This document shows, piece by piece, positions 1-64,000 of a stretch of 64,000 nucleotides of DNA; position 1 is the first letter of the stretch; every line of letters starts with the position of its first letter. This DNA comes from Lama guanicoe. Taxonomy: Eukaryota. Both the position numbers and the translations under genes were made by a program. The stretch covers positions 6,377,902-6,441,901 of the forward strand of contig MU053652.1 of assembly GCA_013239625.1 (NCBI GenBank), written 5' to 3'. The notes under the pieces were generated by a model. The model worked only from the letters and a program-made list of their open reading frames with translations, searched no databases and was not told the origin of the DNA.

Positions 1-389
1 AAAACCTGCTCTTTTTCCTCAGGAGTATCTCATGCAACTTCAGTTCCTTCAAACATAATTTGGAAAATGGAGATCCAGGCTTCTGGCCAGATCTTCAGAA
101 AGAGGTTACAGCCTGAGAGTGAATTATTTAAATAACTGATTTAAGTGTTAGTGTGCTGTTCAGGCATCTTAAATATAGTTTATCCTCCCTGGAGAGACCA
201 ATATTTTGACTTGTGATTGAAAATTTGGCTTTGATGTAATTTTAGTTACATCTTAAGCACTAGTATTAACCCAGTACTGTTTCTGACATGTATTAGGGAA
301 AAAATTGTGCTGATTATGTAAATATATAGTCATATTTATGATTATAATGAAAATAATGATAATTATGATAAGCAGGAGGAGGTGCTCTG

Positions 390-570
390 TCATTTAGTTC
401 ACAAATACTGTAGTAGGAATCTTATATATATTATATTATTTAACCATCTTAAATCATTACCCCCTTGGGATAGGTGTATTTTCCCAATGTATATATTCAA
501 AAACCAAAGCATAGTATGATTAAGTGGCTCAAAGTTACATGGATAGTAGTAAGATTTCATGTATAATATG
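390..570 (-). mobile_element. MIR SINE fragment (degenerate)
   Basis: Resembles the reverse complement of the MIR core (…gataggtgtattttcccaatgt…aaaccaaagcatag…taagtggctcaaagttacatggatagtagt). Confidence 0.45.
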
Positions 571-645
571 GCTGATTCTATAATTTATAAGTATTTTAGC
601 TGCTGTTTAATCATTATCAATATAAGAATACACAGAGAGAATATA

Positions 646-1060
646 CAGATAGAGGTGCCTCTCCTATTCAAAAGTAGAGAGTTCCTATGAAGTCTTCTCA
701 TAAACTGAAATGGCTTAACTCGAAGAAGCAATTAGCTTAGGACATCTTGATAATGAACCTACAAGTAAAATGAGATAAAGCATAGATGCTCATAGACACA
801 GTTCAAAGCTACAGTGGCTGATACTCAGAGGCCGAGTGTAGTTCCCAGGGAAGGGTCTTGGTGGGGCCGCTTTAGCTGCTTGGATGTGTGCTGGCTCTGT
901 TATGTTCCCTGCAGGACAAATTCTGAAGGCTGTTCTTGCTTTTAGCTTTTTTTTTGTTGCTGTTGTTAGAAGAGAAAATACTCTTCAGATTTATTTAGAT
1001 AAGCAAAAAACGGGTACTAATGCAGGTATTTCCTAAAAGCAAGGTGGCATAAAATGACCA
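646..1060. mobile_element. Non-autonomous TcMar-Tigger-type DNA transposon, subfamily uncertain
   Basis: Long match to a recalled Tigger-derived MITE: gataaagcatagatgctcatagacacagttcaaagcta…gagtgtagttcccagggaagg…gtactaatgcaggt…aaaagcaaggtggcataaa. Confidence 0.7.
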
Positions 1061-1668
1061 TACCAGTAGTATTGAGCTACTTAGAATGATGGATTCATGC
1101 AAAATCACTAAATTGGATTATTAAAGAGTTCACAAATCTCATTAATGAAAGTGGAGGCTAAGTTCTAGAAAGTTCAAATGACTGAATTGCTCAAATTCTG
1201 ATTGATAACTTCAAAATAATCATTCACATATTTTCCTGTAACCCCTCTTCCAGAAGGTAAACTATTTTAAAACAACTTGCATCAGGAATTTTGCATATGT
1301 GAAACTCCTGCTTCACAGGTTTTGAAAAAGCCAAACCCTAAGAAGAGAGTCTATTACAGGCACTGTGAACCGTGGTGGAGGGGGTTTGTGAGAAGCAGGA
1401 GGAAAGGGAAAGGCACTTCCCCTGTTCTGCCGAGGGTAATGATGTAAGACACTTTATTCCAATTCTGAGAAATTAGGCAGTGGGAAGTCAGGTATATTAG
1501 TTATATAATAGATTTCAAGTGACTGAACCTTAAGCACTGAGGTTTCCTGCCTCCATAAATATCTCTTTATCCAGCAGAAGTAAAGGAAGCACACTGCCAC
1601 AGGATGCCAAGGGACCACTGTGCCTAGAAGGTTGGCGATATCAGTGGGAGAAATAGGACTCATTTGAG

Positions 1669-1851
1669 CAGTGCTCTTCAGCTGTGGGTCATGAACCTTT
1701 AATAGCTCATATGCATTGCATATGTGGATTATATACAGAATTTTTATTGAATTAAAAAAAATTCACTAAATTAATAGGGTCTAACAACTCTAATGGGATA
1801 AATATATCATAAAAAATTGTTTCACTTTTGTTAAAAGTTTGAAAAATGCTG
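1669..1851. mobile_element. hAT-Charlie-type MITE remnant
   Basis: Imperfect terminal inverted repeats cagtgctcttca … tgaaaaatgctg; internal tgtgggtcatgaacc and aaaagtttgaaaa motifs typical of Charlie MITEs. Confidence 0.5.
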
Positions 1852-3294
1852 TATTACTTGTCTTCACTATTTTCTGGGACCATGTGGTACTCATAATTGT
1901 AGAGAACACTAAAAAGTGGAAAATGAAATCTCCTTCCAGATGAGTGGAATGGGAGCAAGGAGGAGTTAGATTATTTTGTAAATGTATATGTATGAGCTGA
2001 GAGTCATAGCACCTACTGAAGCCATTTTTATGTGAATTGGAACAATCAGTGGCTCATTATTCCTAGCATCATTGGCTTGTTTGTTCCAAGATTAAATTAA
2101 AATCCAATATATGTCCAATTTTTATCCTCATATGTGGGTAAGACAAAATTATAATTGGGAATTAGCAGTGCTTATTTGTACTTAAACTCACTTTCATTGG
2201 ATATTTCTTGTATTGTTTTCTACTACAACTCTAAATTTTGTGTTAGAGCACTCCATTTTTTAAATTAAATAATTTATATAGTTTAAATACTCTTATAAAA
2301 TGAGTATTTGACCCCCTTGCACTTCTTTTAGGTACTGTAAGAAAAAAAATATTTTGAATTAAAGAAATTTCACTCATAGAAAAACATGAATATCATATTA
2401 AAATTAGCAAGCTAACCTAAACTTTTGAGATCACAAAACTTACATGTATGCTTATACATTTAATGTATAACATGAGAATACATATTTTTTCCTTCTTTCC
2501 AAAATGTTATTATCATTGAGGAAGTAATTGTTTTACACTGTGTGTTATATTTTTCTAACCTTTATACAATCCCCAGAGCATGCAGCAAAATTTCTTTAGA
2601 ATGCTGTCTTTTATATTAACGATAAGCTGAGAAAAAGACAATCTTGTACTTTTAGAAGATGGCGTAAAATATCTCTGTTTAGATAAAATCAGCACAAAGA
2701 AAAAAAGTCATTCCGAACCCTCCTCCAACTGCCCAATGTTTTGGCTAAAACGTACAAGTCAAGGACAAGTGGCTATCATGCTTTTCTTCTTAAAAAACTT
2801 TAATAACTGTAGACTACTGTATATGTGTATAGTATAGTAATTAACACTTTAAAATATCACCAGAAGCTATAAATATCAATTGTGTGCTATCTTAATGTGA
2901 TAGGCATCCCACAGGCATTGGCTATTAGTTACTATTATTGATTACTATATTCATTTATTATTTAATCATTATTTGTCATCTATTACAATCTTAGTCCTTA
3001 CTGTGTCCTAGAGACAATGTCCTTTAATTTCGCATACGTGTACAATAATTAAATGTAATTTCCATAAATTCTTTAACTTCTGCTGCCATTATCTATGCTA
3101 AAGACACTTAAGCAATGTGAAAAAGTACGTTTCTAGAGAGACCCCTAGTTACTGGGAATAAACTGAAGAGCACAGCACCATGTAATTGAAGTGAGAAAAG
3201 GTTTTATATTCAATAAAAAAAAATTCTCTAAAGAGAGATGAAACTAACACATAGCTGCAGAACATCTGGTCAACCTCAAACAGCAGAAAGGAGA

Positions 3295-3510
3295 AAATAA
3301 CATGCTAGGATCTAGAGTCGGACAAGAGTTCAAATTCCAGCCCACTATTGACTTGTCCCGTAATTTTGGTAAGTTTTTAAATCTTGCTGGGTCTGAGATT
3401 CCTCATTGGTATAATAAGAACCTTCTTTTTAAGGTTGCGATGAAAATTAAAATGAGTTAACGTAGGTAAAATGCTTAGAAGAACACCTGGTAAATAGTAA
3501 GGTTCTATTT
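3295..3510 (+). mobile_element. MIR SINE
   Basis: Head gagttcaaattccagc, core gattcctcattggtataat, and tail aaatgagttaacgtaggtaaaatgcttagaagaacacctggtaaatagtaag. Confidence 0.8.
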
Positions 3511-3724
3511 TAGTTATTAGGATCCAAAGGTTATCATTTTCCTTCCAGAATCTATCTTAATTTCTGTCCTTCTCTCCCCTCTTTTTTCCTAACTTCTTTC
3601 CTTCTCAGTCTCTCTCTCTTCATCTTTTATCTATAATGACATTTTGTGGTTTTTTTCAGACTGCTTAGAAAATTTATGTTCATCCTTTAAAAAGCCTCTT
3701 GATAATAATTTTACATGATTTTAA

Positions 3725-4041
3725 TTTTTAGTAAATGAATAGTATTTTAATTATAGATTAACTAAATTTATTCAACTCATCTTTCTCCTGTTCCATTGGC
3801 GGACATTAGCTTTTCCTCTTAATTTTTAATTACTTTAAACAATGCTGCAGTAAGTGTCCCTGTCTATGTATCATTAATAATTTTTGTAGCATAATTCTGA
3901 TGTGGAATCACCATTTCAAATGTAATTTCAAATTTGAGGCTTTCAATGTAAAATACCAAATTGTCTTCCCAGAATGTTACTGATTTGCACACCTGCTGAT
4001 AGTGTGTGTGTCCTAATTCTAGTCAAATATTGTGACACTGG
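3725..4041 (-). mobile_element. Ancient L1 (L1M) ORF2 end/3' fragment, left part (interrupted by LTR)
   Basis: ggacattagc…aaacaatgctgcagtaagtgtcc…aaataccaaattgtcttcccag are L1 antisense motifs; the element resumes at 5289. Confidence 0.65.
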
Positions 4042-4474
4042 TAAGAAACTGAATACACAATCAGACAATGCCCAGACCACACATAAACGCAGAATTCTGA
4101 CCCACAGTCTGCAGGAATCATACTAGAAAACCAAACTACTATCTGTAGGTCAAACATAGAGAAAGTCAGACTTCTATCTCTGAAAACCAATCTAGGAAGC
4201 CAAACAATAACCCTGTAACAATTGGCTCCAAATGACTGGGACTTGATTAATAACTGATAGCTTCTCTAATTTTTGTCCCTGCTTGCAACTTGGGACCAAC
4301 CAGAGAAAACCAAATATACACCCGTTACCAATCAGAAAGGAAGGCTCGCTTTTATTTAGCCTGCCTACAACTGCCCCGCGCTAATAACCTCCAACAGGGA
4401 ATACCTGAAGTCTTTCATTTTTTCTTCTGTTTGCCTTCAAGTCTCTGCCAAATTCAAGTGACAGTGGCTAACTC
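4042..4474 (+). mobile_element. ERV1-class MER-type solo LTR, 5' part (MER90/MER110-like, tentative)
   Basis: gggacttgattaataactgatagcttctctaatttttgtccctgcttgcaacttgggaccaaccagagaaa matches a recalled MER LTR. A 4-bp target-site duplication CTGG at 4038-4041 and 5289-5292 brackets the whole split element. Confidence 0.7.
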
Positions 4475-4572
4475 TCTCCCTCGCTCCATCTCTCTTTGCC
4501 TCTTTCCCTTCCTTCTTTCCTTCCTTCCTTCCTTTTTTCTCTCTCTCCCTTTCTTTCTTGTCTTTTTTTTTC
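4470..4572. repeat. Pyrimidine-rich simple repeat (CT/CCTT/T)
   Basis: Seen directly: ctctctccctcgctcc…ttccttccttcctt…tttttttt. Confidence 0.9.
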
Positions 4573-4899
4573 AAATTCAATAAATTCCAAATTATACGTA
4601 AGCAACCAGATTGAAGGAACATAAACTGAAATAAACTGCCCTGAGGGTATGAGTAGTATGGGGGGACAAAACAAAAGCCACAGTTCCATTCCAGGTACAG
4701 ATCCAAAGAGCCTCCTTAACTGAAATTCTATCAGGCTGCTCTGCCTATCCTGAAAGCCATTTGGCTGAGGGAATGAAAAAGCTAAAGCACATACAAAGCC
4801 ATATTTTTCAATACCTCTCTGTTGTCTAATAGTTAAACACTGTGATGTTTTTGGTAGAGTTAGGGGTTTCTCTGTATTAAATTTTTATTAACCAGTGTC

Positions 4900-5140
4900 A
4901 CAGGTGTTTCTATGATTACAAAAGTAATATATTTTCTTTGTAAAATGCCCATAGTTTACTGAAAAGCATTAAAATCCACTTGCAATTGTATCATTCAGAA
5001 ATAAATGGTAATACATTGCTATATAGCCTTTCAGACTTTTTCCATACATATACACACATATATGCATATTATAAAAGTTGAATCATACTATAATAATGCT
5101 ATTTGCACTTGATTATCTTTCCATATCAAAAATATCATCT
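4900..5140 (-). mobile_element. Ancient L1ME-type 3' UTR fragment
   Basis: aaagtaatat…aaaatccac…cagaaataaa…gctatatagcctttcagacttttt…aatcatactata resemble L1ME 3' end antisense. Confidence 0.45.
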
Positions 5141-5197
5141 TCATGAAGAGACCCACGGACATGCGGACATGGCTCAGTATTGTTAACTCAAACCCAT

Positions 5198-5288
5198 CAA
5201 GTAATGATGGCTGACTCCCTTGTCACAGCAAGCTGTAAATAAATCGACTTTGCTGTCCTAATTTGAGTGATCTTTGTTTATTTCCATA
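5198..5288 (+). mobile_element. 3' end (R/U5) of the split ERV1-class LTR
   Basis: gatggctgactcccttgtcacagcaagctgtaAATAAA…gatctttgtttatttccata; poly(A) signal, then the CTGG TSD. Confidence 0.7.
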
Positions 5289-5960
5289 CTGGGCATAATT
5301 ACTTTCATTTTTACTCTCTAAATAAAATATGGTATTTATTTGATTAAACTGACATTTTTTTATTTAAGAGTGAACGAGATTTTTTCATGTCATTATACCC
5401 TTTTCAATTGAAGTACTGTTTCCTTATTGATTTTTATTTCAATTATGTTAAGTTAATATATTATAATTGAAATTATTTTTGTCTCTTATACAAACAAGAC
5501 ATATTTTATTTTGCTTATTCATTTTTAATATGCATTATATTTTTAGGAACATTCTGGGATTCCTGGACAGAAAATTCCATCACCTGCAAATAGTTGTTTA
5601 TCATCTCCTTTAGGATACATTGGTTTCTAGGTCTTCCAGAAAAACATTTTAAAAGTTGTACTAGCAGCATTATTATCCTGTCTCTCACGTAACAGAAATA
5701 TCTTAAAAAAATCACCAATGACTTTTGTGACATTTATCTACACTCGCTTTGAGATACATACTGATAAAGACCTCCTCTATTCCTAGTTTACTAAGAGCTA
5801 GTATCAGAAATTACATGTGTATCAACAATTTTGGCACCTCTAGATAGAACGGATTCATCCTTTGACCTACTGAAGTAGTGAAATATAATAATGGACTTCT
5901 TAATGTAAACACTGTTTGGTTCTTAAACCCTGTTTGGTCACTACTTGATTAATATGGTAC
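5289..5960 (-). mobile_element. Ancient L1 (L1M) ORF2 fragment, right part
   Basis: tttccttattgatttt…catcacctgcaaatag…cctctattcctagtttactaagag are L1 ORF2 antisense motifs. Confidence 0.65.
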
Positions 5961-6229
5961 TAAATAAAAGTGTAGAGCCTTGGAATTTTTATTATGTGTT
6001 TATTTTTCTCTAAAATTTAAAAACATGATGTATGTGTAAGTCCAAGCAGCCCCTACTTGAAGCATTTATCTTCCAAATCTAGTGTCTGTTTATCTCTATT
6101 TCAAGAGGAGTTATAGAATCTCAAGGAAGAGGGGCAACATTTGGATAATTCACAGAAGTTGTGGGATTTGTACTGGCTATTCAATGAAATGATAGATATT
6201 CACACAGAGAGAAGGGGAAGGCGATGGCA

Positions 6230-6580
6230 TGAAAACCTAATGGATAATTTAGGAATTTAAAAATAGGAAAGGATATAAGCAAAGACAGAACTCCGTTTTA
6301 TACATTACATGAGCAATGATTAGACCTTTCCAAGAGGTCTAATCTAAGAGAAAAATGAGGAGAAATATAATTGGAAGAATAGATTGATGTCATACTGAGT
6401 AGGGTATTAAATACTGAGGAGCCTGTCTTTTATTTAGAAAGTGGTTTCTTCGCCAGGGATTGATACACAAAATGGTATTTGTGGACTAGAACTCCTGTGG
6501 CTGTGTGTGGGCTGAACCGTAGGAACATCATCTAAAGGCAGGGAGATTAGTAAGAAAGTCACTGCAATCCACCAACGGTG
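6230..6580 (-). mobile_element. L2 LINE fragment
   Basis: ggcagggagattagtaagaaagtcactgcaatcca resembles L2 antisense. Confidence 0.45.
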
Positions 6581-7351
6581 ATTTTTATATCTTTGCTGTG
6601 TATGGAAAATCTGATTTTCTCAATAATATAGTTGTTTATAATTACAGTTTGTGCATTTTGGCCGGTGGTTTCCTAATTTTACCCTTGAGTTCTTTCAAAA
6701 CTCTTGGGTAGATGTAAACTGGCCTGTCAATGTATCTACATAAACACATGTTCCTAACAGGAACCTTTAATTTTTTACTGGAATGTATGATGCCACAGAA
6801 ATAATTTAACAGCTAATCTGCTACAGAGGAAATAGGAGTTGTGGGTGTATATTTAAAGACATTTCAAATGATGATACAGCCAGAATTTTCACTTTATGGT
6901 CAAATTATACAACTGAAGTTCTTTTGGTTGTGCTCTTTCATGCTAAATATCTACATATAGAAAAATCAAACATGATTTTAGTTAACTGCTTGTGAATGCT
7001 TCTGTTGTATGTTTTTTGTTAGCACAGTGTGAAGCCATTCCTCAGAGAACAGGTTTCAGTGCAACTGTCTAAAAATAGGCCTAGTTTTCTTTGTGGCTTT
7101 TCTCCTATCAGATATAGTTCCTTATTTTGAGAATAACATTTACTAAATAAAAAAACTTCTATACTGGTGTTGTACCTGTAGGCAACACACATCAGAATCT
7201 CTCCCTTACACTTAAGAATAAACAATCAAAAGAGAACACTTACAATTTAGTCAAGGAAAGAATGTATGAGCCAAGCGTTTTATATCAAGTCAAGTAGTGC
7301 TTATAGGATGAAAGTTACAACCAAAGAGTTCTGAATATGTAAGAATTTTAT

Positions 7352-7628
7352 ACAAACAATCTTATGGTTACCAGGGGAAGGGGAGGAAGGGGTGGAAAGG
7401 GATAAACTTGGGAGATTGAGATTCACAAATGTTAGCCCCTATATATAAAAATAGATTTTAAAAAGTTTCTTCTGTATAGCACAGGGATCTATATTCAGTA
7501 TCTTGTAATAACCTTTAATGAAAAAGAATATGAAAATGAATATCTGTATGTATATACATGACTGGAACATTGTGCTGTACACCAGAATGACACATTGTAA
7601 CTGACTGTACTTCAATTAAAAAAAAAAA
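7352..7628 (+). mobile_element. Young lineage-specific (camelid-type) L1 3' end with poly(A)
   Basis: ttatggttaccagggg…gggataaacttgggagattgag…tatagcacagggatctatattcagtatcttgtaataacc…gctgtacaccagaatgacacattgtaactgactgtacttcaatt(A)n; closely similar to 52454-52864. Confidence 0.9.
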
Positions 7629-7749
7629 GACAAACTACAATTTTGATATGATCAACTTAAAAAAAAACTCATGGGATATTGTTCGCATGAGTTCTGCTTG
7701 GGAAACAATTAGATGATAAATTCCAAACAAGAAGTCACTGAGGGAAATC

Positions 7750-8420
7750 TTAGCCAAAAGTCCAAATATATTTTACTGAAAATCTGAAACAAAGGTGAGC
7801 ATAAAGGTAACTGAATATAATACAATGTATATAGATCCAGCATAAATGGCATAAATGATAATAATGGGAGTTGGCATATGGAGTTAGGGAAATAAGAAGG
7901 TCTGGAGATAATCTAGCTGACTGCCTCATATGCAGTAACTCACAGATCTCATTGCAGAGATATAAGCACATTAATAGCACAAAGGTAGAGATAAAGAAAA
8001 ATAATGTTATTGACTAAATTGGATGTAAAAGGGAGGAAGGAAAAAAGGCAAAATCAATAATTGTTTATAGAATAGGCAAGAAATAGATATTGTTTAAAAG
8101 GAAAGGGTTCAAATATTATATTAAAACAAGTAAAACAGAAATACACAATTTCTTGTATATCTGAAGAATTACGCAAAACAAAAACTTAAAAGGAAAATAT
8201 AACAAGAAAAAACAAAATCAAAAAATGTTACTGACAAGAAGAAAATTGCCAGTCATATTAAGAAATGTATGTGGTAAACTTGCCTATCAAAACAGTAATA
8301 ATTTTCAAGGTTGATCACAAAGCAAAACTAATCCTATGTATCATACGTATCTAAATCAAAGTGATTCCTGAAGACTGAAAATGGAAAGTTGGGAAAAGGA
8401 AACAACTAAGACAACAACAA
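7750..8420 (+). mobile_element. Ancient L1M inter-ORF/ORF2-start remnant
   Basis: A-rich sequence ending in atctaaatcaaagtgattcctgaagactgaaaatggaaagttgggaaaag, similar to the L1 endonuclease start. Confidence 0.4.
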
Positions 8421-9237
8421 TAATGACAATCTATAAATTTATTTTTTACCCAAAATACAAGATGGGAAAAATAGTGTAGATACCATTGCGTATGCTTTGT
8501 TAGCTCCTGTAACAGGAAAAAAAAGTGATAGATTTAGAGTGATGTCTCTCTCTCTGCAAGTGCTATAGGAGTTTAGTAAGTCTTCAGATGGATGTTCTAA
8601 CAGCTGATTCTTCAGCTTATTAAGGATTGAATAGGTCTTATGAGGTATATGCTCATATATAGCTCTTCCAAGGTATATGCATAGTGTAGAAAATATAAAC
8701 AATTAGAAAGAATATAAAATCATTTGTCACTATAGTGATACTATGTAAAAACAGTAAAAATACTATGAGTTTTTAAAGTGCCATCATTTGTGATCATTTT
8801 AGGTTGTTAAAATATAAACATATATATAACATATATACATCATATATATTTTTAATTCAATAATGTTGAATATACAGTTCTGCATTTTGCTTTTCTAATA
8901 ACATAATAAAATGGACATTTTCTATTGATCTCTAAAATTTATATTGTACAGATGTACCATATTGCCTAGTGTGAATCATTTATTTAACTTGTAATTTTTT
9001 ACTTTTATAAATATTATTGGAGTGAAGAGGAGCCTATATGAATCTACATCTTTGGTTATACCTTTAGAATAAATTACTAGAAATAGGACTTGTATCAAGG
9101 TACACAGAGATTTTACGGCCATCTTTTTTTGATAGAATGACTTTACTAATTTCTACTGTCACACAGTGCATAGTTGCATATCTTATCTACTTTTTTTTTT
9201 TACATTAAGTGTAAATATTTAAGAAAAGATCATTTAG

Positions 9238-9365
9238 GTGGTGGATGAAACAGGTGTAGAGAGTCAACTGTAAGGTAATTACACTTGTGGTGATCACTCT
9301 GTAGTGTATACGGATGTCAAATTATAACACTATATACCTGAAACCTATATAATGTTTTTAAAAGA
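9238..9365 (+). mobile_element. L1 3' terminal fragment
   Basis: acttgtggtgatcactctgtagtgtatacggatgtcaaattataacactatatacctgaaacctatataatgtt is a typical L1 3' end. Confidence 0.7.
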
Positions 9366-9431
9366 GATAATGCCATTAATTTTGAAAAATTAAACATATT
9401 TTAGTTGTTATATTTCCCACAGTGTTAATCA

Positions 9432-10073
9432 TAGCTGATTCTTATCATTCATAGTAGTTAATTTTATAAAGTTGTTGCAAACACCGAAATAGTGAATACT
9501 GAATCATTGCTCCCAGGGGCAATACAGAAGTGGGTTCCTGCAAGCCTGAGGTCAAAACATTTTTATCAACTTGATCATTACATAGTATTTGTACGTATGC
9601 TTCGGTTTAAAGACACCTTTTTGAATACATACTGCTGACTCATTAGCATTGTACTCAAAATGGTCACTGTAACTCATGACTGAATAAAGCTTATTTAACA
9701 CACGCATTTCCTCTGTATAAGACACATCAAGTCTTGCACTTAGGAACACTAGATAGCACTTCAGCACTTGGGTGCCAATTTAAATAGTGAAATCACTAAC
9801 AAAAAAGCATAAAAATGTAGAAATATGGCACTAAATAGAGCATGGAAAGGACCCTTGTTTACAGTGTGAGAGCTGGAACAAGAAGGCAGAGATCACCCTG
9901 TTCACCTTCAGCTAGGAACGTGTGCATTTTGGTCACTCAAAGTTTTCACTGCTCTGCATAATCCATAAATGACTGCAGAAGTGCCACAGATGCTGATTTT
10001 AGGGTTACAAATAAACTTTAGCAAGTAGGTGAATTCACAAATCTGGAACTGACAAGTCATAAGGATTAACCAG
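9432..10073. mobile_element. MER82 (TcMar-Tigger) DNA transposon, near full length
   Basis: Collinear ~640-bp match to recalled MER82: gaatactgaatcattgctcccaggg…gtttaaagacacc…cttaggaacactagatagcacttcagcact…gtggcactaaatag-like…agggttacaaataaac…gtaggtgaattcacaaat. Confidence 0.88.
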
Positions 10074-10139
10074 TTTTCAGAATATTTTTCTTCTTTTTCT
10101 ATTTTTATTTATGGGTCTGATCATGTTAAATTGGGAATA

Positions 10140-10278
10140 CAGTCGTCCCTCTGTGTCTGTGGGGCATTGGTTTCAGGACCTTTGTGGAAACCAAAATTCT
10201 GGAATGCTTAAGCCCCTTACAGTCAGTCAGCCCTCCCTGTCCTCAGATTCCACATCCACTGATACAGAGGGCAGACTG
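10140..10278. mobile_element. Short MER2/MER8-like Tigger MITE
   Basis: TIRs cagtcgtccctctgtgtc … gatacagagggcagactg, preceded by TA; MER2-like ggggcattggtttcaggacc…accaaaattctggaatgcttaagcccct. Confidence 0.85.
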
Positions 10279-10716
10279 CTGATGTCATTCATTTACATAA
10301 GCTCTTTGCCTATTAAGAAAGTTAATGCTTTGTTATATATATATTTTAAAGTTATTCTCTCCTAGTGTATTCTTTGTCTTTCAGTGATTTCTCACACTGT
10401 TTCTTGATACCTTTCCACTGTAACTTTCATGGTCTATTGTTCTATTCTTTTATCACTTTTTCAATGCTGTTGTGCTTTGAAAGAACCGATCCATCCTAGG
10501 AAGAAATGAATGAGCCCTTACATTATCTTCTAATTAGTATGGTTTCCTTTTTGTTTGTTTGTTTGCTTTCATAATTGATATGGATTTTGTCATCGTAAGG
10601 TATGCAATGGAAATCTAGTATTTTGCATCTTTTAAAATAATTTAAACTATTGTCTCAGTGACATATATCACATAATACTTTTGCCATATGGATTTACGAA
10701 GCTGCAATATCTTCTG

Positions 10717-11245
10717 TGCATTTGTTTTCTTTTGCTGTTATAGGAAATTACCACAAATTTAGTGCATTAACTTAATACACACTTATTCTGCTTTAATTCT
10801 GTAAATCAGAAGTCCAACACAGGTCTCATTGGGTTAACATCAAAGTGTCTGTAAGGCTGTATTCATTTCTGGATTCTCTAGGTAACAATTTGTTTTCTTG
10901 CCTTTTGTAGTTTCTAGAGATGCCCGTGTTTCTTGATTCATGATCCCTTTCCTCTGTCTTCAAAGCAGGCAAGGTGAGTCAAGTCTTCCTCATGTCACAT
11001 TGATCTGACCTTTCTATCACTGAGTCTCTTTCCCTCCACAGTCAGGAAAGGTTCTGTACTTTTAAGGACTCCTGTGATTAGATCGGATCCACCTGGATAA
11101 TCCAGGATCATTTCCCCATCTCAAGATTCAAGATCTTAATTGCATTTATGAAGTTTCTTCTGCAACATAAGGTAACATGCTCATCCATTCTAGGGAGAAG
11201 GACATAGTCATTTTTGGGAAAGGGGACATCACTTTGCCTACCGCA
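10717..11245 (-). mobile_element. MaLR solo LTR (MLT1D-like)
   Basis: aaattaccacaaatttagtg…cagaagtccaacacaggtctc…gtcttcaaagcag…ggataatccaggat…ctttgcctaccgca; 5-bp TSD TTCTG at 10712-10716 and 11246-11250. Confidence 0.88.
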
Positions 11246-11250
11246 TTCTG

Positions 11251-11830
11251 GTAAGTTCTTTTTGCACACCATGATCTATCACTGAGGTTTTCTTTCTATT
11301 CTACTGGTCTGGTATGTCTACTCCTGCTGTAACATCAGATGAATTTTGTTGACTTATATTACACTTCAATCTCTGGCAGGCCTTAGTGTATCCTTATAGC
11401 TTTCATTTTTCAAAATGTTCTTGATACATATTTATTTTAGAGACTGCTTTACAACTAATTAATTAAGTTCAAGAAACATTCTTTAGATATTTAATTTGAA
11501 TTGCACAGATCCTATAAATTAGTACAAGGGGAACTAACAACTCTCCCACACACATCTCCATTTAATCTTTATAAAAATGTGGGTATAAAATTTAAAATTT
11601 TCCATCAAATATGTTCCAAATATATCTTACTGAGTTTATTCCTACTTATTTATTGTTGTTGCATATGGGAATATTATTCTCTTACCATAAGAAAAAGTTG
11701 ATTTTTGAATGTTTGCTTTTTCTCTGGCTAGTTCTTTGAATTATCTCATTAGTTCTAATAGATTCTAGCAATTCTATTAAATTTTTCTAAATTATCAAAC
11801 AATTAATTATGGTAAATATATCCTTGAGAT
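11251..11830 (-). mobile_element. Ancient L1M ORF2 fragment (continues on the other side of the MLT1 LTR, ~10290-10716)
   Basis: atttaatttgaattgcacagatcctataaattagt…gttgatttttgaatgttt…tctcattagttctaatag are L1 antisense motifs. Confidence 0.55.
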
Positions 11831-14800
11831 TTTCTTAATAATCACAGATTTAAAATGTTATGCAAATTTGGAGATTTTTTTTCTCTTGTATTCCACTGAG
11901 TGTAACCATTTGTAAATTCACTTTTGAAGTTCTAAAATTCTGAACACAGAGAGTCTGAATTTCATACTGTGTGTGTGCATGTGTGTGCATCACTAAATAG
12001 ACAGGATACCCTAGATTGCTTGTAGCTAAGTCTCTTAACATATATAAGTATTTATTGTTAAGTCAATTACATATAAATTATATAAATTAATTATGTATAG
12101 GCACATAAACTAATCTTATCATATAGTGGATTTAATATGGCTAATGTTATTTTTTGGAATTAAGTAACATGTACTCCAAGATAGAATAGAATAAGAAAGT
12201 TTCCTCTTCTTTCAACTCTTACAGAAGAGTTTTGATCATTAGAAGTTGCATAAAGAATGTCTTAATAATCTACTCTCAATTGCAGTTGAAACAAGCTGCA
12301 AGAATTTTCCTACATAATTAAAATAGAAACTCAGTTGTTTTGAGTTTTTAAGTAAATGGATTTAAAATAGAAAATTGATCCAGCTAAGTTATAAAAATAT
12401 TTACTAAATTATTAGACTTGATAAGTCTAGTAAATTTTCTGTCAACTGAGATAAAGTGGTCATTTAGAAATTTCCTAGAGCTAGAAAAAAAATCTACATG
12501 TTTTTAGATTTTGAGATTTAGAAATATTTATATAAAACATATAATGACAATATGTGTTCTAAGTGAGTTGGTGTTTTTGTTTAATGAAATACAAAAGAAA
12601 GTTTTTCTGCTATTACTCTGATGAAGAAATAAGGTCACATATATATATGACATTAAATCTAGATGAATTTTTAACTTTAATGATCAACTCAGCTGGGGAT
12701 TTATTTCAAATATTACACTTAAAATTCCAGAACCAAGAATTACTTCAAAAGAGTATCTTTCTACTGATAATTCATTGTAATTACATTAAAAACAAAGTTT
12801 TGAGTACTGTAGAAGGTGCTAAGCTCAAGTAGAAAAAAACAAATAAAAAGATGAATTAAAAACTCACAACGGTCTATGTTTTTGTCTATGTCTTTGTTTG
12901 GTAGGCTATATATTTCTTGATGAAGTAAACAGATGATATTATCACAGAATTATTAGTCTTTTACATTAATAAAGTGTATTTCAAAATGAAAATATTGAAT
13001 GTAGGAGATACTTAGAGGGAAAACAAAAACAAACCTAACAACATATAACCTGGATTATGTGTGTGGAGTTTTTCATCTATGTTTAGTGAGGATATTAAAC
13101 ATTAGAAAGAATATAATTGTGTTTCACTTTTCAGATTGCAAGTTGAACAGCCTTGTGACATTTCTTTGTCTTCTGCATCTGTTATTTATCACTGGCCATT
13201 TGCTATAGACTTGACAAACTGGGCTAGATTACTTTTCTTTGGCACTCTTTCTTGTTAGTTTTCTCTTTCCAACCAATTTATTTCTTCCTCACATGATGAT
13301 GCACATTTATTTTGGCATCATGATACATATGCTTAACTCTTGTACGGTGTATCTAAAGAAAATGCAAATCTGTGTCATTTCTTTTCATTTACACTTATTA
13401 TTTGAATATGATTAAACTGGCCCCAAGCAAAATTTCTTTTATTTTTATATAAAAATATATCTACGATTTTGGATTCATGTCTATAAGTTACCATAGTAAA
13501 AAATAGTGAATCCCTTAAAAGTTTCTCCTTAATGTTACCTAGGAAATGTGTTATATAAAGAATCAGAAGCAATCCATTAAATAAAACCTTAACAGAGGTT
13601 CTAATTATATTGCTAATTAGAATTGGACTGGCTCCATCCCAATCATTTCAAATTTGTAAACTTACTCAAAGGAAGTATCTTTAGAACAAGGGTGCAAAAT
13701 GTGGAATATTTTAATCTTTGAGTTTTCATTGTGTTCTTATTCAAAACATATGGTCTTCTTATGCATAATGGGATAACTAAAAATCTAAGATCTCCCCAAG
13801 AGGATATGACAAGTTCTGCTAGCAGCTAGATCTCTTGTTCTCTTCAAAGAGACAAAGGACACACAATGTGCTAACCTATGAAGCAGTGGGGGAGCCATAG
13901 TAGTGGTCAAAGCATGGAGTTAAGTAATCTTATAAAATAACCATTGAAATTATAGTCTTAACTCGTTCCATCCAGGTTTACTTGAAACAACTGCTGTCTC
14001 CTTACTTTTCAGATCAACAGTACATGCACAGCCATTAACACTAACGAGAATACACTTCATTACTTTTCCTTCTCAGAATCTCTGTTCTCTGTCCTTCCGG
14101 AAATCTCCCCATCTCCCAGCTGTGGGGATTTTGGTAGGTATGAATTCATGCAATTTAAATTCTCTTATAAAGTCTTTTTTTCTTTTTTCTTGTTTTGGAA
14201 GAGAAAGAGCAAGTGAAAGCCAGAGAGAGAGAGAGAGCATGTGCTTCCTTATAAAATCCCAGAATTAACAATTTTAGAATTCTGCTTATATTCCATTAAG
14301 TTTCTTTTGAGGGAATGACCCATTTGTTCACATGACATTCCTAAAGATGAAGAGAAAAATGCAAGTTTTGTTACGTTTGGTCATCGACAGGAGTGGGCAT
14401 TGATTGTGTGGTAACAGCTGGGATTGTGTAGAGATTAAATATGATTTTATGATAAGCATGCACATTTTTAGAAAGACTAAAGAGTTAATTCTTCAACATT
14501 AAAATGTTCTCAAGCATCTTGAAATTTATTCTCTGGCTACTTTTTCAAGCATCTTAAAGCACGCTTTATATATAATATTATAATTAATGATTCTCTCTTA
14601 ACTCATTCGTATATTTATATATTTACGGAGTTCATTTCCAAACAATCTTCAGGTAATATTTTTTTCTTTTAAATTGTGTGAGGTATTTGGGTGGCAGCTT
14701 TTAATCTTAGGTTTTTTTATTTGTCATAATTGTTTAGCTAATGTTCTAGTATCATCCTTGTCATCATAATATTATTAATATTAGTAGTAATAGTGATATA

Positions 14801-15149
14801 AAAAGTAGCATTATTACAGTATTTTGTGGTTTACAGAGAAAGTTCACAATTGCCCTGTGACAAATGTAAAACCCAATATTCATTAATATATTTTTTTAAA
14901 GTTTCATTTAATTTTATTTAATTGAAAATCCTATATGAATGAACTAAAGTCAGTTTAAGGATGTTTAATGGACAGCAATTTAAGGACAGAAACCAGGATC
15001 CAACTGTGTTTGCTTCTACTATTTTTTCTAAGACTAGCTGATTTTTACATCATTGCAATTATATACTACACATATTTTTATTTTGTCTTTTAATTTGTCA
15101 TTATTTAAAAATCCTGCTCTAAGTCTGGAAAAGACCCTTTTAAGAAATG

Positions 15150-15590
15150 ACTGTTAAGCATATTTAAAACAAAACACAACTAATCAACACTTAGGGAATA
15201 ATAAACTAATATATGATTTGGAACATTTCTTGCCTTTCAATTCTGAAAAACAATTCTTAAAGATAATCCCTAACTGGACAAAATGCAGGGAAACAAGTTT
15301 TCTCACACATCAATAAAGAGAAGGAGAATAAATGGTCACAACAGTTTGGGAAAGTGCTGTAGAAATATGTTACAAGACTGTAAACACACTTACATTATTT
15401 GGCCCAATAATTCGACTTATGGGAAACAATCTGAAGGAAACAATATTAGAAAGAGGCAAAAATGCATATTGTAGAATCTTTTTAAAGCATAAAAATTAGG
15501 AAATGGTGTAAACGCTGAATAACATAAATATGACTAAATAACTTGCAGTCGATGGCCTCCAATCATGGTATGCAGTGACTTAAAATGCTC
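15150..15590 (+). mobile_element. Ancient L1ME ORF2 3' fragment
   Basis: gggaaacaagttttctcacac…taaatggtcacaacagtttgggaaag…ggcccaataattcgacttatggg match the L1 ORF2 C-terminal region. Confidence 0.6.
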
Positions 15591-15989
15591 GCCAACAATT
15601 TATTACAATTATATCCCTGTGCTTCTCTTGCACAGGCTCTTTTACATGTTTTTGCTTTGCCCTGGGTTTGGCTCATGTTAAAAATATCCAGAAGTAGAGA
15701 GGCTCTGTCTCTTTCTGTAATTGTTAAATGAAAGTTCAGAGTTTTAATTGGAACAACTCAACTTGTTTCCTCCTGAGCTAGTCTACCGTGTCAAGAAGGG
15801 CTGAGGTCTCAATCCCAGGAGCTCATGATGGATCAATACCTCCACACCGCAGGCTGCGGTGTAATGGGGACAGAGCGTAACGGATGCTGGAGATGCATGC
15901 AGCTATAGTTTTAGAAGAGAACTGATGTCATATAGGAGTGTACTGTCATGCAGCTGCTCTTAAATAAAACAAAAAGACTAAAAACACGA

Positions 15990-16190
15990 TGGCATTTATT
16001 AAACTTTTGAACAGGATCCATTTTTCATATTATCAGCAACCTGGCAAAACTGGTACCTTTATTGACATCTTACAAACGGCAACACTGAGGTTCACTGAGT
16101 AGAATGAATTCATTTGTTCAAGGTTGTAGTCACTGGCATTTAAACCAGTTTTAACGGTAAATCTTATGCTCATTCTATGGCTCCTGTTAC
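15990..16190 (-). mobile_element. MIR SINE
   Basis: catcttacaaacggcaacactgaggttcactgag…tttgttcaaggtt is the antisense MIR core. Confidence 0.6.
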
Positions 16191-16899
16191 TTCCTCACTG
16201 TGGTTGGCAGCAAGCAGTCGTGAGGTGTGATTTTTTTTTAACAAACTTTAAAAATAAGTAACAATCTGCTTTATTTTTAACTTAAGGTATTTTTTCTAGA
16301 TTTTAACAATGTGGTAAGAAATAGAAAATACATAATTTAAAATGATATTGTAAAATTTATGTGAAGAGAATGGGTGTGGGAGGTGGTATATGGTCCCCAG
16401 AGAGGCTAAGGAATATGAAGATGGGGACACTGTATCATAAAATCCCCTGCATAGTAGGCATAGCCCTTGGCCATGTATATTGGCATCTCATATACAAGTC
16501 TGTATGTAGCAAGTGCATGGCTGGAAATTGCTTCCCATTATCCGGAAAAGAAGCAATCAACAAGAGAGCACATGGCAAAAATATGAAAATGGGGACATAG
16601 AGGCATAATAAAAGAACATTCCGGAAAATCTCTGAAACATCCTTACCAACATGACACTTTGTTTAAAAAAAATTCAAATTGTATGCAGACAAACTTAATA
16701 TTTTAAACATCATATATAGAATAACAGTAGAAAAATTGTTTATCAAGATGGAGCTAAACCAAATGTAAGGCATAATTATGCATGTCAATATTTCAATTGT
16801 TGCACATATGTGAAGTGTCTGGATTTGTAAATTCCCCGTTAGAAGGCATTAAGGTCAAGAGACAAATCAATGCTTATTTAAAAACAACTTATTTTTTTA

Positions 16900-17050
16900 A
16901 TAGAGTGTAACACAAATTCCAGCTCTAAAGCCATGTCAGGGCTGTGATCCAGGGTCTGCGGGGCTTTGTCCCATCTCTGCCACAAGAATGTTTATGACGT
17001 TGGTAAGTTGATTTATTTCATTGTGCCTGTTTCGTATAGGTGAACTGATA
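16900..17050 (+). mobile_element. MIR SINE fragment
   Basis: cccatctctgccac…tgacgttggtaagttgatttatttcattgtgcctgtttc resembles the MIR core. Confidence 0.55.
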
Positions 17051-17730
17051 TAGCTATTCTGGGTTATGTCTAAAATTTTCTCTGGTTCTAATTGGTTATT
17101 TTTCATAAATTCTACTAAACAAATACTTCTTCCGGTAGAATGTGCAAACTTTATTCTGCAGTATGTACTCATAAATACATGATAATTGATATAACAAATA
17201 CTGACTTTCTACTCAGCTGGTGCAACTAGGGAACGCAGTGGTCAACAAGAAATATGGACTCTATTTCATTATTAGTGTACCCTTTGAAGTATAAGAAGGT
17301 AGTAAATTTATTTTTCCCCCCACTTCTATCTTTAACTCTACAAGAATGAATCTGGCTTCCTACTCCTGGCATATATGTATGTATGTGTATATAAGTATGT
17401 GTGTCTGTGTGTATATCTTTCAGGGATTTTTTTCTTGTTATTTTTATGTTTTCAGGTTTATAAAAAAGTTTAGTGTGATCCAGGCTTTTCATTTTCACGT
17501 TTAAATAGCCTAGTGTTATATAAACAAAAATGACTGTTTCTCTTCCAATATAATGCTTACCCTGCCCACCCCATCCCCCTAGCCCTGTGTCTGACTCTTT
17601 ACTCTTTCTGTCACATCTTCCGACTCACTGCCTGCTGCCAATAGATGGGTGGCAGTCAGGAAATACTTCTTACAGAAGAAGTCATTTCAGCTTAATATCC
17701 CAGAGAAAGGTAGCAGCATGAAAAATCATT

Positions 17731-18060
17731 CTAGGTTCATAAATTGAAAGCCCACAGGCCCCATCCAGAATATAGATATGTTTTTTCTGATCCCACCATG
17801 CTTTAAAACATTTTTCTTAATGGCCAATATTTATAAAGTTGGAAGATTTTGAGTAATAAAATAGATTTCCAGTTTCTTTCATAAATTAGAAGACTGAGCC
17901 AGTGTAATGGTATGACTTAATAGCTAGAGCCGGGTGCATTAGAGGGGGTACAGCAAAGTCCCAGTCATTAACTTTCCCGCCACTGCCTCTCATGAATGGA
18001 TTATACTGGGTCCGCTTTGCTTAGAAGATCTGTTTTCTCACTGGCATTTGAGATTTGAAA
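17731..18060. mobile_element. hAT-Charlie MITE (MER102-like)
   Basis: gcccacaggccccatccag…ggaagattt…agatttccagtttctttcataaattagaaga resembles MER102. Confidence 0.55.
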
Positions 18061-18084
18061 TTGCAAGTTCCCCGATACGCTGGG

Positions 18085-18600
18085 GCTCAGTTCAGTTAAG
18101 GTTCTTATTTATAAACATCGGAACCTAGGCTAACAAATTTAGCAAAAACAAATTGATAAAGGAGAGTACAGCGTTTTCATCAATTGTAGGAGGAGCTGAA
18201 AATCTGGCTTGGAAGCCATGCCACCAAGAGCAACAGCTGAATCACAGCCATGTGCTGCTCATGGGAGCCATTCTGCTGCTTCTGCACAGGCCACACGGCT
18301 GACATCGGGTCTGGAAGCCTGCATGGTGTCTACTGCAGAAAGCTTGTGATTTTAATTTTCTCTGCAGCACACTGCCACCCTCTCCAGCAATACTGAATCT
18401 GCTCAAGGCCACCATCCTCCTGCTCCTTTCTTCTGAGTGATCCTTTGAAAGGTTATAAGAAACCTATACTGTATCTCTAAGCAAGGCTACAGAGGCAAAT
18501 TTGGGCTTCTACCTTGGTGAAGTAGGACACACAAAACGGAAAACTAACAAAATATCCAAAGCGTGTTCAAAAGATACTTGGCACTTAAGGATGACTGTGT
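18085..18600 (-). mobile_element. Old MaLR LTR (MLT1K/L/N-like)
   Basis: Begins cagttaaggttcttatttataaacatcggaacc…ggctaac…ttagcaaaaac…ttgataaagg, like the antisense start of old MLT1 LTRs. Confidence 0.45.
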
Positions 18601-19803
18601 AAATGTGCATTTGCAATAAGGCATATCGTGAGCTGCCCTGATGGAGACGAAATTTCAGACTATTTCTCCTGTGCCTAATCCATTATTTTATCCGTGCCTC
18701 TAGCTCTGTATTTATAGAAAACTGAAATCCTAATGAAACAATCTGAAATGGTAAAACTTTCAGGTACTGTAAGGAGGTTTCCATTTTAATTTTCAAAATC
18801 TCCATTTAAAAACTAGTATTTCTCAAAACATGCACGTATTAACCAGCCAATGCGTCTCACATATAAATCTGGATAAGACCAGAAGTCTTCTGACATTGAT
18901 AGAAGAACAAACCCCTAATGTACTACTATTAGGTCAGGGAAGGCACAAAATGGTAACAAGGAATGCAGTTATCTTCTTCTCGATAGCATAGATATCTCAT
19001 TCCAGGATTTATCTTTCGGGAGACACCCAAATACGCCCCATGGGTACCACAAAGCATCATTTAATCTCACAATGAGGTCCTAGTTTTTCCATTAGAAATT
19101 GAATTATTTTGATAAATAATAACATTGCACTGTAACTTTCTGTACATATGATGATGGGGTAGACAGTACAGCATACGAAATAGTTGAAAGTATGAATGTG
19201 TGTGCATTTTGAATGAGTGAATGTTTTTAATAACAGGCTTTCAGATCATCAGAATAGTTACAGAAACCTGAGCTGAGATAGTTTCCACATCCTCAATCAT
19301 GTTACAGTTTTTCACATTGTAATGAGATAAAGGTCCTCCTGGTTTTGCCAAGGTAAGTAGAAGTATCAATTATCTGAAATATAATTTAATTTCTTTTGTG
19401 TGTCAGGCCAATAGAAAAGAAGGGATACAGATGGAAAAAGAAAAGCATCATCAAGAAGTCATAAATAATTATATCCAGAGGTCTACCTAAGCAGCTTATT
19501 CAGACTTTTGTTTGTCTTCATCCAATTATGTGACTTACAAAAGTGGTGATTAAATGAATGAATAAGTGATCTGTTCATAAACCAGGAAAAAAAAAGACAG
19601 CTTACAACTTGATCACTGATCACTGCTCAGTGAAGGCCAAGGGAACAAGAGAGGAGGCAGAGCAGTGGCTCACAGCAGCAGATCTGGAATAAAAATGAGA
19701 CGGGAAAGAGCACCCAGGAGGGCAGGTTTAGAGTCAGAGACCGGCCACTTCCTTTACCTGATTTTATTACAAAATATGTTGCAGGAAAGAAATGACTAAA
19801 AAT

Positions 19804-19913
19804 GTAGACAGTATGCTTAGCATGCATGAGGTCCTGGGTTCAATCCCCAGTACCTCCTTTAAAAATAAATAAATAAATGACCTCCCCCTCAAACAAACAA
19901 ACAAACAAAAAAA
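19804..19913 (+). mobile_element. Camelid vic-1-like tRNA-derived SINE (5'-truncated)
   Basis: atgcttagcatgcatgaggtcctgggttcaatccccagtacctcc (B-box GGTTCAATCC), then aaaaataaataaataaa, cctccccc and a (CAAA)n/A tail. Confidence 0.85.
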
Positions 19914-20094
19914 TGAATAGCCCCCTTTCTGTGAGTGCTGGGGCAACCAGCCCCTGTGAGAAGTGTGCTTTCTTTCTCATTTCATGCACAGAGTTTGTAA
20001 AGATGAAGATACTTTAAGATATCACAGCTCTAAATATTACAATTATACTATTTTAAAATAAGCACGTTGAGATACTAGCAGAGTGACTCCCTCC

Positions 20095-20165
20095 TTCTTT
20101 TTTTTTCTTTCTCTTATCCTCTCTCTTCCTCTACCTCTTCCTCTTGCTCTTAGACTCTGTCTCTG

Positions 20166-20203
<38 letters not shown>

Positions 20204-20204
20204 A
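20095..20204. repeat. Compound (CT)n-(CA)n microsatellite
   Basis: Seen directly; ends in a pure (CA)n run at ~20179-20204. Confidence 0.95.
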
Positions 20205-20468
20205 CCCTCTCAAATCAGCATCTAGACACAACCAGCCCTGCATAACAACAGAAATTGATCCTGGCACTTATAAACAAAAAGAGCATACTTAAATGCTTAA
20301 AAATGCCAGAGTACTTTATAATGTCTACTATTGCTCATGGTGAATCTGACCGTTGTTAAGTATCTTGTAAGATTACCTCTTGCAAAAGAAAAAAAAAAAT
20401 CCCTAAGTTTACCATCAATTGAGAAATCTATAATACCTTTCTTTCGATCCTGAAAATTTCTCTTTCAG

Positions 20469-20551
20469 TTACCAGAGTGGCCCTTCCTGGTGTACCCTGT
20501 TATTTAGTAGACAAGTCTCTGTTGATTTTACAACCTCATAGCAGCACTCGG
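20469..20551 (+). other. Candidate 83-nt spliced exon
   Basis: Acceptor aaaatttctctttcag, donor CGG|GTAAGA; one frame is open (TRVALPGVPCYLVDKSLLILQPHSSTR) but unrecognised. Confidence 0.25.
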
Positions 20552-20939
20552 GTAAGAAAGCCTGCACAGACCACCTGAATAAGAAATAGGAAATAATTTC
20601 TTTTATGTGTTTGGAATAGGATGGTGATATTTCCATATTAAGTGGAAAAATGTACACTTGTGTATCTTGTTTGGTTTTAAACCTGGTCTCATAATCTTTA
20701 CACTTCTAATACCTGATAGTGGAGGCTGGGGTTGGGAGTGGACACAAGGGAAATGCTGGCACCAGAAGACAGTGCACAGGCTCAAAGGGGACAGAGGAAA
20801 GCATCCTCGGAGTCACGGTCGAGTGCACACTGTACAGGCACATCGAGGTTGCGGAGCTGACGCTCTTTGCCGAGCTACACCTTTCTTTATCTCTGCAGCA
20901 TTTCCTGTTATTCACCGAGTCACCTCTAAGAACACTCTT

Positions 20940-21875
20940 CCTGCTCCTCAGTGCTTAGTTAGGTTCTCTCTGTACTTCTCTGGTCTCTCCATCTCCTCAC
21001 CTCCCAAGCTACCGTTTCTCACCTCCACTGAGGTCGTTCTCCTACTCTCTATGGACATTCCATGCTGTTGTCAATGCCGGACTGGCTTAGTTGCCATCTC
21101 TCTCTGTAAATTCCTAAATCGGTCTTACTTTCATTCCCAACCTCCCTCCCAAACTCAAGCCACACATTTCAAACTTAGAGTGTAGTTGTGAAGCACCTCC
21201 TCCCATAGCTTCTACATTTTGCTGTTATTATTGTTCTTGAAAACTCACATTATTCGTTAATTACTCCTTCACCCTTAGCACTAACCCCTAAATCCAGTGA
21301 GTTGCAAGTCTTGTTCTATTAGTTTTTCATATTTATGCCAGAAATCCCTTTGTGATTCCTATGGTCCTCACTCTAGTCTCTTATTTCCTAACACCTGGAT
21401 TGTTAACTGGTTTCTTGTCTACTGTCCACTCCACTGATGAGTCCAACCTTCAGGAAACTACCACAATACTCTTTCTTGAATTACTATTCTGATTATATAT
21501 TCAAATTTCTTTTATAAATTGTCAGTAATTCTCTGTTTTATAAAAAATACTATCCAGACTCATTCCAAGTTATTGAAAAATCTGATGCTAAACTGGCCAT
21601 CTTATAAGACTTCACCCGTGTATGTTAATACATATTGTTAAGATAATACATATTGTTCAAGGATAAGTTCAAACACCATGAAGCATCCAGGAGTACTTCT
21701 TCTCTAACTATGCTTATCCTTTCTATCCTGTCTTGTGTCCTTTTCTCTCTCTTTCTCCATCAGTGCATCCGTGCCATTTCACCTGCTAGACTATAAGCTT
21801 CTTTAGGAGAGTGACTATATATCATGTTCGATCCTTTTCCTAGTAATTTTCAGTAAGTATTTGATGAGTAGATTA
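20940..21875 (+). mobile_element. L2 LINE 3' region (degenerate)
   Basis: aatccagtgagttgcaagtcttgttc…cacctggattg…ctagactataagcttctttagg…cagtaagtatttgatgag match the L2 3' end. Confidence 0.6.
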
Positions 21876-22569
21876 ATAAAACATATTACTAAAATTATAT
21901 AACATAATGAATTGCCATACTAAAAAAGTTGTAACAGAACATCTCTTAAAAACTCCATAAGTGTAATGATTCAATGAAAGCATGAAGCTTAAAGACATCT
22001 TCAGATATCCTACTATAAATAACAAAGTTTATATCTTTTATATTTCTTAATAATAACTACATTGCAAAATAAAATTCTAATAATTCATTTGAAATAATGT
22101 TGCCAAGTAGAATCCTATCACATCAGTTGGTATCACAGAGCTGTCTGTCCACAATTATCCTGGGCAGGCAAAAGTTCTCATTTCTATCATTGCATTTTTT
22201 TTCCCCTACTCTATTTCTTGATCCTTGGTGACATTAGAACCTCATTAGTGTTTTTAATTGAAGTTATAAAACAAACCAATCTTAAATTTATCTTGGCATT
22301 TCCAATGTTATAACACACCATACCCCAGGCCTCATTTGTGTTGGTAGCCTGCAATTCTGAGCTTCACTGGAAGTTTTTCATTGTTTACGAAATGTTCTAA
22401 AATCATAAGCATAATTTTTATCCAGTATTCATTAAGGGCACTCTGTGTACAAATCAGGTGAGGGTGAGAAAATATACTACAATATGACAGTTAAAGCATC
22501 TCTGCAGTGGAACTGTTACGTGCATTGATGGTTTCAAATGCAAAGTGTAGCAAATGCCACGTGGGAGAA

Positions 22570-22730
22570 GGAGGGTGGGCTATTCGTACTACTTATTAGC
22601 AGCCTGGATACACCTTGGATACACTGCCAAGACTCTCAGGGTCTCCTTTGCCAAACTCATAATATTGTTATAAGGAATAATAGAGATAATGTAAGTCAAG
22701 TACCCAAAACCTGGTAAAGTTTCAATCGTC
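22570..22730 (+). mobile_element. MIR SINE fragment
   Basis: ctacttattagc…ccttgg…ttgttataaggaataatagagataatgtaagtcaagtaccc. Confidence 0.5.
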
Positions 22731-25700
22731 ATGCTAAACTTCTTTAATGCGTGCAATCACATAGACTGATGTTTTCAACATTCATTTTTAAAATACAGCA
22801 CTTTACCACATGTGGATTAATCCACTTTTAAAACAAATGTATTTCTAATAACTAAACTGTCGCTGACAGGGATCAATAATCCCATTACATATTTGAAGCT
22901 GCCTGACTGGAAGGACCTTGTTTATTATATTATATCCAGTCCACTGTCCATGGCAGCACACCTAGAACCCAGCTAGCACTTCAGATAAGCTCACTGAATG
23001 CAAGTGGAAAGGACTACAAAGAGATGTAAGCTCAGAATTATTTCCAATGATTTTTACTGAAAGAGAATACAATTAAAGTGGAGACAGCTTTCTTTAAAAT
23101 TTCACATGGGTAAGAAAGGCTTAGGAGCCTGTGAGAAATTGCTTGATTTAAAAAGTTTGATTAGAGAGATAAGAAGTAAGAGGTGAATCGGAAAAACAAA
23201 GAGATCTAACCAATGCCTGATGAAAATTTGGGAAACAGTGATACAAATTTAAATCTTTTGTTGCCTTTGAATCTCTTAGAATTTAAATAAACCTATGCTA
23301 AAATATATACCCTTTTCTTTCTTGAATCAACAATTGTTTCTATAACTTGAAACTATAGCTTCTATGGTTAGCATATTTATAGGCAATTTCTAGAGAATTT
23401 GGTTACAGAACTAATATTTAGAAATTACTCTTTACCCAAATGACCATCATCCTTGGCTCTTCCCTCCTTGCCTCTGTCCTAGACTGGCTTTGAGCTTTCT
23501 CCTCTTCCCCTTACACAAGGGGATAGGACAATTTCATGTCTTGATTCCGGCCTGTACTTTTCAATTAAACTATAGCGATCCACGTACGTTAATAATCTAA
23601 TTTTCACCTCCTCAATTACACATGTTACCTGCTTTGGGACCCTAAGGGGAAGACAGTTGTTATTTTCAGCACCTACTCTATGTCAAACATTTCATATATA
23701 ATTCGATCTTAAATTTCCACCACTATGTTATTATTCTAAGAGGATGTAATAAAAAGATGCAGGTTTTTCAAAGTGAATACTAAATTTGTTTGTAACATCC
23801 TTAAATGCTCTGGTTTTCCAAGCCAGCTTACTGTGAACATTGTTTCCCAAGATGCTTGTCCTTGATCGATTGACACAGATACACTTGACTAGGGCGTTAC
23901 CAAGTAAGACTGGTTGTGTTAAATTAATTTCTTTCAAACCAGTAGTAAGTTGGTGTGTTCTAGTAAGTCCAACCACATGTGCTCAATTCAGTTGGAAAAT
24001 GATACAAGAAATCCGAAAACAAATATGAGCCTATATTTCTATTATTTTTTTTTACTTATTTATCCTGAAAAATTCTTTTACTGTGGTTAGGAGGACATCA
24101 TCCTTGAACATCCCTGATGCAATAATATAGGAACAGCTATGAAGGGGTGACTCTGAAATACACAATTCATAAGTGAGGAGCCTGCTTTGATGAGTGCCAT
24201 GCAGCTTCTGAGTCCAAAAGAGAAAGCTACCAATAGCAAGGTCTTTATGAACAGACTGAATCAGTAGACAGATTTGTACTCAGCATGGGAAGAACTCTAG
24301 GTCACCAATTGTTACTTTCCACCATTCTTACTATATTCAGAAGTCAGTAATGCCATCTGTAGCCCCATCTTTAAATAGGAAAAATATAATTTCTCCACAT
24401 CATTCATCACTAACTCTAGCTCATTCCACAACAGATTATTTCTCTGTCCAAACACTGTGAATGTTACTGCAATTATTTCATGTCCAGCTGGAGGGAGTCT
24501 CAATCTTGTAAATTAGTTCTGATTGCCATTTTACTTAATAATTCAGTGTTTTCTGTCTAAATCAATTTCATTCTATTTCATTCTTAGGAAGTCTGGTTAT
24601 CAAGTTTTATACTTGTTTACCTCCCTCTAGTTTTGACTTCAGAGTTACTTTATTTCTAGAGTAATATTTCAATTTAGTAAATATGCTATATACAAATAAG
24701 ACAGTACCAGAATATTTGTGAATCCTAGTTCTTATTTTCATGCCATATGAAGTAATCAACACAAATTCTTAATGGTTTTACTTAATTTGTCATTTTACAT
24801 TTCAAAATATGCCCATGTACGGATAAATTTAAAAGCAACATTCTTGAACTTCGGGTACAATGTGAAGAGAAAAATGCTATCACTTTTGTTGGACTTGAAG
24901 TTTAGTCTCAGCATAATCACCTACAATGATAAATATCAGGCTGACAACATAATGGTAATTCTACCATGAGATCATTGACATGAGAACCCATGAAGCATCA
25001 TACACCTCCTAGATGTGTTTCCGAGTCTGGTACAAAGATTTTTTTTTAGATATCCTGGATTAAATACACAAAACGAGCAAAGCAGCATGATCAAAGTCCA
25101 ACCAAAAGAAGTCTCCTGGACTCATGAATGAAGAAAATCAGTCTGGATACGAGGATTTTACAGATATCAGGCACGGGGATTTACAGCTGTTGCTGCATCT
25201 CTATGATCCCAGCATACTCACAAATAAACAGATAAAGATCACAAATAAACAGGAAAGTGCATTAAAGTGTCAACAATGCTGTGAAAGTCAGAGAAAAATA
25301 TAACTATGCTCAGGAGAAGAAAATAAGTTTTCTATATACATATATAACAAATAGAAGGTAATTCCTAATTCTTAAGCAACTGAAATAAAGAGAAAAGTTG
25401 TAGTGAGCTAGAGGCTTGAGAACTTTTTTAAGGGGGCAAGTTGAACTGTCACTGGTATTCCAAACTTTCTGATTGAATACAAATTCCTCCCCAAGAAAGC
25501 AGACCCATTAAGAATGTAAAGAACTCTAGATCTACCCAAAGGTAGGCAATACTCATGCGATTTTTCTATTATCAATTTTATATTACAGATTTCGACCATC
25601 CCCTCATAGCTGGACTATGGCTAGGTGCAACCTAGATAGATAGATAGACAGGAAAGACGTGATTCAGAACCAGGGAGCAACCTGTAAGAAAACAGAAATT

Positions 25701-25934
25701 GGGTAGAAGAATTGCAAAAAGCATTCTAAATGGTAAGAATTTAACGTACCTAGCATGGCCTATGAACTCTTCATTTTCCTAAATTATGTAGGAAAGTGTG
25801 ATTGCATGGGGGTAGGGCATGGGGGGAGTACACATTCAGCACAGAGAAGATTTGATATGCTGTGCCAACTTGGTATGAACAGTAATATGATGAACCCTAA
25901 CTAAATTCGGGTATCAATGGATGCAGAAGTGACT

Positions 25935-26170
25935 GCTTATTCATACAATCATTAAAAGCATATTTATGCCAAGCTCTGTGTTAGACATTAGAGAGCTAAC
26001 AAGAAAGAGAAACACCACCTATTTTCAGAGAACATACATTGTGGTAGATAAAGAGGAATGGTAATATTTACACATTTAGTGTTTAACCTCTTATAATAAA
26101 GGTTTTATGTTCTAGGATATGAGGGAGCATGGGAAGAATAAGTCAGTTTGCCTGGAAGGGTGATGAAAAA
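25935..26170 (-). mobile_element. L2 3' tail
   Basis: ttattcatacaatcatt…tatgccaagctctgtgttagacattagaga… is the antisense L2 tail. Confidence 0.55.
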
Positions 26171-26258
26171 TCTTAAGAGAAAGGAATATTTGGGTTGAAA
26201 CTTATGAGGACAATAAAAATATATATTAGTATGAAAGGCAACTCATTTTCTGAGAGGG

Positions 26259-26666
26259 TGTTGCAATTTGGATTCTCTGTAAAGCCAAATCTAAAACAGA
26301 TATTAGCTTGCAGAATGTTTATTAATGGGGTGCTCTTGGGATCAAACTCTATGGAAGCAAAGGAAGGGAGCAGAAGAGAGCAGAGGGTAAAGTCCAAGTG
26401 CACTGGAGGCCCATCATAGCCTTGGCTTACTCCATGGGGAGCACTGAAAGTACAGAACGGGCTTTCAGGGCTGTTCTGAGTTAGGCTTTATATCCTTGAG
26501 GTCAGTGAGACACTGCGTGAAAGCCACCCCCGGAGGGGGAAGCCCCCAGGAGAGGAGGCTGAATTGGGACTGACAACTAAATGGTGTCTGCTGACCACAT
26601 TCCCAGCAGCTGGGATACAGGTCCTGTACTGAAGAGGAGTTGGGGCATATCACCGTGACTGTCACA
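26259..26666 (-). mobile_element. ERVL solo LTR (LTR16-type)
   Basis: tg…gcagaatgtttatt…gtgctcttgggatcaa…cacattcccagcagctggga…gtcctgtactgaagagg…ca resembles LTR16 antisense. Confidence 0.7.
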
Positions 26667-27009
26667 GAGACAACGTGAGTGGAGACTTGAGCTTGATGGA
26701 GGTTTGGAATATAATGATGAGAAAATCTGGATGAAATACACATGATAGAAATGTCTGGGGAAACTTAGGGTGCAACAGAGGTTGGTTACTATGCCGAAGA
26801 TGTCAAGTCCTGTTACCTCTCTGGGACAGCACCAGTGATCTGAGGAGCTCTAAACAACAGACCTTGGCAAGTGCTTCAGTCTGGTGAACAAGGAAATCCA
26901 GCAGAAATTAGAGGAGACAGCCGAGGGGCAATGACGCCATTAGTTCTTGTGAGAGGCCAGACAGTACAATTTCCACAGAAACCATATTGCTAGAAACGTA
27001 CAATGGCGG

Positions 27010-27548
27010 TGCGGTAGGCAGAATAATGACTCTTAAAGAGACTTATATCCCAATTCCCAAAACATATTACCTTGGATGGCAAAAGGGACTCTGTATGCAT
27101 GACTAAAGGTATGGACTTAAGATAGAGAGGTGATCATTCGTTATATGGATGAGCCCAATGTAATTACAGTGGTTCTTAAAAGTGGAAGAGTGGTGCAGAA
27201 AAGGTCAGAGTAATGTGATGTGAGAAAGACTTGAACTGTCATTACTTATGCTATGTCAAGACATAAGGAGATAAGGAGGCGGTTAGCCAAGGAACATGGG
27301 TGACTCTAAGAGCCAGAGAGGCCAGGAAACGAATCCTACCCAGAACCTGCTGAAAGGAATGCAGCCCTGCTAACACTTTTACTTTAGCCTGATGAGACTC
27401 TTGTCATACTTTTGACGTACAGAATTGTAAGACAGAAAATTTATGTTGTTTTAAGCCATGAAGACAACACTGTTGGTAATTCAACATTGTAAACACGGTA
27501 AAACAACATTGTGGTAAGTCATTACAGCAAAAGGAGAAAATTGATAGA
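27010..27548 (+). mobile_element. MaLR solo LTR (MLT1D-like)
   Basis: tgcggtaggcagaataatg…ggcaaaagggact…cccaatgtaattaca…gaaaggaatgcagccctgctaacac…gaattgtaaga…gttgttttaagcca. Confidence 0.88.
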
Positions 27549-29765
27549 GAAGATATACATTAGAAAATAGGTTCTAAATTCATTTAGTCAACATTGACTT
27601 TGACAATATCATATACGACCCATAACGTACAGTGAACACAGTCTGATTTGCATGGTCCTATATATTAATCTTTATGTACAAATACATAAAACATAAAATA
27701 ACATACAGAATACACATTATAAGGATTATTTACATAAAAGGACACATGCCAGAAAGGTAGTCTTACTTTTTAAAGTCACAAACATAAAAAAATTACATCA
27801 ACTAATTGCACATGTTATGCTCCACGCTGCTTAGATAAAAGGAGATAAGAAAGGCAAGAATATTATTGGAAACGAGGCTTAACTACTCCCTTTGATACAG
27901 GTGAATGAAGCAGGAGATTACTTACTAGAAAGAAGTTAAAACATCAGAGTAGGAGCAATTCTGACTTAATGCTGATCTTGTGGATTAATGATGAAAGGGT
28001 CTTACTATTCTTCCTGTCTGGGAAGAAGATTGCTTACAGCATTTGGGGAAGGGCAAAAATTCTGGGAGGGATTAAATACTCCATGAGATTCAGAGGCGTG
28101 GAGATCAACACAGAGACTGTCAAGTCACAAATAATTTTCTTTTTCAGAATCCTGGTAAGACTTAAACTGCATTCAGTACTTGAGTAAGTAGTATACTAAA
28201 ACTTCAGTAAAATAGTATTTTAGCTGAAAACATTATATTAAAATTTGTAATTGATGCTATTATAAACCTGTATACTTATAAACTGTATTATACAAATTTA
28301 GAAATAAACTGAATTTTGTTCTATAGGGACAATGATTACAGTGGCTAAAAAAGAATCACTCATGTGATCTAGTTAACAGACGGCATGTTTCTCCCCTGTT
28401 TTGTATCTCAAGAACCCAGAATAAACCCGGAGTCTCTTTTTAAATGGAAGATGCACAGTCAATAAGAAGAGCCTTATGCTTGAGCAGCTTTGCTAGTGAG
28501 GAAAACAAAGAGTTCTGATTTTCCCCTTTTGGGAAACAGATCCATTTCATTCCATGAACTTTTCAGTGGTGCAGCGAGATGAGAAAAAGACCTCATCTGC
28601 TTATCCTCGCAAATCCAATGCCAGGATAACAAGGTAAAGATGGGAGCAGAGAGGGAGGGAAAAGAATGCAACAAGAGTAACTTTGGTTTGTTTTGGATTT
28701 TAATGTCATTATAGAGACAAGGCAAATATTCTTGGAGTTTAGCTGTATAATCCCACATGTAGCATATCAGAGCAAATATCTAGACTTTTGCATCAGACTG
28801 AGTAGTGGTTCAGTTTTTGCATATTAAGGGACCAGAGGTGGGCATCACAAAGATGCCTTTTAATAGCTATGAAGATGCAAACACAGCAAAATAAAAGTCC
28901 TTGGAATAAAGGAAATGATTGTGGGTCACTATTCAAGATTGTGGATCCACGACTCCAGACAGCGTGTTGGATCCTTACAATTCACATTGCTGCAGAGAAG
29001 GCCCATTCCATCTCTTGGCTTCTCTGACCCTTCTTTCATGCCTGATCAGCACAACAAAACAACATACATTTTTTATTCACATTATTAGACATCCAATAAA
29101 TATTTACATATTGAATAAAGAAAAGAGTAAATGAATGAATGACCTGACATACAACTTGTACTTGGGATGATAAAGATGCTGAACTATTCCAGTGGCCATT
29201 CGACTGTAAAAATACTTCACTTTTGACATCTCTCTCTGGTGATGTCTGTGTCTGGGGTTTGTGTCCAATACTAATTAAGCATACTCTCCTTTTAAATGCT
29301 AATTTTTCAAAAAGTGATTCTTCTTGGCTTATAGAACAGCTCACTTAAATGTCCTAAATTGGTTTGCTGGGGAGATGGCCCTGACCTCCTTTCCCTTTAG
29401 ATACAGGCTGATGTTCCACGTTTCTCAAACCAAGGCTATGCTCACACCAGAGTAATTAAATGAATAATTGCCCTAATGAGATTTAACTTACTCCTCAGTC
29501 TTAATTGGATGATTGCTTCAGTGTGAATACACTCTAATAAGTTCCCTAAGTAGAACTTCGTCTTTACTTTCTAAAACCAGAGTCTACTGTGCTGTCCCTT
29601 CATTTGATTTTCCTCATTAGAAATGTAATCAATGTTAAAATAGAACACTCAAAATAGAAATATATATGCTGGAAATAAAGGCTCCATTGATGACATTCTA
29701 CAGAGATTATTTACCATTAAAAGTTTACAGAATTTTCAAGAATTTCTTTTCTCCCTCTCTCTTTT

Positions 29766-29895
29766 ACACACACATATATACATATACGTACACACACAAA
29801 AATACATCTTATGTAAAGATATATATATAATACATATTTGTAAATATATATAAATATATAATGCATATGCATACCTACCAAGCATACACACATAA
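29766..29895. repeat. (CA/TA)n low-complexity tract
   Basis: Seen directly. Confidence 0.85.
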
Positions 29896-30752
29896 CTGAC
29901 ATCTCTCCAAGTACCATTTAGTCCCATGGGAGATGGTGAACTATTAGCATAAATATTTAGCCAAAACCAAGGTCAAAGCCAAATATTACCACTGTCGAGT
30001 TAACTTCTAAAATACAAGAATAAATTTTACTTAATTATTTTAACTTTATTACTAACATTCTTAGTTGTACATATTAAATGTTTGAACTTATAGTGCTGGA
30101 ACAGCAAATTCTCAGCATTGTTTTATGCAAGAGCGACCCTTTGTTCCTTATATATCTTGCATTTACAAAACTAAGTAGAGTCTCAGTTTTATCAGATGTT
30201 AGTACAAGCGAAAGATTTTAGTAGGGGTGGAGTTACTTTCATTTTTTTCAACTATTTGTTTTTCCTTCAAACTCTTCGTATTATTATTGTTGTTATTATA
30301 ATGTTTATATTCATAGGTTTGGAGATTTCCTTCCTTATAATTAGTATCTTAAATTGAATTCAACAACTAGATACTAAATGCAGTTTGTAAGGGTTGTGTT
30401 TTATAATATAACATTCAGGTAAACGTGTACTATTTCAACCAACTAGAATTACAATATCTAATACTAGTTTTCCAGAATTGTGCTATTATTTAAATAGATT
30501 TATTGACTTGAGAGGAATATTGTGTTCTTTCTAAGGTTACCTAGTAAAGTGCTTTTGTATTATTCCTATTAGCAATCAATCTATTTACTTAGTTTAGTTA
30601 TTAATAATCATTTTTATTCAAATTAACAGCTTTTATAATTATTAAATTATTAAAACATTTTGTTTTTTCAATATTAAATGCATATAAACTCAATTATCTA
30701 ACATGTTTTAGCATATAAATTACCTAGGAGATTTTTTCACTTTAAGTTAGTT

Positions 30753-30841
30753 CAGAATATTTATATTTTAAAAATAGCATTTATTGGTACATCTGTAAAA
30801 CAGAATATTTATATTTTAAAAATAGCATTTATTGGTACATC
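30753..30841. repeat. Perfect 41-bp direct repeat with a 7-bp spacer
   Basis: cagaatatttatattttaaaaatagcatttattggtacatc at 30753-30793 and 30801-30841; spacer tgtaaaa. Confidence 0.97.
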
Positions 30842-31114
30842 CCATATATCTTTATTTGTATATGTGTGTATGTAGATTTCATACACATGTATTTGATATG
30901 TTCAGATATATTTAAATATTTTATGGAAAACAAAAATAATGTTGCTTTTTATTTAGCTCTAAGAGCCATTTTCCACATCAGTACAGAAAGTTTATCTATA
31001 CTGTTTATAAAATACTTTTTAAAACCTCCTCTGATGGAACATGTAAGTTATTTGCAATTTTTCAAATTTTACCTACACAAACCCTGGTGTCTTGATCGTT
31101 CCTTGCAGTGAACA

Positions 31115-31625
31115 TTGTTTTTTGCCAACCACATCCCTTCTTCCATCTGTCTTCCTAAGAGAATCATAATTATGTTCAGAAATCCACTCCTCTCCTATAA
31201 GGCCCACTGTTTCAGGTAAAGGTGACTATATTCACGTCCTGAGTGTATATAATTGGTTAAAAAAAAAAGTAATCATGCTCACTTTGCTAGTGTTGGGCTA
31301 AGGAATGGACCCATCTGGGCACACAGAGATGTTCAGAGCAATTTTCTGAGAAAGTTCATCGACATCCTCTAGGAATACTTCTAGAAACCACTTTCCGTCT
31401 TTCTCTCTTTCTTTGGACTTTCCTTTCATGGATATGAGGCCCAGAATTGCTATAACCTCACCGGGAGGAGGTCAGAGACAAGAGGTATCTCAAGTTGGAG
31501 CCACAGGATGTATCAGCGAGCACACCTGCACTACCTCTGAATCTCCAGTTTTGTGAGCAAGTTCATTTCCTTCCTGCTTAAACCAGCTTGCGTGGGGTGT
31601 TCTGTTACTAATAGTCAAAAACAAA
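31115..31625 (+). mobile_element. Old MaLR LTR (MLT1J/K-like)
   Basis: Ends in gcttaaaccagcttgcgtggggtgttctgttactaatagtcaaaaac, typical of old MLT1 3' ends. Confidence 0.65.
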
Positions 31626-34569
31626 GACACACTCTTTGATTAACCATGTAAGGTTCAGAATCAAGAAAACTTGAGAATAGGGAACTAATTTTTCCTTCAT
31701 TGCTGATTACCTAGCACTTACTATGCTAGGATATCTGTGCATAGTAAGTATGTAAAACATGAATGTATAAATTTCTACTTGTGAAAGTCTTAAGTCAAAG
31801 CCCATAGAAATTTTAAACTTCATATTTCCTTCTTTCAATATTTTAATTCCTAGAATAGATTTGGATAAAGAATCCAATATGGGTGTATACTTAGTAAATA
31901 GGTAAATATTTATCTTGGAAGTCTACACATGGTAGCTTCCTTGTTTTTGCACAGTCCAAATATTTCTTTAATGAAGAAATACCATGTCAATAGACGTGAT
32001 GACTTGGTGATAGAAAAGATGTGTACCAACAGAAATGGATGTAACACATTACATAAATCCTTGACATTTTGTTCCACATATTTTATGTGCCTGTAAATTG
32101 TCCCACATCACCTGATTAGTCTACAGAGTTCAAATCATTTATGTATAGTTTTTTTCCAAAACAGTTATCATCTATATACTCCCTCAAAAAAAAGAAGAAA
32201 AATAATCATAATTACATTGTTTATATGATTGTTATTCCTCCAACTGGTGTCAAAAAATCCCTTCAACTTTAGCTAGCCATCAGTATTTTCCTTTAGAAAC
32301 TGTCTCACAGTTTGAGAGACAAATAAGATCCTTCACAATTATTTTGGCTTTACATTCACTACTCCTCTACCTAATTTCCCAATGCTAGGAAAAGTTTAAT
32401 TAGATCATTCCTCTGGCTGAAAACCTCTAAGTCCAACTTTATGGTTCTTATGAGTTCTAGATTGGACTATTTTTTCCATATTGATCTCTTTGGTATGGGA
32501 GAGTGCATCTTAACAATTTATGATGTGTGATAATTTGTTAGTGTTTTTACTCTTAAACTGTCAAAAAACAATTTGCAAATCTCCCCGATGGTTCTAAAGC
32601 CCAGCCATATTGGAGAACTAACGTTTAGAGTACATTCGCCTGTCGAATGTTGAAGTCCTCCCCTACCCAAATTTAAACATTCAAATTTTCTTTAATCTTA
32701 AAATTCACTTAGTAAAAGAAAGCAGCCTCCAAATTAGCTACAAACTCTCATAATCTAGAGTGTATTTAAATTCATGAAAGACAGTTCCATCTTTTATTTG
32801 CTAATTTAAAGAAATTCGTACCACACTTTAATTCACTGCACACATCTTGAGCATAATCTCTGTTTTGTTACCTGAAATGTTATCAGGGATATATGTATAA
32901 AATTATAACAAAGCCTCACTGAATTGTGGCTTACAATGGAAAATTTCACCTATAATTCTCTCAAATTAAAAAGGAAAACCAATTGAAAACACTTGCTTCT
33001 TTGGTATGTTGAATTCCTTCCTAGCAGTCATCGTAATTGGTCCTTCCTCTCTAAATGTTAGATTTGATCAGCCCTGACCTGTCCTATCCACCTTAGTTCA
33101 GCTGTTTTCCTGAGTTTGGAAGGGAAGTTGGCCTTATCCTATGAGCCTTGGGAAGACTTCAAATAATTGGTTGTATGTTTTCAAGTTTTTGTCTCTGGGT
33201 GATAAAATGGGGAGCAGAGACATTTTCTCAGAGCTGGTCTGTCTTAGCCGGAGCCCTACATAAACGAGAATGACAGCAGCTGGGCTACTGCTCTAATGGT
33301 GTGGATCCAAGCTTAGCACTAACAAGATGCACAGGCAGTAGGGGAAAACAGTCACAAGAGAATGCAGAGGTTTACAAATGCTGCCCCAATTGTGCTCAGA
33401 TCTTGCCATTTCAATGTGGGGACCCCACAGGGCAAATGTGTGCCCAGAGGAGTGCACTGAGTTTAGAATGATTGGGAAATTCAAGGTACGCTGGTGGTCG
33501 GCAATGGTGGCTGAGCTGGCAATTCTCAATCATTCATTGCCTGAATGATAGGGCTCAGAAATGAATGACAGGTTAAAATTAAATAAATATGTATTCTTTA
33601 GATACTGGCAAAATGATAATTCTACCACTATGGAGTGGAAAGAGCAATACTGTTGCAGCGATGTGACCTCATGAGAGACTTCCCCATGCTACACGGCATT
33701 TACATGGACCACATTTAAGCCCGCAATGCAGTTCACAATTTTAAATTGCAATTTGTAATTTGTGACCTTTTTTGCCCCTCCCAACATATATATTTAATTA
33801 TGGAGAATGTTCTAAAAGTGGTAAAAAAAAAATCAACCTATGTTTAATTTAAAATTCTCTACAGTTACTGCTCCCCCACCACATGCCATCACACAAGGTC
33901 ATTGCTGGAATCACCTGCTGATTGACACAGACTTATCATTGTTTTTTTTCTGTTTTTCAGGAAACAACTGACGCAGCAAACTGCTTTTCTTTCTTGTCCT
34001 AGCAGGAGATTTAAAAAGAACTTTGTTTTTGATAAATTCAGTTTTAATTTGATCATTATAATAGAACTAGTGTGAGATAGAAATGTTTGCTGCTCCAAAA
34101 ATGCTCCTCATTAACATTACTATTCTTTTATATATAAATGAATAAATGGGTGAGTGAATGAATGAATGAGTGCTGACAGTGAGATTTCCTACTGAGGCAT
34201 CTCATATTCTTTAGAATTTTTGTTTCAGTCAGGAGTATGAAGGCAGTAATTTTCTTTGTTCAACATCAGTTCAGTATTAAAAAATTGGAAAATGTGGCAA
34301 CTAGCTGAGTTTAATAAGACGTATTTTCCACACTCTTCATGAAGTGGTAACATAAAGTAATAAATAATAATGGTGATAGCAGCCAAGAGTCTGGTGGCAC
34401 TTCAGATATCCCATAAGATGCATGCTTTTCCCCATTCTCTGATATGCACAAAGACTGAAGACATTTTCTCAATTTTATGTAAATTGCTCTGCAAACATAG
34501 CCTGCAGAGAAATTACCACCTTTGAATCTCCTTGTTTTGTAAAGCAGGCCCCACCATTGAATGCAAATT

Positions 34570-34790
34570 GTAGTAGCTTTTACTAAGTGGTTAGTATATT
34601 TCAGCTTTAGATGGCCCCATTTCATTGTCACAATGACTCTGTGAGACACGCACTATCCTCATTTCCTCACCTTGCAAACTGGGAGATTGAAGTTTACAAA
34701 TACTAAGACCCTTGATCAAAATCAAACAGCTAGCAAGGAAGTCAGAATGTGAACTCAGAGGCCTACTTTTAACCAGCACGTTATACTGAC
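34570..34790 (-). mobile_element. MIR SINE
   Basis: catttcattgtcacaatgactctgtgag…ctcaccttgcaaactgggagattgaag…acagctagcaag…gaactcag. Confidence 0.7.
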
Positions 34791-36552
34791 ATTGACAACA
34801 GATCAGTCATAAGCAGTTCTAGTATTTTCTCAATTATACTTTTCTGAGGTATGTAGAAATAAAATGAGTTTCTAATTGAAATTAGACATATGAAATAGCT
34901 ATTAGCCATTATGAAATATTATTAATTTCTTATGGAAAGTGGATTTTTTTCTGAAATGGGTTAATAAAACTCTTATTCAATTCTGTGCTCTTAGAACCTA
35001 GCACATTGCCTGGCATGTAGTAGACACTTTCTAACTGTTTATTGTTCAACTGCTGAGTTTGGCCTAAAATTATTTGAGATATGGATAGCAATATATTCAT
35101 TTTTGCAATCCCTGATTAATTCATACAATATTTATTAAGAGCTGGACACTGGGCAGATAGTGGGCAATGAGTTTGGTATATTATTGGGCAGAAAAATCAA
35201 TCTAAAGTACCAAGGAGAGAGAAAGGGTGCTTTATTGTTCCAGGTGTTTTATACCTGATTGATTATAATCTGTACCTAGTAGAGGGGAGTGAAGATATTC
35301 CTCTTGAGATTTATCCTAAACTGATATTAATCCAAATTTAACATACTTCTCAGGAGACACCTGACTACTCGCAGTTTGTTACAGTTTTTAGAGCATCTGG
35401 AGCTAGAAGGGCAAGTGTCCCTCTGAGAACCATTTACTTTGAAAGTTTAAAGATCATTGTGAGTTTACAGATAATTAGTGGTTCTTTTCTTGGCCAAACA
35501 CACTCTCTTAGGCTGCATTTAAAGACCCAGTGAATCTTTCATAGTACTGGAAGACTCACTGGTCTAATAAAATACCCAATTTGGTACATCATACTCAGTT
35601 TAGTGATTTCTGGAAATTATTAAGCTAATAGATTTCAGATACAGGTTGTGATAACTTAATGCTACTTATCTTAAAAAGCAGCTTGTATACTAAGATGTAC
35701 ACACTTATAAGCTCTATTCTCACCCAGAAGAACCTATATTTTAAGAATATAGGTTCATTTAGTGCCTCAATTCACCACTTATTCACTAATACTCATTTCT
35801 CTAAGATCATAAAAACAAGTCATCCCTGTATTAAAACAGTGAAATAAAATGTGTAGAATCAAAATGTCACATTTGCAACAGCTTATAAAAATATTTAAAA
35901 ATTCTCATTCTGCTTTAAGTTGAATATCATAAGTCACTTCTCTTTCTTCTTTAATGAGAGTTGTCTCAGAGAGTTAAGGTTTCATTTCTACTTAGACCTA
36001 AGACCTCAGTACTGCTTGGTGATTCCTGGCATCCTGTGTCTGAGGCTCTTTTTTGTTATCTTCACAATTGACCTATACTTTTTACATTTAGGAACCCAGT
36101 GATGTCAGGGATGTGCTCCTGAATACACACAGTACCTGAGAGACATGCTCTAGTCTGCACGATTTAAAGAACCCGGTATCCTGTCCCTTTTACTTTCCCA
36201 AGTTCTCGTCTTGGTTCTGTAACTCCAGCCCTGGTTGACTTTTTACTTTTAGAAGTCAGAAATATGCCTCTGCCTAATTATGTCAAGAAATGTTAAAAAA
36301 ATTAAATATAAGCATTTTTAAGGTCACTCTTTCATAAAATGTGAGGTTGTCCCTAAAGCATTTTCTCTGGTTCTCTTAGGTGCTTGTGAGTTTTTTTTTT
36401 CTTTCTCCATTTTCTTTTTTCCTTTTTTTTCAATTGAAAGTTGTAAAAGCTTAGCTTTAAGATCTGGCAACATCCTATATGTATCCCCCATATAAACAGC
36501 TTCACTTCCAGAAGGCTAAGGTTCATAGGGGTTTAAACATTCCTCTATCAAA

Positions 36553-36739
36553 AGAGCTCTCAATCCTGTATGCAATTAGAATCACCTGGGGGTGGTGGGG
36601 GGGGGGAGGTGTTAAACAACTGATGCTTGGACCGCACCCCCATCAGAGATTCTGATTGGCCATGGGTGGGACTCAGGCATGGCAATTTTAGAAGCTCCAA
36701 AAAGGATTCCAATATGCAAGCAAGGCTGAGAAGCAATCT
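36553..36739. mobile_element. MER5A (hAT-Charlie) MITE with an expanded G tract
   Basis: attagaatcacctgggg…gatgcttggaccgcaccccc…agagattctgatt…caggcatggcaattttagaagctcc…gattccaatatgca…ggctgagaa. Confidence 0.85.
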
Positions 36740-37364
36740 ATTCATTCTAAATAAGATATTCTGGTTTTATGGAGAAGATATTTGACCTCCTCCCGAGCCC
36801 ATCTTTTTAGAAAGAATTCTGCAGGCAGAAGAATCTGAGCTGCATTGTGAGAACTCATAAAGTTCTCGTGGCCACGTATCCTCCTTATTCTCGCACCTCC
36901 ACCCACCATGACACCTGTTTTTTTCTCAGCAAGCATAAGTGGCAGAGCCTCCTCAGAAGGGACCTATCACTTTGAAGAATTTCCATGTGCCAGGTCTCTT
37001 TCCAGTATGAAACAGGACAAAAAATTCTCTCGCATGTGCACTCGTGGGCTGCACAATTCTTTCAGTACCTATAATGAACTTACCCCAGACACATGACATA
37101 TATATACGGTTTACCCCAAAATACTGGACATACAGTAATAACTAATAAAATGCCTGGGAGTGTTTAAGGGGCATGATCTGAATTCTTACTGCATGAATGA
37201 ACAATGCATTTTCAATTTGGACACTGTGAAAAACGATACCACTCACGAACTGTGATTCAAACCTCTACTGAACGGCAGTTCCAGGAATTGAGAAAATCAC
37301 GTAAGTTGTAATAAATTTCATGGTGCAAAACCTGATCTTGAGCAACTACCACTGAACCACAGCT

Positions 37365-38020
37365 GACCCAAACCATTACCACATGGGTCATTCCTTTACT
37401 TATCTGTAACCTCCCACTCCAACAGTAAGAACCTGGCTTCCACCCTCTGCCATCTGTATACTTAATTATCCAATTCCAGTATATACATGTATAATGGTAT
37501 TAGAGTGGTGAACTCTTACCCCCATGGGAAACAAGCCTGCTAACTAACTCATATTGTTTATGTACAGTTCCTTTTATCTTTAGGCTTTCAGTTTCCAGTC
37601 ACACCGTTTTCAAAGTTTGTTAGGTCAGCACGTTTTTCCCCACCACCCTCTTCAGTGAGGTTATGTCATAAAGATATAATACAGCTATATTCTTATCCAT
37701 AATTTTTGCGTGAATTAATATCTTGTGAATCCATTCTATGTTATTCTATGGACGTACCATGGTTTGTTTCTGTATTTACCTATTTTAGACACCTTGGTTT
37801 CTTTCATGTTTTGGTGATCATGAATAAAGTTGCTATGAACACTCCTGTGCAGGTTTTTGTTTGAACATAAGTTTTCAGATCAGCTGGGTGAATATCTAGG
37901 AATACAACTGCTGGATTGTATGGTAAATCTATGTTTAACTTTATCAAAAATTTCAAAACTGTCTTCCAAAGTAGCTGTACAACTTTGTGTTTCTACCAAC
38001 AATGAGTGAGAGTTCTTGTA
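37365..38020 (-). mobile_element. L1MC-type 3' UTR plus ORF2 end
   Basis: cttatctgtaacctcccactccaacagtaagaacctggct…cccccatgggaaacaa…tatgtacagttccttt; then gaataaagttgctatgaac…ctgctggattgtatggtaa. Confidence 0.8.
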
Positions 38021-38569
38021 ACAGGTACTAAAACACTATTCTAGACTTTCCTTGTCAGGCAGTACAGTGGGTGAGAGGGGCCAGTAATTAATGTTGACAT
38101 AAGAAATAAAAATCAGGCCAAAATCTCAGGGAGGGATAAAACATTGGGAATATAGGACAAGCTGTATTAAACATAAATATGCTCATTTTATTGACGTACG
38201 CATAACGACATTATTCTTGATTAGTAGTACACAATGAGTCAAGTTCAGTTATTTGACAGTTTCCCCATGAGGACATATCACTACCATTGTTTTTATTTTC
38301 CCCTAGATATTTTGACTATGGACATAAAATAGGATTATTTTAAATTTAAAAAGTCTAAATATCTTAGCAATAACTGAAGATAATTAACATATTACTATAT
38401 ATTAAAGACCATTTTAGACATGAACGATACAAATTTTTTTAGATCATGACTAATACAGATTGTGACTTGAGCACTTTGATTTTTATCAGTCACATCTAAC
38501 ACTTAATGACACATTTCTCAATTTTTCTTTTCTTTCATTCCATTCTCATGTTTAGTCAACAACAGCTCT

Positions 38570-38975
38570 AATTATTAGTTACTTTAGTCCATCAGAAGAG
38601 AAAAGCTTCAACATATATGAATTCGATTTGATTGTTTTCTTTATCTTATTGACTTGAAAGAGTTCCTTATATATTAGGAGGTCAAATTCTTTGTTAGATA
38701 CATATATGCAAAAATTCTCTCAGTCTATGGCTCTCCTATTTGTTTTCTAAATAGTTACTTTCAATGAGCAGAAGTTTTTGATTCTGATGAAGTCTAATTT
38801 ATCAACTATTTCTTTTATGGATTAGTTCTTTATGCATCTTTTGTAAAGGAAAAAAATGTTTGCCTTGACACGAAGTCTCAAAGATGTTCTGTGTTTTCTG
38901 ATAGAAGTTTACATATTTAGATTCAGCTTTTACCTTTATCTATGATCTTCCTAAAGTTAATTTTTTGTTATTCAC
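38570..38975 (-). mobile_element. L1M ORF2 fragment
   Basis: gagttccttatatatt…gcagaagtttttgattctgatgaagtctaatttatc. Confidence 0.7.
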
Positions 38976-38984
38976 TTGCTATTT

Positions 38985-40290
38985 TTATTAATTATTAAAA
39001 AACTGAAATACAACTCACTCACAGTATTATATTAGTCTCAGGGGTACCACATGATAGTTTGATGTTACGTGTTATGAAAATGATCACCACAATAGATTGA
39101 GTTACCATCTGTCATTATACAAAGTGACTACAATATTCTTGACTTTTATTCCCTACATTGTGTATTTCATCCCCATGACTTATTTATTTTATAACTTGAA
39201 GTTGGTACTTCTTAATCCCTTTCCCCTATTTTACCTATCACCCCACTCCCCTCCCCTCTAGCAGCCACCAGATTATTCTCTGTATCTGAGTCTGTTTCTG
39301 TTTTATTATGTTTGTACATTTGTTTTGTTTTTTAGATTTCATATACAGGTGAAATAATATGGTATTTGTCTTTCTCTTACTTATTTCACTTAGCATAATA
39401 CTCTAGGTCCATCCATATTGTCACAAATGGCAAGATTTCAGTTTTTTAATTGCTGAGTAGTATTCCATTTGTTATATATGTACCACTACATCTTAATCAA
39501 TATATCTATCTATGAACATTTAGGTTGCTTCCATATCTTAGCTACTGTAAATAATGCTACAATGAACACTGGAACACACATATCTTTTCAAATTAGTGTT
39601 TTTATTTTCTTCAGATAAATACTGAGAAATAAAATTGCTGGATCTTAATGTGGTTCTATTTTCAATTTTTTGAGGAACCACCATGCTGTTTTCCAAAGTG
39701 GCTGCACCTATGTATATTTCCACCAATCATGTGTAAGGGTTCCCTTTCCTCCATGTCTTTGTCAATACTTCATTTTTTGTTGTCTCTTTGATAACAGCTA
39801 TTCTGACAGGTGTGAGTTGATATCTCACTGTGGTTTTGATTTGCATTTCCCCAATGATTAGTGATGTTGAGAATCTTTTCATGTTTTGCTTGGAAACACA
39901 TGTTTTCCTTGGAAAACTGTCCATTTAAGTCCTCTGTCCATTTTTAAATCTGATTTGTTTTTTCATATTGAGTTGACAGTTCTTTATATATTTTGTATAT
40001 TAACACCTTATGAAACATATAATTTGAAAATACCTTCTCTCATTCATCAGGTTGCCTTCTTGCTTTGTGAATGGTTTCTTTTTCTGCGTAAAAGCCTTTT
40101 AGTTTGATGTAGTCTCCCTTGATTATTTTTGCTTTTGTCTCCCTTGCTTGGGGAGACATATCTAAAAATTACTGTTAAGACTGATGTCAAAGGTCATACT
40201 GCCTATGTTTTCTTCTCGAAGTCTGATGGTTTCAGGTCTTACATTTAAGTTTTATTCCACTCTGAGTCTATTTTTGTGTATGGTGCAAGA
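38985..40290 (-). mobile_element. L1 (5'-truncated): ORF2 C-terminus pseudogene plus 3' UTR
   Basis: ORF track 39727-39924(-) gives [32 protein letters not shown], matching the L1 ORF2p C-terminal motif ([29 protein letters not shown]); 3' UTR motifs run to ~38985. Confidence 0.93.
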
Positions 40291-42129
40291 AAGTCTACAG
40301 GTTTACTTCTAATTAAATTATATTGAGTAAAAATCAGATTTCAAAAGTATTTTGTTGACTGAAGTGCTTCTCTAAGTAGCTATTTTCTTTATGAAAGAAC
40401 AGAAAGATCTCAACTAGATATGTTTTCCTAATGACTTTTATACTTTGGTTTTAAAAAAGTGTTCCCTATTAATGCTGCTATATACTGAATATTGCATTAA
40501 ACATTATTCCCAACCTCCATCCTCAAATAACCCAATTTTGCTTTTGGAAAAGTTGCCCACTTTTTGCCTCTCATTTTAGCCAAAAAATCTTTTTGATAAA
40601 AGTAGATTTACAAAAGTGTTTAATGTAAATAAAATATAGATGAAATGAAGCAAGATGCCAAACACTGTAAGTAGATGAAAAGGATCTGGGAACAAACATG
40701 GGCTGAAATATCACATGGAACCAGAACTGAGGCTGATAAAAAAAACATACCCTGACAACTTTATAGTTAACAGCAACAGAACCCTAGTAAACCTTTATGA
40801 TCAGTTATATATAATTCACAGGGTCCAAAAGAGAAAATAAAACAAATTAACTAGAAAAGACACAAGTACTGATGATACTAAAATGATAAACTTCTCCCAA
40901 AAATCTTCATAAAGAAAATACTTTCCACTCCAGTAGCTTTTTGACAGTAATTCTAGCAGCAATATCCACTCTAACCCTTAATGTAGTCCTTCATCTCCTC
41001 ATACCAAAGCACAGTCAGTAAAAGCAGTGATGCCTGTAGTATGTGGATGTCAGTGTGTGGTCCATGCCCTTCATTGTGTGTGTCTGGCTCAGGTGTAATG
41101 GGGACGGGGTGTGGCAAGTTGGGGCTAATCAAATAATACTGAGGTTCAGCACTTGACCTTGTGTGTTTTGCGAGTCCCTTGGTGGTAAGTAAGAATCTAG
41201 CAGAATGGTTGTATTAAGTATCCTTCAGAAAATTCTCCCTGAACATAGCTTATTTTAGCTAAGTTTTAACAGCTATCTAGTGGTGTGAAGTTCAAAACTA
41301 TGTTCTGTTGTAAAGTTTAAAATCTGACACAACTTCAATTCCATTCCCATGGTTCTGAACGGTATCAAGAGTGAAGTCTGCTGTTTTACTTTTTGTGTCA
41401 CTGCTGTATGATTTCTTCAGCCTCAGAATTCTCCCCTAACTCATCTACATTGTAGAAGCCCATCTCCAGCCTAGTGAGCAATGCATCCTTTCCAAAGAAC
41501 CTTTAATTCATACGTTGTATTGAGCTGGGATTTCTCTAAATGATCATTTAGGTTGGGGTTGTGATAATGTGCATTTTCTATGAAGGCAATTTGTGAAAAA
41601 TCAACTTAATGAGCAGTGAACATGGTCTTGATTATTTAGACAGACACAGAATTGGGTCAAATATTTCTCATTTTACCATATTTCTAATTTGTGCAATTTG
41701 AGACTTTCGTAAGGGAGGAGTCTTCTTTGTTTGAATTAATAATTTTGTTAATATAATCATTCATAAATCAATATAAATAAGTCACAGACTTTTCTTCATT
41801 CCAACAACAAAGCTGCAAGATTAATCTCTCATAGGCAGATAATAGGTACATGGCGTCTAATAGGAGATTAAACTTGTTGACCTCTGAGCTCCCAATTCAC
41901 ACTGAGAAGCTATTATCCTGTGACTCTTCTTTGCACTTATAACTACTTTCTGATCAGGAAATCATAATGAATATGGCATGAAGACCAAAACCTTTGCCCT
42001 ACTCCCCAATCTGAGTTGCCTTTCATAGTTAAAGAAATCATTACGCCCTCCCCAACTATACAGTGCTCTGTACAGTGTCTGTACTTAGCTCATGCTTGTA
42101 CCTCTTCCTCACACAGCTCAAATCTTACC

Positions 42130-42240
42130 TCCTCCTTCTTTTTCCTCTTCCTCCCTCTCTCCCTCTACCTCGCCTCTTATTCCTCTTTCTAGTCCTCTTC
42201 CTCTTCTCCTTCTTTTATTTATTTATTTATTTACTTACTC
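42130..42240. repeat. CT-rich and (TTTA)n simple repeat (decayed poly(A) tail of the adjacent L1)
   Basis: Seen directly. Confidence 0.8.
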
Positions 42241-42384
42241 ACTTACTTTATCGCAGTATGATTCCTGTACGGTAAACTACACATATTTCAGATGTACACT
42301 TTGGTGAATTTTGATAGATCTATACACCAATGAAACCACTGCCATGATCAAGATACCTGACATTTCCGTCACTCCCCAAGAAGT
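42241..42384 (-). mobile_element. L1MB/MC-type extreme 3' end
   Basis: tgtacactttggtgaattttga…tatacacc…aaccactgccatgatcaagata…catttccgtcactcccca. Confidence 0.7.
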
Positions 42385-42725
42385 GTAAATTTCAAACTCC
42401 CAATTTATCCTTTCCCACCCACTTTACCCTCTGAGTAAACTCATACTTAACCGTGAGTCTGTTCTCTGTGTCTGTGAGTCTATTTCTGTTTTGTAAATAA
42501 GTTAATTTGTGTCTTTTTTTTTTTTTAGATTCCACATATAAGCAATATCATATGGTGTTTTTCTTTCTCTTCTGGCTTACTTCACTTAGAATGATGATTT
42601 CCAGGTCCATCCATGTTGCTGCAAATGGCATTTTTAAATTCCTCTTTATGGCTGAGTAGTATTCCACTGTATAAATATACCACATCTTCTTTATCCAGTC
42701 ATCTGTAGATGGTGATTGTTTCCAA
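42385..42725 (-). mobile_element. Camelid-type L1 3' region lacking its terminal tail
   Basis: caaactcccaatttatcc…gtctgtgagtctatttctgttttgtaaataag…ttagattccacatataagc…ttctggcttacttcacttagaatga; homologous to the reverse complement of the first half of 52454-52864. Confidence 0.85.
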
Positions 42726-45633
42726 CCTAATCCTTCTTATTCTTGAAATGCATGAACACAGTCTTTGTTAATTTGTTGGCCAGTATTTTATCTGTAATGA
42801 AGTTCTTCTAGTCCATTGTCCTGCGCCTCATGCTCTACAATAACCCTCCAGGTTGTAAACCTATATTATTTTTGCCTTAATTCCTCATCACCATCCTAAC
42901 GTCATCTAGGGACATATACCTTACTGCCAGAAAGATAATTCATAATAAATAAGGCCCCTATGGCAACTAGCTTCAGAAGACGACAGTGGAAGGTATCAAC
43001 TTATTAACCATGTCTTCTGTGAACCCTGAGCCAAGTCTTTTTCTATGGCTTGCTATTAGGCCAGAAAATTATTTGTGTGCACAGATTCAGGACAACAGAA
43101 ACTTTGGAACTGAAGGCAACTTATATGCTTGTTCTTTGTTTACACTTTGTGTTGGCTCTGCCTCTTGCCACTGGTATCAGGGATATGCAGGCTGTTTGCA
43201 CATCGAGATCCCTCTAATGGGTTTGAAATTTGTTATTCACAGGACTACTGAAAAAAATTCCTTCTTTGTCATTGTCAGTGTTTCAATTGCTTTCCGTTGA
43301 TTTTTGTTATTTAAAGTCTTTGGTACTTTTCTCTTTAATCTGTGTGATCTTTCATAGCCAGTCAAACATTTCTTCAAGATCCTTCTAAAGGCCACAGAAG
43401 ATCTCATGCAATTTTTCAAAAATTTCCTATGAGGCAGCATGTCTATTTGCCTAAGGTCAAACTCTCCACCATCACAGATCAAAATCAAGGTATTCCCATC
43501 TCAGGGGCTCAGAATGCCCCTATCTCAGATGCCCAAGGATGGCAACATTTTTATTTTTTGAGGTGAAGATAGATCTGACATTCTTTATATTCGAAGTACT
43601 TATGAAGTTTTCCATATATGCTGTAAATATATGATTTATTTATTCTCTTAGTTCTCTTTGCATTTCACAACTACATCACATTCTTTCTAGCTTGTTAAAG
43701 ATTATTTCCTAATAGAACCTGTCCTAACAGCAGGTATAATCTGAGTGTGATTTGAAGAGATTATGGGCAGGATTCCCTATACCTGAATTTCTATCATATC
43801 CTTTCATTCCATCACTCCTATTGCTTTATTCTGATGGTTCCAAAAGCTTTTCAATCTTTTTGAGGCATTTTTATTTAACGCAAACACACTCAAGAGTCTC
43901 GTCTTCTGTTATCACATCATAGTCAACTAAAAGCAGTTTTAGAATAAAATATGAACGACCTAAATTTTATTGATTATAAAAGAGAAGCATAACAAGAGAA
44001 AGGAAATGAGTGCAATAACAGCAGGTTCTGAAGAGCCAAGAATAACTTTCAGCTCCACATTTTTCTGTGAAACCATTTCTGCTTCTATATTTTTTCTGTT
44101 GCTCATGTTTTGTTTTATTTTTGACCTATGCAAAGGACAAATTTCTTGAAGAATTGCTCTGAGTTTCCTCCCTTGGTTTGGATAAGGGTTAGCAAATTTT
44201 ACGGTATTCTTTTTCCTGACTCATATTGTAAGAAAGAAATAATGTAAAATAATGTGATCAGTCACCATCAGATCCATTTAATCACGTCTATTTAATATTT
44301 ACATTCATAGAATTGTGGAAAAGTTGCTATTTAGAGAAATCACCCTTTAGCTATATATACATCTCATTTACTAAAAAAATATTTTTCTTGGATTTTTTTG
44401 AGGAAGAAATCTAAAAATTCTACTTAACTAAGTTTTACTATTTGTGTGTGTGTGGTTCTCCAGTGTTAGGTGCACAGTGCACATATAACAAGAACTTATT
44501 GACCGAAGACATAGTTTTATAAACTCGAAACAGATGGCTACATTTCCACAAATTGCAGGTAAAATGTAAAATGAAATACATTTTCTAAGGTTTGCAGATT
44601 TTGGCAAGTTAAAAAAAAATAATCACTGTTTTATTAAGCAGTGATAACACTGATATGTGTTCCTGACATTCTTCTCAAAATGTTGAAAGAAATAATGTAT
44701 TGAAAAATATTTCCCAAAACTATCCCATATATTCTTTGTAAGAATTATTTTCCTGTACATTTGCTACTATTTTATTGCTTTATTTCCTGGACCTGCTCAC
44801 TAAACTTAGTCAATCCATTCTGATAAATGACCATTCACAGAAGTTGCTACTTTCTATAAATATTATTGTCTGATTCAATTTTGTCACCTTATCCAACTTT
44901 TCAAAACTGTTTTATTTCCTGTCAGATCTTTAGTCATCTTGAATCTTGAGTAAAGTAGAATGTCAAAATACCAAATCATCCCTTCCATCCTTTTTTATTT
45001 TTATTCTCTGGCAGTTTCTGGTAAATGAAGGGACTGGTTTTAGCTATGTTAGGTTTGCTTGCCTTGAAAATGAGAATTCTTGTGCAGATAATGTACTCAT
45101 TTTTCATTGAAATAGCAGCAATTGAAACACTGGACAACACACTGGAAGATAAGATGACAGAAGAATTGTAATATATAGAAATCAATTCATTTTGAAAGCT
45201 AGAACCCACTCACCCAAGCCACAGTCTCACGAAAATAATATTTCAAGCTTTGCTTAATTTCTAGTGCCATGGTTTGTACTTTTGAGCTATTTACATATTA
45301 AGGGTCCATTTTAGATAAAGTATAAGAGCTGAAACTAATGGGCAGGAACCACGTTCTGTATAGCTGATCTGTTTTCTTTTTCCTAGTTGCATCAGACGAG
45401 CTCAGACTTCAGGCAATACTAAACAGTACAACGGAAGTCATATGTATCAAGCACGTAATAGATTCGAATAACACTTGCACATAGTTTAGCTTTAACAAGA
45501 ATCTTGTCTAAGTTCTGAGTCTAATTAGGTGGATTATAAATATATTATATATATTACATGTTTTTATATGTATATCATATACATTTATTACAATAAGATG
45601 TAACTTAACACAAAGAATTAACTAATTGCTAAT

Positions 45634-46560
45634 TGTGATATTGTGATTTATATGAACTATAATATTCGGTCATTCAAATATCTCAAATACATATTTATCG
45701 TATATATATTTGCTCTTCAGCCAGTTCCTGGCCTGGTTCTAGGAAATTTTGGAATTCCCTGAGAGATAAGAGCAATGGGAGCATCTTTTGTTATACTACT
45801 TGGTCTCTGGTCCTCAGTGCCTGACAATGCTTCAGTCCCATGAAAGCGAAATGGATGTCTTGTTATTCATAATATGCCCCTTTCTACCACAACTGGGTTT
45901 AAGTTAGCAAGGTGATTTTTGGAAAGCACCTAAAGATGGAGGCTGTTTGCCAAGAGAACCAATCTTTCAGTCCCACCCCCTGATTTCTGGGGAAGAGAGG
46001 GGGACTAACGGTTGAATTTAATCACCAATGACCAAGGACTTAATCAATCATACCTATGTGATGAAGCCTCCATAAAACTCCAAAGGGGTGGGTTCAAAGA
46101 GCTTCCAGTTTAGGGAACCAGAAAGCTTCCACATGCTACAGTCCTGGGCCCCAAATTCCATGAGCTCCTTTGTTAGAGATCTTACCCTACACATCTCTTC
46201 ATCTGGCTGTTCGTTGTTACCCTTTAACATCTTTTGCAATAAATCGGCAATCTAGTGAGTAGATGGGTCCCCTGAGTTCTATGAGCCTCTCCAAGAATTG
46301 ATCAAAACTAACAAGGGGCTCATGGGAACCTCCAATCTGTAGCCTGGTAGTCAGAAGCACAGCTAACAGCCTGGGCTTGCAATTCACCTCTAAATTGGGG
46401 GGCAGTCTTATGGGACCGAGTCCTTTACCTTTGGAATCTGATGTCATCTCCTGGTTAATAGTGTCAGAATTGAGTTGAATTGTAGGACACTCAGTTTGTG
46501 TTTTGAGCATTGCTTGACAATGTTGGGAGAAAATTAGAATTGGGTGCAGAACTCAGAATA
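45634..46560 (+). mobile_element. MER21-type (ERVL) solo LTR
   Basis: Starts tgtgatattgtga; contains aatcaatcatacctatgtgatgaagcctccataaaa, catctcttcatctggctgtt, AATAAA and tagtgtcagaattgagttgaattgtaggacac; 5-bp TSD CTAAT at 45629-45633 and 46561-46565. Confidence 0.9.
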
Positions 46561-49304
46561 CTAATATTTATTGACTGACTACTCAGTGCCAATAAAAATC
46601 TCAAATTGAAAATTTACATTCTATTATTGTTTAACAAATATGATTGTTCTTCCCCATTTCCTTTTCCCCAGACATTTCAAATACATTTTAATTGGCTTAA
46701 TTTTCAATTTTAATACAAGCAAAATACTGGAGTAGTGAAATATTGATTTTGGTTTGATTTGTCATTCTGAGAAACTATATGATCCTTTGTTCTAACAGAA
46801 TTTAGTTCCCCAAGTTTCAGAATACAAAAATTTATTTAATGTCTTCCTAATGTGCTCAAATAACATACTCCAATGACTGATGAGATTGTCATTATTTCTA
46901 TGACATTTTATGTAAATGGATCAAAAATTATCCTGAATCAATCACCCTTCCATAGTTCTGATCCATCTTTCTGAACCTAGACTAACTGTAGGATACCACC
47001 TCAATTATATAATTTATGACTATTCTTAAATTATATGGCAGTTAGAATATACCAAGAGAGAAATAGAAGCATGAGTTTCATCTTCATGGATGCTAATTCG
47101 GTCCTATTCCCTGGCCTTTGACTTTTCACAAACTAACCATTTAATGTAATTATTTTTCATAATAAACAGCTGAATTAAGAGTTGGTAATACAGTACAGTT
47201 CTATGTCCTCTATTGGGCATACTTTACTGCCAATATCAATACTTTCAGCGACAAAAAGCAAGGTATATTTCAAAAGAAGTTTGTTGAATGCCTGAATATT
47301 TCTTATGGTATGAGTTTAATTTTATTCTGATATCAAGAAATGGGATTTAGCATCGAGAAAGAACCCAGAGGGGACAGAAGTAACAAAATGCATTATCAGA
47401 TTTAGTTTATAAAGTTTAATGATCAGAATAATACTCTTTGCAGTAAAGGGTACTTTCTCAGAAATTTAATATTAGATTTTGACTGCAAGTTTAGATTATT
47501 TGTATTTTACTTTATGGACATTTATACGTAATCACTTCCCATAAGATAACTATTTAGGGAATTTGATTAAAGCAAATAGACTGCACTGGGTTTTAACCAA
47601 TGGGGAGGGTTTGAAGTTTTCTGTTACTTTTCTCATCCTTCTACCTAAGTTAAATTTTAAAACATTTTATATTGTTTATAAACTATACCATAGTGTATAT
47701 TAATCTCTTCATTATAATTGTTGGATTTCTGTATTTATACTCTATTTTTTTTCATATATTTTCTATATCTAATCACAGACATACATGTTTCAAGGCCTAT
47801 CCCTCAGTATTTATACTCAATTTCAATTGATTGAAAATTTAATTTTAATGTTTAGCTTCTATCTATGCATTTTACCTTTATCTCTCATTACAGTCTTTCT
47901 TTAATTCCTTCTCTGTTACCTCTAATTTTAAATCTTTTCTGAGATGCCAAAGATGCCCTCCTCAAATCCACCTGTGACATACTGAATACCTCAAAATAAC
48001 TACTTTTCATTTATTTCTTCAATGATTCTTACAATATGGCCTCGATTTACTATTTGCAATTACAATCCAATCCTCTGCAATCTTTTACTCTAGTCCAGGT
48101 GAAATTCAGTAAACTACCAGATATATAAGATTCACCCTAGGAAGGTCAAAGATAGGGAGGCAGGGAACGGAATATTATGAGAGGAGTCAGTTTTGAGCAG
48201 TAGGAAGACAAAAAATATTAGGAAAATTCAGTATATAAGAAGTACTCTGAACTAGCAGTTACTTTACCTTAACCTTGCATCTTTGTTTGCAAACTTATCT
48301 GTCCCCTCAAAGCTGAGTCATGGTTTGGCATATTTAGTGTTGCTATCCAGACCGTAGCTTTAAAATTTTTAAAAAACTCACGTTGGCATCTGATGCTAGT
48401 CTCACTCTCCACCCTAGCTTATGTTCCATCACCCTGTAACATTAAGCTAGTCATTGGTGGCCTCCTCCTTACGGTTTGTTTGTACTGAGCATCTGCTTGA
48501 ATCCTACTCTGGGACACAGCCGAAGCGGATGGAGCTCTGCCTCAGAACTGCAACCACTTTCAGTAAGATGAGAGTCCAATGATAATCAGCTCCGTTGAAT
48601 ATCTGATTGAGCTTCACTTCTGACACATTCATTCTCTTTGTTGAAACTGCCCACTCTTTCGGTTCTTGATGGTGTATTATTTTAATTTTCTTAATTCTTC
48701 TCTGTCTTCTGTTTTCATGTTGTTTGTCTCCTTATCTTCCTCTACTTTCCTCTTAAATATCGTCGCTTCTTAGCTTTCTAAACTCTGTTCCATTTGCCCT
48801 CACTCTCTAAATACGTTTTACGGATGAGTTAATCCAATCTCAGGGATTCAAATATTACCAGTGGGCTTGTTTGTGTCTTCTAACATCTCGTGTATCCACA
48901 CTATCTAGATCAAACCCTTCCTTCCAAATCATGGAAATTGCTCTTGTCGTGGTTGCTAACACCTTCTGTGGTTGCTAAATGCAGCAGCTTATTTTCTATT
49001 CTCGTCTTCCTCGGTCTCACAGCAGCATTTTTCACTCAGTGGGCTTATCCTTTATTTTCGAAACACTTTTCTCTTGGTTCTCTTGACTTTCATTCTTTCT
49101 AACAGGCAGTTTTCTTTTCTCCTTGGTCTTCCTGTGCCCTACTTGCAAAATATGCATGCTTTGGGCCTTTTTTTTTTTTCCTGAACTGTCTTCTCTTGTT
49201 TAAATGAATTGTCTCCTTCAGTGATCTCATTCCATCTCGTATTCTAATCTTATTCTAGAGTAAGATATTAAGTGTGGAGCCAGGAAAGAGATCAGAACTG
49301 GAGA

Positions 49305-49352
49305 TATGGATGGATGGATAGATAGATAGATGGCTAGATAGATAGATAGATG
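49305..49352. repeat. (GATG)n/(GATA)n tetranucleotide repeat
   Basis: Seen directly. Confidence 0.9.
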
Positions 49353-49656
49353 GCAATATAAGATATTTCCAGTTATATATCTTATAGACATGCTGGAATC
49401 TAACTCGTATTTTCTTCTTCATAGGAAAAGAAAATACTAGTTGGCCCTCAATTTTCCCCATCTCAGTTAGTGAATCTATCACTATCCATACAGGTACTCA
49501 AGCCAAAAACTTCATCCAAGTCAGCTCATTCCTTCCACTCTCATATTCATTGTCAAGTCCTATTAGTTCATGTCCTGAATTGTATCTCGAATATTTCCAC
49601 TTATTTCTATCACATGGTCTTTACCTTGAGCAAGCCACAACCATCCAACCATCTCT

Positions 49657-50068
49657 TGTTTGGTGCAGTAGCCAACACTACTTTTAATCAATATCCATTT
49701 TCCTAATCTGAGGGAGAATTAGACTTTGCTGTCCCACTGACATCAGGTTTGACCACACGGCTGCTTTAGCAAATAAAATGTGAGCAGAGGTGAGACTTGC
49801 CACTTCCTAGCAGACATATTTAGAGATAACTATGCTTTACCTAGTCTTTTTCCCTTTTGAAAGAGTCATTGACAATGTTCCAGAGAACACATGCTTCATC
49901 AGCCTGGATTCCAGCCTGAGGATGGTGACGACGTACAGCAGAGACCTCGACAAGCCAGGACAGAAACGCTGTGTGTGTGAAAAATAAACCTCCGTTGCTA
50001 TGAGTCACTGATATTTTGGTGGTGTTTGTTAGCACGGGATCAGCTGTGCTGTCCTGACCAGTGTATCA
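49657..50068 (+). mobile_element. MaLR solo LTR (MLT1J-like)
   Basis: aaatgtgagcagaggtgag…ccacttcct…gcttcatcagcctgg…aaataaacctccgttgctatgagtcactga…tttgttagcac…tcctgac. Confidence 0.8.
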
Positions 50069-51559
50069 GACTAAAGGTGATATGCCTTCAACTGGTATCT
50101 CTAATTCACAGAGATATCTCCCACCATCCACTCCCCTTACCACAGGTAGTGTCATCCTTTCAAAGAACACTAAACTTTAACCCTTTCTTCCCCATTGATT
50201 TTTCATTTCCCCTAGAATAATATCGAAACTCCTTTCCATGGCCTCCATGGTGCTGCAGGGCCTGGTCCCTGCCTGCCTCTCCGACTTCCCCTCATGCCAC
50301 TCCCGACTGATTCTCTGCTTATTGTGCTGGTCTTCATTGTACTCCCTGGATATGTTAAAGGTATTACTCAGTGAGGCTTCTGGCCTTCCTGTTCTCAGTA
50401 CGTCGCTTAGTTCTTCACATGGCTGTCAGTTTCTCATTCGCCAGGTATTATTCATCTCCCCCTATGTCAGTTCCCTCCTTTCTGTGACCACCACATCCAT
50501 CGCAGTTTCCCTCGGCCCTACTCTTTCCATCACGCAGCAGTTACAATTTTCTGTGGGATTCTGAAGGTAACATGAAATATAGTGAGATGGCAACTGGTAA
50601 AATGGTAAAATGGCAACTCATGCAGGTCTCCATATTTTTCTCTGTTTAGTTTCACGGGGGCGTGGACCATGACTATTCACCTTTGTATCTCTAATACCCA
50701 GTACAACACAACACACAACGCGCAGCAGGCAATCAATCAGTGATTTGTTGAACTGAGTTAAATGTCTGTATATAGCCTTCCACCTTTACCTACTTCTGAA
50801 CAGATTAAGGATAAGAACAGATAAGAATGAGCAGTGAAGTTCTACAACAATTTTTGTCCTTGTGTAAATAAACGCCCTAAACAAAACTGCCTCATTTCTC
50901 CCCATACACACAAAGTGTCTTGGGATACTGACCGTTCCATTTCATAATATTTCAAGTGCTGGGTCTAAGCCACTTGATCAATTTACATAGGAAAGGTATT
51001 GCTCTCCTTTTTCATGTTATTTCTAAATTTCATTTTTGCCAGAGTAGCACGTGTAGATGAAAAGATATTTACAAAAACACAGAAAAACTTGTAATTTAAA
51101 GCAACACATACTCATTTATTTCTCTTCCCATCCTCAGGCCCATTCACAGATAAAAACTTTTTAAAAACTATTTCTACTTTTATAAATTCATTTGCTGAGT
51201 ACATCCATAATTAATATGGAAGAATTGTGAGGTACTAGATAATCATCTTTCATAAAGGAGGCTGTAAGTCACATCTTCCTATCTACACAGTATAAAAATT
51301 AATTGTTATAGATGTATTACTTGTACTGAACTACTCACTAGCTGGGTTTGTATATATTCTGAGAGGAAACCAATGTAATAAATTTTTTAAAAAGTCACAC
51401 ACAATAAGAGGAAAAGATAAACGCAAAAAAAATACCATAATTCCAATGCTGAAGGCTTGAAATAAGAACAACTTCGGAAATAAAAAACGAATTTTAATAA
51501 TAGGAGAGGTTCAAAAGAGATGATGTTCACTTACCTATACAAATGCTTTCAAGAAGCTT

Positions 51560-51770
51560 TTTCTGTTTGGGTACCTTTAACTTTACGTTATTATCATATT
51601 TAATATCTGCAATGAGATTATCAAGAGGGTATCAAATAGTGAAATGTGTAATTATGCAAATGAGGAAACAAGCTCAGAGTCATTCAGTGACTGAGGAAAA
51701 CCAGGAAATGGTAAAATCTGTCCTCAAGACTTCAGTGTTACGATAACAAGTTTAATATTCTTCTGTTATA
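51560..51770 (-). mobile_element. MIR SINE
   Basis: attatgcaaatgaggaaacaagctcagag…agtgact is the antisense MIR core. Confidence 0.6.
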
Positions 51771-52453
51771 TTGGCATTGGCTCTGAGGTCTGGGAAAGTA
51801 AAATTAGATTGCATATTATCACCTTTTCTACTTTTATCATTTTACTGGCTAAGCTACAAATATGGAATTTTGGTTGGCATTTAAATATGATTTTTATTCA
51901 TTCTATTGGAAAATCGCAATTTTTTAATTTGTTTTCTCCTTGCTGATATGAACTATGCAGGCATTCTTCTCAATCACAACCAATTCTCAATTAAAAACAG
52001 GAAAAAGAGTCAGAAAAATAATTCTTTATTACTTGGATTGGTACTGATGTCCAAAGGATTGTGAAAGAGAAAAAAAAAATGAATCTACATATTCCTCCAC
52101 TAATCAGACAACTCAAGGCTACTGTGTCCAAAAATCAATCTGCATATGTTCTTAAGAAGGTCTTTTTGTTCTCCTGTTTACCCAGTATGTAGATTTTATA
52201 GCTAAAGGAATTTTCCTACTTTAATTTAGACATTAGTTCAAACTTTGGCCTTAATGCAGTTCTAGAATATTAAAGTAAATAACAAAAAAGAGCTGAAAAA
52301 TCTTACAAATTTAGTCATAGAATACAAATAGTGGATGAAGTTTTATGAACTATTATAAATATTAAAGACTGAAGGCAACTGCCAAATTCTGTGCCTTGTG
52401 TATAATTATCACATTTCCTTTAAAACAAGAAAACTGGTATAATTTAAATCAAG

Positions 52454-52864
52454 GATTGTCATTCTAAGTAAGCCAGAAAGAAAGAAAAATATCATATGAT
52501 ACCACTCACGTGTGAAATCTAAAAAAAAAGATAAATGAACTTATTTATAAAACAGAAACAGATTCACAGACATAGAAAACAAACTTATCGTTACCGGGTC
52601 AGTAAGGGGGTGGGGATGGGGTTAGGGATAAACTGGGAGTTCGAGACTTGCAGATAGTAACTACTATACAGAGAACAGATAAACAACAAGTTTACACTGT
52701 GTAGCACAGGGAACTATATTCAATTTCTTGTAGTAACCTATAATGAAAAAGAATATGAAAACAAATACATATATTATGTATACTATATATATACTATTAT
52801 GCTGTACACCAGAAGTTGACACATTGTAAACTGACTATAACTTCGATTAAAAATAAATAAATAG
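52454..52864 (+). mobile_element. Young camelid-type L1 3' end (5'-truncated) with TSD
   Basis: attctaagtaagccagaaag…aaatgaacttatttataaaacagaaacagattcacagacatagaaaacaaactta…agcacagggaactatattcaa…; 15-bp TSD ataatttaaatcaag (52439-52453) and ataatttaaattgag (52865-52879). Confidence 0.93.
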
Positions 52865-53801
52865 ATAATTTAAATTGAGCTCTCTTCTAATTATGTTTTA
52901 CAAAGCAATCCATCAGACATAATCATGAGAATACACGAAAAATTTTCTTTACTTAAAATCCAAAGATAGCCACAATAAGTTTATATGGGCAATTTAATTT
53001 TCAAATAAATTTAGTAGCTTATAAATTTTCAGATATGTTTACTACAGTGAGCACAGTGAAGAAACTCTGAGAAAAACAAACTACAATGCTCTACATCCTT
53101 GCCGGTCCCCTGCAACACAACAATCTTTTTTTCCTTCTCCTCTTATCATACTAAAAATTTACTTTGACTCCCTTACACACGCAAGTACCTGCTGGCTGGC
53201 TGTCCAGAATCCACAGCACTCAGCTCAGATACTTGCATTCAGTAGTCTCTTATATTCTCACTTGTGACATATCTTGAGTAGTTACAGGATGTTTCATAAA
53301 TTCATCATGTTAAACTCTGTCCTCCTAACTGAAACACAAAATTCGTGAGATCACTATTTCAGAACCCCTCAGAACCCATCAAAATTACTCTCGAAGAAGT
53401 GGTGAGATTGTTTCCAAACAGCTAGAGTACTTTCATGATATTTCCCCAGATCACAAAATAATGTTTTCTCTACCTAATTCATTTCATTAAAAAAAAAATG
53501 CTAGATTTGAAATCAAGTTCTTCATTGTTTAAAATACCATTTACCTAAGAGCTAGATACAAACTTTATTTTTTTAAATGCTTAAGAATTTGTTTTACCTT
53601 TATACAATTGTTTTTTTAAGTATTTTTTCTTTCATATGGTGACAATTTTCCCTAACAATCCACATTTTTATATAAAAAGAAAAAACGCAAAAATTTTAAG
53701 TGTCTTAATGCTGACCTTCTCAACGTCTATCTTCAAATGTCCTCACTATCTATGTTATCTCCCTATTGGCATAACAACTTTTTCCTTTACCAGGACACTA
53801 G

Positions 53802-54280
53802 AGTGGACTGAAATAAATGCGCAGCCTAAAAGTTGAGAGTCATGTCTTATTTGGCGGGAGGACTCGAGCTGGGATGACAGCCTCTCAGATCGCTCTGACG
53901 GACTGCTCCGAAGAGGTAGGGGAGGAGCTAGGATATACAGGAGCTTTACAACAAAGACCAGGTAGTTGCAACATTAAAAGATTGCCTGTTAACTAAAGAA
54001 AACCAGGCATCTCAAGTTGAACAACTTAGCGCTTTTGTATGTATGGGAGGAAGCGAACATTTGGGCTCATTGAATTCGTTCCTTTGACAAGCACCTAGCT
54101 ATCTAGGGCCAGCATCCTGTCCTTTCTTATTCCGAGTCCCCTCAGGGTGCACCATTGTGAGTGGCTGCAGAGGCCGGGCTGCAGGCTTGTCTTCACTGGG
54201 GGGTGGTGGCAGCCGCTGATGACTTGAGGGTTTCCGCATTCTTTGCTTACTGATACGGTTTGCAGTATGTTCCGTTCACA
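53802..54280 (-). mobile_element. Relatively young ERV1-class solo LTR
   Basis: Reverse strand starts TGTGAACGG and has U3-R-U5-like order (tatatcctagctcc…ctgagaggctgtc…aaataagac…ttttaggctgcgc); CpG-rich; 4-bp TSD CTAG at 53798-53801 and 54281-54284. Confidence 0.88.
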
Positions 54281-54570
54281 CTAGCCACTTTGAAAAGTTA
54301 TTAACTGATATCATGTCTTTTACATAAATGAGATAATGCATATAAAACTCTAGAAACAGTGACTGGTACATAGTAAAAACTAATAAATGATAAAAATTTT
54401 ATTACATTTTACCCATAAATTGATGGCTTAATTTCTTTTCCAAAGCACTAAACTCCGAATAGTGTGCAGGGTAATCAAATATTTTTCTTTCTTTAAAAAA
54501 GTTAGAATAAGTAAAAACAAATTAATAATATTAATAATACTGCCTAGTTTATTGTTTCCAATTCTCCACC

Positions 54571-54883
54571 TGTAATAGAGAATAACCTTTGTTTTGTTGG
54601 AAGTTTATGGGGACACCATGACCTAGCCCACGGGGATGGCTGCAAGAACAAAGACTGCCTGCAGCAAGAAGTTTGCAACCATCAACCACATCCCCTCCCT
54701 TGTATTTTGTATAAAAGGAGCCTGTATTCTGACCAGAGCAGGATGGTTCTCCAAGACATTAGTCTGCCATCCTCTCCGTCTCCTGGCTTTCTGAATAAAG
54801 TCGCTATTCCTTTCCCCCACACCTCATCTCCCGATTTATTGGCCTGTCGTGTGGCGAGCAGAACAAGTTTGGACTCGGCAACA
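54571..54883 (+). mobile_element. ERV1-class solo LTR (~313 bp)
   Basis: TG…CA ends (tgtaatagag…ggcaaca), TATAAAA at ~54710, AATAAA at ~54794, near-TSD CACC/CATC. Confidence 0.82.
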
Positions 54884-55394
54884 CATCCCTAGCATACTTA
54901 ACCTAAATAAGTTATGTTTTCAAAGCAATACTTTTTCTTTCACTTGAAAATGTAAGAATCAAAGATATCTGTTTCTAATACAAGTTATATTTTACTCTTG
55001 TAATCAAATTGAATTCTCTTTACATAGCATTCAGTACAGAACGTATTTCCATTTTATCCCAGTGAATTCAGTAAGTGAATGAGAACCACTGTCTAAAAAC
55101 TACTGAGAACGCTAATGCTATATTAATCAGCTGTGCATTTATTTTGTCCTTTAAGTAAGTGGAAGATCAATTAACAGCATATTCTAAATTGTGTGCCAAG
55201 TAGGAATGCTGAAAGAACAACGGGTATAGTGTTCATCCTTCTTGAGTTGACAAGCAGACTATGATGAGCTGTATATCAAAGATATACCTACATGTTCTTT
55301 TTGAAAGGTATTTGGAAAGATTTTTCTTTCTTTAGAAAACAATACAAATATCTGTTATCTAGAGCTTGCATTCTACATTTCCTTTTTTTTTTAG

Positions 55395-55477
55395 AAATGT
55401 CTCAAGAGACAATTTAAAAAAACAGTCTCTGTTTTGATTGAGAACATTATTCATTGTGAGACTGAGGTGACAACCAG
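55395..55477 (+). other. Candidate 83-nt spliced exon
   Basis: Acceptor catttcc(t)10ag and donor CAG|GTAAGC; one open frame (KCLKRQFKKTVSVLIENIIHCETEVTT), not recognised. Confidence 0.3.
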
Positions 55478-56089
55478 GTAAGCATGTCAAAGAGTTCTTA
55501 GATAACTGAGGGCATTTTAGAGTCGTCCCTTAAAACGTTACATTCTCTATACACAGGTAAGAAATAAAACTCAGAAAAACACAGCACTCAGCTATTTGTG
55601 CTTAGCTCTAATTGATCACATTCCTGCTTTGGCTATGAATGTGGCTGGGGTTCTTGAAGCTGTTTTCTAGCTTTGTTTTATTTTAAATTCATCAGTGGTA
55701 TTGACTGAAAAAAGCACTTTTCAAATAATCAGAAAAAGTAAATTCAGGACCTAACTAGCAGCCATCTAGCTTAACTGAGTTACCTATGTACTCCTTCTAA
55801 AGGAATTTGGACTTGAACTTCCAGGTAGAATGCAGAGGAATGCAAAACACTTTTTTATGTCACACGATAACAACAAAAAAAACCAGGAAAATAAAGACCA
55901 TACTTTAATATTGGGCAAGCAAAGAACACCTTGCCCCATTATTCCAGGAGTGTCTATCAAGCTAATGCCTTGTTTGTCAAAAAGTTTTCTAAGTGACACA
56001 TCCCAATGATTTATAAGTTATAACAAGTGGATAGTAAATTCTATTAGTTATCTATCTTATGGATTGATAACTCACATTATGTTTTCATA

Positions 56090-58670
56090 GAAATTTCCAC
56101 ATTGTAAAACACAAATTTGTAAACATTTCCTGAGAGTGAAAGATACAGTGCAACCCACTGGCCAAAAACATAAGGAGACAATCACCTGCGGGGAAAGGCA
56201 GAATGTGGCCACCTAACTGGGAGACGTAGCTGCGCTCGGTTGAGAAGAATTTAACGACGGGAGTTAACAAATTAGTGGAGGCAACAGTGAACTTGAAAGA
56301 GAAAAAGAAAGACCTAGAAGCCAAAGACTCGGCAGAATTTGTACACTCTCCAAGGCTTTCCTGTTACAGACTCAACCAGGTAGTCTCAGAAGCCAAAGTG
56401 GTGCGAGAGCTACCTTGTCAGAGAGTGTGCAAGCCTGGAGACATTCGAGAAAACTTTTAAAGTGCTGAGAGGAATTGAAATTCCGGCAACAAAGATTTCT
56501 TTACTCAGTGCAACTCTGATTTCAAAAATGAAGCTGAAAGATAGACTTCCTTAAAGAAACACAATTTGAGATAATTTCCAGTAGAGTTACACCATAAAAC
56601 TTCTAAAGGAAGTTTTTTTTTTCTCCTTTGGCAAAAGAAATATGTTACTATACAGAAACTAGAATCTATATAGACACATGCATAGATAAAAAAAAAACAA
56701 TAAAAGTTAAATAAAGGAAGGTAAAACAAAAGAACTATTTATTTGATCTAAAAAAAAAATCTACCTAAAACAAAAACAGCAATGAGCTATGGGTTATAGC
56801 ATAAATAAATTAAAATGTATAGCAACAATAGCATAAAAGATGCGAGGAAGGAATTGAGAATACACTGTTGTGAGAAATACAACATATGAGTCTATATAAT
56901 AGTATTTGTTGGTATACTTTGATTAAAGATATCTATCAGTAACCCTAGCACAAATATTTAAAATTTTTTAAAGTTATCAATAATAAATCAAAAAAATATA
57001 AAATATAATCATAAAATAGTAAATTATTTTGAGAGAAGATAGAACAAAGGATAACAGAAACAAAAAGAAATGAAACATAAAGTAGCTAGTAAAATCCTAG
57101 ACTTTAATTCAATTGTTACAATAATAATTTTAAAGACTTTATGTATCAATTAACCAACAGAGATTGGAGAATTATATAAAAAATCCAAGACCCTAGTATA
57201 TACTGCCTATAAGAAACATGTTAAATTTAGATGTACTATTATAAATAGGTTAAAAATAAAGAGATCAAGGCAGATGTACCATGCAAATACTTATCAAGAG
57301 AAAGCTGGAGTAGCTATATTAATTTCAGACAAAGCAGGGTTCAGCACAGGAAACAGTATCTGAGATAATGAGGGACATTACATAATTCAAAGAAATCAGT
57401 AATCTAACAAGATATAACTGTAACAATCAAATATGTATGTACTTTCCAACAGAACATTCACATATGTAAGACAAAACCCATTTTCTCACAAATACACAAA
57501 TATACAATTAAGTTTGGAGATCTCACTCATGTTTCAGTAACTGATAGAACAAGTAATCACGAAATCAGTAGGTACATAGGTCATCTGAGCAGCATTATCA
57601 TTCAACTTGACCTAACTAACATTTAGAGAAAGCTCCTTCACACAACAGAAGAATACGTATGCTTCTTAAGTGCACATGGAACATTCACCAAGATCACATT
57701 TAGGGCCATAAAAGAAAACTTAAAACATGTAAGAGTAGAAATCATATAAAACATTGTCTAATGTACAGTAGAATTAAACTATCAGTAACAACAAAAAGTA
57801 CCTGGAAAATCACCACATATTTGGAAATTACATCATACACTTCTAAATAGCAAATGGTCAAAAAGGAATTTTCAAGAGAAATCAAAACATATTTTGAATG
57901 AAAATGTAATAACAATGATACAATTAAGCAGCACTTTCAGAGAAATATATTTATAGCTTTAAAATCTTATTAGAACAAATCAATAATCTAAGTTTCACCT
58001 TCAGAACCTAGAATATTAAGAGCAAATTTAATGCAAAGGAAAATAAAAGGAAAGAAATACCAAAGATAAGGGGAGAAATCAATAAAATTGAGAACAGAAA
58101 AATTATATAGAAAACCAATGAACCCAAAAGCTGGCTTCTTAAAAGGATTATGGACATTGATAAACTTCTAGACAGATGACTCAGAAAAAAGAGAATTAGA
58201 CAAAAATGGCTAATGGCAGTACTGAAAGAGGACATCACTTCAGACCCCACAGACATGAAAAGGAAAATAAGAAAATACTATAAAAAAACCTTACAGTCAA
58301 AAACTTTCACAAGTTAAATAAAATGGACCAATTCCTTAACAAAAACTACCAAAACCCTCTAAGGATGAAATAGATAAACCTGGATAATCATATACCTATT
58401 ACATAAATGGAATTCATAGTTTGAAACTTCCTGAAAATGAAATCTCCAGTACTTACATGGTCTAACAAGAGAATTTTACCAAAGATTGTAAAAAAATGAT
58501 ATAATCTGTATAGTCTGTTTCAGAAAGTAGAAGAGGGAATATTTCCAGTTTATGAAGCCATCATTAAAACCAGACAAAGACATTGAAAGACAAGGAAACT
58601 ACAGACCAACTTCCTCATGAATGTGGACCCAGAAATACTGAATGAAGAATATCAGATTGAATTCAATCCT
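56090..58670 (+). mobile_element. Ancient L1M: degenerate ORF1, inter-ORF and ORF2 endonuclease/linker (pseudogenised)
   Basis: ORF1 C-terminal-like cttttaaagtgctgag…ttcaaaaatgaagctgaa; endonuclease motifs aaagctggagtagctatattaatttcagacaaa (KAGVAILISDK), gagggacattacata (EGHYI), agtgcacatggaacattcaccaagat (SAHGTFTK); later aaaagctggcttctt and aaactacagaccaa. The 5' boundary (56090-56430) is less certain. Confidence 0.88.
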
Positions 58671-59352
58671 ATTTTACTTCTTCTTTCATAAAGTTGTCCA
58701 GATTCTCTTGCATAGAGATTTCAGCCTCTCATTTATTGGTAGCCCACTGGGTTACTGCTAAAGATGATTAATTTTCTCTGATAGGTGGCCTATAGTAGTT
58801 AAAGTTCATTAAAAATCATTCAAGTTCCACATTTGGGATTCCTCGGAGACATCTTTTTTCGCTTTTTTTTTCTTGTGTATAAGCCACACTTTTCTATCTC
58901 TTTATGCAACTCATAATTTTTTATTGAACACTAGCCATTTGATATAACAGTAATCAGATTTTACCTAATTTGTTTGGATTTATGATTATGGCTGGTTGTT
59001 GTTGTCATTGTAGTAGTTTGCTGATAATAATTATTTGTTTAACACTTTTCCTGGACTAATTTTTTATAGTCTCTATTATTCATCAAGTGCAGCCACTGAG
59101 GTCTATGCTTCATTGACTTCGTGGTCAGATAATGATCAGACAGTGATATCCTTAACTCATTTGAACCAGTGAGTCTCCCAGTCTTTGCCTTGGAGCTCTG
59201 CATGCTATGGGGAATGATTTTAGTGTTCCAGCAGGAAGCTGACAACTCCAGCTTAGCCTTCATCTTCTGCTTACATAGACCGTCAGGGTCAGCCACAGGT
59301 GAGAATTCAGGCTCTTCTCAGCACTTCCCTGTACATTCACACAGCCCTGCAC
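58670..59352 (-). mobile_element. L1M (L1MD-like) 5' UTR/ORF1-start fragment in opposite orientation
   Basis: ttcttgtgtataagccacacttttc…cataattttttattgaacactagccattt; gcagccactgaggtct…gctgacaactccagcttagccttcatcttctgctt…cacagccctgcac resemble the antisense L1MD 5' region. Confidence 0.65.
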
Positions 59353-60361
59353 TTTCCTCTTTATCACTCAGAGAGCAATCCTGTAGGCAGTCTGGGAAAG
59401 GCATTAAAAAATCCTATTTGATTGCACTTAGCCCTTCCAGTTTACCATATTATTACTATTATTTTGGAGTGTCTAGAATATTATAAACTCATACACCTTG
59501 AAGAAACTCTCTTTTTCATTTGTAGGGCAAGGATTAAGTACATCTTGTTCTGATTACCATCAGTGTAATCAGATGGACAGTCCATTTGTATCCGAGAACT
59601 AATGTATCATTTTATCAATGTTCAGTATTTTCAGAAGTATACATTTTAAAATCCTCACAATCTTGAATCCTGGCTGTCTTCACTTTTATCTTTGCAAAAT
59701 TACCTCTGTTATAGAACAGAGAAAATTGAGAATTGACCATGAATCTATTAACTCAATGCTGAAATAAATGGAGTCTTATATTTATACTTCTGAAAGTAGA
59801 TGAAATGTAATGTTCTGCTAGTTAAGTCATTTGACCATTATTAGAATCTATAAGAGGATACTCTGATTGTACTGATTTCATAAATACTGTAATACAAAAA
59901 AGGAAATACTACATGTATAAGTCATTCTGCAGTAATTAAAAACAGATGACTTTATAGTTGAATTTTTATAGGATCTTCTTGAACAATGGGAGATAAGAAA
60001 ATCATGGGAAAATAGAAAAAAAGATAATTCCTATAATGTTGATCATAGAATGAAAAGTCCATAAACTATATTTTCACTTTATATAAATATTATAGTCCAA
60101 CTTTTAATTGATATTAGGAAATTGTTGCATCTGCAATTAGTATTGTCTGACTAAATATAATTTATTCATTATCATCATTTTCTCTAAATTACAGATTTCT
60201 ACTTGATTTTGCATACTACATAGTGCTTAGACATAAAGGAAATTTATTAGATGAAAGTTTATTAAAAGTGAGGCTATGAATAAAAATATAGCATTGAACG
60301 ATGTATTGATTGCAAAAAATTAAGTAAAAATTCTCTTTTCTTGTCTGACCAGGACCTGAGC

Positions 60362-60400
60362 TGTTTGTTTGTTTGTTTGTTTCTTTTTTTTTTTTTTTTG
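60362..60400. repeat. (GTTT)n plus poly(T)
   Basis: Seen directly. Confidence 0.9.
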
Positions 60401-60759
60401 GTTGGGTTGTTTAGATAGTTACTGAATGTTCTTGTAATTTGGCTTTTGAAGCCTAGGAAATAACTAATACTATATAGCTAGTTCGAGGCTTGATTATTTG
60501 TTTGTTTTGTTTTATTTCTGTTTTTTTGTGACCAAGAAAATTGCTCCTAAGAATCAGAGGCTAACCTTATTTTTCTATACCTTATGTTACCAGTGAATGA
60601 AGATAAATTATGGATTTTTCCCTCTCATTGTCCATCTTTAGTGATATACATTATATTGCTACATCACTACTTCAAATCAAGTTTTATTCAGAACTTAATC
60701 ATACTTTCCATAAAAAATCTTTTAGATAGTAAGGTGAGCACTAAATTAGTATGTTCTCA

Positions 60760-61030
60760 TACTCAAACATAGTACAGTTCATGCATTTAAAATTCAAACA
60801 CAGAAAAAGTCAATACTGTATGTGGAAAGATAAGTTAGTAATGGGATAATGAATTCAAAATTAGAGATACTATTTATCCCTGAGAGTGCTGACAGTGTAC
60901 TGGAGTGGCTCTTAAAACCTTCAGAATATAAGAGATGTATTTCTCAAGCTTGCTGTTTGGTAACTGAGTCATCGTTAACATTTTTTGTCTTTGTCCATAT
61001 TTATAATTAGTACATATGTTGCCCTTTCTT
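60760..61030 (+). mobile_element. Ancient L1M 3' UTR fragment
   Basis: catagtacagttcatgcatttaaaattcaaacacagaaaaag…tatttctcaagcttgctg. Confidence 0.45.
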
Positions 61031-62244
61031 TTGTATTCACTAATCTTCCTATAATCAAAACAAAAATTTTAAATAGCTAACTATCCATTATAATTTGTGT
61101 GTTCTTGGCAAAACTTCTATGGTTACTGTACAATTTTTGAGGGGTAAGAGTGTTTGATTTTGAAAACTGCCTCAGTTCTTCTGAAATACTGGATTTAATA
61201 TGATAATGTAAAGTGAAAATAAAATCATTAGTAAGCATGCTGCCCTGGGAGGAAATGTTCAGTTTAATCAATAGAAGAGAAAACCACACATTAAAGGACA
61301 ACAAAATTAATTCATAGAGTATGATAGTGCCCTGAACCAAGAGAATACGAAATATTAATTATGACTTATTGAAGGAGGTGGTCAAAGAAATTTGGTTAAA
61401 AAATATGTATATATAGCTGAGGAAACTAAAAAGAGGACATGACAATCTTTCTACTAGGTCTAGAAAGTCATGCAAATTGAAATTCAGTATGTTTTATCAT
61501 TCTTTAAGTGAGTTCTAAAATGGCATTTTATATTAGAATATTAGAAATACTAAAATAATATAAATATCTTAAGCAGTTACATTGATGTTTCTTATGAAGA
61601 CACACAAACAATATTACTTGATTCTTTTTATTGCAATGTGCCAGCAATTTCTCTTGCTCTGGTGTGGTGGAGAGGAACACATTACCAGTATAGAACATTG
61701 TCATAAATTATTACCTGAGGATTTTGAGTTGTTGTTTTGGTCTTATATATTATCCATGGTGTATTTGTCACATTTTAATATATCTTAAGATTCAAATTTT
61801 CTATAAATTAAGTCATAATTATATATAAATATATATAATATATAAATATAAATCATTTATGAATGATGTAGATATTTCATTTAATTAATAAAAATAAGTC
61901 CTCATATAGGTAAATTGGGATGCAAACCAGCTCACTGGGTTTTGCTGTTGTTGTTTTGTGTGAAGAAAATCACTGTGTTTTAATTAATTCACAAACAATA
62001 GCATCACAAAAGGTGGTTTAAGGAGGCCACACAAACATCTGTCCAGCTCCAAACTCTACACCAACTCAATGAACTACACAGTAAGAATGCCCTCTTCCAC
62101 TGCAATTCTGAAGCAAAGAAGCTATAACGATAAAGAAGAGGTTTCACTGGTGGTTTTACACTGTAAACTTTTACTATGAATTATATTTTTATGCTAAATT
62201 ATCTTGGTCATGAGAGATGATTTTCCATTTCTTCAATTTGAACT

Positions 62245-62300
62245 TCCTAATTGGCTAACGCGTTGGCAAGTCTGCAGTTTCAGCAGCTCGCCGAAACCCT
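62245..62300 (+). promoter_or_regulatory. Candidate proximal promoter (inverted CCAAT box, small CpG cluster)
   Basis: taATTGGct at 62248-62256 (AGCCAAT on the minus strand), a second TTGGC, and four CpGs in aacgcgt…ctcgccg, about 70-115 bp upstream of the Kozak ATG. Confidence 0.3.
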
Positions 62301-62362
62301 CACAAAGCTTAAAGTCACCCTGGTCCTGGGCACACTCTGAAACTGTTTCATCTTACAGTGCC

Positions 62363-62399
62363 ATGGGCCACTGCTGCTGCTGGCTCCCCAAGGCTCCTG
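62363..62399 (+). CDS. Candidate first coding exon encoding MGHCCCWLPKAP(G…), a putative dual-acylation N-terminus; gene not recognised
   Basis: Kozak GCCATGG; acceptor tgtttcatcttacag 4 nt upstream of the ATG; consensus donor CTG|GTAAGT at 62399/62400 (phase 1); GC-rich patch in AT-rich non-repeat DNA. Confidence 0.45.
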
Positions 62400-63034
62400 G
62401 TAAGTGAGGTCACGTCTTGAGGCTCAACATTACTTCCTTCACTGAAGCCCCAGTGATGGCTCAAATTTCCAATTTTAACTCAATCCTTAATTATCAGTTT
62501 CTCATTTCATTGCCCTTGGTTGAAAGCTCTATTCTCTTCTCTCCACCAATGACTGCCTCATTTTCTTTGAGATTTTCAGTTTGCTGCCTCCGTGAAATAT
62601 ACCTTGGAAACTGCATCCATTCTGAACAATCTTTTGATTTTAAAAGCATTTATTAATCTTTGACTGAAAGCAAGACTAGTTGTCTGGTAATGGAGTATGA
62701 TACTAGTAACATTTCCAGGTTATCTATCGGTTAACAGAAATTTCCCTTTGCGTTCCATAAACATGGGGAAGTTTTCTTAGGTCTTACTTGAAGAGCTAAG
62801 ATTTTTAAGGATTATTTAGAAATATTGACCATAAAAGTAGAAAAATGTTTTTTTTCTGGGTAGTATGGAGTAGAGGTGGACTCTGTGGAAGTGGTTTTAG
62901 TCAAAAGCCACTTACTTTATATCTGGAACTAGTAGAAGAAAACTGCTGCCCAAGAAATTTTGGCTAGTCATGACAATCTATTTTAGGATAAATAATCTGA
63001 TAAACTAAAACAAAGTATGCTTTCTGATGTTTAT

Positions 63035-63175
63035 TGCTGCATTTATTAATTAATTTAATATATTTTCTAAATAGCAACCATGTGCCTGATATTTTTCTAG
63101 GAATAAAAGGTACATCAATAAACATGACAAAAAAAAATCCTTGCTTTTACAGAGCTTGAATCTTCTCCTAGTATA
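63035..63175 (-). mobile_element. L2 3' tail
   Basis: tagcaaccatgtgcctgatatttttctagg…aatccttgcttttacagagcttgaatct. Confidence 0.6.
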
Positions 63176-63189
63176 ATTATGGCTTTTAA

Positions 63190-63440
63190 TTAATATTAAA
63201 AATTATAATGTATTTTGAAATTATTTGGGGTAATGCCCCATCTCTTCTCAAAGAGTTCATCATTTTATCTGACATTATTGAACAAACCCAGCTTTTGCTC
63301 ACTAATATGAAATGCCTCATTTCATATATACAATTTCTATGTGCATACTTGGGTTTATTTAGACTCTGTTGTCTCTTTTCTTTTACTGGTTTATCTTATT
63401 CTTCTCATCCCAGGACCAAATGATCATCACAAAAATGCTA
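63190..63440 (-). mobile_element. Ancient L1M ORF2 fragment
   Basis: gaaatgcctcatttcatatatacaatttctatgtgcatacttgggtttatttagactctg is an L1 antisense motif. Confidence 0.55.
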
Positions 63441-64000
63441 CTGTGGCTCTTGTCCAGAAGCTGTCATTATTATTACTGTTATTATTACATGGCACCAAAT
63501 CTGAAGCAGAATTCAATGAGATCTTTATTTCTCTAAAATTAAATATATTTCAGAAGGCAAAGTAAAAAGCGTGAATTTTACTGAGAATGTGTTTTAGAAT
63601 AAGGGACAATAACAGTGATAATAATAATTAACAATTAACATTGAACATTTCTCCTCTATCAAAATTGCTTTTCTCTAAAATTCTAGTTCTCTCTCCTTTG
63701 GATTCTCAGTCAACTTTCCCCAGCCTCCAGCCTTCGGTCTCTTCAAACATCTTATTCTTGGTCCTTCATTTTGCATGTAAATATATTTAGTTCTGCCCCA
63801 GCTCTTTCAAAGTGAGCAATTAAATTCCTCTAAGAGTGTGAAAGTTCTTTATAGTGAGAATGAATCAGTGCTAAGAAAACAGATGTTCCAATTATTAAAA
63901 CCCACTGATTTAGAAAAGACAGAGTAGGGGGGTGATAGTTAAGTAGTGGAGGGATCATGAATCATAAATAACACAAACATCTTTTTGTTGATCTTAAACG

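Follow-up and report, generated by a model that had tools for sequence, protein, structure and literature searches.

A short candidate exon opening with Met-Gly and three cysteines in a GC/CpG-rich patch of Lama guanicoe DNA

Short exons that provide a protein with a lipid-anchored N-terminus are a well-known kind of element, AKAP18 and the sperm hexokinase HK1S being two examples, and acylated isoforms generated by splicing have been reviewed (PMC11417247). In AKAP18 alpha and beta (AKAP7), a short exon with Gly2 and nearby cysteines is present in some isoforms only; residues 1 to 16 of the alpha form are one exon with the lipid sites, and ten residues suffice for targeting to the plasma membrane (PMC2174236). 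HK1S has a germ-cell-specific N-terminus (MGQICQ), conserved across mammals, that is myristoylated and probably palmitoylated and that has Gln3 but no Ser/Thr6 (PMC4736023). The third related case is STK16 (MPSK1), in which the signal is the constitutive N-terminus of a known kinase, with a myristoylated Gly2, cysteines at positions 6 and 8, and palmitoylation (PMC6480182). The usual signature of N-myristoyltransferase (NMT) substrates is MGxxxS/T, a Gln or Asn at position 3 being needed when Ser/Thr6 is lacking; the same source states that Ser/Thr6 does not suffice for myristoylation and is not critical to it (PMC4736023). Splice-like signals are also described in the pseudoexons of long introns, where consensus-like acceptors and donors occur in AT-rich, exon-free DNA and cryptic splice sites greatly outnumber the real ones (PMC3245539).

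We analyzed a window of 64,000 nt (the whole stretch of DNA considered here) from Lama guanicoe contig MU053652.1, with a GC content of about 34%. It is rich in repeat-like DNA. An earlier, sequence-only reading had proposed, near its 3' end, a 41-nt exon on the plus strand that opens with MG-x-CCC and that might be an alternative first coding exon adding a lipid anchor to a downstream protein. The features described in that proposal are present (Table 1): the coordinates are correct, with the acceptor AG ending at 62358 and the donor GT at 62400, the Kozak ATG opens MGHCCCWLPKAP-G, the donor reads CTG/GTAAGT in phase 1, and the unspliced product from 62363 is indeed a 14-aa peptide. As a coding exon, it would be a candidate only.

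Table 1. Features in and around the candidate exon (positions in the window; splice scores come from approximate matrices)
Feature	Positions	Strand	Details
Upstream in-frame ATG	62210..62212	+	65-codon ORF to 62404
GC/CpG-rich patch	62240..62420		54% GC, 5 CpG, o/e 0.39 vs 0.22 for the window
ETS-like core (CTTCCT on +)	62243..62248	-	Consensus match only
Inverted CCAAT box (ATTGG on +)	62250..62254	-	
Minus-strand exon candidates	62319..62396	-	78 nt (acceptor 7.7, donor 7.0) or 40 nt to 62357 (donor 4.6)
Splice acceptor, middling	62344..62358	+	Rank 372/8279 AG sites, score 6.7
Candidate exon	62359..62399	+	41 nt, 68% GC, no stop in any of the three frames
Kozak GCCATGG	62360..62366	+	ATG at 62363 opens MGHCCCWLPKAP-G
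(CTG)4 run	62371..62382	+	Supplies Cys4-Cys6
Strong donor GTAAGT	62400..62405	+	Phase 1; rank 13/6404 GT sites, score 10.8
Very strong acceptor	63414..63565	+	Score 13.0; phase-1 frame open 49 codons

Some parts of the description fared less well. The donor is strong, whereas the acceptor, presented as good, is of middling rank. An ATG-free stretch of about 140 nt had been claimed upstream of the start, and indeed no ATG is found in the 145 nt before 62363 (the ATGs within 62000-62420 are at 62069, 62087, 62176, 62191, 62210, 62217, and 62363). The frame is open upstream as claimed, over 69 codons (62198-62404), but it contains the in-frame ATG at 62210, which had gone unmentioned and which, if used, would bury Gly2. 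The inverted CCAAT box and the upstream CpGs are also there, the former at 62250 and the latter at 62259, 62261, 62289, and 62292, with one more at 62413, downstream.

As a dual-acylation anchor, the peptide resembles its precedents in part. Met-Gly stands at the start of the frame in a good initiation context and the cysteines lie within the first ten residues, so that the Gly2 and nearby Cys of the SH4-type signature stand, whereas the published rules for myristoylation are missed, His3 and Cys6 providing neither MGxxxS/T nor Asn/Gln at position 3. The precedent of AKAP18, invoked by the sequence-only reading, holds for the architecture of its exon, the one considered here being a candidate. 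The AKAP18 string MGQLCC was that reading's own and was not found in the literature searched; with Gln3, this string would conform to the fallback rule, whereas the candidate, with His3, does not, and HK1S differs from the candidate in the same residue. STK16 has been reported as myristoylated with a Cys at position 6 (PMC6480182); its relationship to the candidate is one of motif only. Judged from the residues, myristoylation of the candidate peptide is doubtful. In STK16, residue 3 is His as well. The MG-x-CCC appearance arises because the (CTG)4 run reads Cys-Cys-Cys in the frame of the ATG at 62363; apart from the (TGC)3 core of this run, the window contains no (TGC)3 or (GCA)3. A small CTG repeat may have produced the signal as a by-product. 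The string MGHCCC was not found in the literature searched, a scope that leaves subscription journals outside.

All or part of 62150-62600 was found in 20 of the 24 sequencing-run rows, and half or more in 18, where 0.88-1.00 of the sampled words were present and nine of which are possible sources of the sequence itself; since these runs carry five different organism labels, the bases are not an assembly error. Two RNA runs of a single study contained 0.10 of the 40 sampled words, which is no evidence of expression; a 41-nt exon is below the sensitivity of the index. Screening the window at the Pfam cut-off revealed no host-gene exon, neither among 18 longer frames nor, with the curated cut-off, among 50 frames bounded by candidate acceptors and donors, and no Rfam match was found in 1-62000 or 62130-64000. 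The candidate exon sits in intergenic DNA or in a very large intron, and the window provides only 1.6 kb of DNA on its 3' side. A protein-like open frame of 87 codons at 43240-43500 on the minus strand was considered as a host-gene exon and dropped, as it had no homologue in Pfam or in the protein search; it is perhaps a piece of an old LINE or of a pseudogene. No second copy of the candidate-exon region was found within the window, which contains elsewhere a stretch of about 45 nt repeated almost exactly in direct orientation (30746-30872). Strong acceptor-donor pairs, at relaxed thresholds, are skewed toward the plus strand (19 of 23), as are donors with a score of 9 or more (25 on the plus strand and 14 on the minus strand), a skew that may reflect the orientation of the repeats.

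The explanation that we favor, although we hold it at slightly less than even chances, is that 62240-62405 is an ordinary promoter and first-exon unit of the non-CpG-island type on the plus strand, with the body of a gene or lncRNA beyond the end of the window. NF-Y, a CCAAT factor, would bind together with an ETS factor at 62243-62254, transcription would start around 62270-62350, and recognition of the strong donor at 62400 by U1 snRNP would define the exon. The acceptor AG ending at 62358 would be incidental, or used by a form with a short 5'UTR cassette, and the Kozak ATG would at most open an upstream ORF or else be spliced out of frame. The motifs, the composition, and the strengths of the sites can be read directly, and from them we infer the transcription, the splicing, and the non-coding role. 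The donor belongs to the top 0.2% of the GT sites of the window and lies inside one of its six GC/CpG patches, preceded by the leader without ATG and, 105-115 nt upstream of the candidate exon, by the CCAAT and ETS-like motifs. The coincidence of the Cys triplet with the CTG run favors an incidental peptide, as does the failure of His3/Cys6 to follow either of the two rules (PMC4736023), and no protein match was found for the upstream-extended frame among proteins of 71-2000 aa, for the downstream frame among proteins of 27-88 aa, to the MG start in PDB, or in Pfam. By our rough estimate, acylation first exons are outnumbered about a thousandfold by real non-coding ones, and an incidental motif in one of the latter is therefore no less likely than a selected motif, a weighing that rests on guessed genome-wide numbers of both kinds of exon. 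Several observations stand against a promoter and first exon: the matches to CCAAT/ATTGG and to the ETS-like core are short and common (four and three, respectively, within 61400-63000), five other patches of the window have a similar composition, eight other acceptor-donor pairs are as strong, and none of 1200 simulated windows combined an optimal Kozak ATG and Gly2 with three Cys followed by a strong donor, something that a real acylation exon would explain directly. A non-coding first exon would be an ordinary element, and so would a cryptic exon.

A few other features of these patches can be described. Directly 3' of the donor, at 62407-62415, an AGGTCA half-site overlaps a CRE-like GTCACGT. 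An open frame of 29 codons with coding-like codon use extends over 62251-62337 on the plus strand, in another frame than the MG peptide, and gave no match in Pfam or PDB. The patch at 15761-15960, a possible regulatory element, contains, at 15864, a Kozak-MG start that has one Cys but no donor.

The second explanation, which we consider quite possible, though well short of probable, is a cryptic exon, i.e., a chance GC-rich patch with a latent donor in intergenic or deep-intronic DNA that has never been used nor been under selection. The abundance of cryptic splice sites in the pseudoexon literature cited above favors it, and in the window nine acceptor-donor pairs are equally good on both scores (seven distinct donors, that of 62400 included). 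The Pfam search of the window frames found no host gene, and there is a mirror acceptor on the minus strand. Within the window there are 40 Kozak-MG starts; four, that of the candidate exon among them, have a GTRAG donor, and the candidate's is the only one in which residues 3-8 include at least two Cys. In an order-5 Markov simulation of 1200 windows, with thresholds chosen after the feature had been seen, two or more Cys occurred with a donor score of at least 7 in 53 cases and of at least 10 in 6 cases, while three Cys with a donor score of at least 10 never occurred. The resulting rates (0.005-0.044 per window) correspond to about 150-1400 chance cases in a genome of some 2,000 million letters (about 31,000 windows). 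The combination is thus unusual for one window, yet some 150 cases per genome would be produced by chance at the rate of 0.005. Against a cryptic exon are the absence of the strictest combination from all of the simulated windows and its coincidence with a patch that retains CpGs and with an ATG-free leader; compared with the pseudoexons of long introns, the candidate adds the Kozak ATG, the GC/CpG patch, and that leader.

The original proposal comes third: an alternative or main first coding exon, the anchor of which would be joined to the rest of the protein via the phase-1 donor. A methionine aminopeptidase (MetAP) would remove Met1, NMT would myristoylate Gly2, and a zDHHC enzyme would palmitoylate Cys4-6, targeting the product to the Golgi or the plasma membrane; the partner would be a coding exon beyond the window or the frame at 63414. 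We consider it somewhat unlikely from the sequence, and the evidence that can be tested leans mildly against it. The optimal Kozak context, Gly2, the three cysteines, and the strong donor form the rarest class of the simulation and lie in a GC/CpG patch with no ATG upstream, there are precedents in AKAP18 alpha (PMC2174236), HK1S (PMC4736023), and STK16 (PMC6480182), and the in-phase acceptor at 63414 is very strong. However, the peptide has neither Ser/Thr6 nor Asn/Gln3, its Cys triplet would have arisen from one microsatellite event, a first exon does not require the acceptor that lies 4 nt before its ATG, and the Pfam screens of the window brought up no host-gene exon. Should the element be real and coding, it would supply a young microprotein or a membrane-targeted isoform missing from annotation, and a trinucleotide repeat would have given rise to a lipid anchor.

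Protein searches bear on this proposal to a limited extent. Of the proteins of 71-2000 aa, only two had enough words in common with the 40-aa upstream-extended frame to become candidates, and neither scored; at most two cluster representatives could carry the N-terminus, a small number if the exon were annotated throughout the mammals. A profile search with 30 aa gave two matches, both artefacts in which tandem-repeat proteins scored through summed repeats. In a control, a perfect match of 13 residues reached only 17-23 bits (E 5-1700), so these searches are blind to the 13-residue N-terminus alone, which leaves room for an acylation exon. On this evidence, an annotated extended form is excluded among proteins of 71-2000 aa, a statement that applies to cluster representatives (isoforms inside clusters and proteins over 2000 aa fall outside it) and does not cover an isoform beginning at 62363. 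The PDB search returned 14 weak matches, none of them to the MG start, no Pfam match at the cut-off was found for the frames at the candidate exon, and the top value in the ESM Atlas for the 65-aa ORF was 0.78. A Pfam match of 62198-62404 to A2M (E 0.11, below the cut-off) was discarded as chance, three such weak matches having appeared among 18 frames. A metagenome scan with a 20-mer found six loci with little match beyond the pattern and microbial-like CpG content, which are unrelated chance matches, and BLASTN against phage and plasmid records gave only chance pieces of 22-45 nt (12 and 14 records, respectively).

The phase-1 frame behind the acceptor at 63414 fits the frame of the candidate exon, and the joined product would be a microprotein of 62 aa. 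It has no annotated protein as counterpart: no protein of 27-88 aa shared three words with its 50 aa, and the ESM Atlas gave no usable match. Three of the 24 equally strong acceptors have a phase-1 frame as long, by chance. The poly-Leu of this frame stems from a TTA-rich run, and the region 63200-63470 is possibly an old antisense fragment of L1 ORF2, an origin for which no copy within the window and no L1 match in PDB were found. A more specific version of the acylation exon would be an unannotated first exon with a myristoylated, triply palmitoylated anchor and cysteines from the CTG microsatellite, joined to a partner beyond the window or to 63414; in the latter case, the product would be a de novo poly-Leu membrane microprotein, possibly camelid-specific and with an old L1 fragment as its source. 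This version we regard as improbable.

It is more improbable still that the real exon lies on the minus strand, between 62396 and either 62319 (78 nt, frame-preserving) or 62357, the plus-strand features being its mirror image. Its acceptor is better than that of the plus strand (7.7 vs 6.7) and the donor with a score of 7.0 leaves the 78-nt exon open, but both minus-strand donors (7.0 and 4.6) are far weaker than the plus-strand donor (10.8), and the frame found no match in Pfam or PDB.

Hardly credible is a decayed immunoglobulin V segment (VH framework 1, CDR1, and framework 2) of which the exon would be a remnant. Antibody heavy chains or nanobodies account for 12 of the 14 weak PDB matches (E 0.064-3.6), at the end of the frame, and an alignment to framework 2 of a mammalian VH cDNA has 19 identical bases out of 25. 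However, antibodies are over-represented in PDB, the VH alignment came no higher than 6th, 45th, and 48th among the 636 tiles of the window with three schemes of scoring, and it is reached by 16, 63, and 62 of 1000 shuffles (1.6-6.3%). There is no V-set match in Pfam, no heptamer was found downstream within 63000, and the only octamer, at 61470, is about 800 nt away. We rejected this origin, the similarity not being above the background of the window and the hypothesis having been formed after the fact. A beta-defensin relic was also rejected: its second-exon cysteine pattern was absent among the matches listed, and a signal-peptide reading would need a changed start and two frameshifts. The VH cDNA used in the comparison comes from a Streptomyces genome assembly (contig NZ_JAPHNL010000189.1, 819-1543), where a rearranged mammalian immunoglobulin heavy-chain cDNA with leader, VH, CDR3, J, and the beginning of the constant region is a contamination.
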